Part shown: piece after piece, positions 1 to 64,000 of the stretch | Layout: each line of letters begins with the position of its first letter | How positions within the stretch are numbered: position 1 is the stretch's first letter | From: Fidelibacterota bacterium | GTDB taxonomy: Bacteria; Fidelibacterota; Marinisomatia; SCGC-AAA003-L08; TS1B11 | Length of the DNA stretch: 64,000 nt | Assembly (NCBI GenBank): GCA_020354025.1 | Contig: CP070638.1 | Span: 1,130,250 to 1,194,249 of the forward strand | Reading direction: 5' to 3' | The notes under the pieces: generated by a model | What the model was told of the DNA's origin: nothing | Database searches by the model: none | What the model saw: only the letters and a program-made list of their open reading frames with translations | Program-made: the position numbers and the translations under genes

Positions 1-408
1 ACCCTTGCGGTCCAGATAGGCAGCAAGATAGATGATAAGACTCAGACGGGCAAAATCGGATGGCTGAACTGAGATAGGCCCTATCGGGAGCCAGCGCCCC
101 GCTCCTTCCCCGCCAGTAGCGTGATGAACAATCGGAGTGATAACCAGCAGGAACAGGGAACCCACAAGCAGCCAATTGGCGAATCCCTTCAGATGGTGAT
201 AGTCCAGACGGCTGCAGATGAAAAGCAGAGCAGCTCCCAACAAGACCCGGACCACCTGGCGCTTGAGGAAGAACATATGATCACCGGTAAGTTCCACGGC
301 CGTGTCGGCGCTGGAGCTATACAGCATCACAATCCCCACCCCAACGAGGCCGAAAGTGAGCAGCAGGGTCCAGGTATCATATCGCTGTGTTGTGGCGACG
401 CTACGCAT
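1..408 (-). CDS. ftsW: FtsW (SEDS family) N-terminal 136 codons; the gene continues beyond the window start
   Basis: Not in the ORF track because it runs off the edge. I translated the minus strand by hand from the ATG at 408: MRSVATTQRYDTWTLLLTFGLVGVGIVMLYSSSADTAVELTGDHMFFLKRQVVRVLLGAALLFICSRLDYHHLKGFANWLLVGSLFLLVITPIVHHATGGEGAGRWLPIGPISVQPSDFARLSLIIYLAAYLDRKG. The frame is open to position 1. It has the SEDS-like RW..G...QPS(D/E)F motif. It follows murD as in canonical dcw clusters, and its ATG overlaps the murD stop by 8 nt. Confidence 0.8.
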   Translation of the reverse strand, partial: MRSVATTQRYDTWTLLLTFGLVGVGIVMLYSSSADTAVELTGDHMFFLKRQVVRVLLGAALLFICSRLDYHHLKGFANWLLVGSLFLLVITPIVHHATGGEGAGRWLPIGPISVQPSDFARLSLIIYLAAYLDRKG

Positions 409-1798
409 GAACCGTCTCCCGCTGATAAGCAAGGACAAGTCGGCGGAAAGTATCACCACGCTCTTCGAAATTGGTGAATTGATCGAAGCTGGCGCAGGCT
501 GGAGCTAGGAGCACAACATCACCGGGTTCACCGGCCCGATGGGCATCTTCCACAGCTGCGGCGAATTCTCTCTCGAAATGGACGGGGACCAGTCCCTGGA
601 AAATCCCCATGAGCCGTAGCCCCGCCTGGCCGTAAGTAACAAGTCGCTTCACCTTGTTACTGATCAGGTTGGTGAGCTCGGGGTAGTCGGTGGCCTCCTT
701 CTCACTGCCGCCAAGGATAAGGATGATGCTGCTGTCAAAGCTGGCCAAAGCCGCCCGGGTTGAGGCCACATTGGTGGCTTTGGAATCGTTGTAATAATTA
801 ACACCGTCAATCTCCGCTATCAGTTCCAGCCGATGCGGCAGCCCTTTGAATCGTCGCATCACGAGGGTAATGGCGGACTCCGATACGTCCATAAGATGAG
901 CGACTGAAGCCGAAGCGAGAAGGTTCATTACATTGTGGGAGCCGGGCATGGGAAGCTGGTTCAGAGGGAGAAGCCGCTCTCCCTGGTGGAGAATCCAACC
1001 ACTTTCGCACGTGAATAAGGACTCCTCAGCGGGTTCAAAGGCAAAGGGAACAGTGTTCTCCTGCCCCGTGAAAGCGGTGTGGAAGAAACTGTCATCCCGG
1101 TTATACACGATCCACCCGGTTTCGTCCATGTTCTTGACCAGCTTCAGTTTGGCCTGCCCATAGGCCTCCATGCCAGGATATCGATCCAGGTGGTCGGGAG
1201 ATAGGTTCAGGAATACGGCCACGTCGGGCTTGAAACACTCCAGGTGTTCGGCCTGGAAACTGCTCACTTCCACCACCTGTACCGGCGTGACCGGCTTCAG
1301 CTTGGACTCTTCTAGGACATTGTCTGCGAAAGGGACTCCTATGTTGCCGCCCAGGAAGCTGCGGAACCCACCGGCCGCCATCATCTGGTGGATCATGGTA
1401 GTGACCGTCGACTTGCCATTGGAGCCGGTGACGGCGATAACCGGTGCAGAGGTGAACCTGCCGGCCACATCCACCTCGCTCAGTACGGGCAGTCCCCGCT
1501 CCAGGAAGGAGGTTGCCAGAGGATGAGTATCCGGAACACCTGGGCTCAGCACCAGGACCGCGGCCTTGAGCTTATCAGGCGCATAACCTTCGGTAATAAT
1601 TGCGATATCTGGTATGTCCAGGGTTCGGGTAATTTCTTCCCGGGTCTTGCTGTCGTCTACCACGGTGACGCGAGTCCCGGTGGCGTGCAGGAGCCGGCAG
1701 ACCGCCAGCCCGCTGCGAGCGGCCCCAAGGACCAGAACCTCCTTGCCGGACAGGTCATTGGCGGTGGTGGAGAGGGTTGTTTTGGATGCGGATATCAC
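401..1798 (-). CDS. murD: UDP-N-acetylmuramoylalanine--D-glutamate ligase
   Basis: Mur ligase P-loop VTGSNGKSTV; N-terminal GKEVLVLGAARSG Rossmann-like motif; dcw position. The track ORF starts at 1891 and overlaps mraY by 94 nt. A GTG at 1798 shares one base with the mraY TAG (TAGTG) and gives a typical 465 aa, so I set the start there. The start is uncertain. Confidence 0.9.
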   Translation of the reverse strand: MISASKTTLSTTANDLSGKEVLVLGAARSGLAVCRLLHATGTRVTVVDDSKTREEITRTLDIPDIAIITEGYAPDKLKAAVLVLSPGVPDTHPLATSFLERGLPVLSEVDVAGRFTSAPVIAVTGSNGKSTVTTMIHQMMAAGGFRSFLGGNIGVPFADNVLEESKLKPVTPVQVVEVSSFQAEHLECFKPDVAVFLNLSPDHLDRYPGMEAYGQAKLKLVKNMDETGWIVYNRDDSFFHTAFTGQENTVPFAFEPAEESLFTCESGWILHQGERLLPLNQLPMPGSHNVMNLLASASVAHLMDVSESAITLVMRRFKGLPHRLELIAEIDGVNYYNDSKATNVASTRAALASFDSSIILILGGSEKEATDYPELTNLISNKVKRLVTYGQAGLRLMGIFQGLVPVHFEREFAAAVEDAHRAGEPGDVVLLAPACASFDQFTNFEERGDTFRRLVLAYQRETVHA

Positions 1799-2901
1799 TA
1801 CAGTACCTTGAAGGTCGATAGGCTTAGCAGCGCCAGGAGGATACCCATGATCCAGAACCGGATAACCACGCGGCTCTCGGGCCAGCCGCACAGCTCGAAA
1901 TGATGATGCAAAGGTGCCATGCGGAATACCCTCCGGCCTTCGCCGGTGATGCGCTTGGACAGCTTAAAGTAGCCCACCTGGACCATTACACTAAGGACTT
2001 CCGCGACGAATATTCCGCCGATGAGTAACAGGAGGACTTCCTGCTTGAGGATTACCGCCATGCAACCCAGCGCCGCGCCCATTGCCAGCGAGCCGGTATC
2101 TCCCATGAAGACCTCCGCGGGCTTGGCATTAAACCAGAGGAACCCCATGCACGCCCCCAGGAGGGCCATTGCAAAAATGAACAGCTCCCCCGTTCCGGGC
2201 AGGTAGAAAATATTGAGGTAGTCACTGAAGTCCACCCGTCCCATGATATAAGCAATAGCACCAAAAGCCAGCACAGCCACAGCCATCAGCCCGGTGGCTA
2301 AACCGTCGAGGCCATCAGTAAGGTTGACGGCATTGGAGAATCCGGTAATAACCAGCATCACCAGCGGAATGTACAGGAAACCCAGGTCCAGCGATCCGTT
2401 GGCCACGAAGGGAAGGCTGATGGAAGAGCGGATTTCCGCGTTAGCCGGCCAGAAGTACAGCCAGCCGCCGATGATCAATCCCAGGCTGATCTGCCCAGCC
2501 AGTTTGCGACGGGCGACAAGTCCATCAGGATACTTCCGGATGTCCTTCAGGTAGTCATCGTACAGGCCGATGAGACCCATCCACACCAGCGCCAGCAGGA
2601 CCATAAGTACGTAAGGCTGCTCAAATCGGGCAAGCAGGATCGTGGGCAGCAAAACTGCGATGAGAATAATCGTGCCACCCATGGTAGGGGTTCCCTTCTT
2701 GGTGGCGTGAGCAGTGGGTAACGTAGGGCCGATGGTTTCCCCAATCTGCATACGGGTGAGCCAGCGGATCATGGCCGGACCTATCCAGAAGGTAATGAGT
2801 AATGCCAGCACTGCCGCGGAAGCGCCGCGAAAGGTGATATACCGCAATAGGTTGAAACCGAAAAACCAATCCCGGAGCGGCAGGAGCAGATGGTACAGCA
2901 T
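1798..2901 (-). CDS. mraY: Phospho-N-acetylmuramoyl-pentapeptide transferase
   Basis: 367-aa polytopic membrane protein with NLTDGLDGLA and MGDTGSLA motifs typical of MraY; lies between murF and murD. Confidence 0.95.
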   Translation of the reverse strand: MLYHLLLPLRDWFFGFNLLRYITFRGASAAVLALLITFWIGPAMIRWLTRMQIGETIGPTLPTAHATKKGTPTMGGTIILIAVLLPTILLARFEQPYVLMVLLALVWMGLIGLYDDYLKDIRKYPDGLVARRKLAGQISLGLIIGGWLYFWPANAEIRSSISLPFVANGSLDLGFLYIPLVMLVITGFSNAVNLTDGLDGLATGLMAVAVLAFGAIAYIMGRVDFSDYLNIFYLPGTGELFIFAMALLGACMGFLWFNAKPAEVFMGDTGSLAMGAALGCMAVILKQEVLLLLIGGIFVAEVLSVMVQVGYFKLSKRITGEGRRVFRMAPLHHHFELCGWPESRVVIRFWIMGILLALLSLSTFKVL

Positions 2902-2903
2902 GG

Positions 2904-4259
2904 CTAGCGGTTGAATACCTCCTTTATAACGGTTTCCATGGCCATTCCCCGGCTGCCTTTGACGTAGACTACGTCTCCTGCTGCCACGGTCTGGGCTAGC
3001 GTGTAGCTCAGCTCCGACTTATCACCGTAGTGATGGGCTTCCATACCTGCCGAGAGGGCGGTGCAATAGGTGCCCCTAGTCTCCGGACCATAGCAGAGCA
3101 TTAAATCTATGCCACGAGCAGCTGCGAACTCACCCACCAGCCGGTGATGTTCCTCCGAAAATCGGCCCAGTTCCAGCATATCACCAATCACTGCGATGCG
3201 CCGCCCTTCGGATGGAAGATGGAGCAGCGTTTCCAACCCGGCCAGAGTTGAGGCCAGGTTAGCGTTATATGAATCGTCTATTACGGTAACGCCGTTAAAG
3301 TGTAAAATTTCCCCGCGGCCCGGGGGAGGCGTAAATCCTTCGATAGCTTCTTTGATCTCCTCCGGCGTTACCTCGAAACGCTCTGCTATGGCGACCGCGG
3401 CCAGGGCATTCGCTGCCAAGTGGGCACCCGCTTGTGGGAGCCGGATACGTAGTTCTGTGCCCACAACCAGTACACCGCCGGGCGCAGCCTCCTCATAGCG
3501 GCCGGTTACATCGGCGGGACGGTCAAAACCGTAGGTATAGCGCCAGGCGGGAGTCTCCATGCGGGCTATGGCTGGATCGTCCACATTCACTACAGCGGTC
3601 CCATCGGGCGGCAGGGCTTTGAACAGGGCTGCCTTCTCCCGGATGACACCCTCCTTATTCTTTAAATTGACTACATGGGCCTCACTTACGTTCGTGATCA
3701 GACCCACCTCCGGCTGGGCCAGACGGGCCAGGTAGGCGATCTCACCGGGCCGGTTGGAACCCAACTCCAGGACCGCAATCTCGTTCTTCTGACCGATACG
3801 CAGGAGAGTCAGTGGCAGACTAATGGTGCTGTTGTAACTGCCCTCCGTCCCCAGCACCTTGTACTTCATTGCTAGGATCCCCACCACCAGGTTCTTGGTA
3901 GTGGTCTTGCCGTTGGAGCCGGTAATAGCCACCACACGCGGCTGATACATTTGCCGCCAGACCTGAGCCAGGGCTCCCAATTCCCGAATGTTGTCAGCTA
4001 CCTTGATGACGACAGCGGGAGGAGCCAGCGGGGAGATATCCCGCTCTACCATCACTGCTACTGCGCCGGCTTCCATCGCTTCGGAAGCGAAATCGTGGCC
4101 ATCTGCCCGGCTGCCCACGATAGGTACGAACAGGTCCCCAGCCCGGGCCTTCCGCGAGTCGATGGTGATCCCCCTGATCTCAGGGATGCTTCCCAGGCCA
4201 TAACGATCTTGCAGTAGCCTGGTGAATCGCTTCGATTCGGCCAGTTCAATCCTCATCAC
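2904..4259 (-). CDS. murF: UDP-N-acetylmuramoyl-tripeptide--D-alanyl-D-alanine ligase
   Basis: Mur ligase P-loop ITGSNGKTTTK, 451 aa, dcw order murE-murF-mraY. Confidence 0.9.
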   Translation of the reverse strand: MMRIELAESKRFTRLLQDRYGLGSIPEIRGITIDSRKARAGDLFVPIVGSRADGHDFASEAMEAGAVAVMVERDISPLAPPAVVIKVADNIRELGALAQVWRQMYQPRVVAITGSNGKTTTKNLVVGILAMKYKVLGTEGSYNSTISLPLTLLRIGQKNEIAVLELGSNRPGEIAYLARLAQPEVGLITNVSEAHVVNLKNKEGVIREKAALFKALPPDGTAVVNVDDPAIARMETPAWRYTYGFDRPADVTGRYEEAAPGGVLVVGTELRIRLPQAGAHLAANALAAVAIAERFEVTPEEIKEAIEGFTPPPGRGEILHFNGVTVIDDSYNANLASTLAGLETLLHLPSEGRRIAVIGDMLELGRFSEEHHRLVGEFAAARGIDLMLCYGPETRGTYCTALSAGMEAHHYGDKSELSYTLAQTVAAGDVVYVKGSRGMAMETVIKEVFNR

Positions 4260-4310
4260 ACAGCTCTACCACAGATATTTCTGCAGGTGTCTTCTCCGCA
4301 TGTTCTGCGG

Positions 4311-5819
4311 TTATCCCTGATATGTTTCGACGATTTCAACATCGTTATGATAAACTTTTTCGGTCCCGATGACCTCATAATCCTCCCGGCCCTTACCGAG
4401 GATCAGGAGGATAGAGCGGTCAGTCATGTTGCCCAAGACATTGAGCAGGGCTTCCCGTCGATCGTTAATGACCACGTGTTTGCCGTGGTTCAGCCCTTTC
4501 ATGATGTCGGCGTTGATCTGTTCCAGGCTCTCGGTCCGGGGATTATCAGAGGTAATTATGAGCCGGTCCGAATAGGTCTCAGCCTGGGCGGCCATGAGTG
4601 GACGTTTAGCACGGTCTCTATCGCCACCGCAACCGAAAAGAGTGATGATCTCCACATCCCTGGATGCCAGCTGACGGATTGTGCCCAGCAGATTGGCGTA
4701 GGCATCCGGAGTATGGGCATAATCAATGAAAATTCTTCCCTTAGCGGCGGAAGGAATACACTCCAGTCGGCCAGGAACTGTCGTTACCGTCGAGATACCT
4801 TCCTGAATCGCAGTTATAGGGATACCAAGGGTTAGAGCTGTTGCAGTAGCAGCCAGCAGGTTCTCCAAGTTATACTGCCCCATAAGCCGGCTCTCAATAG
4901 AGAACGCCTGATCCTGATAAACCAGGTTGGCCACTGTGATCTCCAGGCTCAGTCCCATTTCAGTTACCCATAAGTCCGTCTGGCCGGAGCTGTCGGAGAG
5001 GTCTGTATCCTTCCTCAGACTGTAAGTAACCACCGGTCCCTGAGCCGCCTCGATAAAGTACTCCGCATGTGGATCATCCCGGTTGACAATGGCGGGCCGG
5101 TCGGGAGGCAGCAGGTGGAAAAGGCGCAGCTTGGACTCCAGGTAGTCATCCATGTCGTGATGGTAGTCCAGATGGTCCTGGGAGAAATTGGTGAAAACCG
5201 CCAGATTGAAGTCAACATCATCCACACGGCATTGTTTCAGAGCATGAGATGAGACTTCCATCACTATCCTCTGAATATCTTTTTCCCGGAGGTCGGATAA
5301 AATCCGGTGGACCTGATTGGCCTCCGGTGTGGTGAATCCGGTGGACTGCCTGGTCTGGTCCCACCGCAACCCCAGGGTACCGATGACAGCAGTGGGAAGC
5401 TGATGGACTCGAAGGATAGCCGCCAGGATCTCCGAAGTGGTAGTCTTCCCATTTGTACCAGTGATGCCGATGACGGATATCCGCCTGCTGGGGTGCTGAT
5501 AGAAGTTGGCCGCCATGCGGGAATACGCTGCCGGCAGGTTTTCCACCTCGATGTAGGGGCATAAAAAAGTTTGGGATTGCGGCGAAGGACCTACCACTAC
5601 TGCTGCGCCGTTGTCAATAGCTTGCGGGATATACTCGATCCCTTGGACATGCAGCCCGGGGAGAGCCACGAATAGGCCGCCGGGTATCACTTGCCGGGAG
5701 TCGTGAGTCAGGCCGTTGATATCCAGGTCCGGTAGCGGGGCTCTGGTGTGGATTCCGTTCATGATCTGCTGCAGAAACATCACCGCTATTCGCTTTCCGG
5801 GGCGAGCGTGATCAGGCAT
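4311..5819 (-). CDS. murE: UDP-N-acetylmuramoyl-L-alanyl-D-glutamate--2,6-diaminopimelate ligase
   Basis: P-loop GITGTNGKTTT and the MurE-type DNPR motif (ITSDNPRTE). The track start at 5819 overlaps ftsI by 34 nt. An alternative ATG at 5780 (M14) lies just after the ftsI stop. Confidence 0.9.
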   Translation of the reverse strand: MPDHARPGKRIAVMFLQQIMNGIHTRAPLPDLDINGLTHDSRQVIPGGLFVALPGLHVQGIEYIPQAIDNGAAVVVGPSPQSQTFLCPYIEVENLPAAYSRMAANFYQHPSRRISVIGITGTNGKTTTSEILAAILRVHQLPTAVIGTLGLRWDQTRQSTGFTTPEANQVHRILSDLREKDIQRIVMEVSSHALKQCRVDDVDFNLAVFTNFSQDHLDYHHDMDDYLESKLRLFHLLPPDRPAIVNRDDPHAEYFIEAAQGPVVTYSLRKDTDLSDSSGQTDLWVTEMGLSLEITVANLVYQDQAFSIESRLMGQYNLENLLAATATALTLGIPITAIQEGISTVTTVPGRLECIPSAAKGRIFIDYAHTPDAYANLLGTIRQLASRDVEIITLFGCGGDRDRAKRPLMAAQAETYSDRLIITSDNPRTESLEQINADIMKGLNHGKHVVINDRREALLNVLGNMTDRSILLILGKGREDYEVIGTEKVYHNDVEIVETYQG

Positions 5820-7741
5820 ACCTCGTTAAAATCTACCAGCGTTCCTGGTTTTATGGACTGCCGCACTACGCGTCCGAACCCTTCCATCTGCAGCCGTACA
5901 CCAGCCCGTCGTGCCAGCCGCAGGGCTTTGCGCAGACTGGACCCCCGGAAATCTGGTACCACACCCGGGGTGGTGTCAGCAGGTAATAGCCCGGCGGTGG
6001 CTAGGGTATAGGGGGTATGCAACTTTTCCTGTGCAGACATTTGCGACGGCTGTGGCGGGATATAAAAATCGTCATCCTGATTCAGGATACGTTTGATGGT
6101 GTTACGGACGATTGGTGCTGCCGCTCCGCTTCCGAAATGGCTGCCATACTTCGGGCTGTCAACAGCAACCAAGCAAACCAGTTTGGGCTCGTCAGCCGGG
6201 AACATCGCAGCGAAGGTGGCTACAAACTCCTTATCGGAATAGCTACCATCAAGGAACTTCTGGGCTGTTCCTGTTTTTCCGGCGATGGCGTAACCTGGCA
6301 GGCGGGCTTCACTTCCGGTGCCCTCTTCAACCACGTAGTAAAGAATGCGCCGCAACTGCTCCATAGTGGCAGGTGACGCCACCCGGCGAATGACTTCGGG
6401 ACGGTTAGTGACCAGTTCTTTCCCCTCCGGGCTTTGTATGTCGGCTACAAGCAAGGGTCGCATGAGCTGGCCTCCGTTTGCAACCGAGCTGTAAATCAAG
6501 CCCAGTTGAAGCGTAGTTACGCCAACTTCATGTCCCATGGCAATCCCACCAGTTGATACTGCGCTCCAATCCACAGGTTTCCTGAGAAGTCCCGGTGATT
6601 CGCCCGGTAAGCCGATGCCAGCGCGGGCTCCCAAACCGAAGCGGTAACAAAATTTGTAAATGAGGTCCGGTCCGAGATTCTCGGCAATCTTGACAATACC
6701 GATATTGCTGGAATGGGCTATGATTTCCGAAAACGTCAGGGTGTCGCTGGGAAAGGTGTCCTTTATCAACAGGCTGTGATAGGCAAACTCTCCGTTTTCA
6801 CAGTCGAATTCATCGACAGGGGAACAAATTTGGGCATCCAGGGCAGCGGTGGCGGGAACCACCTTGAGGGTAGACCCCGGTTCATACATATCGGTAATTG
6901 CCCTCAAACGCTGGTCAGCCGCTGGACTCGCCCATGGGCGATTGGGATCAAAACTGGGGTGTTGAGCTAGTGCCAGTATCTCTCCGGTCCGGGGATCTAT
7001 CAGAATTCCATGGATTGTCCTGGGTGCCAGGCGTTCATAAGCCCGGGCCAGCTCCTCCTGGAAAATGGACTGATAGTCGATATCGATGGTCAGCCGGAGC
7101 CGGGCTCCGTGAATGGGCATCTGGCCATTATCCCCTGAAGAAAAGAGGACACGTCCCTTCGCGTCTCGTCTTAATACCTGCCATCCTTTCTTGCCGCGAA
7201 GGAACGTGTCATACTCTAATTCAATCCCGGAGATACCTTTACCATCGACATCGGTGAAGCCCACCAGCGGGGCAATTATGTGTCCGTAGGGGTAGCGCCG
7301 CCGGACTTCGCGGCGCACAATAAGCCCTTGAGGCTGGTGGGCGAGAATTTCTCCGCACCGGCTACGGGAAACGTTGCGTTCCAGCCAGACAAACGACCGG
7401 TCAGCGGCCAGCTGTTTTCGGTAATAAGCTGCTGGACGATGGAAGGTACGGGCAAATAGAGTCACCAGAGTATCAGGGTGTTCAATTACCTGGGGATCGG
7501 CGGCGAAAGAGTAATGTATGATGTTAGATGTGAGTAATTCACCATTCCGATCCTCGATATTTCCCCGGATGGCAGGCAGGACCTCCACATTGGTACTCTG
7601 GCGCTGTGCCCTGTTGTGATAAACATCGTGTTCTAAAATCTGGACGTAAAACAGTTTCCCTATCACCGCCAGCAGCAAGCCAGTTACCAGGGTGTTCACC
7701 AGAATAACCCGCGGCCGATACTGGAGGTACAGCCGTGTCAT
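5786..7741 (-). CDS. ftsI: Class B penicillin-binding protein / peptidoglycan D,D-transpeptidase FtsI with one C-terminal PASTA domain
   Basis: N-terminal TM anchor; transpeptidase motifs STLK (SxxK), SSN (SxN) and KTGT. The C-terminal ~60 aa (VVPDFRGSSLRKALRLARRAGVRLQMEGFGRVVRQSIKPGTLV...) fits the PASTA pattern. Confidence 0.9.
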   Translation of the reverse strand: MTRLYLQYRPRVILVNTLVTGLLLAVIGKLFYVQILEHDVYHNRAQRQSTNVEVLPAIRGNIEDRNGELLTSNIIHYSFAADPQVIEHPDTLVTLFARTFHRPAAYYRKQLAADRSFVWLERNVSRSRCGEILAHQPQGLIVRREVRRRYPYGHIIAPLVGFTDVDGKGISGIELEYDTFLRGKKGWQVLRRDAKGRVLFSSGDNGQMPIHGARLRLTIDIDYQSIFQEELARAYERLAPRTIHGILIDPRTGEILALAQHPSFDPNRPWASPAADQRLRAITDMYEPGSTLKVVPATAALDAQICSPVDEFDCENGEFAYHSLLIKDTFPSDTLTFSEIIAHSSNIGIVKIAENLGPDLIYKFCYRFGLGARAGIGLPGESPGLLRKPVDWSAVSTGGIAMGHEVGVTTLQLGLIYSSVANGGQLMRPLLVADIQSPEGKELVTNRPEVIRRVASPATMEQLRRILYYVVEEGTGSEARLPGYAIAGKTGTAQKFLDGSYSDKEFVATFAAMFPADEPKLVCLVAVDSPKYGSHFGSGAAAPIVRNTIKRILNQDDDFYIPPQPSQMSAQEKLHTPYTLATAGLLPADTTPGVVPDFRGSSLRKALRLARRAGVRLQMEGFGRVVRQSIKPGTLVDFNEVCLITLAPESE

Positions 7742-8076
7742 TAGTCTGGCTCCGAGAGGTATACGATGAGCGACTCGGCCGGGGGAATTACCATTTCCAG
7801 CCTGAGTCGGGCAATGCCGGTGATCCGGTCGATCTGGGAGAGCTGGTCAATAGTTACCTGTAATTCACGGTTGATATTTTCCATCTCCAGTATCTGTTCC
7901 TTTTTTTCAATCAGGCTCTTTACAGCCATGTCTGTCTGATTATAGATCCACAGGTAGGAGATAGCTGCGCTTACCAGGAAGAAGGTCCAGAAAAAGAAAG
8001 TGATGGGAGAAGGACCGTGGCTGCGTTTCCTCCGAGAACGAACACTAGAATGTACCTTACGGCGTACACCACCCAT
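7741..8076 (-). CDS. ftsL: Cell division protein FtsL-like (small bitopic membrane protein)
   Basis: Lies between rsmH and ftsI. It has a basic N-terminus, one TM helix (ITFFFWTFFLVSAAISYLWIY) and a coiled-coil-like tail. I set the start at the ATG at 8076 (M43 of the track ORF), which overlaps the rsmH stop as TGATG. The longer track ORF would overlap rsmH by 127 nt. Confidence 0.6.
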   Translation of the reverse strand: MGGVRRKVHSSVRSRRKRSHGPSPITFFFWTFFLVSAAISYLWIYNQTDMAVKSLIEKKEQILEMENINRELQVTIDQLSQIDRITGIARLRLEMVIPPAESLIVYLSEPD

Positions 8077-9014
8077 CACAGTCGCTCCGCTATGCGTAAT
8101 TTCGCCGATCTGCTTCGGGGATTGAGGGCTATTTCCTCTGATGACGGGGTAATAGGTTTGCGAGTGAGGACTTTGAATGAAGCCGTGTGCCCGCAAATAC
8201 ATTGGGGGAAATACGTCGGACAGAGACAGTCCTTTGACTCTCGGGCAAAGAACTGCTTTACTAACCGGTCTTCTAGGGAATGGTAGGAGATAATTATCGC
8301 CCGGCGGCCCGATTCCAGTAGTCCATTAAGGCGTTCCAGGGTTGCCTGGAGCATATTCAGTTCATCGTTGATAAATATTCGTAAAGCCTGGAAAACCCTG
8401 GCCAGAGATCTGTCAGCGAGGGGACCTTTGGCGACAGTTCGCACGGTTTCTGCCAGTTCGCGGGAGGTGGTGAGACGGCCAGCCGCAGCCTCATTATGGA
8501 TGGCTTGTGCAATGGCACGAGCTTGGCGTTCCTCCCCATATCTGGTCAGAATACCGGCCAGAGCCTCAGGCGTCATATGCAATAGTACTTGGTGCAAAGG
8601 CCTCCCATGACTGGAGTCGAAACGCATGTCCAATGGCTCGTCCGACTGATAACTGAATCCTCGGCCGCTGGCCTCCAGGCTGAAACTGGACAATCCCAGA
8701 TCGAGTAGCACGCCCTGACACTCCTTTACCGCCAGCTCTTGCAGAAATAGCGCCGTCTGTGCATAGGACCCCTGGCGTAGAACCACTCGTAAATCGGCGG
8801 CCAGGTGATCCCGGGCAACGGCCAGGGAACCGGCGTCAAGGTCAATACCTAACACCCTCCCCTTCAGCGAGAGCCGGGAAAGGATGCCGGCGGTGTGCCC
8901 ACCTGTACCCACAGTACCATCTACATACCATCCATCGGGAGTGGTAACCAGCCAGTCCAGGACTTCGTCTACCATTACAGGGGTATGGCTGATTCCCTGG
9001 ATAAGTCCGCTCAT
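8076..9014 (-). CDS. rsmH: 16S rRNA (cytosine1402-N4)-methyltransferase
   Basis: HTPVM...DGTVGTGGHT SAM-binding motif typical of RsmH/MraW; lies second in the dcw cluster after mraZ. Confidence 0.95.
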   Translation of the reverse strand: MSGLIQGISHTPVMVDEVLDWLVTTPDGWYVDGTVGTGGHTAGILSRLSLKGRVLGIDLDAGSLAVARDHLAADLRVVLRQGSYAQTALFLQELAVKECQGVLLDLGLSSFSLEASGRGFSYQSDEPLDMRFDSSHGRPLHQVLLHMTPEALAGILTRYGEERQARAIAQAIHNEAAAGRLTTSRELAETVRTVAKGPLADRSLARVFQALRIFINDELNMLQATLERLNGLLESGRRAIIISYHSLEDRLVKQFFARESKDCLCPTYFPQCICGHTASFKVLTRKPITPSSEEIALNPRSRSAKLRIAERL

Positions 9015-9019
9015 AAGGG

Positions 9020-9481
9020 TCAGGAGAATACTTCATCAGAAATGGCATCCATTTCATCCTGCTGGTCGGCGAACTGGTTATCGGATTCATCGAGCCGCTC
9101 CGGGTTCCAGATTTCGATATGATCGAGCATACCCACGATCTCTATGCCCTTCTCAATGCCGGCATAATTAATCAGCTCAGCGGGTAGTGCAACCCGGCCT
9201 TGTTGGTCGTACTGCACAGCTTCAGCGTAGCGCACAAAGTTCCTAGTATAGTGTCGGTGGAGTGCGCGTCTTTTGTTCAGCCTGATCAATTTTTCAACAA
9301 TCTGTTTCCAGACCTCCACCGGATATAGAACAATACAGGAATCAGCCCCCCTAGTAGCCACAAATGTGCGGTCGTTGGCCGGATTCAGGGCCTTCCGCAT
9401 TTTAGCCGGAATATTAGCCCGACCTTTGGCATCAAGGGTGTAACTGTAGCTGCCAGTAAATGAACCGTCGGTTGAATTCAA
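9020..9481 (-). CDS. mraZ: Transcriptional regulator MraZ
   Basis: 153 aa with the two DxxGR motifs (LDAKGRANIPA, YDQQGRVALPA) that characterise MraZ; first gene of the dcw cluster. Confidence 0.95.
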   Translation of the reverse strand: MNSTDGSFTGSYSYTLDAKGRANIPAKMRKALNPANDRTFVATRGADSCIVLYPVEVWKQIVEKLIRLNKRRALHRHYTRNFVRYAEAVQYDQQGRVALPAELINYAGIEKGIEIVGMLDHIEIWNPERLDESDNQFADQQDEMDAISDEVFS

Positions 9482-9569
9482 TTCGCTATCCTGCTTGCTA
9501 GGATGAGTCTCCAGATTCCGCTATACAATCGAGCACCAGTCAGTAAGGTGCGCAATTTCAGGGATATCT

Positions 9570-9606
9570 ACCCACCTTTACCCACAAACATATTAGTTTT
9601 ACCCGC
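9570..9606 (-). promoter_or_regulatory. Candidate MraZ operator: three GYGGGT repeats upstream of mraZ
   Basis: The plus strand reads ACCCAC (9570-9575), ACCCAC (9580-9585) and ACCCGC (9601-9606). On the mraZ strand these are GTGGGT, GTGGGT and GCGGGT, spaced 10 and 21 bp and lying 90-125 nt upstream of the mraZ ATG. They resemble the phased TGGGN repeats bound by E. coli MraZ. Confidence 0.35.
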
Positions 9607-9881
9607 CAATGTCAAGGGAAATAGGAAATAAAAATTGTCCACCAGTTTTGCCGTTTGAAGTGCGATTCTTTCATCTTTGGAGGCTTTTTTTCAGCAAGAA
9701 AGATTCACATAAGGGAAAAAACAATCCCGCCACTTTTAGATGATCTCTTACTTCGTTTAGATTGACTTGCCAATAGCCGTAATAACGGATTTGGGAGTAA
9801 AACTCGTTGGAACAATATTGAAATTGCGGTCGACTTTTTTTGGTTGTGCATAACCTACATTTCCAATTAAGTTATTACGAA

Positions 9882-9932
9882 ATGATTTTGCAGCACGTCC
9901 ATCATCACCATTTTCATGGACTCGATACCTAA
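9882..9932 (+). CDS. Histidine-rich leader peptide (his operon attenuator mini-ORF), MILQHVHHHHFHGLDT
   Basis: ATG at 9882, TAA at 9930-9932. Six of 16 codons are His (CAC/CAT) and four are consecutive. It lies 109 nt upstream of the hisG ATG and is followed by a terminator hairpin. I saw no clear SD sequence. Confidence 0.6.
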   Translation: MILQHVHHHHFHGLDT

Positions 9933-9987
9933 GGGGAATTCGAGGGGTTCGTGCTGTAAATAAATCGCAGCGTAAAAAGTTTGACTG

Positions 9988-10016
9988 AAAACCCTCGGAA
10001 GCCCCGAGGGTTTTTA
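9988..10016 (+). terminator. Intrinsic terminator / attenuator hairpin between the leader ORF and hisG
   Basis: The stem CCCTCGG (9992-9998) pairs with CCGAGGG (10004-10010), has a 5-nt loop, is extended by AAAA/TTTT and is followed by TTTTTATTT. It ends about 8 nt before the hisG RBS AGGAGG (10024-10029). Confidence 0.6.
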
Positions 10017-10040
10017 TTTATACAGGAGGATATTATCACG

Positions 10041-10916
10041 ATGGCAAACATTCTGAAGCTGGGATTGCCCAAGGGCTCGTTACAGGAGAGCACCCTGGCC
10101 ATTTTTAAAAAAGCCGGGTGGAACTTCATCGTCTCCAACCGTACCTACACTCCCTACTGTGACGATCCCGAGCTGGAGTCCCTGCTCATTCGTGCCCAGG
10201 AGATAGCCCGGTACGTGGAGCAGGGGATCTTCGACGTGGGCATCACCGGCAAGGATTGGATTCTGGAGAATGACGCCGATATTGAGGAGGTCTGTGAACT
10301 GGTGTACGCCAAGTCCTCCCTGCGGCCGGTGCAGTGGGTGCTGGCGGTGCCCGAGGAATCACCGGTGAAGTCGGTAAAGGACCTGGAGGGCAGGCACATC
10401 AGTACCGAGGTAGTGAACCTCACCCGGCAGTATCTGGTCAGACAAGGGGTAAAAGCGGAAGTGGAATTTTCCTGGGGAGCCACGGAAGCCAAGCCCCGGC
10501 TGCTTTCGGACGCTATTGTCGAGGTAACCGAGACCGGCTCCTCCCTGCGGGCCAATAAGCTGCGTATTGTGGATACTATATTGAACTCCACTACCCGATT
10601 TATCGCCAACAGGGAGGCCTACCAGGATCCGTGGAAGCGGCAGAAGATTGACAACATGGCCCGTCTCCTGCAGAGCGGCATCATGGCAACAGGTCACGTG
10701 GGGCTGAAAATGAATGTCTCCAGTGAGAAACTGGACCGGATCATGGCCATGCTGCCGGCGATGAAAACCCCGACTGTGAGCCAGCTTTATAATGGTTCCG
10801 GGGCGGCGGTGGAGGTGATCGTTGAAGAGAAAACGGTACGGGAAATTATTCCCACCCTCATCCAGGCCGGTGCTACTGACATCATCGAGTACCCGCTTAA
10901 CAAGGTGATTCCGTAG
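10041..10916 (+). CDS. hisG: ATP phosphoribosyltransferase, long form (with C-terminal regulatory domain)
   Basis: N-terminus [16 protein letters not shown] is typical of HisG. At 291 aa it is the long form, and no hisZ is nearby. I chose the ATG at 10041 because AGGAGG lies 11 nt upstream. The track ORF starts 60 nt earlier, inside the terminator. Confidence 0.9.
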
Positions 10917-12200
10917 ATGAACATTCTACCTATCATCACCAGCGAGACCCAGTTCAATGAGCGGCTGGAGCGCCGCCAACAAGCCCTGGACGAGACTCGG
11001 ACATCGGTATCGGATATCCTTGCCAGGGTAAAAAAGGAGGGAGACCGGGCCCTGCGCCAGCTGACGGAAAGGTTCGACGGCGTCAGGATTGACGATCTGA
11101 TGGTTCCCGACCAGCAACTGGAGGTGGGCAGAGGTTCCCTTTCAGGACAGATGGAAACGACCATCCTCGCCGCCGCCGCCAACATCCGAACCTTCCATGA
11201 GCGCCAGATTCCGACAGGCTTCGCCATTACCCGGAAAGACGGCATGGAGGCTGCCTGGCGCTGGCGGCCGATCCAGCGGGTGGGGGTATACATCCCGGGC
11301 GGCCGGTATCCCCTCCTCTCCACCATACTGATGACGGTCATTCCCGCCCAGGTAGCAGGTGTGGCTGAAATTGTGGTTTGCACTCCGCCTGGCCCCTCCG
11401 GCTATCCTGCTGACGCCATATTGGGAATTTGCGCCCTCCTGGGTATCCGGGAGGTCTATCGTATCGGTGGCGCCCAGGCCATTGCAGCATTGGCGTACGG
11501 CACTGAAACCATCCAGGCCGTAGACAAGATCACCGGTCCGGGCAGCATTTACGTAACCAGCGCGAAGGAAGCGGTATCCAGCCAGGTGGGCATTGATATG
11601 CTGGCGGGCCCCAGCGAGGTAGTGGTGCTGGCCGACAGCACCGCCAATCCCAGGTGGATCGCCAGCGACCTGATCTCCCAGGCCGAACACGATCCCCTGG
11701 CCTGGTCGGTGCTGGTAACCGATAACCACAATCTTGCCCAGGAGGTGAATCGCCACCTTGCTGAACTGCTGAAAGACCTTACAACCCGATCCATCGCCGA
11801 GGCGTCATTGAAGGAGCACGGTTTCATCTTTCTGGGTGAGAACCTGGCGACATGTACAGCGGTGACTAACCGCATAGCGCCGGAGCATCTGTGCTTGCAG
11901 ACAGCCCGGCCGGAAGATATGCTTGAGCGGGTCCGGGCGGGAGCGATCTTCATAGGTGGCGAGACACCCGTTGCGTGGGGGGATTACTGGGCTGGTCCCA
12001 GCCACACCCTTCCAACGGCGGGGCACGCCCGTTTTCAGGGGCCTCTGTCGGTGTATGACTTCCTGGTTCCCTACTCGGTAATCAAGGCTGATGCGCGCAC
12101 TGCCCGGGTCAGCGGAGACAAGGTGAAAGCCCTGGCCGAGCTGGAGGGGCTGGCCGGGCACGCTCTTTCCATTACCCTGCGGGAGGAGAACGATGATTGA
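10917..12200 (+). CDS. hisD: Histidinol dehydrogenase
   Basis: 427 aa with TGPGSIYV and SQAEHD motifs typical of HisD. Its ATG directly abuts the hisG stop. Confidence 0.95.
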   Translation: MNILPIITSETQFNERLERRQQALDETRTSVSDILARVKKEGDRALRQLTERFDGVRIDDLMVPDQQLEVGRGSLSGQMETTILAAAANIRTFHERQIPTGFAITRKDGMEAAWRWRPIQRVGVYIPGGRYPLLSTILMTVIPAQVAGVAEIVVCTPPGPSGYPADAILGICALLGIREVYRIGGAQAIAALAYGTETIQAVDKITGPGSIYVTSAKEAVSSQVGIDMLAGPSEVVVLADSTANPRWIASDLISQAEHDPLAWSVLVTDNHNLAQEVNRHLAELLKDLTTRSIAEASLKEHGFIFLGENLATCTAVTNRIAPEHLCLQTARPEDMLERVRAGAIFIGGETPVAWGDYWAGPSHTLPTAGHARFQGPLSVYDFLVPYSVIKADARTARVSGDKVKALAELEGLAGHALSITLREENDD

Positions 12201-13257
12201 CCTCCCCTTGAAGCAGTGGATCAAGCCCGAGGTTTTGGCCCAGCCGGCTTACGAGGTCAAGACCGCCGATTATCGTATAAAACTGAACCAGAACGAAAGC
12301 CCCAGCGACTGGCCCCGGGAGCTTAAGGCAGAGGTACTGAAGCGCCTGAAAGAAGCTGCCTGGAACCGTTATCCCCTGATGATCCATCAAAGGCTGAAGG
12401 AGAAGCTGGCAAATGGTCTGGCGGTTTCGCCGGAGCAGGTGGTGATTGGTAAGGGTTCCAACGAGGTCTTACAAGCCCTGGCCCATATCACGCTTCGTCC
12501 CGGGGATACCCTGTGCACCCTCTCCCCCACCTTCGCCGTCTACCGGCTGCTGGGTGAGCAGCAGCAGGCGCTGGTATCCACATCCCCCCTCACCGTCGAC
12601 TTCCAGGTGGATGAGGAGGACCTGCTGGACAGGAGCAAGGAGGCCCGCCTCACGATCCTGAGCAATCCCAATTCGCCCACCGGGAGCCTGCTGCCGATAG
12701 AGCTCATCGGCCAGGTGGTGCGACAGGCTCAGGGACTGGTGGTTGTGGACGAAGCCTACGTCGACTTCTCCGGAGTGAGCGCTCTACCCCTGCTGGAGCA
12801 GTTCTCAAATCTTATTATCACCCGGACTTTTTCAAAGGCTTTTGCCCTGGCCGGTTTCCGGCTGGGTTTTGCCATTATGCATTCCCAACTGGCCCAACAG
12901 GTTCAGAAGGGCCTGCTGCCTTTCAACATCGATACACCCTCGGCGGTAGCGGCGGAAGTGCTGCTCGATCATCGGGAAGTGGTCAAGGAGCGAGCTGCGC
13001 TGACCATCCGGGAAAGGGACCAGCTGATAGCCCGCCTCGGGGACTTACCAGGTGTAACCGTATGGCCATCATGGGCTAACTTCTTTCTCCTGGCCACACC
13101 ACTGGGCGCTCAAAAGACTTTCACCCACCTTGCTAAGACAGGCATCCTGGTGCGGGACGTATCGGATTATCCAGGCTGCGAGAACGTGGTGCGCATCACG
13201 GTGGGCACACCGGAAGAAAACGAGGCCCTGTTCCAGGCTGTGCGAGATCTGCTGTGA
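12193..13257 (+). CDS. hisC: Histidinol-phosphate aminotransferase
   Basis: Class-II aminotransferase PLP-lysine motif TFSKAFALAGFRLG; NPNSPTG motif; 8-nt overlap with hisD. Confidence 0.9.
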   Translation: MIDLPLKQWIKPEVLAQPAYEVKTADYRIKLNQNESPSDWPRELKAEVLKRLKEAAWNRYPLMIHQRLKEKLANGLAVSPEQVVIGKGSNEVLQALAHITLRPGDTLCTLSPTFAVYRLLGEQQQALVSTSPLTVDFQVDEEDLLDRSKEARLTILSNPNSPTGSLLPIELIGQVVRQAQGLVVVDEAYVDFSGVSALPLLEQFSNLIITRTFSKAFALAGFRLGFAIMHSQLAQQVQKGLLPFNIDTPSAVAAEVLLDHREVVKERAALTIRERDQLIARLGDLPGVTVWPSWANFFLLATPLGAQKTFTHLAKTGILVRDVSDYPGCENVVRITVGTPEENEALFQAVRDLL

Positions 13258-14081
13258 TCTACGACGCCGTCATTTTCGATGTGGATGGAGTACTGGTGGA
13301 TGTGCGCCGATCATTTACCGCCGCCGCGGTGGATGCCGCTGCCGCCGCCACCGACTCCCGCCGCTTCACAGAAGATGACGCAAGGCAGTTGAAGTTTATC
13401 CGGGGTTTTAACAACGACTGGCACGTAGCCATTGCGGGCGCTGCCTGGGTCTGTTTCTGTGAGGGCTGGTCTTTTCCCGAATTCGCCCGAGAGTTGGACC
13501 GGTATGGCGGTGGCCTTAAAGGGCTCAGACACGTGGTGGGGAGTGATCTCACCACCGACTTTGAGGCTCACCTGATCCGCCTGGCCCAGGAGGCCTACGG
13601 TGGCACCACGGCCTGCAGGCAGCTGTACGGCATCAAGCCGGCTACTATCCGCCAGCCGGGGCGGTGGCAGGAGGAAGTTCCGCTGTTATCCGCTGAAGAC
13701 GCCGGACGTATAGCATCCAGGGCGGGTATCGTCACCGGACGAAGCCCAGCCGAGATGGAACTGGCCTTTCGCCTGCTCGGCTGGCGGCTGCCGGCTCAGC
13801 AGGTGGCGGTCTCCGATGACCCCGCCCGCGATAAGCCCGACCCGGGCAAGCTGGCTGCTATCCTCGAGTATCTCGGCAGCGAGAAGGCCCTGCTGGCCGG
13901 TGACGGCCGGGATGACCTGGAGCTGGCAGTAAATGCCCGAGCGAGCACCGGGAGGGAGGTGGTTTTCTGCTTCATCGGTAACTCGCCCGCGCCATGGCCG
14001 AATGTCGGGCACAGTTTCCCATCAGTTAATGAAATGCTAAACCATATTGAGGTGATCTATGACAAGTCCCAAACCGATTGA
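13254..14081 (+). CDS. HAD-superfamily (subfamily IA-like) hydrolase embedded in the his operon; candidate histidinol-phosphate phosphatase
   Basis: HAD motif I FDVDGVL, motif II IVTGRS, motif III K in DKPDP, motif IV AGDGRDD. The GTG start overlaps the hisC stop (GTGA) and the 3' end overlaps hisB by 23 nt. The function is inferred from context only. Confidence 0.7.
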   Translation: MIYDAVIFDVDGVLVDVRRSFTAAAVDAAAAATDSRRFTEDDARQLKFIRGFNNDWHVAIAGAAWVCFCEGWSFPEFARELDRYGGGLKGLRHVVGSDLTTDFEAHLIRLAQEAYGGTTACRQLYGIKPATIRQPGRWQEEVPLLSAEDAGRIASRAGIVTGRSPAEMELAFRLLGWRLPAQQVAVSDDPARDKPDPGKLAAILEYLGSEKALLAGDGRDDLELAVNARASTGREVVFCFIGNSPAPWPNVGHSFPSVNEMLNHIEVIYDKSQTD

Positions 14082-14646
14082 GATCAAGCGCAAAACCAAC
14101 GAGACGGACATCCGCCTGAAGCTGCTGCTCTGCGGAGAGCGGAAAGTGCAGGTGGAAACCGGTATCGGCTTTTTCGATCACCTGCTTCAGACCCTGGCCT
14201 TCTGGGCTGGATGGGACCTGGAGCTGTCCTGTACGGGTGACCTGCGCGTGGATACTCACCACACTGTGGAAGACGTGGCGCTTGCCCTGGGACAGGCTTT
14301 TACCAAGGCCAGGGAGGATGCCGGAAATATCGAGCGTTTCGGGATAGCCTGGATGCCCATGGGTGAGACTCTATCCCAGGTAGTGGTGGACCTGAGCGGC
14401 CGGCCCTTGTGTGTCTTCAAGGCCGACATCGGCGCCGAACGGGTCGGCACCTTTGAGACTGTCATGACGGGCCACTTTTTCCGCTCCTTCGCGGCTGAGT
14501 CAAAAGTGACCCTCCACGTCCGGACGCTTTATGGAGAAGACCCTCACCATATTATTGAGAGCATGTTCAAAGGTCTGGGCTTAGCTCTGCGACAAGCCCT
14601 GACACCCGGCACTGGTGGCGTGGCCTCTACCAAGGGAGCTTTATGA
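14059..14646 (+). CDS. hisB: Imidazoleglycerol-phosphate dehydratase (monofunctional)
   Basis: 195 aa with the two D/E-x-HH-x-x-E motifs (VDTHHTVED, GEDPHHIIES). It has no N-terminal phosphatase domain. Confidence 0.95.
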   Translation: MTSPKPIEIKRKTNETDIRLKLLLCGERKVQVETGIGFFDHLLQTLAFWAGWDLELSCTGDLRVDTHHTVEDVALALGQAFTKAREDAGNIERFGIAWMPMGETLSQVVVDLSGRPLCVFKADIGAERVGTFETVMTGHFFRSFAAESKVTLHVRTLYGEDPHHIIESMFKGLGLALRQALTPGTGGVASTKGAL

Positions 14647-15239
14647 TCGGTATGATCGACTATGGTGTGGGCAACGTAGGTAGCCTGGGCAACGCCCTGC
14701 GCTACCTGGAGCTGCCCTTTGTCCTGTCCGCCGATCCCGATGAGCTCGACCGCTGCGAGCAGCTTATCTTGCCTGGAGTGGGAGCCTTCGGCCCTGCCAT
14801 AGAGCGGCTGCGCAACTGCAACCTGGACGGATTTCTCCTCGAATGGGCGGCATCGGGGAAACCCCTCCTGGGCATCTGCCTGGGAATGCAGCTGCTCCTG
14901 TCTGCCAGCCGCGAACGGGGTCAATATGATGGCCTGGGACTGATCCCCGGCCAGGTGAGGAAAATCGAGGGAGCACCCAGGGAAGTCCATATGGGATGGA
15001 ACGAGGTAATACCCCGGCGGGAGAACTATCTTGTTCCCCGGTCAGGATACGCCTATTTCGTGCATTCCTACCGGTGTATTCTCGATGATCTCACCATAGT
15101 AATCGCTGACACCAGCTACGGTGGGCTCCTGGCGGCAGCGATACAGAAGGACAACATCCTAGGAGTACAGTTTCACCCGGAGAAATCCCAGGAGTACGGT
15201 CTGGATATCCTGCAAAGGTTTGCCGATGGGAAATTTTAA
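14643..15239 (+). CDS. hisH: Imidazole glycerol phosphate synthase, glutamine amidotransferase subunit
   Basis: Class-I GATase motifs: PGVGAF, nucleophile elbow LGICLGMQLL, QFHPEKS. ATGA overlap with hisB. Confidence 0.95.
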   Translation: MIGMIDYGVGNVGSLGNALRYLELPFVLSADPDELDRCEQLILPGVGAFGPAIERLRNCNLDGFLLEWAASGKPLLGICLGMQLLLSASRERGQYDGLGLIPGQVRKIEGAPREVHMGWNEVIPRRENYLVPRSGYAYFVHSYRCILDDLTIVIADTSYGGLLAAAIQKDNILGVQFHPEKSQEYGLDILQRFADGKF

Positions 15240-15969
15240 GGCAATCCCGGCCATAGACCTGATGGACGGCCGCTGCGTACGTCTGGTCCAAGGGGACTAT
15301 GACCGCAGCACCAAATACCCGCAGGAACCAGTAGAATTGGCCAGGCTGTTCCTAGACGCGGGACTGGACTGGCTCCATGTAGTTGATCTGGACGGGGCTA
15401 GAACGGGCAAGCCGATAGCCCTGGCCACCGTGAAGGCGCTGGCAACCACGGGCATCGGCATCGAGCTGGGCGGTGGCATCCGTACCTCGGACCACATCCA
15501 GCAGGCTCTGAACAGCGGCGCAACTAACGTAATCCTGGGCTCCAGCCTCATGAGCAACCGGGACGATCTGCCCCGGTGGCTGGACCGCTTCCCCGGACAG
15601 CTGGTGGCCGGGGTGGACGCCCGTAAAGACCGGGTTGCGGTGCACGGCTGGCAGGAAACCACCACAGTCCCGGCCTTGGACCTTATCACCCGGCTGGAAG
15701 ACATCGGCTTCCGGCGGGTGATCTACACCGATATAGCCACCGACGGCACCCTGGCGGGGCCGAACCTTGAGGGGCTGCGGGCCGTATCCCGAAGCACCCG
15801 GATGGATGTCACCGCCTCCGGTGGCATAGGCTCAGTAGCGGATATCCGGGCGGTAGCGGATCTGGCAGGACTGGGAGTAACGGGGGTCATTGTGGGTAAA
15901 GCTTTCTACGATGGGAGGATATCACTGGAGGAGTTAGCGACGTGCCTGAGCGGCGGCCAGATGGTCTGA
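15226..15969 (+). CDS. hisA: 1-(5-phosphoribosyl)-5-[(5-phosphoribosylamino)methylideneamino]imidazole-4-carboxamide isomerase
   Basis: AIPAIDLMDGRCVRLVQGDY N-terminus and GGGIR / GVIVGKA motifs of HisA. I used the ATG at 15226; the track ORF begins at the TTG at 15220. Confidence 0.9.
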   Translation: MGNFKAIPAIDLMDGRCVRLVQGDYDRSTKYPQEPVELARLFLDAGLDWLHVVDLDGARTGKPIALATVKALATTGIGIELGGGIRTSDHIQQALNSGATNVILGSSLMSNRDDLPRWLDRFPGQLVAGVDARKDRVAVHGWQETTTVPALDLITRLEDIGFRRVIYTDIATDGTLAGPNLEGLRAVSRSTRMDVTASGGIGSVADIRAVADLAGLGVTGVIVGKAFYDGRISLEELATCLSGGQMV

Positions 15970-16736
15970 CCCGGCGTATTATCCCTTGCCTGGATGTGCA
16001 TGAAGGCCAGGTGGTGAAAGGTGTGAAGTTTGTCAACCTGGTACAGGAAGGCGATCCGGTGGAGCTCGGCGCCCGTTACAGCGATATGGGGGCCGACGAA
16101 CTGGTGTTCCTGGACATCTCCGCGAGCGTTCAGGCCCGCCAGCACGTGCTGGACCTGACCAAACGGGTAGCCCGGGAAGTGTTCATTCCCTTCACCATCG
16201 GCGGGGGCATCCGGGCTCTGGATGACATGGAGGCGTTGTTGACCGCGGGTGCCGACAAGATCGCCCTCAATACCGCCGCATTGATCGATCCCGAAGTCGT
16301 TACCAGTGGTGCCAACCGCTTCGGCTCCCAGTGCATGGTAGTGGCCGTGGACGTGAAACGTACCGCGCCGGGCAGCTGGGAAGTCTTCTCCCACAGCGGC
16401 AGCCGATCCACCGGCCGAGAGGCCGCTGACTGGACCCGCGAGATCGCCGAACGCGGCGCCGGCGAGATCCTGCTCACAAGTATCGACGCCGACGGTACCC
16501 AGGCGGGGGTGGACCTTGAGATCACCCGGCGAGTTAGTGAGACCGTCCCCGTGCCGGTGATCGCCTCGGGCGGTATCGGGCAGCTGAGCCATTTCAAAGA
16601 CGCCGTTGAAAGAGGCAAGGCTGATGCGGTACTGGCTGCCTCGGTTTTTCACCGGGGTATTTTCACGATTGACGAAGTAAAGACCTATCTGCAGCAGGCG
16701 GGAATTCCCGTACGAATCACAGGAGAAACGCAGTGA
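15942..16736 (+). CDS. hisF: Imidazole glycerol phosphate synthase, cyclase subunit
   Basis: [16 protein letters not shown] and ASGGIG motifs typical of HisF. GTG start; overlaps hisA by 28 nt. Confidence 0.95.
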
Positions 16737-17071
16737 CCACCAAAGTCGAAAGTGTCAAGGAGTTGAAATACGATCCAGACGGCCTGATCCCCGCCATCGT
16801 CCAGGATGTGGAGAACGGCGAGGTACTGATGCTGGCGTACATGAGCGTTGATAGCCTGAACATATCGCTCGAGGAAGGGCGCACCTGTTTCTGGTCCCGG
16901 AGCCGCCAGCAGCTCTGGCGCAAGGGCGAGACCAGCGGCCACGTCCAGAGAATCCGGTCCATCACCACCGACTGCGACCGGGATACTCTGCTGGTCAGGG
17001 TGGAGCAGGTCGGTCCCGCTTGCCACACCGGCACCCGCAGCTGCTTCACTAAGCCAGTTAAACAGCTCTAG
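16733..17071 (+). CDS. hisI: Phosphoribosyl-AMP cyclohydrolase (HisI domain only, no HisE domain)
   Basis: 112 aa with the [27 protein letters not shown] motif of PRA-CH. GTGA overlap with hisF. Confidence 0.9.
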
Positions 17072-17397
17072 TGATTTCTCATTGAAAATAATACGGATTC
17101 AACCTCGAGCTGTAGCCGTCACCAGCACGATTGGCGTGCTATTATACCAGATTTAATTATCAACGATTAATGAGGACTTGGGATCTTTCTCAGGTCCTTC
17201 TCATTTGAGGCAAGGTATGGTTTAAATTGGAACTTAGCCGCTGGCGGCAATAATGGCAGGATATCTGCCATAATGACCTCCCTGCCTGCTATCTGGTGCC
17301 ATTTTCACAATTAAAACCAACCATTTACGGCCAGGCATAGCCTTTGCGCCAGATGATATAGATGCATGTATTCATCATAGAAGGAGTTTAAACCACC

Positions 17398-20070
17398 ATG
17401 GACCTTAGCCGCCTCACCCAAAAATCCCAGGAAGCCCTGATGGCGGCCCAAGGACTGGCCGCTCGCCGGGGCCAAGTTGAGGTGGACGTGCTGCACCTGC
17501 TGGGGGCCCTGCTGGAGCAGGAAGACGGCCTGGCCTTTCGGCTATTTCGCAAGGCGGACGTGCCGCTGGACCAGTTCCGTACCGACCTGGAGCAGGAACT
17601 TGATCGCCTGCCTCGGCAGACCGGCGGGGCCAAAGAGCTGGACAAGATCTACGTCACCGCCAACCTGAACAACCTACTGTTAAAGGCCGAGGACGAAGCC
17701 AAACGCCTGAAAGACTCCTACGTGTCAGTAGAGCACCTGGTCCTGGCCATGCTGGATGAGGGCAAGTCAGCTCCAATAGGACGCCTGTTCCAGCAATACG
17801 GCCTCACCAGGGACCGCTTTTTGGAGGCTCTGTCGAACGTGCGGGGCAGTCAGCGGGTGGAAAGCGCCACCCCGGAAGCCACCTATGACGTACTGGAGCG
17901 CTATGGCCGAGATCTGGTGAAAGAAGCCCGCTCGGGTAAAATGGACCCTGTCATCGGGCGGGACAACGAGATCCGGCGGGTAATAAGAATTCTGTCACGC
18001 AAGACCAAGAACAATCCGGTGCTCATGGGCGAGCCGGGTGTGGGTAAGACGGCTATCGTCGAGGGACTGGCCCAGCGCATCGTCAAGGGAGACGTACCGG
18101 ACAGCCTTAAGGAGAAGACCATCTTCGCCCTGGATATGGGTGCCTTGGTCGCGGGAGCCAAGTACCGCGGCGAGTTCGAGGAGCGCTTGAAGGCGGTGTT
18201 GAAGGAAATCAAGGAGTCGGAGGGGCGCATCCTGCTGTTTATTGACGAACTGCATACCGTTGTGGGCGCCGGCCGGGCCGAGGGAGCCGTGGATGCGGGT
18301 AACATGCTTAAGCCGATGCTGGCCCGGGGAGAGCTGCACTGTATCGGTGCCACCACCCTGGATGAATATCGCGAGCACGTCGAGAAGGACGCCGCCCTGG
18401 AGCGCCGCTTCCAGCCGGTGCTGGTCGATCAACCCGGAGTGGAAGACACTATTTCCATTCTGCGGGGGCTGAAGGAACGCTACGAGGTATTTCATGGAGT
18501 AAAAGTCCACGACAGCGCTCTGGTATCAGCGGCGGTACTGTCTCACCGCTACATTTCCGACCGCTTCCTACCCGATAAGGCCATTGACCTGGTGGACGAG
18601 GCGGCGGCCATGGTGCGCACCGAGATCGATTCGCTGCCCGCTGAGCTTGACGAAGTGACCAGGAAGCTGATGCGGCTGGAGATCGAGCAGGCGGCACTAA
18701 AAAAGGAAAAGGATAAGGCTAGTAATGAGCGGTTGAAAGCACTGGGTGCGGAACTGGCGAATCTACAGAGCATCGCCGACAATCTGCGTGTCAAGTGGGA
18801 GGCTGAAAAGGAGGCCATCGCCAAGGTGCAAGCCTTAAGGAAGGAAATTGAACATATCCACCGGGAGATGGAAGCGGCCGAGCGGCAATACGACTTGGAG
18901 AAGGCCGCAGCCCTGCGGCACGGAAAACTGCCTGAAGCCCAAAAGCAACTGCAAGAGGAAGAAACCCGTCTGGCGGGCGAGCAAGGTGCGGACAGGCTTA
19001 TCCGCGAGGAGATCACCGAGGAGGAAATCGCCGAGATCGTGAGCCGGTGGACGGGCATTCCAGTAGCCCGGCTGGTGGAGGGTGAACGGGAGAAGCTGCT
19101 GAAGCTGGACGAGGTATTACACCGGCGGGTCATTGGCCAGGACGAGGCGGTGAAGCTGGTTGCGGACGCAGTGATACGGGCTAGGGCGGGTATAAAAGAC
19201 CCCCGGAGACCCATCGGCTCGTTCATCTTTTTAGGGCCAACCGGTGTGGGCAAGACTGAACTGGCCCGGACCCTAGCCGAGACCCTGTTCGACACCGAAG
19301 AGAATATGGTACGCATCGACATGAGCGAGTACATGGAGCGTCATGCCGTCTCCCGGCTGATTGGTGCACCGCCGGGCTACGTGGGCTACGAGGAAGGCGG
19401 CCAGCTCACCGAGGCGGTGCGGCGGCGGCCTTACTCAGTCATCCTGTTTGACGAGATCGAGAAAGCCCACCATGACGTCTTTAACGTCCTGCTCCAGATC
19501 CTCGACGATGGGCGAGTCACAGACGCGCGGGGCCGCACGGTGGACTTCAAGAACACTGTGATCATCATGACCAGCAACATCGGTGCGCCGCAGCTGCTGG
19601 AGGGCATCACCGAGGACGGCGAGCTGCGCCCCGGTGTACGCGAGAAGGTTACCGGCTTGCTGAGGCAGCATTTCCGGCCCGAGTTCCTCAACCGGGTGGA
19701 CGAGACCGTCCTCTTTACTCCCCTCACACCCGGTGAGATCGCGTCCATCGTGGACCTGCTGGCTGACGACCTGCGCTGGCGGCTGGAAGGTTGGGCTGGA
19801 ACGGGCAGCGGGCCCGGCCTGATCCTGGAGCTCACTGACGAAGCTCGTAAGCACATCGCCCGCAGCAGCTATGATCCCGTATTCGGCGCGCGGCCTTTGA
19901 AGCGCTACCTGCAGCGGGAGCTGGAGACCCGCATCGGGCGGGCCATCGTAGCCGGCGAAGTGCCGGGCGGGGCACGGATCAAGGTGGACGTGAAGGAGGG
20001 CGAACTGGTGGTGGGAGTGGAGCAGCCGGAGCAACCTGAGGCCAGGCTGGAGGAACCGGCAAAGACCTGA
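17398..20070 (+). CDS. clpB: ATP-dependent chaperone / disaggregase ClpB
   Basis: 890 aa; two AAA+ Walker A sites ([18 protein letters not shown]); long coiled-coil middle domain; Clp N-repeat. RBS GAAGGAG lies upstream. Confidence 0.95.
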
Positions 20071-20136
20071 AGAGAGACGGTCAACTAGCATAGCCTCAGC
20101 ATCGCCTGACACCCACATACAGTGTAAATTCCCTCC

Positions 20137-21621
<1,485 letters not shown>

Positions 21622-21692
21622 TTAACGTGAATCAGCACCAATGATCAGCACTCACATTTACTGGCCTTCTTTGCCCATCATTCTATCATTCG

Positions 21693-24281
21693 TCAATCTT
21701 CAATATACAATGCATTGAATAGCAGCTTGAAAGTACCCCAGGTCTGGGCGCGGTTCTGTACGCGGAAGCCGTAGAGTATGGCGCGGCCTTTACCGGTGGT
21801 CACTTCCGCTAAGGCTACCCTGTTGTGCAGGTGTTTTTCCCCCTCTACCCAGCCACTGAGCAGGGTGTTGGTATGACCGTAAACAGCCGTCTCCCGGTGA
21901 GGCTTCAAACCAGCCATCAGAGCATAAACCGGGTCCTGGATGAAATAGATAGACGCCGTTGCGGGCATGCCATATGTGAGGTGCGAGTCGGTATCCAGGT
22001 CCACCTGGAAAATTGAGCCGGGAGCATAGAAATCATCGCTTTTAACATCATTGAGCACGTTGCTGGCCGGTGCGCTCAGCTCGTCAATGGCGAAATTCCC
22101 GGCCCGGCCGAAAAAGAGCACCGTCCCTCCATCGAGTAGATAGCGCTTGATGTTTTCTGCCCCCTCTTTACCTATACCACCCCGGTACTTTATGGGCATA
22201 GACGGATCGCCGATGCGATCCTTCTGACCGGGGCTGCGCTTTCCGTCAACGATCTGGCTGGTACTCATACTGGGCATGATGATTACGTCATATCGCTTCA
22301 GGGTCCCCAGCGACGCGAAATCCTTATTACGTAGAACAGTATAATCGAAACCGAAGTTGTCAAAGAGGTAACGGGTCCAGCCTTCATCGGAAGAGGGAAG
22401 CCAGGGTCCATAAATGGCGATGCGGGCAACCTTGAGTGGTGTGCTTTCGGGCACATCAGACACCGGTGTTAACCGCACCTCGTAAGTAACATGGGCTTTC
22501 TGAATAGTATTTCGGTTCTTCTTGCTGCTAGGGATGACGAATGATCCAACGGGAAAGTATCTATCCTTGGTCAGGACGGGCTTGGCCAGAGAGCCGACTT
22601 TCTGCCCGGACTTCAGGAGGGCGTTCACCAGTCGATAGCTACCCAGCCAGCGGCGGCCTATCAGGTATGCTTGGGCATCGTCACTTACCGGGGGAAAATC
22701 CCACGAGGGATGATCCACCTCTTCCAGAGCGGTGGTGAGGGGGAGGTTTACCGCCTCCACCTGAACCCCCATCATAAGGGGGAGTGACCAGGTGGTAAGG
22801 TCGTAGGGAGGTATTGGAGGACCACCGGTATAGAGGCGCATCTCCGGGTAGTACTGTCGCTCCATGAGATCCTTGATGCAGGGTCGGTTGGCCTGGGCGA
22901 GCGGAACGACGAAAGAACCGGCCGGGACAGTGCCCGCACCGGTATTCACCGGTCCCTTAGCCCGATATACTTTTATATTGTTATAGCGCAAACGCCGGAG
23001 GAGTTCTACGGCGGCGTTGGGATCATGCTGGCCTGGGGGGAGGATCCAGGCATAGGGTGGCTCGGTGCGACCCTTTTCAATAGCCTCCCGGTTGAGTTCG
23101 TAGAAGGTAGTCTTGTAGCGTATTTTGTACATGGCGGCCAGGTCAAGGACGGCATACGCGGCAGCCTTTTCGTATTCGATGATGTCCCGCAGGTGCCACC
23201 AGCCGCCGGGCCAGGGTTGGGGGAAGTTGGTCTGGGCCTGGTAATCACTCAGGGACCGGTCCATACCGTGCAGGCTGGTCTTCGGGTGGTAAACAGGCGT
23301 GGCATAGCGTACACTGGCGGCCTCGGAGAGGATGCCCACGCGGTTATGCCATAGAGGCGTCTTGGACATGGTGCCCTCGAAGAAGGCATTGAAGACGGTA
23401 CCGGTGACGATGCCGGTAAAGCCTCGGTCGGTCAGGTCGGATGCCACATACTCACCCAGCATGTTCACGGATGCGGTTATCCGGGGGTGGACGTTGGGAT
23501 TGATGGGATCCTGGTAAGGGGGCACGAAGAGTCGGGCACTGCTTGATCCCATCTGGTGTTGATCGTATACGATCTCGGGAAACCAGTCGTGGTGTAGGAT
23601 CCGGGAGACCAGGCGGGATTCGGCCAGATTGAAGAAGAACAGGTCGCGGTTATTGTCGTGGCCGGCGTAGTAGTGATACAGACCCGGGAAAGAAGCCCCC
23701 TCACTTTCAGTGCCCTTGGTTTCATTATAATAATCCACAACCATCTGCTGTCCATCGGGATTAAGGGAGGGAACCATCAATAGGATTACATTATCCAGGA
23801 TGTCAAGGATGCGTTGATCTGTCCGGGTGGCAAGCTCCCATGCCAGTTCCACCGACTCCTGGCTGGCAGCGATCTCGGTGGCGTGGATATTGAGTGTGAG
23901 CAGCACCACCGTCTTGCCCTCCTCGATGAGGGCGCTGGCGTCATAGGGGCTGAGATTCTCAGCGCGGCCAATCAGACGCTGGATTTCCTTGAACCGTTCC
24001 AGGCGGGGAATGTCCTCAGCGGCGGTAATGGTCACCAGGAGGAAGGGTTTGCCCATAGTGGTCTGCCCCAGTTCCTCCACCAGGACGCGATTGCAGCCCT
24101 CGTCCAGGTATCGGAAATATTCAACTATCTGCTTCCAGTCGATGAGCTCCCGGTCCGCGCCCATCTCGTGGCCGAAATAGGCTTCCGGGGACTTGATCCC
24201 CTGGGCCAGCAGAAAGGGAAAGGACAAGGCAAAGCATATAAGGACACTACGAACTAACCGCATGGTGCCTCTTCTCTTCAT
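21693..24281 (-). CDS. Secreted M14-family zinc carboxypeptidase-like protein (large, multi-domain)
   Basis: HxxE zinc-motif context LTLNIHATEIAASQE. The signal peptide MKRRGTMRLVRSVLICFALSFPFLLAQG appears when the gene starts at M35 (24281). About 860 aa. The family call is from pattern recognition only. Confidence 0.6.
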   Translation of the reverse strand: MKRRGTMRLVRSVLICFALSFPFLLAQGIKSPEAYFGHEMGADRELIDWKQIVEYFRYLDEGCNRVLVEELGQTTMGKPFLLVTITAAEDIPRLERFKEIQRLIGRAENLSPYDASALIEEGKTVVLLTLNIHATEIAASQESVELAWELATRTDQRILDILDNVILLMVPSLNPDGQQMVVDYYNETKGTESEGASFPGLYHYYAGHDNNRDLFFFNLAESRLVSRILHHDWFPEIVYDQHQMGSSSARLFVPPYQDPINPNVHPRITASVNMLGEYVASDLTDRGFTGIVTGTVFNAFFEGTMSKTPLWHNRVGILSEAASVRYATPVYHPKTSLHGMDRSLSDYQAQTNFPQPWPGGWWHLRDIIEYEKAAAYAVLDLAAMYKIRYKTTFYELNREAIEKGRTEPPYAWILPPGQHDPNAAVELLRRLRYNNIKVYRAKGPVNTGAGTVPAGSFVVPLAQANRPCIKDLMERQYYPEMRLYTGGPPIPPYDLTTWSLPLMMGVQVEAVNLPLTTALEEVDHPSWDFPPVSDDAQAYLIGRRWLGSYRLVNALLKSGQKVGSLAKPVLTKDRYFPVGSFVIPSSKKNRNTIQKAHVTYEVRLTPVSDVPESTPLKVARIAIYGPWLPSSDEGWTRYLFDNFGFDYTVLRNKDFASLGTLKRYDVIIMPSMSTSQIVDGKRSPGQKDRIGDPSMPIKYRGGIGKEGAENIKRYLLDGGTVLFFGRAGNFAIDELSAPASNVLNDVKSDDFYAPGSIFQVDLDTDSHLTYGMPATASIYFIQDPVYALMAGLKPHRETAVYGHTNTLLSGWVEGEKHLHNRVALAEVTTGKGRAILYGFRVQNRAQTWGTFKLLFNALYIED

Positions 24282-24391
24282 CGGGTTGGCTGGAAAACGT
24301 GATGCTGAAACTAGCGGTGAGGTAAAAGCGCCTGCAAGGCTAAAAAAAGGGCGCAACAAACCGCAGAGTCTACGCCGGGCCATACTGGGAA

Positions 24392-24421
24392 ATGAAAGCG
24401 GATAGTGAAGCAGAATCCGCC
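24392..24421 (-). terminator. Possible weak terminator after pckA
   Basis: On the minus strand, GCGGAT (24420-24415) pairs with ATCCGC (24403-24398) across an 11-nt loop and is followed by TTTCATTTCC. The stem is short. Confidence 0.3.
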
Positions 24422-24454
24422 CGAGGTGCTGTCTATTTCAGGCTTAGGCTATCT

Positions 24455-26104
24455 CTATTGAAGCCTCTTCGGTCCAGCGTTGATCACCTCTTGCGAGCAG
24501 TTGCTGGCGAAGAGCTTGAAATTCTCTATAAACCTGGCCGCCAAAGCGTCATACTTCTTCCAGTAATCGTCCTTGACGCCCCAGGAATTTGATGGCTCGA
24601 GTACATCTTCGGGCACGTCAGGGCATGATAGCGGGACCTCAAAGCCGAAGAGCTTGTCTTTTCGGTACTGCACCTTGTCCAGCTTGCCTTCCAAAGCTGC
24701 GTTCAGCAGGTTGCGGGTATGCCGGATGCTGATACGTTTGCCTACGCCGAAGCGTCCGCCTACCCAACCGGTGTTGACCAGCCAGCACCGTGCCCCGTGC
24801 CTGAGCATCCGCTGCTTGAGCATCTCGGAGTACTCGAAAGGATGTCGCACCATGAACGGGCCACCGAAACAGGCACTGAAAGTGATCTGCGGCTCGATAC
24901 CAAGTCCTATCTCGGTACCGGCGATCTTGGAGGTGTATCCGCTGATGAAGTGGTACTGTGCCTGTTCGGGGCTCAGCCGCGCTATAGGGGGCATTACGCC
25001 CGAGGCATCACAGGTCAGAAAAATGATGTTCCTGGGATGGGATTCAGCCATCCTTTCAGGTACGGTATTGGGGATGAATTCCAACGGATAGGAAGCGCGG
25101 GTATTCTCCGTTACGACGTCATCATCCAGGTCAACCCGGCGAGTGGGTGGGTCATATACTACATTCTCAAGTATTGTGCCGAATTTCCTGGTGCAGGCGT
25201 AGATCTGCGGTTCATACTCCGCGGAGAGGCGGATAACCTTGGCGTAGCATCCACCCTCGAAGTTGAACACGCCGGTGGAACTCCAGCCATGCTCGTCGTC
25301 ACCGATCAACCTTCGCTTGGGATCCGCGGACAGGGTGGTCTTGCCCGTCCCGCTGAGACCGAAGAAAATGGCCACGTCCCCATCATTACCCATATTAGCG
25401 GAACAGTGCATGGGGAGTACGTCCTCAAAAGTCAGGAGGAAGTTGAGCACCGTGAAGATAGTCTTCTTGATCTCGCCGCCGTAGAGAGAATTGGCGATAA
25501 TGCCCAACCGTTCGGAAAAATTGAGCACAATACCGGTCGAGCTTCGGGTGCCGTCTATCTTGGGATCGACTTTGAAGCCCGGTACGGCGATTACGGTGAA
25601 GTCGGGGATGAAGCGCTTGAGTACGTCCTGATCGTCGATGGTGATAAACATATTCCGGGCGAATAGACTGTGCCAGGCTTTCTCGGTTATGATTCTCACC
25701 TTCAGGCGGTATTCAGGATCAGCCCCGGCATAGCAATCCTGCACAAAGAATTCCTCATCCTGGGCGAAAGCCTGCACCCGTGCCCATAACGCATTGAATT
25801 TTTCTACGCTGAAAGGCCGGTTATAGTCCCCCCACCAGATCTTATCCATGGTAGTCTCTTCCTGTACCACGAATTTGTCCGTCGCCGCCCTTGCCGTATG
25901 TTTCCCCGTGTTTACCAGCACCGGACCTTGATGAGCTATGCGTCCTTCGTTGCGAAAGACGATCTCCTCATACAGGGCTGGATTCGGCAGGTTCCAGAAC
26001 ACCCGGTCAAGGTGCAGCATGCCGTGATTCTTCAGCCCGTAATCCGAAGCTAGTTCTTTGGCCTGTTTGGTAGCTGGTGTATCAAAATGTAGGTATTTGC
26101 TCAT
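24455..26104 (-). CDS. pckA: Phosphoenolpyruvate carboxykinase (ATP)
   Basis: 549 aa with the kinase-1a motif GLSGTGKTTLS and overall PckA-like sequence. Its start overlaps the aspC-like stop (ATGA). Confidence 0.95.
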   Translation of the reverse strand: MSKYLHFDTPATKQAKELASDYGLKNHGMLHLDRVFWNLPNPALYEEIVFRNEGRIAHQGPVLVNTGKHTARAATDKFVVQEETTMDKIWWGDYNRPFSVEKFNALWARVQAFAQDEEFFVQDCYAGADPEYRLKVRIITEKAWHSLFARNMFITIDDQDVLKRFIPDFTVIAVPGFKVDPKIDGTRSSTGIVLNFSERLGIIANSLYGGEIKKTIFTVLNFLLTFEDVLPMHCSANMGNDGDVAIFFGLSGTGKTTLSADPKRRLIGDDEHGWSSTGVFNFEGGCYAKVIRLSAEYEPQIYACTRKFGTILENVVYDPPTRRVDLDDDVVTENTRASYPLEFIPNTVPERMAESHPRNIIFLTCDASGVMPPIARLSPEQAQYHFISGYTSKIAGTEIGLGIEPQITFSACFGGPFMVRHPFEYSEMLKQRMLRHGARCWLVNTGWVGGRFGVGKRISIRHTRNLLNAALEGKLDKVQYRKDKLFGFEVPLSCPDVPEDVLEPSNSWGVKDDYWKKYDALAARFIENFKLFASNCSQEVINAGPKRLQ

Positions 26105-27318
26105 GTCCAGTCTCTTACCAGTTTGCGATCACCGATGTAAAGTTCATTGGGGGAATTCATGTCAAGCGCCCATTTCATACGCTCGACACCATCCTTGATG
26201 TCTTTGACTGAGCCACAGTAGCTCAATCGCAGAAATCCTTCCATGCCGAATTCAACTCCCGGTACGGTTACAACCTGTACCTTCTCGATCAGGAATTCCG
26301 CCAGCTTGGTTGAATCCTTGCTGTATGTGTTGAAATCGGCAAAACAGTAAAAGGTGCCATCAGGCTTGGTTACCTTCACCCCATCAAATGAGTCGAGATA
26401 GTCGATCATCAGGTTGCGGTTGTTCTCCAGGGTCAGTCTCAGATTCTCTACACTGGATTGTATGCCGTTGATGGCCCCGACCGCGGCTTTCTGCAGCAGT
26501 ACCGAAGGCCCGGAAGTCTGATGCCCCTGAATATTGGCCATGACCTCAATAAGCCTTTTATTGGCTACCGCCCAGCCGATCCTGTATCCGGTCATGGCGT
26601 ACTGCTTGGAAACTCCGTTGATGACGATCAGCTTGGAGTTCTCGCTCAGGTCATGGGCATAATCATAGCAGTTAATTTGTTTGCGGTTGTCAAAAATCAG
26701 CCGGTGGTAAATATCATCCATGATGAGGTACAGGTCGCGCTTTTCACAGAAGTCCACAACCTCAGCAATGAACTCTTCCGAGTACATGGCCCCGGAGGGA
26801 TTATTAGGGCTGTTGATAATGACCGCCTTGGTGTAGGTCCCTACCTTTTCCTCGATATCCTGAAGCCGCGGGTAGAAAGTGCCATCTTCAGGCAGGGCGG
26901 GCACGGGGATCGCCTGACAGAGCTTGACCATCTCAGGATAACTCACCCAATAGGGTGACGGAAAAATGACTTCCTCCTGGGGATTCAGAATGGCCTGCAA
27001 AGCTACCATGACGGCCTGCTTGGCTCCACCCGAGGCAATCACATTTTCCGGTGATACCAGACGGCGGTAATACTCCTCCGTGTACCGGATGATGGCCTTC
27101 TTCATCTCGACGGTGCCATCGGCAGGCGTGTACCTGATTTCAGCGCTACTCAGCAGCCCCGTAGTAGCCAGGATAGCGTCAACAGGAACTGTACTTTTAG
27201 GTTCGCCCCCTCCCAGGTGAATAACGGGATCCCCTTTCGCCCGGAGGATAGCCGCTTTTTCATTCAGCTTGAGCGTGGCTGATTCACTGATTGTTCTGGC
27301 AATCTGGCTGATACTCAT
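26101..27318 (-). CDS. Class-I pyridoxal-phosphate aminotransferase (aspartate/aromatic type)
   Basis: Motifs NSPNNPSG and SKQYAMTGYRIGW (PLP lysine). 405 aa. Confidence 0.85.
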   Translation of the reverse strand: MSISQIARTISESATLKLNEKAAILRAKGDPVIHLGGGEPKSTVPVDAILATTGLLSSAEIRYTPADGTVEMKKAIIRYTEEYYRRLVSPENVIASGGAKQAVMVALQAILNPQEEVIFPSPYWVSYPEMVKLCQAIPVPALPEDGTFYPRLQDIEEKVGTYTKAVIINSPNNPSGAMYSEEFIAEVVDFCEKRDLYLIMDDIYHRLIFDNRKQINCYDYAHDLSENSKLIVINGVSKQYAMTGYRIGWAVANKRLIEVMANIQGHQTSGPSVLLQKAAVGAINGIQSSVENLRLTLENNRNLMIDYLDSFDGVKVTKPDGTFYCFADFNTYSKDSTKLAEFLIEKVQVVTVPGVEFGMEGFLRLSYCGSVKDIKDGVERMKWALDMNSPNELYIGDRKLVRDWT

Positions 27319-27773
27319 TTCTCACTTACCTTAATGAATTTCGAAAGACGATTTTAAAATAATAGCCTGCAACTATCTCTTGGCTGGAAGCTCGAATCGC
27401 CTTCAGTCTATGTAATCCGCGGTCTCTTGTACTCTCGATCAACGCGGGCTTTTGTCTTAAACCTAAGCACTGAAATGCCCGGTAAAATATATGAAATCTA
27501 CGGTAGAAAAGTATATCCGTTACATGCCTTCAAGCAACTATTTCATGATAATATTTCACTCATTTTCTGCCGACTCCGCATATTTATATCCCAACCACTG
27601 GACCATTACCAAGAATCATAAGCCTCTAGTTCCATTTCTCCCGCCTCTAACTATGTGATGTAACAGCATGCTGGACTTCGACGTTCCTAACCCGTAGATT
27701 CTCGAATGCCAACGCAACATCAGGAACCAACAAGTCCTGCTTTGCCAAACAGGCACAAACTGAGGAACGACAG

Positions 27774-28604
27774 ATGAAGGTATCCATTTCTTTCTATTCC
27801 CTTACGTTTTCAGTGTTACTGATAGGAGCGTCATTATCGGGTCAGGGAGTCCCACCACCAACCAACCTGGTCTCTATCCCCACCGGCGGAACCCTGCAAC
27901 GGGGGCAATATGAGCTCGAGATATTGATGCAGACCGGTGGTGGTATTCTGAGCCGATTGGGAGTTGGCTTCTCCGACCGGTTTTCCATGGGTATGAGCTA
28001 CGGGATTCAACATTTCATTGGAAATGAGAAACCGTCTCTTAACCGGTTTATCCCCGAAGTTCAGTTGAAATACCGATTTATGGATGAGAGCTATAACCGG
28101 CCGGCCATCTCCCTGGGACTGGACACCCAGGGACGGGGTATCTTCCAGGAGATCAATCTGGACACTGCAACCACCATTGAAAGGTATGAGATAAAAGCTA
28201 TCGGTATTTACCTGGTGGCAAGCAAGAACTGGCAGATTATGGGCAACCTAGGCATTCATGGGGGCGTATCCAAGAACACCATCGAGGCCGATCAGACTGA
28301 CAATGACATAAACCTCTTTTTCGGGCTGGATAAGGACATCATCCCCGGTCTCAGCACCTTTCTGGAATATAACTTCGCCCTGGATGACAACGACTATGAC
28401 ATCGATGAGATCAATCTTTACACCCTCTCAGAGATCACCGTGGGAAAGGGAAAGGGCTACCTGAATGCCGGCATTCGTTGGAATATGAGCTCCAGCTTAT
28501 CGTTAGAAGTGGACATTAATGATATCCTGGTTAATAAGGTGGGGAAGGTAGAGTGGTATAACTTCAGCCGCGAGCTGAAGGTGGTATACAACGAATTCTT
28601 TTAA
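27774..28604 (+). CDS. Hypothetical outer-membrane beta-barrel protein
   Basis: N-terminal signal peptide, alternating amphipathic strands and a C-terminal ...VVYNEFF (terminal aromatic OMP signature). I recognise no family. Confidence 0.45.
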   Translation: MKVSISFYSLTFSVLLIGASLSGQGVPPPTNLVSIPTGGTLQRGQYELEILMQTGGGILSRLGVGFSDRFSMGMSYGIQHFIGNEKPSLNRFIPEVQLKYRFMDESYNRPAISLGLDTQGRGIFQEINLDTATTIERYEIKAIGIYLVASKNWQIMGNLGIHGGVSKNTIEADQTDNDINLFFGLDKDIIPGLSTFLEYNFALDDNDYDIDEINLYTLSEITVGKGKGYLNAGIRWNMSSSLSLEVDINDILVNKVGKVEWYNFSRELKVVYNEFF

Positions 28605-28628
28605 ACCTGTTCTATCGAGGAGAGAGTC

Positions 28629-29405
28629 ATGAAAACACAACAGCATCTAACTGAGTTGAAGAGGCTGGCTTTTTTTGGGATTATCTTTTTTGTGAGCGTA
28701 CTCAGGTCCCAGGTGGACCCGTCTGCCTGGCAGCAGATCGACGACCTGGACGAAACCAAGGACTTCGACGGAGTCTACGCCCTGCTGGCACCGCTGGAGG
28801 GTGAGTACGGGGATGACGTGCGCTACCTGTGGCGCATGGCCCGGCACCACTTCAACAAATCGGATAATACCACCGACGAGGCGGTCATCGAACAGGAGCT
28901 AAAAACCGGCTTTGAGTTCTCCCAGAGGGCCCTGGCAGCCGATTCGGCCAGCGCCGATGCCCACGGCTACTACGGCATCCTCATCGGACGTGTGGGTGAG
29001 ATCCAGGGGACCAAGCAGAAGATCCTCAACTCCTATGATGTCAAGAAGCATACCATGAAGGCCATCGAGTTGGACCCGGAGAACGACTCCTGGCAGCACG
29101 TGATGGGGCGCTGGCATTACACGCTGGCCGACCTCAGCTGGTTCGAGCGCACCATTGCCTCCATCGTTTACACCTCACCGCCCAAGGCATCCTTCGAGGA
29201 AGCGGAGCAGTACTTTACCCGTGCCGCCGAGCTGGACCCGGAAGATATCCGCCACTTCCTCTGGTTGGGCAAGACCCAGCTGGAGCTCGACAAGGAAGCA
29301 GCGGCCAGAGGCAGCCTGGAAACAGCCGTCGGGTTGACCAAGAAGTCGGACAGCGACGACATCCTGCAGGAAGAGGCCAGGGAGCTACTGGAAGACTTGG
29401 ATTAA
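28629..29405 (+). CDS. Secreted TPR-like helical-repeat protein
   Basis: Signal/anchor segment and helical-repeat character (AIELDPEN..., AAELDPED...). Function unknown. Confidence 0.4.
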   Translation: MKTQQHLTELKRLAFFGIIFFVSVLRSQVDPSAWQQIDDLDETKDFDGVYALLAPLEGEYGDDVRYLWRMARHHFNKSDNTTDEAVIEQELKTGFEFSQRALAADSASADAHGYYGILIGRVGEIQGTKQKILNSYDVKKHTMKAIELDPENDSWQHVMGRWHYTLADLSWFERTIASIVYTSPPKASFEEAEQYFTRAAELDPEDIRHFLWLGKTQLELDKEAAARGSLETAVGLTKKSDSDDILQEEARELLEDLD

Positions 29406-29431
29406 CTGGCGTACAGCTGAGTACTCGGGGC

Positions 29432-30025
29432 TTGAAACCTGAAACTCGGAAGCTAAGACTCGATTCATTGAACTTGGAGCATTTAGCGGAGAAAAAAATC
29501 TCAAGCGAGCCGGTCTTCCAAGGCCGGCTGTTGGACGTGCACCGGGACGAGGTGCAGCTGCCCAACGGCACCACCACCGTCCGTGAGTATATCCGCCATC
29601 CCGGCGCCGCCGTCATGGTACCTCTGCTGGAAAATGGAAACCTGGTATTCCTCCACCAGTTCCGGTACGCGTTGGGAGCTGTGATGGTGGAGCTGCCGGC
29701 GGGCAAGCTGGATCCGGGCGAAGATCCCCTGGACACCGCTCGGCGTGAGCTGGCCGAAGAGACCGGGTATAACTGTGATCGCCTCGTCCGCCTGGGATTG
29801 ATTCACCCCTGCATTGGCTACAGCGATGAGCGGATCGGTGTCTACCTGGCCACCGGCTTGAAACCCGCGAAGGCGGAAGGGGAATCAGACGAGTCCCTGG
29901 AACCCTTCGAGCTGTCCCTGGAGGAGGCGCTGGCTTGGATAGAACAAGGCCGGATCACCGACGTGAAGACCATCATCGCCCTCTACTGGGCCGAGCGCTA
30001 CCTGGCGGGGGAATGGGGTTCCTAG
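29432..30025 (+). CDS. Nudix hydrolase (ADP-ribose pyrophosphatase-like)
   Basis: Nudix box GKLDPGEDPLDTARRELAEETGY. The TTG start from the track is uncertain. Confidence 0.8.
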   Translation: MKPETRKLRLDSLNLEHLAEKKISSEPVFQGRLLDVHRDEVQLPNGTTTVREYIRHPGAAVMVPLLENGNLVFLHQFRYALGAVMVELPAGKLDPGEDPLDTARRELAEETGYNCDRLVRLGLIHPCIGYSDERIGVYLATGLKPAKAEGESDESLEPFELSLEEALAWIEQGRITDVKTIIALYWAERYLAGEWGS

Positions 30026-30120
30026 GTTCGGATTTCTAGTTACGAGTTGCCAGTATCCAGCATCCAGATAACCTGAAACGCTTCATCCGCGAGGCGGCTG
30101 CCCGTCTGGGCTTCCAAAAA

Positions 30121-31008
30121 GTGGGTTTCGCTGTACCTGAGACTCTTGACCAGGAAGCGGAGGATCTGAGATCGTGGCTCGAGGAAGGTCGCCACGGCAC
30201 CATGACCTGGATGGCCCGGAGGCTTGATAAACGAATCAATCCCCGCGCCTACTACCCACCGGTCGAAACCATCGTCTCCCTGGCCATGAACTATTACACT
30301 GGGCCGGCTGTTAAGACTGTCACTGCTCCCGAACACCCCCGCTGGTCCCGCTACGCCTGGGGGGACGACTACCACCGCCTGCTGAAGGAGCGCTTGAAAG
30401 CCCTGCTGGACGAGGTTGCCACCGCCTTTCCCCGGATTAACGGCATTTCCTGTGTAGACACATCCCCCGTTATGGAGAAAGTATGGGCGGAAAAGGCCGG
30501 ACTGGGCTGGCGGGGTAAGCACACTATCCTTATCACCAGGGAGTACGGTTCCTGGCTGTTTCTGGGTGAGCTATTACTGGATGTGCCCTTGGAATCCGAC
30601 CAATCCTTCGAAGAGGATCTGTGCGGCGATTGCACCGCCTGCCTGGACGCCTGCCCTACCGGTGCCCTCACAGCCCCATACCGGATAGATGTGAGACGAT
30701 GCATATCCTATCTTACTACTATGTACAAGGAGCCCTTCCAACCTGATCAACCTGCACTGCACGGCTGGATCTACGGCTGCGATATCTGTCAGGAGGTATG
30801 CCCCTGGAACCTGCGCTCCGCAAAACCCAGCCCGGAGCCAGCCTTCGCACCGCGAGAGTTTGTCAATACCTATGGTTGGGAGGACTGGGAGGAGCTGAGT
30901 CAGGAGCGATGGGGCGATCTACTTCAGCGCAACGCCGCCCGGTCAATCGGGTACGCCGGTCTACGGCGAAACATTGCTGGCCAGAAACCAGAGCCTGGTG
31001 ACCAGTAA
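30121..31008 (+). CDS. queG: Epoxyqueuosine reductase (tRNA queuosine biosynthesis)
   Basis: Two 4Fe-4S motifs, CGDCTACLDACPTGA and CDICQEVCPWN. The frame is open upstream to 30040 and encodes a QueG-like N-terminus (DNLKRFIREAAARLGFQK) with no in-frame ATG/GTG/TTG. The true start is therefore probably upstream of the GTG at 30121. Confidence 0.85.
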   Translation: MGFAVPETLDQEAEDLRSWLEEGRHGTMTWMARRLDKRINPRAYYPPVETIVSLAMNYYTGPAVKTVTAPEHPRWSRYAWGDDYHRLLKERLKALLDEVATAFPRINGISCVDTSPVMEKVWAEKAGLGWRGKHTILITREYGSWLFLGELLLDVPLESDQSFEEDLCGDCTACLDACPTGALTAPYRIDVRRCISYLTTMYKEPFQPDQPALHGWIYGCDICQEVCPWNLRSAKPSPEPAFAPREFVNTYGWEDWEELSQERWGDLLQRNAARSIGYAGLRRNIAGQKPEPGDQ

Positions 31009-31032
31009 CAAGCAATTGTCAACTGCCCCTGA

Positions 31033-33330
31033 TCAGGAAACCCCATCACCCAGCACCTTCCGTACTTCGATAGCAGGCAGGTAGACCTCATCGGCCTGTT
31101 GCCAGATATCCGCCAGGCGGACGAGTGTCGAGCGGGCGGCATAGGCATCGGTAAGTTTCTGAATCTGGTATAGCTCATACAACACGGACGGGTCATTGGG
31201 ATAGACGGCCAGGAGCTGGTTGATAGTAGCCAGGGCCGCCTCGGGATCGCCCAGCTTCCGGTAGCAGCGGGCTATGTACTTCTGCGACATCAACCGTTGG
31301 GGATATCGCGAGAGTGTGGTGATATAGCCCTGGATCGCTTGGCGGTAGTCCCGGTTGTTCTCATGGATCCGGGCCATGATGAGGTCGTAGGGGATATCCA
31401 CCAGGAATTTGTACTCCTGATAGAAAGCCTCCACCTGGGCTACTTCAGCGGCTGAAATGGAACGGTTTTCCTGTTCGATCTTGAATCCCACCTGTAGTAC
31501 CGGCAGGGCACTGCCTAGGGGATCGGGTAGCTGCTGATTCATCCTCGCCAGCAAAATTTCGGCGGAGTCGGCCAGAGTAGTGCGGGCGAACTTATCGAAA
31601 TGGGACAGTCGGAGAAGCACGCTTGGCACCGGTCCGTGCACCTTGCGTTCCAGGGGCATGCTTTCCCGGGCAACGGCCATAGCCTCCCTGATCCGGCCCA
31701 GCGATTCGTAGGTATTCTCCAGGGGTCGCAGGGCCATGAGCCGGACCTCTTCAATCTGGGCAATGTTAGCGGCCTCGCGAGCCCTATCCAGCGCCTCCTG
31801 GTACAGTCCTCGCTGAAAGAGGAGCTCTGCCTGGTGGGCCATCACCCGGGCCGGATTATGCCCCAGAAGCAAGGCCCGGTCATACACCTGTCCCGCGTGG
31901 TCCGTTTGTCCAAGGAGCTGATACACCTCTCCCATTGCTATCAGGACTTCGGTATCACGCGGATTGTTCTTGGCATAGTCTCGGAGACTTACCAGGGCCT
32001 CCTGGAAATCACCCAGCGCGGCATGAACCTCGGCAATGTCCCGCAATACCAGGTCGTTCTCGGGATTCAGGTTCAGGATGATGCGATATTCCTCCAGGGC
32101 ATCAGAGTAAAAGCCGGTGCGGTTATAGAAGCTGGCCAGTCGGCGGTGGGCTATAATATCATCGGGAAAGAGGGATACATCAAGCATCAAGGCCGACAGG
32201 GCTTTTTCCGGTTCATCCTGGTATAAGTAGTACACCTCCTTGATTGCCCCTTGCAGCCGCTCGGGGACCTTATAGATATATCTCATGGCGGCCTTGATAG
32301 CCTTTTCCGACTCCTGCCCCAGGTACAGGCTCACCTGATAGAGATGAAACTGGGCATGAACTAAGGTGGAATCGAGGTTGGTAGCTGCTGTGAGTGACCT
32401 GGCGGCGCCGGGCAGGTTACTGTGTAGATAGTATTGATCCAGACCATCGATGTAATAGGCCAGAGCCTGGGGATTATCGGATGTAAGTGCCGCCACGGGC
32501 AAATCCTCCACCTCGTCGATATGAGTCCTGGAGAGATCAAGGTCCCCCTTGATATCAATGGAAATTCGGTCGATGATGTTCTCCAGGTCCTCCCCCTCGT
32601 AGCGATGTTTGGCCAGCAAGCGGCCTCCCCTCGTAAGATAGAGACGGGTTTCAACATCGTAGGGCTTGATGGAGTGGACGCTCCCTTCAAGAAAGTGGGT
32701 CAGGTGGAATCTGCGGGCGAGCTCGCGCATGAGGGCCAGGGGAGCATCGCCACCTTCAGCACCGGCCTCCTTCATGGCACGACTCATCTGATAAGGATTA
32801 CGGTTATCAAAGAATAGATCCTGGATGAGATCCAGGTAGATCCCCTCAGGCAGCCAGTGTCCCACCCATTCGGCATCTGGGTCGCCCGTTTCGTTAGCAA
32901 AGAAAAACAGGGCAACCTGTCGACGGAAGTCAGCCTTAGGAACCACCCGTTCGACCCGGGCACCGGTTTCGTCCTCCGCCGTCACCACTAGCGTGGTTGC
33001 GCCCAGGTCCTCTCCTCCAAAAAAAATCAGGATCAAACCAATGGTCAGCATCACATTCACCGGCACCACCACCTTTTCCGCAATGGTCCACTGGTCTTTA
33101 CCCGGTTTACCGTGGGTATAAACCAGAACCAGTACCGAAGGGATCATTGCCCCCAGCGCCAGGAGAACCAGGTCAATGAGATATGGGGAGAGAGCGTAGC
33201 GGTCGACGAGAAAACCAAGAAATTCTAAGGCCACCCAGGAGGCACCCATATAGAGCCCCACCAGCTGGATCACCCGCCGCTCTTTCAGCTCCCGCCAGAG
33301 ACTTTTCCTTAGCTGTAGCTGTTCACTCAC
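31033..33330 (-). CDS. Membrane-anchored tetratricopeptide (TPR) repeat protein
   Basis: 765 aa; N-terminal ~110 aa contains 3 predicted TM helices; multiple TPR-like repeats in the C-terminal half (e.g. ALGDFQEALVSLRDYAKNNP). Function unknown. Confidence 0.6.
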   Translation of the reverse strand: MSEQLQLRKSLWRELKERRVIQLVGLYMGASWVALEFLGFLVDRYALSPYLIDLVLLALGAMIPSVLVLVYTHGKPGKDQWTIAEKVVVPVNVMLTIGLILIFFGGEDLGATTLVVTAEDETGARVERVVPKADFRRQVALFFFANETGDPDAEWVGHWLPEGIYLDLIQDLFFDNRNPYQMSRAMKEAGAEGGDAPLALMRELARRFHLTHFLEGSVHSIKPYDVETRLYLTRGGRLLAKHRYEGEDLENIIDRISIDIKGDLDLSRTHIDEVEDLPVAALTSDNPQALAYYIDGLDQYYLHSNLPGAARSLTAATNLDSTLVHAQFHLYQVSLYLGQESEKAIKAAMRYIYKVPERLQGAIKEVYYLYQDEPEKALSALMLDVSLFPDDIIAHRRLASFYNRTGFYSDALEEYRIILNLNPENDLVLRDIAEVHAALGDFQEALVSLRDYAKNNPRDTEVLIAMGEVYQLLGQTDHAGQVYDRALLLGHNPARVMAHQAELLFQRGLYQEALDRAREAANIAQIEEVRLMALRPLENTYESLGRIREAMAVARESMPLERKVHGPVPSVLLRLSHFDKFARTTLADSAEILLARMNQQLPDPLGSALPVLQVGFKIEQENRSISAAEVAQVEAFYQEYKFLVDIPYDLIMARIHENNRDYRQAIQGYITTLSRYPQRLMSQKYIARCYRKLGDPEAALATINQLLAVYPNDPSVLYELYQIQKLTDAYAARSTLVRLADIWQQADEVYLPAIEVRKVLGDGVS

Positions 33331-33517
33331 AGCCTGAATCTAAACAGTAGATGCCCGATATACAAAAGGCCCGTTGCCATATTATGGGAGCCGGGCAGCG
33401 GATATTTTATACCACCAAACCTGCCTCTATAGACCATGTCCATCGAGAGGAACCCGAGTCCGCTAACCTCATGATACAGTCATCGCTTTAGCCATATGGC
33501 TTACATTGTTTCCCAAT

Positions 33518-33582
33518 TCTATAGTAGTGGTTGAAATGGCAGACACAGGGGACTTAAAATCCCCGGGCTCCAAATGCTGTGC
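33518..33582 (+). pseudogene. Truncated tRNA-Leu(UAA) relic: D-arm, anticodon arm and variable region only
   Basis: GTGGTTGAAATGGCAGACAC is a Leu-type D-arm. The anticodon stem GGGGA/TCCCC (33548-52 / 33560-64) carries the loop CTTAAAA (anticodon TAA, 33555-57). GGGCTCCAAATGCTGTG is variable-arm-like. I found no GTTCRA T-loop, no matching 3' acceptor strand, and a 5' acceptor (TCTATAG) with no partner. Confidence 0.55.
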
Positions 33583-33809
33583 AAGGCCTCGGCATGATGA
33601 GTCTGGAGGATAATCTCTACAGTCGGGGACTGGCGCGCGCTATACAGGACCTGCATAGGAAATTACGCAGAGACGTGAATACATGCAATGCCTTGGATAA
33701 ACAGGAGTTAGAGACACTCAATTTTAGTGTTTAAAGCAGCTGAAACGCCGGATATAGACCCTATCCAGAATCAATATGCACCAAAGCTGAGCAGCCCGAA
33801 GAGTGCCTG

Positions 33810-35390
33810 ATGAACATTAAAACACTGATTATTATCTTAGCTGCCGCTTTACCATTCGCAAGTTGTCAGCATGCAACAACGTCAGAATCCCAAGTAACAA
33901 CCCAACTCCCCTTTGCCCGAGGTTTGCAGAATGCATTGGACTTTGCAGTCAAGTCATCCAACGGAACTGGAGTCTCGGCAGCCATCGTTATTCAAGGTCA
34001 GGGAGCCTGGACGGGCGCAAGCGGATACTCGGACTCTGCAACCCAGATCACGCCCAATATGCTTTTTGATATCGGGAGTATCGGGAAGAACTACCTAGCT
34101 GCTCTGGTTCTCCAACTGGCGGAAGAGCAAGCTCTAAGCTTGGACGATCCGATATCCAGATGGCTGCCAGACTATCCCCACATCGACAACACCGTCACTA
34201 TTCGCCAACTGCTCAATCATACCAGCGGCATCTTTGATTGGGTCGAACATCCTCGATCACCGTTCAGGATACCGTTCGAGGATATCGACTTTGAAGAAGC
34301 CTCATCTCCCGAAGAGATGCTCACATCGTTGGTTGACGAACCTTATTTCTCACCAGGGCGTGGCTGGCACTATTCCACCACAAACTACATTCTGCTCAGA
34401 ATGATTGTGGAGAGAGTGACCCAGTCGAGCATATCCGAAGAGCTGCAACTGCGCTTCTTAGGCCCATTGGACTTATCCCATACCGTTGTCCTGGACTCAG
34501 GGATACGGCCTGGCAGGGATTTCAATGCCGCTCATGCCTGGTGGGACGTTGATGGAGATGGGATTCTTGATGATATTTCTTCCAGATCGACAACCTGGAT
34601 GACTACCAGGTCTCCGGCAATGATGTATGCCACCGCGGAAGATCTAGCCCGGTGGTCGCAAGCTTTCCATAGTGGTGAGCTGCTTAGTCAAGCGTCCATC
34701 GACCGGATGGTGGATTTCCATTACCCGGCGACAGGCGAACCCTACTCCGGTTTTGGGCTTGGGACCGGTGTGTTTAGGCTATGGGGTCTGGAATTTTGGG
34801 GACATCTTGGATGGCAATATGGATATACGGCTGCGATGCTCTATCTGCCAGGAAACTCCACCAGTTTTGCGGTACTGGCGAATGACAACAACATGGCGAG
34901 CATGTATTCTGCCGCTCTTGCTCTTTTGGCCATAGCGGGACTTCATATTTCGCCGATGGGCTTTATTTCTGTGGCTGCCATAATACTTCTACTGATATCC
35001 ACTTTACTCTGGCCTGTTGGCTGGTTGGTTAATCTCTTCAGAAAGCAAGCAGTCCTTCCTGGGAAAGGCATTCCTATTAGACCAAGATTTGCCCGGCCTT
35101 CGCGGATTGTTGCGATAATCGTCATGATCACATTTTTCGCAGTCGCAACGCTCTATGCGCTTTATTCCTTAGATCCACAGGGACCATTGAGCTGGAAGGG
35201 CGGGACAACCATAGCAAGAGCCATATTGTTTCTATTAATTGCGAGTTCTGGGCTCTCGATCAGTCTGATTGTCTTTTCCTTTTTGGCCTGGAAGGACCGG
35301 TACTGGTCACTCTGCGGGCGTATTCACTACACCCTTGTTGTGCTGGCCGCAATGACAGGTGTTTCCTCTTTTTTGGCTCAGATTTTCTGA
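33810..35390 (+). CDS. Serine hydrolase (beta-lactamase/PBP4*-like family) fused to a C-terminal polytopic membrane domain
   Basis: Signal/lipoprotein-like N-terminus (ALPFASC); SxxK motif in FDIGSIGKNY. The C-terminal ~170 aa contains 4-5 hydrophobic helices. Base composition is visibly more AT-rich than the neighbours. Confidence 0.7.
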   Translation: MNIKTLIIILAAALPFASCQHATTSESQVTTQLPFARGLQNALDFAVKSSNGTGVSAAIVIQGQGAWTGASGYSDSATQITPNMLFDIGSIGKNYLAALVLQLAEEQALSLDDPISRWLPDYPHIDNTVTIRQLLNHTSGIFDWVEHPRSPFRIPFEDIDFEEASSPEEMLTSLVDEPYFSPGRGWHYSTTNYILLRMIVERVTQSSISEELQLRFLGPLDLSHTVVLDSGIRPGRDFNAAHAWWDVDGDGILDDISSRSTTWMTTRSPAMMYATAEDLARWSQAFHSGELLSQASIDRMVDFHYPATGEPYSGFGLGTGVFRLWGLEFWGHLGWQYGYTAAMLYLPGNSTSFAVLANDNNMASMYSAALALLAIAGLHISPMGFISVAAIILLLISTLLWPVGWLVNLFRKQAVLPGKGIPIRPRFARPSRIVAIIVMITFFAVATLYALYSLDPQGPLSWKGGTTIARAILFLLIASSGLSISLIVFSFLAWKDRYWSLCGRIHYTLVVLAAMTGVSSFLAQIF

Positions 35391-35458
35391 CCGGAGAGAA
35401 GGAATTCGCAACCGCAAGGGATTATGCAAAAACTATCATAGGGGAAGGAGATCGCCGA

Positions 35459-36421
35459 ATGATCAGGGAAATCACCGCGCAGGAGCTTAACGCCCAGCAC
35501 TTCATAGATGAGCAGGTCAAGGAGATCAGCGATGCCGTTGGAGACGGAACGGCGATCAATGCCCTCTCGGGAGGCGTCGATTCGTCTACGGTCACGATGC
35601 TCGGTCACCGAGCCCTGGGCAAGCGCCTCAGGACCGTCTTCATCGAAAACGGTCTCATGCGCGAGGGGGAGTCCAAACAGGTCACGGATTTGTTCCAAAA
35701 GCTCGGTGTCACCGTTGAGGTTGTCGATGCGCACGAAGAATTCTTCTCTGCGCTCAAAGGAATCACCGACCCGGAAGAGAAACGCGAGGCTATTACCCAG
35801 ACTTTTTATCGAGACGTGTTCGGACACCTGGTCAAGGAAAGCGGAGCGAAGCACCTGCTGCAAGGGACTATCCTGACCGATGTTGACGAGACCGTCGCTG
35901 GAATCAAGCGCCAGCACAATGTCTTCGAGCAGCTCGGGATCGACCCGGAGAATGCTTTCGGTTACCGTATCATCGAACCACTCATTCAGCTGCGCAAGGA
36001 TGGTGTCAGGAAGGTGGGCCAGGCTCTCGGTCTTCCTCCGGAGGTCTTCGAGAGGATTCCATTCCCGGGACCGGCGCTCTCGGCCCGAGTGATAGGCGAG
36101 GTGACGCCGGAACGCATCGATACTGTCCGCAGGGCAACCTTAATCGTTGAGCGGCTGCTAAAAGATACTGGTGCATTTCAGTATATGGCGATCCTTCATC
36201 AAGACCGCGTGACCGGTATGCGCGAGGGCGAGCGCGACTACGGCCAGCAGATTGAAGTACGCTGCTGGGACAGCGTGGATGCGCGGACCGCAACACCGAC
36301 AAGACTCCCGTTCGAAATCCTCGAGCAGGTCGCTCGCGAGATTATACTCGAGATGCCCGGCATTGTCAGCGTAACCTATAACGTTACCCCGAAGCCCCCC
36401 TCAACGCTCGAAGTGGTCTGA
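35459..36421 (+). CDS. GMP synthase ATP-pyrophosphatase subunit-like protein (stand-alone, no GATase domain)
   Basis: PP-loop SGGVDSS; FIENGLMREGE, LLQGTILTDV, IEPLIQLRKDGVRKVG and FPGPALSARVIGEV align by eye with the GuaA C-terminal half. It ends ...KPPSTLEVV where canonical GuaA has ...KPPATIEWE. Confidence 0.7.
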   Translation: MIREITAQELNAQHFIDEQVKEISDAVGDGTAINALSGGVDSSTVTMLGHRALGKRLRTVFIENGLMREGESKQVTDLFQKLGVTVEVVDAHEEFFSALKGITDPEEKREAITQTFYRDVFGHLVKESGAKHLLQGTILTDVDETVAGIKRQHNVFEQLGIDPENAFGYRIIEPLIQLRKDGVRKVGQALGLPPEVFERIPFPGPALSARVIGEVTPERIDTVRRATLIVERLLKDTGAFQYMAILHQDRVTGMREGERDYGQQIEVRCWDSVDARTATPTRLPFEILEQVAREIILEMPGIVSVTYNVTPKPPSTLEVV

Positions 36422-36670
36422 TTATAGCTGCTGAATTAGGAGTAAAGTCAGAGTAAAAGTCGTTTCCCCGGATACGGCCTGGCTACGCGATCACTCCAGA
36501 TACACCACCATTATATTGCCCCACATCAGACTCATGCTCTGAAAGGATGAGCGCTGGGACACTGAGTGTATCGATACCTCCAATTTATTTGACCGTTTTA
36601 GCGTTCTGCCGCATAATTGGCTTGTTGGGCAACCTTTTAACCTCAGCCAACGTCTAAGAGATAAAGAAAC

Positions 36671-37069
36671 ATGAAAGGACTCGAGAATAAAATGAAGTCA
36701 ATTATGAAAAAGTCGCTTTCTATCTCAGGCATCATATTAGCCATGGTGCTATTGATTAATGCTCTGCCAACCGGTGGTGCTAACCGTGTTGTCTTTGAAG
36801 TAGGGAGAACTTACGGCGTGTATGCCAGTGTAGCGGAGAACGAATCAGTCAGTTGCTTCGACGAGGCACTCTGGAGAGCAATAACCAACGTCGCCGACAT
36901 CGAGGCCGAGCTGCCGAGCAATCTGATTACTCTTGAAGTGGAGATTCGCCCGACCAAACATGTTCCTGTACCGTTGCGGATGGTCTTTACTAGAGAGGCT
37001 CTACGTTGGTTGAAAAAAGGAAAATTGACTCCTGACCGTTTTCTTCGGGAATATGTGCGGTTCATCTAA
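36671..37069 (+). CDS. Hypothetical small secreted protein
   Basis: ORF with a signal-peptide-like segment SISGIILAMVLLINALP. No recognisable family. Lower-GC region. Confidence 0.4.
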   Translation: MKGLENKMKSIMKKSLSISGIILAMVLLINALPTGGANRVVFEVGRTYGVYASVAENESVSCFDEALWRAITNVADIEAELPSNLITLEVEIRPTKHVPVPLRMVFTREALRWLKKGKLTPDRFLREYVRFI

Positions 37070-37249
37070 GGGATCTGCAGTTGTTTCGTCCTGAGAATAT
37101 CCTCGGTCTAACCGGCTGTACGGATTCGTTGCCTCGTCCTGCCAACTGTTTACTGCCGCTCTAACTCCTTTCTATAACAACCATTTTTTCTACCGCCAGT
37201 CATGGAGAGGGCGGAGTCTGCTCCTCCAGGCTATGCTCCAACACCGCAA

Positions 37250-37750
37250 TTATTCCTCTCCATACCAGTAATCCACTGGTTTGTCGCTTCGGAGGAACAG
37301 GTCCAGGGTGCGTTTGGATTTGTCCCCGCCTGGTGCGGATCCGGCAAATACACCAACCTTGTTGGAATCTGGGTAACCGTTCACTTCCGGCTCAATCATA
37401 GTGGACACGATGATCAGCCGTAGGTTGCCCTCCGAGCCTGCCACGATAACGTGGGCTCCCTCAGGCCCCACCCGTAGCGCCAGGAAATCACCAGGCTCGA
37501 TGGGGTGCTCACCGTCAGGCAGCCGCACCTGACCCTGACCTTCCAGAACATACACGGCCTCTTCGTTGGCACAATGATAGTGATAGGTATACAGACGCTC
37601 TCCCGGTGGTATCTCGTAAAGACTGACACCCAGTTTCTCCCCACCTGCAGCCTGGCCAAGGGCTTTGCGCCGGAAGAGTACTTTGCCATCCCTGGTATGA
37701 TCGGTCCAGTTGATACTGTCACTATTGATTAGATTGTGCGGTCTTGACAT
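37250..37750 (-). CDS. Cupin-domain protein
   Basis: Cupin motif LYTYHYHCANEEAVYVLEGQG (H-x-H-x4-E-x6-G) and a second motif region. 166 aa. Confidence 0.7.
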   Translation of the reverse strand: MSRPHNLINSDSINWTDHTRDGKVLFRRKALGQAAGGEKLGVSLYEIPPGERLYTYHYHCANEEAVYVLEGQGQVRLPDGEHPIEPGDFLALRVGPEGAHVIVAGSEGNLRLIIVSTMIEPEVNGYPDSNKVGVFAGSAPGGDKSKRTLDLFLRSDKPVDYWYGEE

Positions 37751-37954
37751 ATGCCTCTCCTTTAATTGTATCCCTGCTAATTTACTCTACCCCATCCTAC
37801 GATATCTGCTTATCCATTCCCTTCGATACGATAAACCTCCAACGTAGCCGCTAGTCCCGGGAAAATCCCCCAGTAAACGGGAGAAATGGTGGATCGAATG
37901 ATCTTCCACTCTTCCCCTTCTATACCTCAGGGAGAGGTTCTCACGAAATTAGAT

Positions 37955-38073
37955 GGGTGTGAGTTCTTCTTCGCGCATCTCGCGCATCTCGCGCACCTCG
38001 CGCACCTCGCGAACGACAAGTCGCGTCTACGTGTTTATATTCCGATGCCATGAGGACACCGTCGCAAGATCGC
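37955..38073 (+). repeat. Composite repeat element, copy A: GGGTGTGAGTTC flank, 9-bp tandem array (GCGCAYCTC x4 + GCGAACGAC), AAGTC, conserved downstream boxes
   Basis: Array units: 37973-81 and 37982-90 GCGCATCTC; 37991-99 and 38000-08 GCGCACCTC; 38009-17 GCGAACGAC. Downstream boxes: AAGTC; ATATTCC (38037-43); GCCATGA (38047-53); GATCGC (38068-73). The architecture matches copy B at 45795-45896. Confidence 0.8.
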
Positions 38074-38289
38074 AACGTTGATGCTTCCATCGCAAATTTT
38101 CAGGGTGGAAAATTCATCACCCCGGATTCGCGCTTCCCGTCGGGAAAAAACTCTATAATGCGGAATTCTGGTGGGATTTTGCGGAATTTTTCGCCGGTCC
38201 CGTCTTTCCCATCTATTACCGGCAGTTCTCCTTATCCCCTGTTAACCGTCACCACCTGCAGCCAATCCCCTTCTGCTATTGCCGCCTTC

Positions 38290-39663
38290 TCAATCCTCCA
38301 CCATCTGGCCCATGAAGTGATGGATGCCTGGCAGGGTCTCGCAGTTGAAGATCGCCTCCTTGATCCGGCTGCGATCTTCATCGGTCAGATGGGAAGCCGT
38401 AAGGGCGGCGAACTTGTCGTCAAGGTCCTCTTCAGTCATCGGCTCCCGGGGATCACCCTTTGGGTATTCAAGGTAGACCGAGTGCTCTCGGCCATCGGTG
38501 GTGTGGATGGTGACCCGCGACGGCTGCTTTTCCGGGAAAAGCTGCTCAAATTCCTCGCTGGCCTCCCCCTTGATCTTGTGGATGAGCTCCTTGAGGCGCG
38601 GGTCCTGGATATTCTCGTCATCGAAGGTCTGGGTGGTGATCTTTCGGTCTAGAATAGCCCGTGCGATACAATAGGGCAAGCTATGGTCGGCGGTCTCACG
38701 GCTGGTGGGTTCGTACTTATGAGGGTCAAATAGGATATCACAGGCCCGGGCGATAGTCGTTACCCGCACTTCATCAACCTGCTCAGGCTGGACATCATTT
38801 TCGATAACCGCCCTCAGAGTGGCCGTGATATGGGTGTGCGTAAGGGCTTCGGTGGGGAAGGCCTTCATGGAACACTCCATAATCTTGAAGGTGTTTCCCA
38901 GATCATCCACAAGTTTCGTCATGTCCCAGTCGGGACCATAAACCTCCATGAGCCCCTCTTTGCCCTCGAAGACCTCCTCTGTACCGGTGTAGTCTTCTTT
39001 AGCCATGAGGGCGGCGAAAACCCCTGCCTGTACTGCCAGGGGATCCACCGTGTTCTTCATCATGGTCAGCTTGCCGGCAGTAGGGCAGCCGATGGTGTGG
39101 CTGTGACTGCCGGAGATGCCGATGGCGTTGACCAACTGATCTTCGGACAGGCCTAGCAGTTTCCCAGCCACTAGTGGCGAGACGAACTGGGTTATGGTAG
39201 CGTGATGCCACTTGCGCTCCCTGAGGCCTGGTACGGCGAATTCACACAGGCGCTGTTCAAACTCGTAGGCCAGCACGACCGCCACGATGATGTCTTTCAT
39301 GGTCGCACCAACCAGCTCGCCAATGTTCAGAGCGGCGGGGATGAGGTCTGAGGGATGGGACGGGTCCTCTTTCCAGTAGATATCGTTGAAGTCCAGGGCC
39401 CGGATGGCCAGGGAGTTGACGAGAGTGGCGTTGACAGCAGGCATGCGCTCTCCACTCACCAGTAGGCTGGCCTCACTCGTCCCTTCCATTTGGCGGTAGA
39501 TTTTGCGCATGATCTGCACATCCCTGGTGTAAAACCCGCCGAAGGCGCAGCCAATGGAATCATACAGGTACCGCTTGACCTCGTGAACCACATCGGCGGG
39601 CAGGTCGTCATATTGCAGATCGAGAGTGAATCGCGCCATCCGACGGGAAATGCTTATCTCCAT
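38290..39663 (-). CDS. MmgE/PrpD-family protein (2-methylcitrate dehydratase-like)
   Basis: 457 aa. The N-terminus ...RFTLDLQYDDLPADVVHEVKRYLYDSIGCAFGG is typical of the MmgE/PrpD family. No other prp genes are adjacent. Confidence 0.7.
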   Translation of the reverse strand: MEISISRRMARFTLDLQYDDLPADVVHEVKRYLYDSIGCAFGGFYTRDVQIMRKIYRQMEGTSEASLLVSGERMPAVNATLVNSLAIRALDFNDIYWKEDPSHPSDLIPAALNIGELVGATMKDIIVAVVLAYEFEQRLCEFAVPGLRERKWHHATITQFVSPLVAGKLLGLSEDQLVNAIGISGSHSHTIGCPTAGKLTMMKNTVDPLAVQAGVFAALMAKEDYTGTEEVFEGKEGLMEVYGPDWDMTKLVDDLGNTFKIMECSMKAFPTEALTHTHITATLRAVIENDVQPEQVDEVRVTTIARACDILFDPHKYEPTSRETADHSLPYCIARAILDRKITTQTFDDENIQDPRLKELIHKIKGEASEEFEQLFPEKQPSRVTIHTTDGREHSVYLEYPKGDPREPMTEEDLDDKFAALTASHLTDEDRSRIKEAIFNCETLPGIHHFMGQMVED

Positions 39664-39935
39664 ACCACTTCCTTCAAGTGATTTAATCCTTAAAGACCCA
39701 TAGAATATAAAGATTAAGTCTCGGTAATTCTATTGTGTTCGCAAAGGTATTGAGTTTGAGATTGAGAAAGAGGTAGTTGGACATCCCAGATAAAGTCTAC
39801 CCGTACTGATCAGAGTAAATCTGACTGGATTGGTGAGTTTCTAAGGAGGGTGGAGATTAGGCGTAAGCAGTATTGGATAGCGGTCAGCCGTCAGATCTCA
39901 GCTACTGACGACGGACGACTGATAACGGACAACCG

Positions 39936-40850
39936 CTAATCCCCCGTCCACTTGATATCAATGCTGCCCAGTCCCACGGAAGCAGTAATCTGCAGGGTGG
40001 GTCGACCGGGTACGTAGTCCTCGCTGCGATATTGGCCGCGGCCTTTCATCACCATATCCCGGGTATCGATAGTTGAAAGGAAATTTTCCTCGGCCTCCAT
40101 TTCTACATTATATCCCCGGGGAATCCACATGGTCACGTTGCCCAGGCCGACGTTCACGTCCACCAACATATCCTGCAGGACCTCGCCGCTGAAGTCGAGC
40201 TCGGCCGAGCCCAGGCCGCAGTCGAATTTGAGACGGTCGGTCCGAGCGTTTGAGAGGTTACGGGCAATCAGCTCTCCCAGGCCATTGTCAACCGAGATCC
40301 GACGCAGTATAACACCGTTGGGAGTGGAGAAATCGAGAGTGGTTTCACCTAGGCCGTTATCCAAATTCAGATCCATCACTTTAAGGTCCCCCAGATCCAA
40401 GTCAGCCTCCCCCAGGCCGCAGGAAAAATCCACCTCGAGAGGAATCCGGGTAGTGAAATATAGTTCGCTTTCGGGCGATTCCATGTCACGCATCCTCAGA
40501 CCTTCCCAGCCTCCGCGGCGCCTGCTCTCGGTGCTAAGCCGAAACCGCGCCAGACCCCCTCTGACCTCGTACTCGACTTTGGGATGGAGATAGTCCTCGT
40601 CGTACTGGATATAGCCGGTAACGGCCTTGGACGGATTACCACGTTCAACGCTGATTTCCCCGAAGCCGAACTCCACTTCAATCTCCATCCGTTCGACTTT
40701 GTCTGTCAGGGCTTCATCGATGGTCAGGATGGTGCGTTCGTCTTCAGGGAATCCCGGTCCATACCTGCCGGTGCCAGAGCTGCCGCCAGTTCCGGCCAGG
40801 ACCACTGACAAGCCAAAGAGGAGTTGTGAGAACCATAGTAGGCGATTCAT
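39936..40850 (-). CDS. Secreted repeat protein with GLG(E/S)xxLD repeats (LiaF/DUF2154 toastrack-like)
   Basis: Signal peptide; repeated CGLGEADLDLG / NGLGETTLDF / NGLGELIARN / CGLGSAELDF / VGLGNVTMWI / VGLGSIDIKW at ~20-aa spacing. Last gene of the ECF operon. Confidence 0.5.
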   Translation of the reverse strand: MNRLLWFSQLLFGLSVVLAGTGGSSGTGRYGPGFPEDERTILTIDEALTDKVERMEIEVEFGFGEISVERGNPSKAVTGYIQYDEDYLHPKVEYEVRGGLARFRLSTESRRRGGWEGLRMRDMESPESELYFTTRIPLEVDFSCGLGEADLDLGDLKVMDLNLDNGLGETTLDFSTPNGVILRRISVDNGLGELIARNLSNARTDRLKFDCGLGSAELDFSGEVLQDMLVDVNVGLGNVTMWIPRGYNVEMEAEENFLSTIDTRDMVMKGRGQYRSEDYVPGRPTLQITASVGLGSIDIKWTGD

Positions 40851-40859
40851 GATTGTTCC

Positions 40860-42446
40860 TTAAAATTCAAGAATCCTTAGGTAAAAGACCCAATCATCCT
40901 TGCCTGCATCGAGTGGTCTGAAGAGTTCTATCCGGGCGTCTTCGTCGCCCATGCTGATCCCTATCGCGTGGTTGCCATTCTTCTGCAGGTCGTTGAAGTA
41001 GTTGCCGGCAAAGAGCCGATCCTGACTGTCCCAATTAAGACCGAAATGCCAGTGGAGGCTGAACATATCCTTTTCTCTGCGCTTCAGCAGGGAGAAGGTG
41101 GCGTTGATCACGGCGTAATGATTACCGGTATCGTAGGCACCATCTCCGTTGAGATCTTTATAGTTATAGCCCTGGACCGAGCCGATGCCGCCTATGGGAA
41201 CCCTATGCTGCAAGCCAATGGCATCGCCTTGGACAGTGCCGGTGCGGGCGTTGAGCCTGATACCCAGCCGGCGGTGGAAGGGGACAAATGCCTCTAGGAC
41301 TATGTCTTCCCGTTTATAATCAAAAGCGCTGCCGGACATGGTTTGGGTATAGGCATAGGACAGGTTGCCCTGGATACGTCGCGGGAAGTAGCCAACAGGC
41401 CGGCCGAGGGTCACCAGGTACTGCAGGTTGACGTCTTTCCCCTCGGTGATACTATAGGCGTCGTTGAATTTCAAATCCTTATAGAATAGGCTCCATTCGG
41501 TGACTTTTTCCATAGTCCGGTGCTTCTCATCTCGGTAGCGGACTTTGAACTCCATGAGGGGAGGCAAGCCCAACACAAAGGAACCTCCATAGCCTTCGGC
41601 TTCATAAAAATCATACCAGTCCCGGTGGATTAGGAAGGCCCCCAGTGAGTTCTCTCTAGGCGTAACCCGCCAGCCATCGTCATTGCGGGACTCTTTGTGA
41701 CCCTCTACCAGAAAACCGATCCGCCCCCGCCAGAAGTATTCGCCGATACCCAGACGACCATACCATTCGCGAGCGCCAAATGCACGGCCGAAGAAACCAT
41801 AGATATTGAACCCGGGAATATCGTCGGTGTCCGGGTGAAATGGGATATAGAGTGCCAGTCCTTCGGCCCGGTTGTACCTGAAGCTTACGCGGTTGAAGAC
41901 CTCGAAGTCGGGCCGTGTGCGTCTCCGGGCGTAGGGCTGCCAGATAGATCTTTCGTCATCTACATCTCTGGTCACCCACTCGTCTTCTTCGGTCTCCTCG
42001 TCACGCCAGTCGAGGCGTTCATCCTTATCCTCATCGTAACCGAAGATTTCCCGGGCCTCTTCCCGGGCAAGGCTGACTTTGCCCCGATTCACCTCCAGCA
42101 CATCGCCGGTGACCTGGGCCTCCTCGCTGCGACTGATCTTGCCGCCGAGGGCTACGATAGCACCTTCCACCTGAGCCGTGGGCAGAAGTTCCACGTCGCC
42201 ACCCAGAACGGTAATACGGCCAGTGACCCGACCGGCCACGGTGAGGTTGCCGCCGATGACCCGAATATTGCCGGAACGTACTTCCCCTTCCGGAATAACC
42301 AGGTCGTTGAAAATTTTTAACTCGCCGGAAAGACTTTCTCTGGTTTCGTCCGGCTGGTCACCTTCGATCGGTTCCTGGGCCATAGCTGGCAGCCAGGTTA
42401 GCAGGAGGAGGACCAGTACTCCGGTGGGTGAGAATAGGACTCGCAT
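40860..42446 (-). CDS. Secreted protein: N-terminal bactofilin-like beta-helix repeats, acidic linker, C-terminal Omp85-like beta-barrel
   Basis: Signal peptide MRVLFSPTGVLVLLLLTWLPAMA. The segment GNIRVIGGNLTVAGRVTGRITVLGGDVELLPTAQVEGAIVALGGKI resembles polymer-forming (bactofilin/DUF583) repeats. Acidic linker DEDKDERLDWRDEETEEDEW. C-terminal half: IGGIGSVQGY resembles the Omp85 L6 (V/L)RG(F/Y) region. The protein ends ...YLRILEF. Confidence 0.5.
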   Translation of the reverse strand: MRVLFSPTGVLVLLLLTWLPAMAQEPIEGDQPDETRESLSGELKIFNDLVIPEGEVRSGNIRVIGGNLTVAGRVTGRITVLGGDVELLPTAQVEGAIVALGGKISRSEEAQVTGDVLEVNRGKVSLAREEAREIFGYDEDKDERLDWRDEETEEDEWVTRDVDDERSIWQPYARRRTRPDFEVFNRVSFRYNRAEGLALYIPFHPDTDDIPGFNIYGFFGRAFGAREWYGRLGIGEYFWRGRIGFLVEGHKESRNDDGWRVTPRENSLGAFLIHRDWYDFYEAEGYGGSFVLGLPPLMEFKVRYRDEKHRTMEKVTEWSLFYKDLKFNDAYSITEGKDVNLQYLVTLGRPVGYFPRRIQGNLSYAYTQTMSGSAFDYKREDIVLEAFVPFHRRLGIRLNARTGTVQGDAIGLQHRVPIGGIGSVQGYNYKDLNGDGAYDTGNHYAVINATFSLLKRREKDMFSLHWHFGLNWDSQDRLFAGNYFNDLQKNGNHAIGISMGDEDARIELFRPLDAGKDDWVFYLRILEF

Positions 42447-42449
42447 GGT

Positions 42450-43697
42450 TTACTGTTCTCCTTTCATAATCTTGATTTCACCTGTCGTGGTTTCAATAAC
42501 GATGCTGTGGAATGGTCTGTCGGTGGAATAGGTTGCCAGCGTATTGCCGTTGTCCTTCTTATAGGTGAAGTCTACATTACCGCTAATGCGATCCACGGCA
42601 TAACGGGGCGAATACCCGAAAACTTTGGCGGTAATGTCAACCGGCCTTTTGGAGTAGTAGTTCACGTACACGTCCCCGGTTGACGTGGTGAGAGTGGATT
42701 CTTCCTTTCCAGGTTCCTCCAGAACCATCTCATAAATCTCAATGTCCCCGCTACCGGACTTGGCTCTTACCGCTCCAGTAATCCGACGGATATCGATATC
42801 ACCGGAGGCGCTGAAAAGGATTGCGTCTCCGTGAATACGTTCCAGTGAGAGATTCCCACCGCTGCTGGCCGCTTCAACACCCCCTGTGAGGTTTTCAGCA
42901 GAGATGTCTCCACCACCGGTCATGAGGTTAGCCTGTGCGGAAACATCTGCGATATCAATGTCTCCACCACCGGTACGCGCTTCTACGCTGGTGCCCTCCA
43001 GGCTCCTGAGATCAATATCCCCACCACCGGTGTTGATCGTGAAGTTGCCCTTACTTGTCCAGAAATCAATGTCCCCAGCACCGGTGGATGCGCTGATCCT
43101 TCCCTCCACGGTGCGACCTTCGATATCCCCGCCACCTGTGAATAGATCCACTTGGCCTTCCACCTTGAACACGTCGATATCTCCGCCTCCGGTATGGGCC
43201 TTAACCCTACCTGCCGAGTTGGACAAGGCAATGTCACCACCACCCGTCTTGGTCTCCAGGTCGCCCTGGAGGTCCGACATGTCCACATTCCCGCCGTAGG
43301 AGTGGATGATCACGTTGAAAGTTTTGGGCACCCGTGTCTTGTAGTGGAATGAAACATTGCGGTTACTCACCTTACCCACTTTGAAGATGTAGGCCTCACC
43401 ACTGGCTGATGGGGGGCTCAACTCACCCTGTATCCGCTCAATGATTTCTTGGGCCTCGTCCTTATGTTTAGTTTTAACGGTGATCTTCTCTTCGATCACA
43501 ATCCGTTGGACATCGGTACCCATGAGGACTATATCCCCTCGGAGTGCTTTCATATGCAACGTAGCCTTGGGTTCCACGTCCAGGCGATGAACTATTACAC
43601 CCTGATACTTGCCTTGATAATCCCGTAGTTCGGGTAGTGACTGCCCGGTTAGGGGAATACAGATAATGAGCGCCGTTATAATGGATCTTACTATCAT
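42450..43697 (-). CDS. Signal-anchored protein with ~9 tandem GGGDI repeats (DUF4097/toastrack-like)
   Basis: N-terminal hydrophobic anchor. Repeats TGGGDIALS / TGGGDIDVF / TGGGDIEGR / TGAGDIDFW / TGGGDIDLR / TGGGDIDIA / TGGGDISAE / SSGGNLSLE / ASGDIDIRR at ~18-20 aa periodicity. ATGA overlap with the upstream gene. Confidence 0.6.
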   Translation of the reverse strand: MIVRSIITALIICIPLTGQSLPELRDYQGKYQGVIVHRLDVEPKATLHMKALRGDIVLMGTDVQRIVIEEKITVKTKHKDEAQEIIERIQGELSPPSASGEAYIFKVGKVSNRNVSFHYKTRVPKTFNVIIHSYGGNVDMSDLQGDLETKTGGGDIALSNSAGRVKAHTGGGDIDVFKVEGQVDLFTGGGDIEGRTVEGRISASTGAGDIDFWTSKGNFTINTGGGDIDLRSLEGTSVEARTGGGDIDIADVSAQANLMTGGGDISAENLTGGVEAASSGGNLSLERIHGDAILFSASGDIDIRRITGAVRAKSGSGDIEIYEMVLEEPGKEESTLTTSTGDVYVNYYSKRPVDITAKVFGYSPRYAVDRISGNVDFTYKKDNGNTLATYSTDRPFHSIVIETTTGEIKIMKGEQ

Positions 43698-44611
43698 AGT
43701 TGCGAATCTAGACGTTCTTCTTCTTGAGATTCGGGCGCCTGTGAAAGAACCTGATAGGCCTGGTAGCGCACGCTTTCCATGGGGTCCATGCGGGAGACCA
43801 GCAGTAGAGCCGACCGGACCGACAGATCGTCCAGAAAATAAGCCAGGTTTTCCACCGCGGCCAGTCGCACTCCCTCGTTGTCGTCCTCCATGACTGTTTT
43901 GACGAGCGCGTCCTTAACAAGCGGTGACTGCACTCCGTGCAGACTCTTGAGTATGGATAGTCGGACGCCTGGATTTTCGTCTGTCAGCAGGGCTGAGATG
44001 AGAGCCATCATGGTGGATTCCTTCTCCGGCAAACCCGGCGTACCTCCCAGAATGCGTGCTGATTGCAGGCGTTGCCCCGGATTGGGATCCTTTACTAGTA
44101 CATATTCTAGGGCTGCCAGTATATCCTCGCGGTCTGCGGATCCGGTGAGTTTCATCTCTTGACCCATGGTGAGGTTGAGCTCCACTGGAGTATCCGGATC
44201 ATCCAGGAGGTTCACATCGATATCTTCTAGCTGTCCGGACCGAATAAGCTCCGCTAGATCGGTCTGGGAGATCTGGCTCACCTGTTGGGCGGCGGTGGGG
44301 AAAGCCGAAGTGACGGGACGGGTGATAATAAACCTGCCCACCAGGATACCCAGGATCAGAGCAGTGCTCCAGACCAGGATCGGCCTGGCTGGCATCCACA
44401 GGTAGGGGAGTTCCTCCCACCACAGCTGGAGCCGCTCCCACAAGCGCGACAGCAGGCCGGCCTCTTCTGTTACCGCGATGGCGCCCTTGAGTCTTACTCG
44501 TTGGTCAAGCAGCCACTCATCGCTTACACGATAGACAGGTTCGATCCCGGCGAAGATTTCCCTGATCTGCTCGTCAGATAGGCTGGGTGTTCGTTGAACT
44601 TTTCTAGGCAT
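43694..44611 (-). CDS. Putative anti-sigma factor: single-pass membrane protein with extracytoplasmic HEAT-like repeats
   Basis: Overlaps the ECF sigma stop by 8 nt. Central TM helix PILVWSTALILGILVGRFII. C-terminal repeats DENPGVRLSILKSL / DDNEGVRLAAVENL / DPMESVRYQAYQVL. No HxxxCxxC zinc motif. The role is inferred from position and topology. Confidence 0.45.
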   Translation of the reverse strand: MPRKVQRTPSLSDEQIREIFAGIEPVYRVSDEWLLDQRVRLKGAIAVTEEAGLLSRLWERLQLWWEELPYLWMPARPILVWSTALILGILVGRFIITRPVTSAFPTAAQQVSQISQTDLAELIRSGQLEDIDVNLLDDPDTPVELNLTMGQEMKLTGSADREDILAALEYVLVKDPNPGQRLQSARILGGTPGLPEKESTMMALISALLTDENPGVRLSILKSLHGVQSPLVKDALVKTVMEDDNEGVRLAAVENLAYFLDDLSVRSALLLVSRMDPMESVRYQAYQVLSQAPESQEEERLDSQL

Positions 44612-45140
44612 AAGCTGCCAGGTCCTTCCTCAGTTTAAGGGTTGCCCGGTGTAGGTACCGCTTGATGGTACCGGTGGTGCAACCCAGGAGTATGGCAATG
44701 TCCTTGATTTTATGCCCCTGGTAATAGCGCATGACAAAAACAGTCCGCTGTTTCGGGGGCAAGGCCTCAACGGCTTCAATGATGTTCTGTTGCTGTTCGG
44801 TACGCTCCCGATTCTCATCGTTGTAGGAGTCGTGATAGCCCTCTTCCAGGGAGACGTTTTCCAGGTGATAACGCTGCCGGCTGCTGCGGTAGCTGAAACA
44901 GGTATTGGCCGTAATGCGATAAAGCCAGGTGTAGAACTCGCTCTTAAACTCGAAGGAGGGGAGATTCTTCCAGGCTTTAATGAAAACTTCTTGGTAAATA
45001 TCTTCTGCATCTTCCTTGTTCTTCAAAAGTTGCATCGCCACGGCCATGATTCTCGCATCGTACATGGCCACCAGTTCGTGGAACGCTCGCTGATCGCCTC
45101 CTTGGGCTGATCTGATTAATGCGACGGTCTTTTCGTCCAC
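44604..45140 (-). CDS. ECF (group IV) RNA polymerase sigma-70 factor
   Basis: 178 aa. Region 2 (EDIYQEVFIKAWKNL..., FYTWLYRITANT) and region 4 (LPPKQRTVFVMRYYQGHKIKDIAILLGCTTGTIKRYLHRA). GTG start at 45140. Confidence 0.9.
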   Translation of the reverse strand: MDEKTVALIRSAQGGDQRAFHELVAMYDARIMAVAMQLLKNKEDAEDIYQEVFIKAWKNLPSFEFKSEFYTWLYRITANTCFSYRSSRQRYHLENVSLEEGYHDSYNDENRERTEQQQNIIEAVEALPPKQRTVFVMRYYQGHKIKDIAILLGCTTGTIKRYLHRATLKLRKDLAAYA

Positions 45141-45258
45141 GTCCCGCCTTTCACACCTGCTTAGACCCTCTTGACGAGGATTTGGTTGTCATCAGAATTG
45201 CACCCTTTAGTATTAGTTCTGTTGAAAACAGAATTACCTCCCTGAAGATAGTAAACTG

Positions 45259-45286
45259 AGACGGTGTCTGGGGAGAAAATGTTGCC
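45259..45286 (-). promoter_or_regulatory. Candidate ECF-type promoter (GGCAAC-N17-CGTCT) upstream of the ECF sigma gene
   Basis: The minus strand reads GGCAAC attttctccccagacac CGTCT about 120 nt upstream of the GTG. This AAC/CGT architecture is typical of autoregulated ECF promoters. It is a single occurrence judged by eye. Confidence 0.3.
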
Positions 45287-45297
45287 CGTAAATGTTT

Positions 45298-45454
45298 CTG
45301 GTTTCGAGGTCCTGGTTTCGAGTTTCTAGCCCCGCCAACGGCGGGGTAGTGCAACGTAGCGGAGCCTTCCCCGCCTTCTCTTTCCCCTCTCTCAGGAGAG
45401 AGGGGACGACACGAAGTGAGAGCCTGTCCCGACCTTGCGTCGGGAGGGTGAGTG
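45298..45454. repeat. Cluster of direct repeats and GC-rich hairpins (REP-like module)
   Basis: CTGGTTTCGAG occurs twice (45298-308, 45312-322). Hairpins: CCCCGC/GCGGGG (45330-46), with a third complementary CCCCGCC at 45369-75; CCCCTCTC/GAGAGGGG (45384-91 / 45398-405); TCCCGAC/GTCGGGA (45427-33 / 45439-45). GGGTGAGTG follows. Confidence 0.7.
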
Positions 45455-45702
45455 ATCTTAAAAGCCAGTTCGCCAGCTGCCTCACACCGGTCTTCCTTAG
45501 CAGGGCTAACGGTAGGACAGCGGCTAGTGCGAGTTTTCACTTGCCATATTCAGCTTCATACCCACATTCGGCGCAAAGTCAGTTTCCGATAATCGTATTT
45601 ATCTGAAGAGTTCCCAGGCTCGATGCCGCCTGATTCTTGCCCACTCGCGCCTTCTCACCCTCCACTATCCTTCATCCTTCGAAGCCGTTGTTCCCGTTTG
45701 AG

Positions 45703-45783
45703 CCCTTCGCGCACTTTGCGCCCTTTGCGCCCTTCGCGCCCTTCGCGCCCTTTGCGCCCTTCGCGCCCTTCGCCCCTCTGCGC
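45703..45783. repeat. 9-bp tandem repeat array, about 9 units of CCCTTYGCG
   Basis: Units in register from 45703: CCCTTCGCG, CACTTTGCG, CCCTTTGCG, CCCTTCGCG, CCCTTCGCG, CCCTTTGCG, CCCTTCGCG, CCCTTCGCC, CCTCTGCGC. Confidence 0.9.
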
Positions 45784-45794
45784 CAGCTGAAACA

Positions 45795-45896
45795 GGGTGA
45801 GTTCGCGCACCAGGCGCACCAGGCGCACCAGGCGAACGACAAGTCCTTCCCTTTTCCATATATTCCCGCCATGACCAAAGCGCGGACCAGGATCGC
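45795..45896 (+). repeat. Composite repeat element, copy B: GGGTGAGTTC flank, 9-bp tandem array (GCGCACCAG x3 + GCGAACGAC), AAGTC, conserved downstream boxes
   Basis: GGGTGAGTTC (45795-804). Array units: 45805-13, 45814-22 and 45823-31 GCGCACCAG; 45832-40 GCGAACGAC. Downstream boxes: AAGTC; ATATTCC (45860-66, the same 14-nt spacing after AAGTC as in copy A); GCCATGA (45868-74); GATCGC (45891-96). Confidence 0.8.
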
Positions 45897-46094
45897 CTGC
45901 TACCCCCAGCACGTCCGGGAGGATGCCTTCGCCTACTACTGCGCCGGGCATACCCGGGCGGAGGGGGAGCCGGAACAGGAAACGGCTCAGGAGGCTGCGA
46001 AATGATTTCTGATCGCAGCGCGCTTTTTTTAGCGCCCGCAATATTGGTTCATCGCTCCCCTCGGCAGGCATTGGCCATTTTCTGGCCATTTGCT

Positions 46095-46177
46095 GGGTAT
46101 CCGGTGGGCCTTACCGGGGTATCCGGTAGACCTTACCGGGGTACCCGGTAGACCTTGCCGGGGTTATCGGTGGGTAG
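46095..46177. repeat. 22-bp tandem repeat (3.7 units), each unit containing the palindrome CCGGTA-N5-TACCGG
   Basis: Units: GGGTATCCGGTGGGCCTTACCG (46095-116), GGGTATCCGGTAGACCTTACCG (46117-138), GGGTACCCGGTAGACCTTGCCG (46139-160), GGGTTATCGGTGGGTAG (partial). A perfect palindrome lies at 46123-46139. The array sits 145-225 nt upstream of apbE. Confidence 0.85.
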
Positions 46178-46216
46178 TGAAGGGGTTTCTCCGGGGCGTT
46201 GACGGGGTCGTGGCTG

Positions 46217-46290
46217 GCCTCAAGCTTCAAGTCCCAAGCCCCATGTCTCAAGCCCCAAGCCTCAAGCCCCCAGCCTCCAATTCCCCATTC
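46217..46290. repeat. C/A-rich degenerate short repeats (CAAGCCCC-like)
   Basis: CTCAAGCTTCAAGTCCCAAGCCCCATGTCTCAAGCCCCAAGCCTCAAGCCCCCAGCCTCC, directly upstream of apbE. Confidence 0.7.
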
Positions 46291-46319
46291 CCGGTCCTGG
46301 CGGAGGTATATTCAGACCT

Positions 46320-47351
46320 ATGACTTTTGCACCGAGCAGCAGCGTTGCTGAGCCGCGGGGACGTTTCCTGCCGCTCGTGTTAATTAGCCTGGCTCTAATG
46401 GCAGGGGCCCTGGCGACCTCTGGATGCAAACCACGTTTCACCCCGGTTACAGTAGTTGAAACCCACTTCTTTCAGTCGCCGGTTGTCCTCAGCATGGGCG
46501 CAGGAAGCCCGGAAGAGCTGCAGGTGGCTGCGACACTGGCCAGCTCCGAGATTCGCCGATTAGAAAGGGTATTTAATCCATTAAATCCCGATGGGGGTCT
46601 ATATCAGCTCAACGAGACCAGAAGTATTACCGATTCGGAGCTTTACCCGATCCTGGAACGGGCTTATCAGGTCTCACAGTTGACCAACGGCGGCCTGAAC
46701 ATCTTCATGGGCTATCTGGAGCGGGCTTACGGTTTTGACAAGCGCTTCCCTCGTCCCCCGGATCGGAGTGCAGTGCGGGAGCTGTTGCTGCCCTTGCGGC
46801 GGGCAAGCATTCAGTTTGTCCCGGATGACTATCAGATGAAGATGCCCAATGATGCCTTTGCCATTTCGTTGACGGGTATCGAGGAGGCGTATACGGCTGA
46901 TCAGGCGTTGGCCCATCTGGTTTTTGCCGGGATATCGAACGCTATGGTACAGGTAGGTCCCCATGTGGCCTGCGGGGGGTCGCCCGACGGTTTGGGATGG
47001 CCAATCAGCGTCAGGGATCCAGTATCGGGAGAAACGGCAGTGCGGTTGTTTGTAGAAAACAGCGGCGTCGCCATCGCCTCCATCAACGACCAGGCCTACA
47101 CCTTCCGGGATAGCACCTACTACAATCACCTGGACCCGACCACAGGGCGTCCAGCCCGCTCACTCAGGTCGGTAACCGTCGTAGCACCTTCCTGCGAACT
47201 GGCTGGCGGCCTGGCTCGGGGCATTTTCGTCATGAATCCCGAAGATGGCTTGCGGCTGCTGAACGACCTGCCCGAGATAGATGGGATTATCCTGGATTCT
47301 GAAGGGGGGATAACCATATCGGATAGCCTGTTCATCTGGATAGGAAAATAA
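46320..47351 (+). CDS. apbE: ApbE-family FAD:protein FMN transferase (lipoprotein)
   Basis: Lipobox LATSGC. ApbE-like motifs GIEEAYTAD, ASINDQAYTF and NHLDPTTGRPA (H-x-x-DP-x-TG). Confidence 0.75.
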   Translation: MTFAPSSSVAEPRGRFLPLVLISLALMAGALATSGCKPRFTPVTVVETHFFQSPVVLSMGAGSPEELQVAATLASSEIRRLERVFNPLNPDGGLYQLNETRSITDSELYPILERAYQVSQLTNGGLNIFMGYLERAYGFDKRFPRPPDRSAVRELLLPLRRASIQFVPDDYQMKMPNDAFAISLTGIEEAYTADQALAHLVFAGISNAMVQVGPHVACGGSPDGLGWPISVRDPVSGETAVRLFVENSGVAIASINDQAYTFRDSTYYNHLDPTTGRPARSLRSVTVVAPSCELAGGLARGIFVMNPEDGLRLLNDLPEIDGIILDSEGGITISDSLFIWIGK

Positions 47352-47433
47352 GACCATGCCTATCTTTCGAGTGCAGGCGGTTCATTGCCGTATCTATCGG
47401 CGGAATACCCACAGTTGATGAGGGTGATTGAAG

Positions 47434-48576
47434 ATGGCTGGTATGGTTATTTGGATTTTACTGCTGCTGACCACCTTGGTATTTGCCTGGTGGCTGCTCA
47501 GTTGGGGCATGATCTTCCTGCGAGCCACAGGGGCATTGCTGTATCTGTCTGGGGGAATGAATCCTTTTCTGAGGTGTTTGTATTACCGGATCGAGGTACA
47601 TACCGAACACTACCCCCATGGCAAGGACGGGCTACTGCCCTACCGTGTTTATCGACCCCTAACCCGTTCAGTCGCACCAGCCCTGGTGATTTATCACGGC
47701 GCTACTCCCCACGGTGAAGAGCACCCAGACTTGGACAACCTAGCTCGGGCCCTGGCCCATATCGGGCTGATAGTCTTCATACCCCGGCTACCCCGACTAA
47801 AGGCGGTCATAATTGACGAGAGTAACTTAGACTCTATAACGACCTTCTATCGGTATATCCAAGGGCATGAGCGAATCTGCCCGGGCTATATTAGTGTGAC
47901 TGGGACCAGTTTCGCAGGCGGCATGCTACTCAAAGCCCTGCTGGAGGAGGATATGCACATGCCATCACCAAGGGCAGTATTCCTCTATGGCACCTACTGC
48001 GATCTTGAGACCACTCTCCGATTCATTCTTACCGGGTCAGTAGTTGAAGAGGGGGTGGAAGTTACCGTTGAGCCTGACCGTTGGGGCCAGGTGATCTTTT
48101 TCTATAACTACCTTGAGCATATCACCCAATCATTTAACCGGGAAACAATGCAAGAAGTGCTGGGCTACTACATCACCGACAGGATTGCTGAAGGGGATGA
48201 GGCCAGGGCTAGGCTGTCCATCAATGAACGCCGGATAGCAGACCTCATACTAACCCCAAGTAATCCCGAAAGCAACGCCCTGGCCGAAGAAGTTCTCCAG
48301 CACGCCCGCCCACTTATTGGAAAACTCTCCCCGTCCAGGTTCTACTCCCGGATTCATTTCCCATTCTGGGTTCTACACGGCCGTAGCGATACAATGGTGC
48401 CCTACACCGAAGCCCTGGCTCTGAAACGGCTCATGCCCAGCCAGGTTCGCTTGTACGTGTCCACCCGGTATGGTCATAAGAAGCCGGGCCACGAAAGCAG
48501 CTTATGGCGGTCTCTTCGGGATATGGTGGGGCTGGTTGTTTACCTGGGACGATTCCTGTACGCCGTGAAGGAATAG
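47434..48576 (+). CDS. Membrane-anchored alpha/beta-fold hydrolase
   Basis: N-terminal TM helices; a nucleophile-elbow-like VTGTSFAGG (G-x-S-x-G) region; C-terminal HGRSD...H pattern typical of the dienelactone hydrolase / prolyl oligopeptidase type. I used the ATG at 47434; the track has the TTG at 47428. Confidence 0.6.
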   Translation: MAGMVIWILLLLTTLVFAWWLLSWGMIFLRATGALLYLSGGMNPFLRCLYYRIEVHTEHYPHGKDGLLPYRVYRPLTRSVAPALVIYHGATPHGEEHPDLDNLARALAHIGLIVFIPRLPRLKAVIIDESNLDSITTFYRYIQGHERICPGYISVTGTSFAGGMLLKALLEEDMHMPSPRAVFLYGTYCDLETTLRFILTGSVVEEGVEVTVEPDRWGQVIFFYNYLEHITQSFNRETMQEVLGYYITDRIAEGDEARARLSINERRIADLILTPSNPESNALAEEVLQHARPLIGKLSPSRFYSRIHFPFWVLHGRSDTMVPYTEALALKRLMPSQVRLYVSTRYGHKKPGHESSLWRSLRDMVGLVVYLGRFLYAVKE

Positions 48577-48590
48577 CCTGCTTGACGTAC

Positions 48591-49277
48591 ATGGCTAATA
48601 CGCTGAACAGCGGCCAGACACTGCAGGTGGTGACTTTTGAGGGGGGGTATGACCGGAACTTCTGCTACCTGGTCTGGTGTCCTGATACCCGGATAGCCGC
48701 GCTGGTGGATGCCGCCATCCCCGCCGGTCCCATTCAGGCCACTATTCAGGAAAAGAAAGTGAGCCTCAAGTATGCCCTCATCACCCACACTCACGGTGAC
48801 CACCTAGCCCACTTAGAAGAGTGGTTATCGCTGGAACCGCAGCTGGAGACAGTCGGCCACCATCGGCCTGTGCGGCGTGATTTACCAAACTATCGTGGTC
48901 TGCCTGACGGTGCCGAAGTCGAGCTAGGTCGCCAGCGTATAATCCTACTAGAAACACCTGGGCATTATCCAGACTGCGTCTGCTGGTACCATGAAGAGGA
49001 CGGCCTACTCTTTTCCGGGGATACAGTCTTTACTGACCGGACGGGACGCACTCTCAGCCCCTTGAGCGATACACACCAGCTTTATCACAGCGTCTATGAC
49101 CGTATTCTGATCCTTCCACCCAAGACCTTGGTGTATCCCGGCCACAACTACGGACCGGTCTCCAGCATCACCCTGGAGGAGCTCAAGGCAAGCTCGGACT
49201 TCTTCTCATGCGCCAGCACCGCTCAGTTTGAGGAGGTTATGGCACGGTTCGAAAAGTGCCAGCAGCGTGGAGATTAG
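48591..49277 (+). CDS. MBL-fold metallo-hydrolase
   Basis: HTHGDH (H-x-H-x-D-H) motif, plus later GHYPD and GH residues. I used the ATG at 48591, just after the stop of the preceding gene. The longer track ORF overlaps the upstream gene by 73 nt. Confidence 0.8.
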   Translation: MANTLNSGQTLQVVTFEGGYDRNFCYLVWCPDTRIAALVDAAIPAGPIQATIQEKKVSLKYALITHTHGDHLAHLEEWLSLEPQLETVGHHRPVRRDLPNYRGLPDGAEVELGRQRIILLETPGHYPDCVCWYHEEDGLLFSGDTVFTDRTGRTLSPLSDTHQLYHSVYDRILILPPKTLVYPGHNYGPVSSITLEELKASSDFFSCASTAQFEEVMARFEKCQQRGD

Positions 49278-49536
49278 TCCCGCTGTCATCAAGGTGCCAA
49301 CGATCAACCGAACCACGGATACAGTTCATATCGGTCTTGCTCCCGGGCACGTAGATGTCCTATGGAATTGCTCCGCCGCCAATTTTGGACGGACCGCCCG
49401 GACAATTACCCGATCCCCAGAAGGAGCGTTTTTTCAGCTTGATGATCCATGCAAACCATCGTAATATATTGTTATTAAGAAGCATGTGGCTATAAAGCAG
49501 ATTATAAAATAGGTGATAAAGAGAGCGGAAAAATTC

Positions 49537-49577
49537 TTGACTTTCTCGACGAGAAGGTTAAAATTCTCCGTCGAGAG
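49537..49577 (+). promoter_or_regulatory. Candidate sigma-70 promoter with an overlapping inverted-repeat operator, upstream of the 75-aa gene
   Basis: TTGACT (49537-42), 16 nt, TAAAAT (49559-64). A perfect 8-bp inverted repeat, TCTCGACG (49544-51) / CGTCGAGA (49569-76), straddles the -10. There is also a local palindrome TTCTCGaCGAGAA (49543-55). Confidence 0.45.
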
Positions 49578-49630
49578 TGCCCTCAAATTGGTTTTTAATC
49601 CGAAAACCCACTAAGAAGGAGATTCCTGTT

Positions 49631-49858
49631 ATGGCAGAGAAAGTCAAAACCGTTGGTGTAAGGAAGGAGCCTGGCTTCTTATACTATCTGGGCAAGGACG
49701 GCAATGTATGGCGTTCAAAAATGGCCCGGGCCGGTCAGAAAGGCGGGGACGCCACCAAGGTAGCCGATGCCGGTGTACGGCGTGAGCCGGGCTATCTGTA
49801 TTTCATTGACAAAAGCGGTGACGTTTCACGTTCAAAGATGGCCCGCGGGCGACGTTAA
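49631..49858 (+). CDS. Small basic protein (75 aa) made of two tandem ~30-aa repeats; unknown family
   Basis: RBS AAGGAG lies 11 nt upstream of the ATG at 49631. Repeat 1 is GVRKEPGFLYYLGKDGNVWRSKMAR and repeat 2 is GVRREPGYLYFIDKSGDVSRSKMAR. A strong terminator follows. Confidence 0.65.
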   Translation: MAEKVKTVGVRKEPGFLYYLGKDGNVWRSKMARAGQKGGDATKVADAGVRREPGYLYFIDKSGDVSRSKMARGRR

Positions 49859-49883
49859 CCGACGATCTTTTTTCATCTGAGCG

Positions 49884-49922
49884 AAAAAGGTCTCACGACC
49901 AGGTGAGACCTTTTTTGTTTTT
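49884..49922 (+). terminator. Rho-independent terminator
   Basis: The stem GGTCTCAC (49889-96) pairs with GTGAGACC (49903-10), has a 6-nt loop, is flanked by AAAAA and is followed by TTTTTTGTTTTT. Confidence 0.85.
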
Positions 49923-49935
49923 CCTATTACACGCA

Positions 49936-51267
49936 ATGCATTATTCAACCGGCTACTACGCCCGCTTGTCGGTTCCAGCATGCAAGTGCCTGACCAATTG
50001 GTTGCTTATCTTCCTGCTGATCACCGCCCGGCTCCTCGCCCAGGCTGAGGGGCCACTCATTACTAGTGTGGTGGTTGAGGGCAACAGGGTGACTCGTGAG
50101 TATATCATCACCAGGGAACTGTCTCATCCACTAGATCAGCCGTTCGACTCCAGCCTGGCCCTTGATGACCGCAATCGCCTCTACAACCTGGGGATCTTCG
50201 AATGGGTAGACGTGTACCCCCGACCAACAACGTCTGGGGAAGCAGCACTGATAGTAGCGGTGGTGGAGACTTTCCGGAAGATCCCTTACCCTACTTACTA
50301 TCACCTTAAGGACCTTGGCTGGGCCTACGGCGGAGGCCTTATGGTGACCAATTTCAGGGGGCTAAACCAGAGTCTGGACGTCGGTGGTACGATAGGGGCT
50401 GAGCTATCCTACTACCTGCTGTTCACTGATCCCTGGTTTATGGGGAACCGCGTATCTTTAAGTAGTCAGGTGATGCAAATCAGCCGTAACCACCCGGAAT
50501 ACAGCTTCCGCTATAGGAAACGGAACTTCAAGGTGGGCATTGGGAAGTACTTCCTGGATAAGACGGTCTATATTGCTGGAGCAACTACTTTTGAAGACCG
50601 CAGGGTGATGTGGCCGCCGGATGATCCGCTAAAGCTGGTCTGGGGGGACCTTCGCCACCGTATATTTACCGCTAGGGGGATGCTACTGTGGCGCACCACC
50701 GATATCTGGCGTGATCCGACGACTGGATTTCAGCTCCAGCTCGATCTTGCCCCGGTATGGGGGCTGGATTCGGATTCGCCGACCTATGGGCTGGTTAAGA
50801 GCCAGGGGGCGGTGTTTGTTCCCCTGTGGAAAGGCTACCGGCCGCTGGTCTGGGGGGCAGTCCTCGCGGTTTCTCACGCCACTCAACCAACACCCATTTA
50901 CTTGACCCAGTACGTCGGTGGCCAATGGGTTCGAGGCTACAACGTAGCCCCCGAGCGGAATCCACTTGAGATTCAAGACCGCCTGAAAGGCTCAAGTATA
51001 GTTTTCACCAGCATGGAGCTGCGCCAGACCCTGTTCCCTAGGCGATTGTGGCAGCAGACGGAGGTCGGACTATCGGGGGTGCTGTTTGTCGATGCCGGGT
51101 GGGGCTATGGTCCCGGGATACCCCTCCGGCAGGCCTTACCTTTAGTGGGCTATGGCGTTGGGCTGAGGTTCTTCTTCCCCAATATCGATGCCCTGGCCCT
51201 GGATGTGGGTACCAACCCCTATGACCATATCCTGAGGTACCACCTGAACCTCACCCACAAGTTCTAG
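49936..51267 (+). CDS. Omp85/BamA-family outer membrane protein with a single POTRA-like domain
   Basis: The POTRA-like segment ITSVVVEGNRVTREYIITRELSHPLDQPFDSSLALDDRNRLYNLGIFEWVDV is followed by a beta-barrel ending ...HLNLTHKF. The start is uncertain: the track ORF start at 49903 lies inside the upstream terminator, so I used the ATG at 49936. Confidence 0.65.
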   Translation: MHYSTGYYARLSVPACKCLTNWLLIFLLITARLLAQAEGPLITSVVVEGNRVTREYIITRELSHPLDQPFDSSLALDDRNRLYNLGIFEWVDVYPRPTTSGEAALIVAVVETFRKIPYPTYYHLKDLGWAYGGGLMVTNFRGLNQSLDVGGTIGAELSYYLLFTDPWFMGNRVSLSSQVMQISRNHPEYSFRYRKRNFKVGIGKYFLDKTVYIAGATTFEDRRVMWPPDDPLKLVWGDLRHRIFTARGMLLWRTTDIWRDPTTGFQLQLDLAPVWGLDSDSPTYGLVKSQGAVFVPLWKGYRPLVWGAVLAVSHATQPTPIYLTQYVGGQWVRGYNVAPERNPLEIQDRLKGSSIVFTSMELRQTLFPRRLWQQTEVGLSGVLFVDAGWGYGPGIPLRQALPLVGYGVGLRFFFPNIDALALDVGTNPYDHILRYHLNLTHKF

Positions 51268-51392
51268 TCCTTCGATACCCGCGCCGACAACCACCGGATA
51301 TTCAGATCTGCCGCGAAGTATCGGGACAACCTTTTGCTAGTTGGTACGGTCATACATATAATAAAATAAGCGAAAATAATACCTGGTATGGA

Positions 51393-53618
51393 ATGTGGAG
51401 GGTGAGTCAAAAGACAAACATCCTGGCGGGATTTTTTATCCTGGTGGGTTTTGCTTACGCAGAGGTGCGGATCGTGCCCATCAGGACCGACACGCCACCG
51501 GTTCTTGACGGCCGCCTTGACGATGATGTATGGCAGCAGGCACCTGGCTATGAGGACTTCGAGACCTTTCAACCCGACTACGGCAAACCTCTGAGCGAGC
51601 GGACAATCGCCTGGGTGGCCTATGATCGGGGAAATCTGTATTTTGCTTTCAAGTGTTACGATTCACGACCAGATTTGATTAAGTCCACCGTCACCAAATG
51701 GGACAACGTGTTCCCCGAAGACTGGGTGGGAGTAGCCCTGGACGCTCTTAATGACCAGCAAAGCGCCTACGTCTTCGCGGTCAATGCCCACGGCTCCCAG
51801 GGGGATCTCCTGACAGATAGCAATGGTAACGGGAACGGCTCGGAGGATTATATCTGGGACGCTGCCGGGATGCTGGATTCCGACGGCTTTTCGGTGGAGA
51901 TACAGGTCCCCTTACAGAGTATTAGATTTAATATGGACCGGGAAGTGGCAATGGGCATTGCTTTTGTCCGGCGCATCAGCCGCAGTTCCGAGCAGGCTGC
52001 TTATCCATCCTTCCAGCCGGAAGAGGGTGCCATGACCACCCAATTGGGGAAGGTGGTTTTCCACGACTTGCAGTACAGGCGGACCTACGAAATCCTGCCC
52101 TCGTTCACCCAGTCGGAAAACAGTGGCGCCGAGGAGGGCAAACTGCAGTGTATTGATGAGGACTCCGGATCCGATCCGGGTCTTACGGCCAAAGTAGGGC
52201 TCACACCGACCTTGACGGTGGATCTGACCGTAAATCCCGACTTCAGCCAGATCGAGTCCGATGCCAGCCAGGTAGACGTGAACCTGCGCTACCCCAACTT
52301 CTATCCCGAGAAACGCCCTTTCTTCCTGGAAGGCATCAAGAGTTTCGATATGGCGGGTATCGGAAGTTTCGGCGCCATCTCACAAGTGGTACACACGCGC
52401 ACCATCGCCGACCCCAGCTTCGGCTTGAAGCTTTCCGGTAAGCTGGGTCGTGCCAACTCCCTGGCGGCCATTCTCGCCCGGGACGAATCACCCATCTATG
52501 AGGAAGACGGCGATCAGCCAGCAAACTTCGGCATCCTACGGTACAAACGACTGCTGAAGGATGAGAGCTACCTCGGCGGGATTGTAACCATCCGGGAACA
52601 TGACAGCGACTACAACCGGGTGGCGGGTGTGGACGGCCTCTGGCGGTTGACCGGGACGATGAGGATCGAAGGCAATGTTTTCTACGCGCGAAACAAAGAT
52701 CCAGAAAGCGGCGAGGTTACCGAGGCCCACAATGCCGACCTGTCATGGTCCTATGACAACCGGAACTACACCGTGCTGGCAGGAATCCATGACATCAGCA
52801 AGGACTTCAGGCTTGATACTGGCTATATCCCCCGTGATGGCACCAAGACCGTGAACTTCCTGGGCCTGCGGACTTTCTACTACGAATCCAAGCTCCTGCA
52901 GAGAATAACCGTGGGATACTGGGGCTATATGCAGCGGGATAAGTACTTCGATATGAACGACGGCCTTCAAAATATCAACGTTTGGATCGGTATGGTCCGG
53001 TCCATTCAGTGTGAATGGAATTATACTTTCGGATCGGAAGTATACGAGGGTAAATCATTTGACCGCAGCGGATTCAAGATTAGAATGAATGGGCAAGTTC
53101 TGAAACCGTTGTATATCTCCATCGGGCTGGGAAATGAAGGCAGTCCCTACTACGATGATCCCGATGATCCTATCCAGGGGGATGCCGCCTCTTGGTGGGC
53201 TTTCTTCAATTTCCAGCCCACTGAGAATTTCAGTACAGAGTTCAATACGATTCGCACAGATTTCACCAGCCGCGATGGCCGCCTGCAGCTCTATGATTAT
53301 CAGATCTATCGCAGCAAGACCACCTACCAGTTGAATAAATACCTGTTTATCAGGGGCATCCTGGATTACACCTACGTGCAGTTTCCTGACTATGGAATCA
53401 AGTATCCCGAGGAAGGGGATGATGATTCAAAGGGCCTGACAGCCGAATTCCTAGTCGGCTTCACCTATTTCCCCGGAACGGTGATCTACATAGGGTATGG
53501 TTCCCGGCTGGAAAACCTGGAGTACGATACTACCGAGCTGGATTACCTGCCAACAAAAAGTCTGACAGAGATGAAGCGGGGGCTGTTTTTCAAGGCCTCC
53601 TACAACTGGCGGCTTTAG
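51393..53618 (+). CDS. DUF5916 / CBM9-like domain protein (predicted outer-membrane associated)
   Basis: Signal peptide. The N-terminal DGRLDDDVWQQAPGYEDF motif is typical of CBM9-like/DUF5916 proteins. The long beta-rich C-terminus ends ...FKASYNWRL. Confidence 0.5.
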   Translation: MWRVSQKTNILAGFFILVGFAYAEVRIVPIRTDTPPVLDGRLDDDVWQQAPGYEDFETFQPDYGKPLSERTIAWVAYDRGNLYFAFKCYDSRPDLIKSTVTKWDNVFPEDWVGVALDALNDQQSAYVFAVNAHGSQGDLLTDSNGNGNGSEDYIWDAAGMLDSDGFSVEIQVPLQSIRFNMDREVAMGIAFVRRISRSSEQAAYPSFQPEEGAMTTQLGKVVFHDLQYRRTYEILPSFTQSENSGAEEGKLQCIDEDSGSDPGLTAKVGLTPTLTVDLTVNPDFSQIESDASQVDVNLRYPNFYPEKRPFFLEGIKSFDMAGIGSFGAISQVVHTRTIADPSFGLKLSGKLGRANSLAAILARDESPIYEEDGDQPANFGILRYKRLLKDESYLGGIVTIREHDSDYNRVAGVDGLWRLTGTMRIEGNVFYARNKDPESGEVTEAHNADLSWSYDNRNYTVLAGIHDISKDFRLDTGYIPRDGTKTVNFLGLRTFYYESKLLQRITVGYWGYMQRDKYFDMNDGLQNINVWIGMVRSIQCEWNYTFGSEVYEGKSFDRSGFKIRMNGQVLKPLYISIGLGNEGSPYYDDPDDPIQGDAASWWAFFNFQPTENFSTEFNTIRTDFTSRDGRLQLYDYQIYRSKTTYQLNKYLFIRGILDYTYVQFPDYGIKYPEEGDDDSKGLTAEFLVGFTYFPGTVIYIGYGSRLENLEYDTTELDYLPTKSLTEMKRGLFFKASYNWRL

Positions 53619-53670
53619 GCACCGGACACCGGATTGAGTATTAACTAAAACTCAACGGACAGGAAAAATA

Positions 53671-53709
53671 AAGGGGGCAGGGACCGATGAACCTTGCACC
53701 CCTTTTTTC
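53671..53709 (+). terminator. Probable terminator after the DUF5916 gene
   Basis: AAGGGGGCAGGG ... CCTTGCACCCC forms an imperfect hairpin followed by TTTTTTCTTCT. Confidence 0.45.
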
Positions 53710-53864
53710 TTCTGTCTAAATTTTACAAAAAGGGTCGGCGCAGCTGAGAACGGCCTGACCAGTAGGTCCGGCATGATTCGCATGATTCAGGTCCGAGACT
53801 ATGAGCAGCAGTTGCGAGATAGCATGTCTACAGGCTTAGGATACAAACTATAGGGAAAGGTACT

Positions 53865-54680
53865 ATGCCAGACGGGGCCTTCAGTATCGAAGCATTTTCA
53901 CAGCACTCCTTTTACAAAGATGTTATAAACCGTCTGGTAATCCTCACCGATCTCAAGCCGGGCCAGCGGGTGATGGATCTTGGCGCGGGTACGGGTGCAG
54001 TCACTCGGCTGCTAGTAGAGAAGGTGGCCGGACAGGCCGGCTCGGAAGTAATTGCCGTGGAACCTTCCGCCTCTGCCTTGGATATCGCCCGCCGAAACCT
54101 GGAGGGTGTCGGGGACGCGGTAGTGCGCTTTGTACAATCAAAAGCGGAGCAGTTATCGGACATTGTGCGCAAACCCTTGGATGCAGTATTATTTTGTAAC
54201 GCCATCCACCTAGTAAAGGAAAAAGCCAGGGTAGTGGAGGAAGTATGCAGGTCCCTCCGACAGGGCGGTGTTTTTTCATTCAATACCACCTTTTTTGAAG
54301 GGGCCGAACCACCCGAGTCCCAACAATTCTACAAGCGGTGGATGCTCAGGGCACTGCGGCTGCTGAAAAGCCGATACGACCTGAGTCCCACCAGGGAAAA
54401 GGTAGAAGCCCGCCACCGTTTGTCAGAGGCACAATATGACCAGTTGATGCTGGAACACGGCTTCGTGGTAAAATCCAAGGAAATGCTCAAAGTGGAGATG
54501 TCTTTGCAGAGCTTTGAGGACATCAGCGGATACGAGCTCTGGATCAGGGGAGTGCTCCCCGGAATACCCCTGGACGTCGGCGCTGAGGTCCTCAAAGATG
54601 CAGTTGACGATGCCTTTGAGGATCTACAACTCAGCTCCTCACCCCGCAACTGGTTGCTTATGGTAGCCAGCAAAGTCTAG
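53865..54680 (+). CDS. Class I SAM-dependent methyltransferase
   Basis: Motif I VMDLGAGTGAVT; post-I acidic residue; 271 aa. Confidence 0.8.
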   Translation: MPDGAFSIEAFSQHSFYKDVINRLVILTDLKPGQRVMDLGAGTGAVTRLLVEKVAGQAGSEVIAVEPSASALDIARRNLEGVGDAVVRFVQSKAEQLSDIVRKPLDAVLFCNAIHLVKEKARVVEEVCRSLRQGGVFSFNTTFFEGAEPPESQQFYKRWMLRALRLLKSRYDLSPTREKVEARHRLSEAQYDQLMLEHGFVVKSKEMLKVEMSLQSFEDISGYELWIRGVLPGIPLDVGAEVLKDAVDDAFEDLQLSSSPRNWLLMVASKV

Positions 54681-54940
54681 TGCAGCCGATCACCGTCCCT
54701 CATCTCATATAGCTTCAACACAACGAAAAGATGGCTTACACCGCAATCCTGTAATGTGCGTCACCAGGTTAGTCAGATGAATCCCCCAGGGGAAAAGAAG
54801 TCCAGACAGTGCAAGTATCACAGCAAAAGCTAAAGAATCACTTGTTGGACAATGCCAGTCGGTTCCAAAATATCGAGGACAAGGACTATCGTCTGCTGAA
54901 TGCTTGATTGGATGGATCGTATGTGAGGACCATAGAGATG

Positions 54941-55459
54941 TTTAAGTTGGAACATGATATTGTTATCGAAGAAAGCCCGTCGGTTGTTTGGACGTTCCTT
55001 GCCAACCTTCCAATAAGCTTAACGTGTCGTCGGATGAAGTATCAGTTCCAATGGATAGGTACTCCCAAGCCTGAACTAGGCGGACGGTACTCCTTGGAAT
55101 TGAATCTGCCGGGGATCATCCTTCAGCGTGAAGGGAGGATCACCCGATGGGATCCGCCCAATAATCTGGCTATCGCCCAGTGGAATCCGCGTCATCCTCA
55201 CCGCGGTTTTACTTGTCAGCAGCGACTGAGTGTCGATCCGATCGAGGGACGTCCTAGTACATCCGTCCTGCGGTCATACATCGTGGGTAACCTGCGACCC
55301 AAGTATGTGGAAGTACTTTTCAAGGAGATCGTTCGCCGTAGCATGCTCGATAACCTGAAGTCTCTCAAGCTCGCTATCGAGTCAACCGACAGGAGTGGCC
55401 GTACCCGACGAGATCCGGCCCGGCACCTGGCGGAAATGCCTGCAGCCGGTACGGGTTGA
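54941..55459 (+). CDS. SRPBCC (START/polyketide-cyclase-like) superfamily protein
   Basis: Its size and the N-terminus MFKLEHDIVIEESPSVVWTFLANL resemble SRPBCC-fold proteins. This is a weak call. I used the ATG at 54941; the track has the TTG at 54908. Confidence 0.4.
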   Translation, partial: FKLEHDIVIEESPSVVWTFLANLPISLTCRRMKYQFQWIGTPKPELGGRYSLELNLPGIILQREGRITRWDPPNNLAIAQWNPRHPHRGFTCQQRLSVDPIEGRPSTSVLRSYIVGNLRPKYVEVLFKEIVRRSMLDNLKSLKLAIESTDRSGRTRRDPARHLAEMPAAGTG

Positions 55460-55617
55460 CCAGAAGGCGTCTTTCGTGGAAACCTCCTTTTTTAAAGGCT
55501 CTCCCGGCACCAGTTCCGTTGATCCAATCACAATCAGGAAATCAGGCTGAATCCGATGCAGCAGTGGTGTAAATTGTCATTATAAAATCCGTCTGATACA
55601 TCCAAGTTGCTAATATC

Positions 55618-56898
55618 GTGGAAAACGAACTAACAGTTGTTGATAGTTTTACCCGCCGCCTGCAGGTGGAAGTACCCTGGGAGGAGCTCCAGGATAAATA
55701 TGCGGTCTTTCTCCAGAAGTTCAGCAAGAAAGTGAGGCTCCCGGGATTCAGAAAGGGGAAAGTACCTCCGAAGCTGGTACGCCAGCAGTTTGGTGCTGCG
55801 GCTGAATCAGAATTCGCCGAAAGCATGGTTCAGGAGTATTACCAGTCAGCCCTAGAGGACACCGGCGTGGAATCCATCAGTCAGGCCACCATCCGCGCTG
55901 TACAATTCCGCGAAGGACAGACTTTCCGTTTCGAGGCCACCTTTGAGGTGGAGCCGGAAGTGATTTTACCATCCTATCAGAAAGGGATGAAATTCGAACA
56001 GATTACATACGACTGTGACGATGAGGATGTGGGGCGGGCCATCGAAGACATCCGCCAACAGCAGGCAGAGCTGCGGACGGTGGAGGGCGCCCTCGAAGAG
56101 AACCAATACCTGCTGGCTGACCTCCAGGAAGTTGATGAAAGCGGCATGCCGCTGGTGGGCAGGAAGATGGAGGATCGTTACATTCACCTGCATCCCGAAG
56201 GCCCTCTTGGACCGGAGAACCTGGAGAAGCTGCGTGGGGCCCGCGTGGGAGATACCCGCCGGGTCGTACTCACCGACGATGCGGGGCTACCGATACATTA
56301 TGAGCTGATCGTACGCGAAGTGACCGAACGGATCCTACCGGATGTTGACGACGCTTTTGCCCGTCAGGTTGATCCGGAAGCCGAGAACCTGGATCAGCTG
56401 CAGGCCAACCTGAGACAAAAGATTCAGGAAGCCTATGAGCACGAAAGCCACAAGCGCCTGACCCATGACATCGCCGATCACTTCGTTCGGAATGCCCAGC
56501 TGGAAGTACCTACTTCCCTATTCGAGAATTACGTAGATACACTTGTGGCCGACCTCGAGCGGGAGGGCTATCCTAAAGAGCAAATAGACCGGGACGCGGT
56601 CCGGGAAGAACACAAGGCTTCAATTATCTGGAACCTCAAGTGGTATCTTCTACGCAAGCAGCTCATCGAAACAGAAGAGATCACGGTGGCCGATGCAACG
56701 GTGGATGAACGCATCCAGGAGATCATCGCCGCGGATGAGACCCAGGCCAATCAGATCCGCAACCATTACCGACGTCCGGAGAACCGGCGGAGCTTGAGAC
56801 AGGATCTGATCTCTAACGCCCTGTTCGAGCGACTGAAAAGCTACGCCAAGATCAAGGTGGTCCATAAATCCTCACGTGAATTACGGAAAGCGAGCTAG
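55618..56898 (+). CDS. tig: Trigger factor
   Basis: 426 aa with the N-terminal ribosome-binding-region-like FRKGKVP motif (GFRxGxxP). It lies immediately upstream of clpP, the classical arrangement. Confidence 0.9.
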   Translation: MENELTVVDSFTRRLQVEVPWEELQDKYAVFLQKFSKKVRLPGFRKGKVPPKLVRQQFGAAAESEFAESMVQEYYQSALEDTGVESISQATIRAVQFREGQTFRFEATFEVEPEVILPSYQKGMKFEQITYDCDDEDVGRAIEDIRQQQAELRTVEGALEENQYLLADLQEVDESGMPLVGRKMEDRYIHLHPEGPLGPENLEKLRGARVGDTRRVVLTDDAGLPIHYELIVREVTERILPDVDDAFARQVDPEAENLDQLQANLRQKIQEAYEHESHKRLTHDIADHFVRNAQLEVPTSLFENYVDTLVADLEREGYPKEQIDRDAVREEHKASIIWNLKWYLLRKQLIETEEITVADATVDERIQEIIAADETQANQIRNHYRRPENRRSLRQDLISNALFERLKSYAKIKVVHKSSRELRKAS

Positions 56899-57504
56899 AT
56901 GGTCATGATCGAGAAGAATAATATGTTGGTCCCTATTGTTGTCGAGCAGAGTTCCCGGGGGGAGCGGGCTTTTGACATCTATTCCCGGCTTCTCAAAGAG
57001 CGTATTATCTTCCTGGGCACACCTATCGATGACAACATTGCTAGCCTTATCATAGCCCAGCTGCTTTTCTTGGAGGCCGAGGACGAGAAGCAGGACGTTT
57101 TTCTGTACATCAACAGTGCCGGCGGCATCGTCACTTCGGGAATGGCCATCCTGGACACCATGAACTTCATAAAGCCTAATGTGGCCACTATATGCATGGG
57201 CCAGGCGGCCAGTATGGCCGCCATTCTGCTGGCGGCGGGCACACCGGGGAAGCGGTCAGCGCTACCCAACGCCCGCATTATGATCCACCAGCCGGGGGGC
57301 GGAGTGGAAGGCCAAGCCTCCGACATCGAGATTCACGCTACGGAGATCCTGAAGCTCAAGAAGGACCTCAACCGTATTCTGGCCAAGCTCACCGGGCAGT
57401 CTATCAAGCGCGTTGAAAAAGACACCGACCGTAACAAATTCATGTCCGTCGAGGACGCCAAAACTTACGGCTTGATAGACAATATTCTGGACAAGCGCAG
57501 CTGA
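56899..57504 (+). CDS. clpP: ATP-dependent Clp protease proteolytic subunit
   Basis: [11 protein letters not shown], the catalytic Ser context GQAASMAA and the His context MIHQP. 201 aa. Its ATG abuts the tig stop. Confidence 0.95.
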
Positions 57505-57668
57505 TATCAACCGTCAGCAGCAAGTCAATATCAATCAGCCTTTAGCCTTCTTTGATCTTCATTATTCAATTGACAGTCGATAATCAGTCCCCATCACTCA
57601 ATGCCGGGATCCCGGCTGCCATAAGCCATCGCTCTCGGTAGCAGTCTAGTTACAGACGGATGATATTT

Positions 57669-58406
57669 TCAGCGGTGAGAAGTGCCGCTGTGAGTTAACA
57701 GCCCGGTCGTCTCCTCTTTACCGGCCAGCAGATGGAATAGCTGGTACATGGCGTGAAACAGCACCAGGGCAAACAGGTCAATGATAGGGATGTACCAAGG
57801 CCAGGGTGGCAATAGGTTTATAGGATTGAAGTCGACGAGCGGGACACTTCGGAGATAGACGTAATTCCCACCCACCAGTAAATCAACTGGTGCGGCGATG
57901 AAGAGGGCATAGAGGTTTAGGGCGATGAACGCGGTCATTACACTTTTGCGCGAAGGCCTGACTCCCTGGACCAGGATAAGGTGGAGGATGGCGAAGAGAG
58001 GCAACCCATGGGCAATGAAGAATCCCGAGAATTCACTGGACGGATAGCCAGCTGTAAGATCGGGGAGGATAAGGGCCAGGGTGGCCCCTGCCAGGGTCCA
58101 GTAGAACAGGATATCGAAAAGCGACTGGCGCGGCTTCCAGAGATAGGCGGCAATCAGGTAGGGGCTGATATCGCATAGGTGGAAGGGGAGATCGTCGTCA
58201 ATTGTGAAGTAGCCGCCCCTAATAGCCACCACATTCCAGAAAACGGCATTGGATATCACCAGCACTCCCAGCCAGTGGTTGAACCGGTCCTCATTAAGGC
58301 TGGGCGCCCGTTTGCGCAGCCTGAGGATCGCCATGGCGATAAGAGCCGTGACAATGAAGATGGCCGTAAAGTGGGTCAGGCTGAACAGCGTGAATGAGCG
58401 AGTCAT
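57669..58406 (-). CDS. Integral membrane protein (about 7 TM, YwaF/TIGR02206-like)
   Basis: Highly hydrophobic 245-aa ORF. The family assignment is tentative. Confidence 0.4.
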   Translation of the reverse strand: MTRSFTLFSLTHFTAIFIVTALIAMAILRLRKRAPSLNEDRFNHWLGVLVISNAVFWNVVAIRGGYFTIDDDLPFHLCDISPYLIAAYLWKPRQSLFDILFYWTLAGATLALILPDLTAGYPSSEFSGFFIAHGLPLFAILHLILVQGVRPSRKSVMTAFIALNLYALFIAAPVDLLVGGNYVYLRSVPLVDFNPINLLPPWPWYIPIIDLFALVLFHAMYQLFHLLAGKEETTGLLTHSGTSHR

Positions 58407-58753
58407 GAAGTGGTTGAAACCAGCGTTTGGATACTGCCTGAAAACATGTCAAAATGGCCCAAATGTCCGTCGATGCGCGCATAAAAGTACATGCAATTAT
58501 TTAACGTTGCAAGTGTTGGCATTACCACAGCTTCAGGTCTCCCCGGCGCAGGCGGCATCCGTAGATTGATTTTGTGCTTTGGGTAGTTGATAGCGGATCC
58601 ATCTCAAGGCTCTCGAACGGCGATAGGCGATCGATAATCCATATTCAATATTCCCTTAATCCCAAGTCCTTAGTCTTAACCCTCACAAACCAGAATCCAA
58701 GCCACCAGCTGCCATAAAGTAGCCCCTGGGATGATCTCCAGTTAAATTCAGCC

Positions 58754-59971
58754 ATGACTTATGATCTGATCATTGTCGGGAGTGGTCCCTCCGGCGCGGC
58801 GGCGGCCATGTTTGCCAGGCGATACAGCCTGCGGACTCTGCTGCTGGATAAGGCTGCCTTCCCTCGCGACAAGATCTGTGGCGACGCTCTCTCGGGCAAG
58901 TCGGTAGCCATCCTGCGGGAGCTGAACCTGCTTGATGGTGTCCGCCGACTGCCCGGAGCAACCATCTCCCGCATCATCTTCACCAGCCCCCGACACACCG
59001 AGCTGGCGATCGACCTCAAACGGAGCAGCCTCAACCAGGTACCGGAGGGCTTTGTCATCCGCCGCCGGAACTTCGACCGGTTCCTCTTCGAAGAGGCCCG
59101 GCGGGCGGCGGATACCTGCTTGGAGAGCTTCACCGTTACCGACCTGGTATATGAAGACGGATTCGTCTGCGGTGTGCGCGGGCGGCAGGGAGACAACGCC
59201 GAGATCGAGCATCGCGGCCGCATTGTCCTAGGTGCCGATGGCTATAACTCGCTGGTAGCGCGTAAAACCGACCTGTATCACCACGATCCCCGGCACTGGG
59301 TTGTAGCGCTACGGCAGTATTACCACAATGTCAGCGGCCTCAGCGACCAGATCGAGCTGCACTACGTGGACGAAGTAATCCCCGGCTACTTTTGGATATT
59401 TCCCCTGGAGAACGGCTGCGCCAACGTGGGCATCGGGATGCTCCACCAGTACATCAAGGACCAGAAGGTAGACCTGCGGCAGGCCCTCAAGGCGGCCATT
59501 GACAGCCCGGCTTTCCGAGAACGGTTTACCGGCGCTGAGTCCCTGGAGGAACCGGTAGGCTGGAACCTGCCGGTGGGTAGCAAGCACCGCCGGATAGTGG
59601 GCAACGGATTCATGCTCTTAGGCGACGCCGCCGGTCTTATCGATCCCTTCACCGGTGAAGGCATCGGCAACGCCCTGTACTCGGCCAGATTCGCGGTAGG
59701 AACGGCCCGGGAAGCCATCAAGGCAGAGGACGTGAGCGAGACCTTCCTGGCTCGTTACGATAAGCGCCTGTGGGATGCCATTGGAGGTGAGCTCAGAGTA
59801 AGCACCCAGCTGCAGAAGATCGGCCGATATCGGCTGCTGCTAAACTTTGTCATCAGCAAGGCCGCTCGGAACGGGCAAGTAAGCGATCTCATCGCCGGCA
59901 TGATCGCCAACGAGGTGCCCCGGAAGCAGCTGGCCAATCCCCTGTTCTATCTGAAGCTGCTGTTCAGCTGA
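58754..59971 (+). CDS. Geranylgeranyl reductase-family FAD-dependent oxidoreductase
   Basis: N-terminal dinucleotide-binding motif DLIIVGSGPSGAAAA; GDAAGLIDPFTGEGI motif typical of the GGR / FixC-like family. Confidence 0.75.
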   Translation: MTYDLIIVGSGPSGAAAAMFARRYSLRTLLLDKAAFPRDKICGDALSGKSVAILRELNLLDGVRRLPGATISRIIFTSPRHTELAIDLKRSSLNQVPEGFVIRRRNFDRFLFEEARRAADTCLESFTVTDLVYEDGFVCGVRGRQGDNAEIEHRGRIVLGADGYNSLVARKTDLYHHDPRHWVVALRQYYHNVSGLSDQIELHYVDEVIPGYFWIFPLENGCANVGIGMLHQYIKDQKVDLRQALKAAIDSPAFRERFTGAESLEEPVGWNLPVGSKHRRIVGNGFMLLGDAAGLIDPFTGEGIGNALYSARFAVGTAREAIKAEDVSETFLARYDKRLWDAIGGELRVSTQLQKIGRYRLLLNFVISKAARNGQVSDLIAGMIANEVPRKQLANPLFYLKLLFS

Positions 59972-60140
59972 CGTCGATCCACCAGCCGACAGATCAAGGG
60001 ATTAAATTTAGTAAACTCATTCTACGAGGAACTCACGGTACTATTAATCCTTGTATGGCAACCTCAGGCGCAATTATTTTGAATCCATGAACTCGCAGAA
60101 AGAATCCAGATATGAACAGTATACCACCTGAAGAAGAACT

Positions 60141-61199
60141 GTGAGCATGGCCATTCCCCTTCTTGAGAAGTACCGGGAATTTCTTTCTGTAACCGACGAG
60201 ACACCGATTGTTTCCTTGGGAGAAGGAGACACGCCGTTGCTACCGGCGCCCGAACTGGGGAAAAAGATCGGTGCTGAGGTTTATCTCAAGATCGAAGGAT
60301 GCAATCCCACCGGGTCGTTCAAGGATCGCGGTATGACCCTGGCGATATCAAAGGCCGAGGAAAAGGGCACCAGAGCAGTAGTGTGCGCCTCGACGGGAAA
60401 CACTGCTGCATCTGCGGCCACCTATGCCGCCAGGGCCGGCCTGCGTTGCATCGTACTCCTGCCTGAGGGTAAAGTTGCCTTGGGGAAGCTGGCACATATC
60501 TCGGCATGTGGGGCCGAGGTAGTAGCAATTCAGGGAAATTTCGATCAGGCGCTGGAGATTGTTCGCTATCTCATCAGTGCCTTTCCGGTGGAAGTTGTCA
60601 ATTCCATCAATCCCTACCGGATTGAAGGGCAGACAACCGGTGCCTTCGAGATTGTTGATGTATTGGGCAACGGTCCGATCTATCAGGCCATGCCGGTAGG
60701 CAACGCGGGCAACATTACCGCCTACTGGCGTGGATATAAGACCTATCAGGCCGCCGGGAAGCTGACACGGCTGCCAAAAATGCTTGGATTTCAGGCTGCC
60801 GGTGCCGCGCCTATCGTGCAAGGCAAGCCGGTGCCAAATCCCGAGACGGTCGCCAGCGCTATTCGGATCGGTCACCCTGCCAGCTGGGAGACTGCAGTAC
60901 AAGCCAGAGATGAATCAGGCGGGATAATCGATGCCGTAACCGACGAAGAGATCCTGGCTGCTTACCAGCTGCTGGGCTCGGTCGAGGGCGTTTTTTGCGA
61001 ACCGGCATCAGCAGCGGGCGTGGCCGGGATATTGAAATTAGCTCAGGAGGACTTTTTTAGACCGGGCGATATTGTAGTGTGTATTATTACCGGGCATGGA
61101 CTGAAAGACCCAGATACAGCCATCGCTACTTCATCAACTCCCACTGCCTTGACCGCTGACCGCCAGGCGGTAGCCGATCACCTGGGCTTCAGTCCCTGA
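60141..61199 (+). CDS. thrC: Threonine synthase (short form)
   Basis: PLP-lysine motif NPTGSFKDRG; GNAGN motif. 352 aa. The GTG start at 60141 is from the track; an ATG lies at 60147. Confidence 0.85.
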   Translation: MSMAIPLLEKYREFLSVTDETPIVSLGEGDTPLLPAPELGKKIGAEVYLKIEGCNPTGSFKDRGMTLAISKAEEKGTRAVVCASTGNTAASAATYAARAGLRCIVLLPEGKVALGKLAHISACGAEVVAIQGNFDQALEIVRYLISAFPVEVVNSINPYRIEGQTTGAFEIVDVLGNGPIYQAMPVGNAGNITAYWRGYKTYQAAGKLTRLPKMLGFQAAGAAPIVQGKPVPNPETVASAIRIGHPASWETAVQARDESGGIIDAVTDEEILAAYQLLGSVEGVFCEPASAAGVAGILKLAQEDFFRPGDIVVCIITGHGLKDPDTAIATSSTPTALTADRQAVADHLGFSP

Positions 61200-61309
61200 A
61201 ACCCGGTAATCCTGCACACGAGACTAGTATACACTGGCTAATCCCGAAGCTAGATTCCAGGTTTGTATTACCGTCGACAGGCCTCGTTCCCCCGCGGGAA
61301 CGAATCCAC

Positions 61310-61867
61310 CTACTCTCTTCGAGGCTGGTTGACGTACTTTATCTGCCGGGAGAAGTCACGCTGGGAACTGTCGTGTTGGTCCAAAATAGAATCATTGGGT
61401 GAGGTAGTAAGCAACGGGCTAGCGGTCTGGGACGTTCCTGAGGGATTGGGTATCATCATGGCAGGCGGATTTTGGCCCATGCTCCTCTTAGGTGGATCTA
61501 CCAAGGGGGCCGATTCCTGGTTGAGGAGGCTTACTCCTATGACCAGCAGCGCTAGGACCGCAGCTGCCAGTCCACTCAACGAGATCGGTGAGAAGCCCAT
61601 GATTCGCGGTGTTGCCAGCTGACGCCACCACGAAGGCGCGCGGTTGATCTCCGCTCGGAGCCGTGCTTGCAGGCGGGGCACAAAATCCGGTGACAGCGAT
61701 GTATCAAGACTTCCTACTAAGGCTAGCCTGATGCCTTCCATATTCGACACCAGTTCAGCACAGCTGGAGCACGACTCGGAGTGCTCCTTGAAGTTCTTCA
61801 GTTCAGTAAACGAAAGCTCAGAGTCCAGATAGGGAGATATTTTAAGACGAAACTGAGAACAATTCAT
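61310..61867 (-). CDS. ZAS-type anti-sigma factor (zf-HC2, single TM)
   Basis: The N-terminal HSESCSSC matches H-x3-C-x2-C. One TM helix (LSGLAAAVLALLVIGVSLL). 4-nt overlap with the upstream ECF sigma gene. Confidence 0.75.
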   Translation of the reverse strand: MNCSQFRLKISPYLDSELSFTELKNFKEHSESCSSCAELVSNMEGIRLALVGSLDTSLSPDFVPRLQARLRAEINRAPSWWRQLATPRIMGFSPISLSGLAAAVLALLVIGVSLLNQESAPLVDPPKRSMGQNPPAMMIPNPSGTSQTASPLLTTSPNDSILDQHDSSQRDFSRQIKYVNQPRRE

Positions 61868-62454
61868 TCAGAGTGATTCCCCCCTTTAATCCTAAGGTTT
61901 GATAGCATCTCCTGAAGTCTTAGCCGGGCGCGGTTAACCCTGGACTTCACGGTACCAAGTGGAATTTTCATAATTTTACTGATCTCTTCATAAGAAAGTT
62001 CCTGCACATCTCGCAAAATAATTACAGTGCGGAAGTGCAGAGGCAGTTTGGCCAGAGCGCTACGGATGTGCTTTTCGGTCTGCTCTCCCTCCAACGTTTT
62101 CGTGGGGGCATAGTCCTCCGATGGCAGCTCATATTCCCGCTCACCGATACCAAGAGTGCTCATGCTGAAGGTCGCACGGCGCTTCCGCTTGCGAAGCTCC
62201 GTCCGGGCCAGATTACCGGCGATGGTATAGATCCAGGTCGAGAAGCGGGCGATCTCCCTGTAAGCATGCCGATGAGTATAGACCTTTATCAGGGTGTCCT
62301 GTACGAGGTCTTCGGCAAGATCACTATCTCCCACAAACCGATAGACGAAAGCGAACAGCCGGTCTTTAAATCGCTCAACGATTTCCAGGTAGGCATTCTC
62401 ATTGCCAGCCTGGAATTGGGCAATTAGTTCCTCATCTGTGAATTGATGCGACAT
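61864..62454 (-). CDS. ECF (group IV) RNA polymerase sigma-70 factor
   Basis: Region 2 (AEDLVQDTLIKVY..., FSTWIYTIAGNL) and region 4 (LPLHFRTVIILRDVQELSYEEISKIMKIPLGTVKSRVNRA). Its ATG shares one base with the holA stop (TAATG). Confidence 0.9.
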   Translation of the reverse strand: MSHQFTDEELIAQFQAGNENAYLEIVERFKDRLFAFVYRFVGDSDLAEDLVQDTLIKVYTHRHAYREIARFSTWIYTIAGNLARTELRKRKRRATFSMSTLGIGEREYELPSEDYAPTKTLEGEQTEKHIRSALAKLPLHFRTVIILRDVQELSYEEISKIMKIPLGTVKSRVNRARLRLQEMLSNLRIKGGNHSE

Positions 62455-63428
62455 TATCCAATACCACGGCAGACACCGGCAACCAGTGCAATCAACATCT
62501 GATCCGCCGCTACACTTGTGGATTTCAAACTCAGATCGGTAGCCTGGAGTTTCCGCAGAATCCAGGTCGTTTCATCTAGTGTGTAAAGTCCGCGCATCGG
62601 TCGCAGCTGTGTGGTAACCAGTTTATTCAGACCGGTGTAGCCTCGTTCCATATTAGTATCAGTCTGGATAAACAGCAACTGACAGAACAATGTGGAGAGA
62701 CTCCCGATAATCCTGGCGGGTAGAGTGCCGTATTCCAAAAGGGATAAGCATATTCTCAAAGATCGGTCCGTCTCCCGGCGCGCCAGGCTCTCCTGCAGGT
62801 GCCATAGCTGGAAAGATTTGTCCGAACACACCTGGACTTCTACAAGCTCCCGGGTTACCGCCTCACCCTTCTCCATCTGGGTAAAGAGCTTATCCAGCTC
62901 GCTCATCACATGTCCGGCCGAATCACCTATCAGGTCGATGAGCAGTTCCAGGGCATCTGACCGGAGGATGAATCCCTTTTGCTTCGCGTAGTAGTTGGCC
63001 AGTGACCGGAGCGTATTTGGAAAGGGTGGACGTGTATCAATTACCGATATTGATTTCGCCAGGCTCTTCTGCAATCCCTTGGTCGGCTGGTACTCTTCCA
63101 TGACCAGCAGGAGACACTTGTCAGGATTGGGATTTCCGGTATATGCTATCAATTCATCTCTGGCAGTACCTTTAATCCGCTGTATCTGGTGGACAACTAG
63201 CAGCTGCCGATCCTGGAACAAGCCGTAAGCATTCAGCTCAGCCAGGACCTGCTCAGCCCGGTCATCGTCCAGGGCAAATACCTGTTTCCTGGAACCTGGA
63301 GGCAGAAAGTGCCTGGCCACCTCACCAATGAAAAAATCCTCCAGATATCCATCACCGCCTGCCAGAAGATAGACCGGTGCGATAGTACCAGCTGTGACCA
63401 GTTGGATAGCATCGTTGAAAGGTGGCAT
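62454..63428 (-). CDS. holA: DNA polymerase III delta subunit
   Basis: About 324 aa. The N-terminus ...APVYLLAGGDGYLEDFF and the overall helical C-terminal half resemble HolA. I used the ATG at 63428 (M17 of the track ORF), just after the upstream symporter stop. Confidence 0.6.
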   Translation of the reverse strand: MPPFNDAIQLVTAGTIAPVYLLAGGDGYLEDFFIGEVARHFLPPGSRKQVFALDDDRAEQVLAELNAYGLFQDRQLLVVHQIQRIKGTARDELIAYTGNPNPDKCLLLVMEEYQPTKGLQKSLAKSISVIDTRPPFPNTLRSLANYYAKQKGFILRSDALELLIDLIGDSAGHVMSELDKLFTQMEKGEAVTRELVEVQVCSDKSFQLWHLQESLARRETDRSLRICLSLLEYGTLPARIIGSLSTLFCQLLFIQTDTNMERGYTGLNKLVTTQLRPMRGLYTLDETTWILRKLQATDLSLKSTSVAADQMLIALVAGVCRGIG

Positions 63429-63435
63429 TGGTGCT

Positions 63436-64000
63436 CTATTCCTGCCTGGACATGACGGTTGCTGCCTCTCTCCCACGTTCCACCAAGCTTACGACCACAA
63501 CAGCTAGGAGTGCTGCCAGAAAACCAGGGACCAGGGAATAGAGGTAGCCACCCCAGGGTATGTTATCCCAGATGATCACGGTGAAAAATCCGATCAGCAT
63601 GCCTGCCAGAACACCATTTCGGGTGGTTTTCGGCCACCATAGGGTAAGCACTAGGGCCGGGCCGAATGCTGCCCCCAGGCCACCCCAAGCGAACAGGACC
63701 TTATCGAAAATGGAGCTCGGAAGCTGGGATAGACCGATGGCCAGAAGGCCGATAACCAGAGTCGCCAGCCGAGAAATAAGCAGAAGGTGCTTCTGTCCCG
63801 CCGAAGGATTCAGGGAGGAGTGGTACACATCTTCTGAAACAGAGGAGGTGGTTACCAGCAGCTGTGAATCGGCAGTGGACATCATAGCCGCCAGAGCCCC
63901 GCTAATGAGAATGCCGGCAAACCACGCCGGGAAAATGGACATGGCCAACTGGGGCATCATTCTCTCCGGATCATCGAAATAGCCTCCACCGAAGTAGGCC
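63436..64000 (-). CDS. Sodium:solute symporter family protein (PutP/PanF-like), C-terminal part; the gene continues beyond the window end
   Basis: Hydrophobic C-terminal helices with ...AGILISGALAAMMSTADSQLL..., typical of the SSS family. The frame is open to the window edge. Confidence 0.7.
   Translation of the reverse strand, partial: AYFGGGYFDDPERMMPQLAMSIFPAWFAGILISGALAAMMSTADSQLLVTTSSVSEDVYHSSLNPSAGQKHLLLISRLATLVIGLLAIGLSQLPSSIFDKVLFAWGGLGAAFGPALVLTLWWPKTTRNGVLAGMLIGFFTVIIWDNIPWGGYLYSLVPGFLAALLAVVVVSLVERGREAATVMSRQE

Follow-up and report, generated by a model that had tools for sequence, protein, structure and literature searches.

A repeat-dense gap between ECF sigma and apbE genes as a probable empty form of a strain-variable hotspot in a Fidelibacterota genome

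The gap between the ECF sigma and apbE genes

The DNA analysed here, called the window, is a 64,000-nucleotide stretch of a Fidelibacterota genome (GCA_020354025.1, contig CP070638.1, positions 1,130,250 to 1,194,249), hereafter G000, which is assembled as a single 3.4-Mb contig; strands are given for those features that have one. Within it, a minus-strand gene at 44604-45140 encoding an ECF sigma factor with Sigma70_r2 and r4_2 domains and a plus-strand apbE gene at 46320-47351 (PF02424, 1.6e-42) are separated by a gap of 1.18 kb (45141-46319). The median intergenic length in G000 is 68 nt and there are only 18 gaps of 1 kb or more, both computed from crude ORF-based gene calls. The repeats which a previous sequence-only reading had listed for this gap were all found where it had placed them by Tandem Repeats Finder, repeat search and folding, and the openness of all six frames across the 9-mer arrays is, as it had held, an artefact of stop-free repeat units. 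Its description of the region as atypically repetitive stands as far as density is concerned, which is far above chance: the 315 merged tandem arrays in 3.40 Mb give an expectation of about 0.11 per 1,179 nt, and the gap holds 4-5. However, other repeat-dense stretches are present in the same genome; the gap ranks about tenth by repeat density among non-overlapping 1.18-kb segments, and at least 8 of the other such stretches have a copy of the promoter cassette described below no more than about 1.2 kb away. The region is ordinary in kind. The description of it as non-coding is likewise essentially right, except that 45871-46005 is a 44-codon remnant of a conserved 144-aa gene. This broken gene, and the membership of the GCGCACCAG array in a 46-copy cassette, had been overlooked in the earlier reading.

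Only short stretches at the two ends of the gap look conserved, namely about 60 nt comprising an apparent ECF-type promoter and 5' UTR for the sigma gene and about 40 nt before apbE. The sigma-adjacent segment (45141-45286, minus strand) contains a short 5' UTR and a putative ECF-type promoter with a -35 box TGACAACC at 45191-45184, a 17-nt spacer and a -10 box GTCTAAG at 45166-45160. Its part 45141-45166 is conserved in the congeners G001, G003 and G005, and in G004, L066 and L067 conservation reaches 45283-45286 at 86-92%. G000, G004, G005 and G003 share the two boxes exactly or almost exactly and differ in the intervening 17-nt spacer; the boxes probably function as a promoter. The apbE-adjacent segment (46280-46319, plus strand), which is 81-88% identical in G002, G004, L046 and L066-L069, carries a TATATT at 46307-46312, 7 nt before the ATG, and may provide a promoter and a leaderless start for apbE; genome-wide, the excess of TATATT-N7/8-ATG at 7-8 nt comes from the cassettes themselves. 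These ends bear on the idea of a conserved protein-binding platform controlling both operons, which is not borne out: on the sigma side, sharing with every congener compared is limited to about 26 nt (146 nt for the closest), and on the apbE side about 40 nt are common to the closest relatives only. Nor did a single structured RNA, also suggested earlier, emerge from an Rfam covariance scan of 44000-47500, where the sole match, to the miRNA model mir-8364, scored 22.7 bits (E = 0.81), far short of the gathering score of 67. The 1.18-kb gap is mostly non-functional and is neither one unit nor conserved.

Between these ends the sigma-side flank carries a short dispersed repeat followed by REP-like hairpins. 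The former is a 14-nt direct repeat, two copies of CTGGTTTCGAG at 45298-45325 confirmed by repeat search, and belongs to a short repeat also present at other loci in the genus; stretches resembling it match several loci in G002, G004 and G005, and L067 has GTTACGG/GTTACGAG at its position. The three GC-rich hairpins (45330-45346, 45383-45406 and 45428-45444) form a cluster spanning 45330-45456 with GGGTGAGTGA at its end. Folding recovered them as previously described, including the alternative CCCCGCC partner (45369-45375), which pairs in the plus-strand minimum-energy fold, and a repeat search returned 45383-45406 as a perfect 11-bp hairpin; the folding z-scores of the region are modest (-1.8 on the plus and -2.6 on the minus strand). 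Copies of 45327-45456 occur at at least 4 other loci of G000 (1348397, 2840739, 3160551 and 540881) and in all six genomes of genus g1, and in L067 the same hairpin unit is duplicated and lies directly upstream of the cassette. The cluster is a REP-like dispersed module. It shares with the REP/BIME repeats of proteobacteria the clustering of short GC-rich hairpins, their restriction to intergenic DNA, the many copies per genome and the common occurrence within a genus; unlike them, it ends in a GGGTGAGT box and often lies directly upstream of the cassette, and the sequences are unrelated.

Variable cargo between the same flanking genes

Beyond the hairpins lies a further sigma-side segment (45457-45581) with no second copy, which gave no other match in G000 or in the searched species genomes. 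It is followed by a single 12-mer GTTTCCGATAAT (45582-45593) and by a flanking segment on the apbE side (45594-45696), which matches the metagenome contig L067. The alignments to this contig are split, with 45500-45593 matching L067 1175-1269 at 85% identity and 45583-45722 matching L067 6029-6168 at 86.5%. In L067 the 12-mer occurs on both sides of a 4.76-kb cargo (as GTTTCCGATAAT and GTTTTCCGATAAA), and around the single 12-mer of the window the two flanks of L067 meet, the left one before it and the right one after it. It would thus mark, as an empty-site or deletion junction, the spot where L067 holds its cargo between two such copies.

The two related metagenome contigs spanning both flanking genes, L066 and L067, have these genes at 84-92% identity, 4.4 and 6.2 kb apart respectively. 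The cargo of L066 encodes an RmrA/ImmA-like protein, a DUF4411 and a DUF559 protein, and that of L067 a Dsr1-like 1020-aa protein (PADLOC 2.9e-52). In G002 a gene for a 748-aa DNA methylase is located 650 nt upstream of apbE. Hence the same flanking genes enclose different cargo by strain, the site being filled in L066 and L067 and devoid of cargo in G000. Among the genomes compared, the close juxtaposition of the sigma and apbE genes is specific to G000; more distant congeners have other neighbours and ordinary upstream regions of 30-410 nt. We consider it probable that the gap represents a collapsed or empty state of a strain-variable hotspot lying between the ECF-sigma and apbE operons and is built from lineage-specific repeats. 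The proposal builds on direct observations, namely the homologies, a 300-nt deletion described below, the copy-number differences and the variable cargo. The empty state could have arisen by excision or by the site never having been filled. The arrangement is reminiscent of defence-island and integration hotspots, in which the same two flanking genes likewise enclose differing defence-type cargo (here Dsr1-like, RmrA/ImmA-like with DUF4411 and DUF559, and DNA methylase), with a short direct repeat at the cargo borders and an empty form, as in this genome. It differs in that the cargo ORFs yielded no integrase or recombinase domain, and the comparison draws on three informative relatives. These findings identify, in an uncultivated Neomarinimicrobiota lineage, a defence hotspot that varies by strain and is bounded by the ECF-sigma operon and apbE. 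They also hold a lesson for annotation: when a compact genome contains a long intergenic region full of repeats, a regulatory device is not the only reading. Here, comparison with relatives separates out dispersed repeats, a broken gene and the junction of a hotspot.

A truncated ORF144 module behind a promoter-like cassette

Next to this flank, toward apbE, lies an expanded array of about 9 CCCTTYGCG units (45697-45784; Tandem Repeats Finder gives period 9 with 8.6 copies and also scores period 27), of which there are 3 units in the G000 paralog of this region and 1 in L067. It abuts the promoter cassette (45785-45864, plus strand), which consists of a border CAGGGTGAGTTC, three GCGCACCAG units at 45805-45831 (scored as an array of 3.3 copies with 100% match at 45805-45834), GCGAACGACAA at 45832-45842 and a TATATT. 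A promoter scan placed a -35 ACGACA at 45836-45841 and a -10 TATATT at 45859-45864 around a 17-nt spacer. This is a sigma-70-type architecture (ACGACA-17-TATATT), with conserved hexamers and a variable spacer, and the cassette is predicted to be an active promoter.

Directly behind it lies the ORF144 remnant (45871-46005, plus strand), which alignments to intact copies showed to comprise 44 codons, namely residues 1-31 and the last 13. Homology to intact ORF144 at both the nucleotide and the protein level, together with an exact in-frame deletion of 300 nt (100 codons) between 45962 and 45963, situated between the imperfect repeats GGGCGGA/GGGCTGA, marks it as a gene remnant. An intact 144-aa paralog is encoded at G000:2836983-2837414, and the window sequence 45748-46219 is homologous to G000:2836812-2837537 with a gap of 300 nt. 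Intact copies are found in G000, G002, G004, G009 and metagenomes. In the metagenome contig L046 an intact ORF144 lies 333 nt upstream of apbE, and G004 has the 3' part of ORF144 at the same distance, cut by a contig end. With 69-86% identity within the family, ORF144 is, judged by its sequence conservation, a real and conserved 144-aa gene. A metagenome scan for the deletion junction gave no match.

The remnant is followed by a tail (46006-46219, plus strand) containing a stem-loop with a T-rich loop, two copies of GGCCATTT and an 11-nt-periodic GGG-started array, the 11-nt periodicity having been read by eye and Tandem Repeats Finder giving periods 11 and 22. Two arrays lie in it, TGGCCATTTGC with 2.3 copies at 46072-46096 and a 22-mer with 3.2 copies at 46095-46164; the 22-mer array has counterparts in the paralog and in L046 that are 44 nt shorter. 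The tail shares 79-88% identity with the tail of each ORF144 copy that was examined (the paralog, L042, L043 and L046), with all matches stopping at 46219. As its reading frame varies between copies, it is non-coding. Cassette, ORF144 and tail together make up a dispersed module of about 0.7 kb, here in a decayed state, with ORF144 as a small helix-turn-helix gene. Identity to the paralog steps from 97% before the deletion to 87% after it, and the 5' part of the module was probably homogenised by gene conversion with the intact paralog, which lies near glnA. Between the module and the apbE-adjacent segment lies a hypervariable microsatellite, a 7/14-mer GCCCCAA tract (CAAGCCCC; 46217-46280, Tandem Repeats Finder), whose position is taken by GGACAAC/CACCAAT 7-mers in G002, G004 and L046 and by a TCATT-type sequence in L067.

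Profile searches against Pfam, PHROGs, NCBIfam and PDB assigned ORF144 to no family, and Foldseek returned weak helix-turn-helix matches only (E-values 0.17-1). About 48 residues of its predicted N-terminal helix-turn-helix can be superposed at 1-2 A on the DNA-binding domains of small terminases (phages G20c and P74-26) and of mariner/SETMAR transposases. ORF144 resembles a small terminase in its size of 144 aa, in the combination of a helix-turn-helix with a long helix and in the 11-nt-phased repeat array after the gene. It differs in having no sequence-level match in those profile searches, no catalytic domain and no phage genes nearby. It defines an orphan family of 144-aa helix-turn-helix genes which travels with the cassette.

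Counting against the reading as a hotspot scar, a functional transcript could still arise from the cassette together with the remnant ORF and the conserved tail. The cassette would then drive a non-coding or micro-peptide RNA from 45871 to about 46219, regulating apbE or acting in trans; the tail would serve as a functional site at the RNA or DNA level, and the 44-codon ORF would encode a retained small protein. In all copies the tail indeed equals the coding part in conservation and has a sharp end, the stem-loop after the stop appears by eye to keep its pairing (GCGCT/AGCGC here and GCAC/GTGC in G004), and each close relative examined has an apbE-directed cassette 450-900 nt upstream. The deletion is moreover in frame, which could mean a retained 44-aa peptide; an in-frame outcome has a one-in-three chance anyway. 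Nevertheless, the remnant lacks residues 32-131 and with them the predicted helix 2 of the helix-turn-helix and the long helix, an unrelated non-coding unit replaces ORF144 in G002, L067 and L068, no Rfam match was obtained, and the fold of a typical unit is barely more stable than that of shuffled sequence (z = -1.65). We regard such a transcript as unlikely.

The arrays also recall the contingency loci and VNTRs of host-adapted bacteria, with which they share short tandem units whose number varies between copies. Under the proposal that this is a phase-variation locus, slippage of the 9-mer, 22-mer or 7-mer would adjust, in a reversible way, how strongly apbE or the sigma operon is transcribed. 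The copy-number comparison called for earlier did reveal differences between copies and relatives, for the CCCTTYGCG and 22-mer arrays, and the GCGCACCWS units at the -35 box vary from 1 to 7 among 46 cassettes. The classical form of such a locus is nonetheless not seen here: intact ORFs and the spacers between -35 and -10 are free of arrays, which are found instead before the cassette, within the non-coding tail and ahead of the apbE-proximal segment. Furthermore, the differences observed are between species or paralogs, and relatives carry unrelated array sequences instead, which suggests neutral turnover. Phase variation appears very unlikely on these grounds, and we favour the view that the arrays are slippage-prone by-products, which would expand and contract fast. 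That the repeats or the 300-nt deletion are assembly artefacts is scarcely credible: a 215-nt stretch 97% identical to a second locus could in principle mislead an assembler, but every array is below 90 nt, the genome is a single contig, the same modules are present in independent assemblies, and the post-deletion sequence differs from the paralog (87% identity), so that a simple chimera does not account for it. Returning to the collapsed hotspot as the preferred reading, the cassette within it probably still fires toward apbE and may read into it, given that no terminator-like site is predicted in 44900-46500.

Genome-wide spread of the cassette

The cassette, with the formula (GCGCACCAG)n-GCGAACGACAA-N16-TATATT, is present in 46 copies in G000 and in dozens in genera g1 and g4. 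The TATATT stands at the fixed offset in 35 of the 46, from 1 to 7 GCGCACCWS units abut the -35 box, and the information content, low across the fixed-length spacer, is high in both promoter hexamers and in the 9-mers. Cassettes sit at breaks in gene order. Their payload is interchangeable, being non-coding units, ORF144 or ordinary genes, and in 37-38 of the 46 a common 3' motif follows 130-470 nt downstream. In being short multi-copy intergenic units with promoter-like sequence at gene-order breaks they are comparable to Neisseria Correia and ERIC/MITE-like elements. They differ from these in their unlike ends (9-mer array versus T-tract motif) with no inverted repeat standing out by eye, in a 5' end made of a tandem 9-mer array fused to the -35 box, and in the interchangeable payload. 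A literature search found no paper on such repeats in Marinimicrobia. This lineage-specific promoter-like cassette with tandem 9-mers, spread genome-wide and common to at least two genera, is a more interesting object than the gap itself and deserves its own study.

We tentatively put forward, as a rather unlikely possibility, that the cassette is a new portable promoter module driving non-coding units of about 200-450 nt, that ORF144 and its distant helix-turn-helix relatives, which are also found behind cassettes, would be the cognate oligomeric DNA-binding proteins for the 9-mer arrays or the 11-nt-phased tails, and that the present region would be a decaying node at a defence hotspot. If so, the module (GCGCACCWS)1-7 + GCGAACGACAA-N16-TATATT would be kept at about 20-45 copies per genome in at least 2 genera of one Neomarinimicrobiota family, its units would end in three helically phased TTTTG tracts, and the binding of ORF144-type proteins to repeated sites would resemble that of a small terminase or transposase.

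Two other roles for the cassettes were considered and rejected. As tRNA or rRNA promoters they are unsuitable, with no tRNA within reach of any cassette, and their units are not small protein genes, the frame from the conserved ATG to the 3' motif being 0, 1 or 2 depending on the copy and many copies having early stops. No terminator was predicted at the 3' motif of the units, and Rfam gave no match at E <= 1 on five other cassette loci. The orthologous position of a second cassette unit within the window is not conserved in five congeners, and fragmented genomes have many of their units at contig ends. When the units were examined for a conserved 5' hairpin, RNAalifold returned no consensus structure, and by eye no more than a covarying stem of 3-4 bp around YATGMWRA was seen.

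Repeat content of the sigma-apbE gap and a dispersed promoter-like cassette

The gap at 45141-46319 separates an ECF sigma gene on the minus strand (44604-45140) from apbE on the plus strand (46320-47351), in a source genome comprising a single contig of 3.40 Mb with a GC content of 53.5% (coordinates prefixed G000 are those of this genome, bare ones those of the window, G000:C1:1130250-1194249). The sequence-only reading had singled out this region as repeat-dense, and this observation was confirmed. Tandem Repeats Finder recovered every tandem array described there, with calls for CCCTTYGCG (45697-45784, 8.6 copies), GCGCACCAG (45805-45834, 3.3 copies), an 11-mer (46072-46096), a 22-mer (46095-46164, 3.2 copies) and a 7/14-mer tract (46217-46280); the 14-nt direct repeat and three hairpins are likewise present. 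The 4-5 arrays compare with about 0.11 expected per 1,179 nt (315 arrays genome-wide), and the region ranks about tenth in the genome by this measure. In kind, it is ordinary; the same build of hairpins, 9-mers, cassette, short satellites and 3' motif is seen at other repeat-dense stretches, such as G000:1508136-1508714 and G000:3253148-3253527. At G000:1508136-1508369 a 44-nt unit is repeated 4.8 times with a CCCGC-N5-GCGGG hairpin in each unit; it starts at the upstream gene's stop codon and runs into a 7-unit 9-mer array and cassette.

A self-search revealed that 45802-45875 recurs about 40 times in the genome, and the GCGCACCAG array is part of this genome-wide, putative promoter cassette. 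Its 46 copies consist of (GCGCACCWS)1-7 fused to GCGAACGACAA, followed by a 16-nt variable stretch and TATATT, which is exact at the same offset in 35 of them. Of its parts, the last two 9-mers, ACGACA (-35-like) and TATATT (-10-like) have a high information content and the spacer, of fixed length, a low one, a combination that constitutes a promoter signature; a promoter scan calls the region's own cassette at 45836-45864. Between 130 and 470 nt downstream, 37-38 of the 46 copies show a conserved 3' motif, TTTTGGTGGGATTTTGCGGAATTTT, made up of three TTTTG tracts 10-11 nt apart. Dozens of copies of the exact cassette 20-mer are present in all six genomes of the genus, as well as in a second genus of the family; searches of four other families of the order returned none. 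Cassette units, known from two genera or more, often lie at gene-order breaks and contig ends; they show no linkage to tRNA genes and are non-coding, with no conserved reading frame, no Rfam match and no predicted terminator. The window contains a second one at about 38000-38190 (G000:1168249-1168440). A run of N (unresolved or withheld bases) at about G000:1017800-1017848 lies directly upstream of a cassette. Of the whole finding, it is the cassette family that merits separate study.

The ORF144 module and its remnant

Positions 45748-46219 are paralogous to G000:2836812-2837537, a locus adjoining glnA in which a cassette is followed by an intact ORF of 144 aa (ORF144; G000:2836983-2837414, or 4984-5415 on the minus strand of the extracted locus L009). 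In the region only a remnant of 44 codons is left (45871-46005), comprising residues 1-31 and the final 13; a stretch of exactly 300 nt has been lost between two imperfect repeats, GGGCGGA and GGGCTGA. Judging from its 18 homologues, mostly of 144 aa and 69-86% identical, ORF144 is a real gene; two or three copies occur per genome, adjoining apbE, glnA or a hydrogenase. Those examined (the paralog and the loci L042, L043 and L046) have a cassette in front and a conserved, 11-nt-periodic tail of about 215 nt behind. In every copy this tail equals the gene in degree of conservation, and the matches all stop sharply at 46219; as the reading frame is not conserved past the stop codon, the tail is non-coding. 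Read by eye, it is a run of GGG-starting units, and the GGCCATTT pair and 22-mers of the sequence-only reading are parts of it.

In the metagenome contig L046 an intact ORF144 lies 333 nt upstream of apbE, and in the congener G004 its 3' part occupies the matching position, a contig end cutting off the rest. This indicates that the window copy is the local, syntenic copy, now broken. Its identity to the paralog steps from 97% up to the deletion point to 87% beyond it, which suggests that the 5' part of the module underwent gene conversion, possibly together with the deletion in one event.

Searches of Pfam, PHROG, NCBIfam and PDB profiles returned no match to ORF144. Its AlphaFold model (mean pLDDT 80) has a helix-turn-helix (helices at 13-24 and 29-43) with a long helix behind it (47-131); for the predicted helix-turn-helix, Foldseek returned only weak matches (E 0.17-1), to the DNA-binding domains of small terminases and of mariner/SETMAR transposases. 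More distantly related helix-turn-helix proteins (28-40% identity) are likewise encoded shortly behind cassettes, as at G004:C11:2655 and G006:C48:3709. Adjoining the intact ORF144 is a low-GC stretch (L009 5700-8400; G000:2837700-2840400) that encodes three unannotated proteins (211, 323 and 264 aa). The 264-aa protein has Cys-rich motifs close to the C-terminus. The stretch may represent a further variable island next to a cassette.

A variable hotspot between conserved ends

Only 45141-45166 is common to all congeners compared, and G004 and the metagenome contigs L066 and L067 share the stretch as far as about 45286. On the sense strand of the sigma gene TGACAACC-N17-GTCTAAG is conserved with a variable spacer, and we read it as a candidate ECF-type promoter of the sigma operon. 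In congeners malate dehydrogenase or another gene lies upstream of the sigma gene across gaps of 330-815 nt, and the more distant ones have apbE with ordinary upstream regions of 30-320 nt and other neighbours. The 14-nt repeat and the three-hairpin cluster (45298-45456) are dispersed repeats: other loci of the source genome have copies, as do all six genomes of the genus. L067 has this hairpin unit in duplicate, immediately upstream of the cassette.

L066 and L067, identified by way of the conserved start of apbE, each have the two flanking genes, 4.4 kb and 6.2 kb apart respectively. The intervening genes in relatives are of defence type: L066 (352-4728) encodes an HTH_3 and Peptidase_M78 protein (RmrA/CapP-like in PADLOC; RmrA/ImmA-like), a DUF4411 protein and a DUF559 endonuclease; L067 (1270-6028) encodes a Dsr1-like protein of 1020 aa (PADLOC 2.9e-52), aligned with the Dsr1 profile over the profile's C-terminal two thirds only, together with two unknown proteins; and the congener G002 (L032 1119-3365) has a gene for a 748-aa N6/N4 DNA methylase 650 nt upstream of apbE. 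In L067 4.76 kb of cargo is flanked by GTTTCCGATAAT and GTTTTCCGATAAA. The window has a single copy of this repeat (45582-45593), around which the left flank of L067 matches 45500-45593 and the right flank 45583-45722, implying that a variable hotspot is here in an empty or collapsed state.

Turnover and origin of the region

We consider it likely that clear constraint acts on the ends of the region only, that the cassette is probably still active in the direction of apbE (terminator prediction gave nothing between them), that the remainder would be a junction scar of dispersed repeats and a broken gene, and that the satellites would arise by slippage. That a cassette-driven transcript or micro-protein is itself functional is unlikely, and that the arrays form a contingency locus is quite improbable. 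CCCTTYGCG units number about 9 in the region, against 3 for the paralog and a single one for L067; the region's 22-mer array exceeds those of the paralog and L046 by 44 nt; and the tract that immediately precedes the conserved apbE-proximal 40 nt is of CAAGCCCC type in the window, GGACAAC/CACCAAT type in G002, G004 and L046, and TCATT type in L067. What lies behind the apbE-linked cassette varies too: ORF144 in L046 (and in G004 as far as the contig reaches), the remnant in the window, and ordinary non-coding units in G002, L067 and the locus L068. By its own terms the sequence-only reading would fail if relatives had a short ordinary intergenic region and the repeats were created by assembly; this holds in part, in that the region is not common to relatives. 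An assembly artefact is barely conceivable.

TATATT stands 7-8 nt before the ATG of both apbE (46307-46322) and ORF144, with no nearby Shine-Dalgarno sequence, which suggests leaderless transcripts; a genome-wide count gave no clear excess of it outside cassettes.
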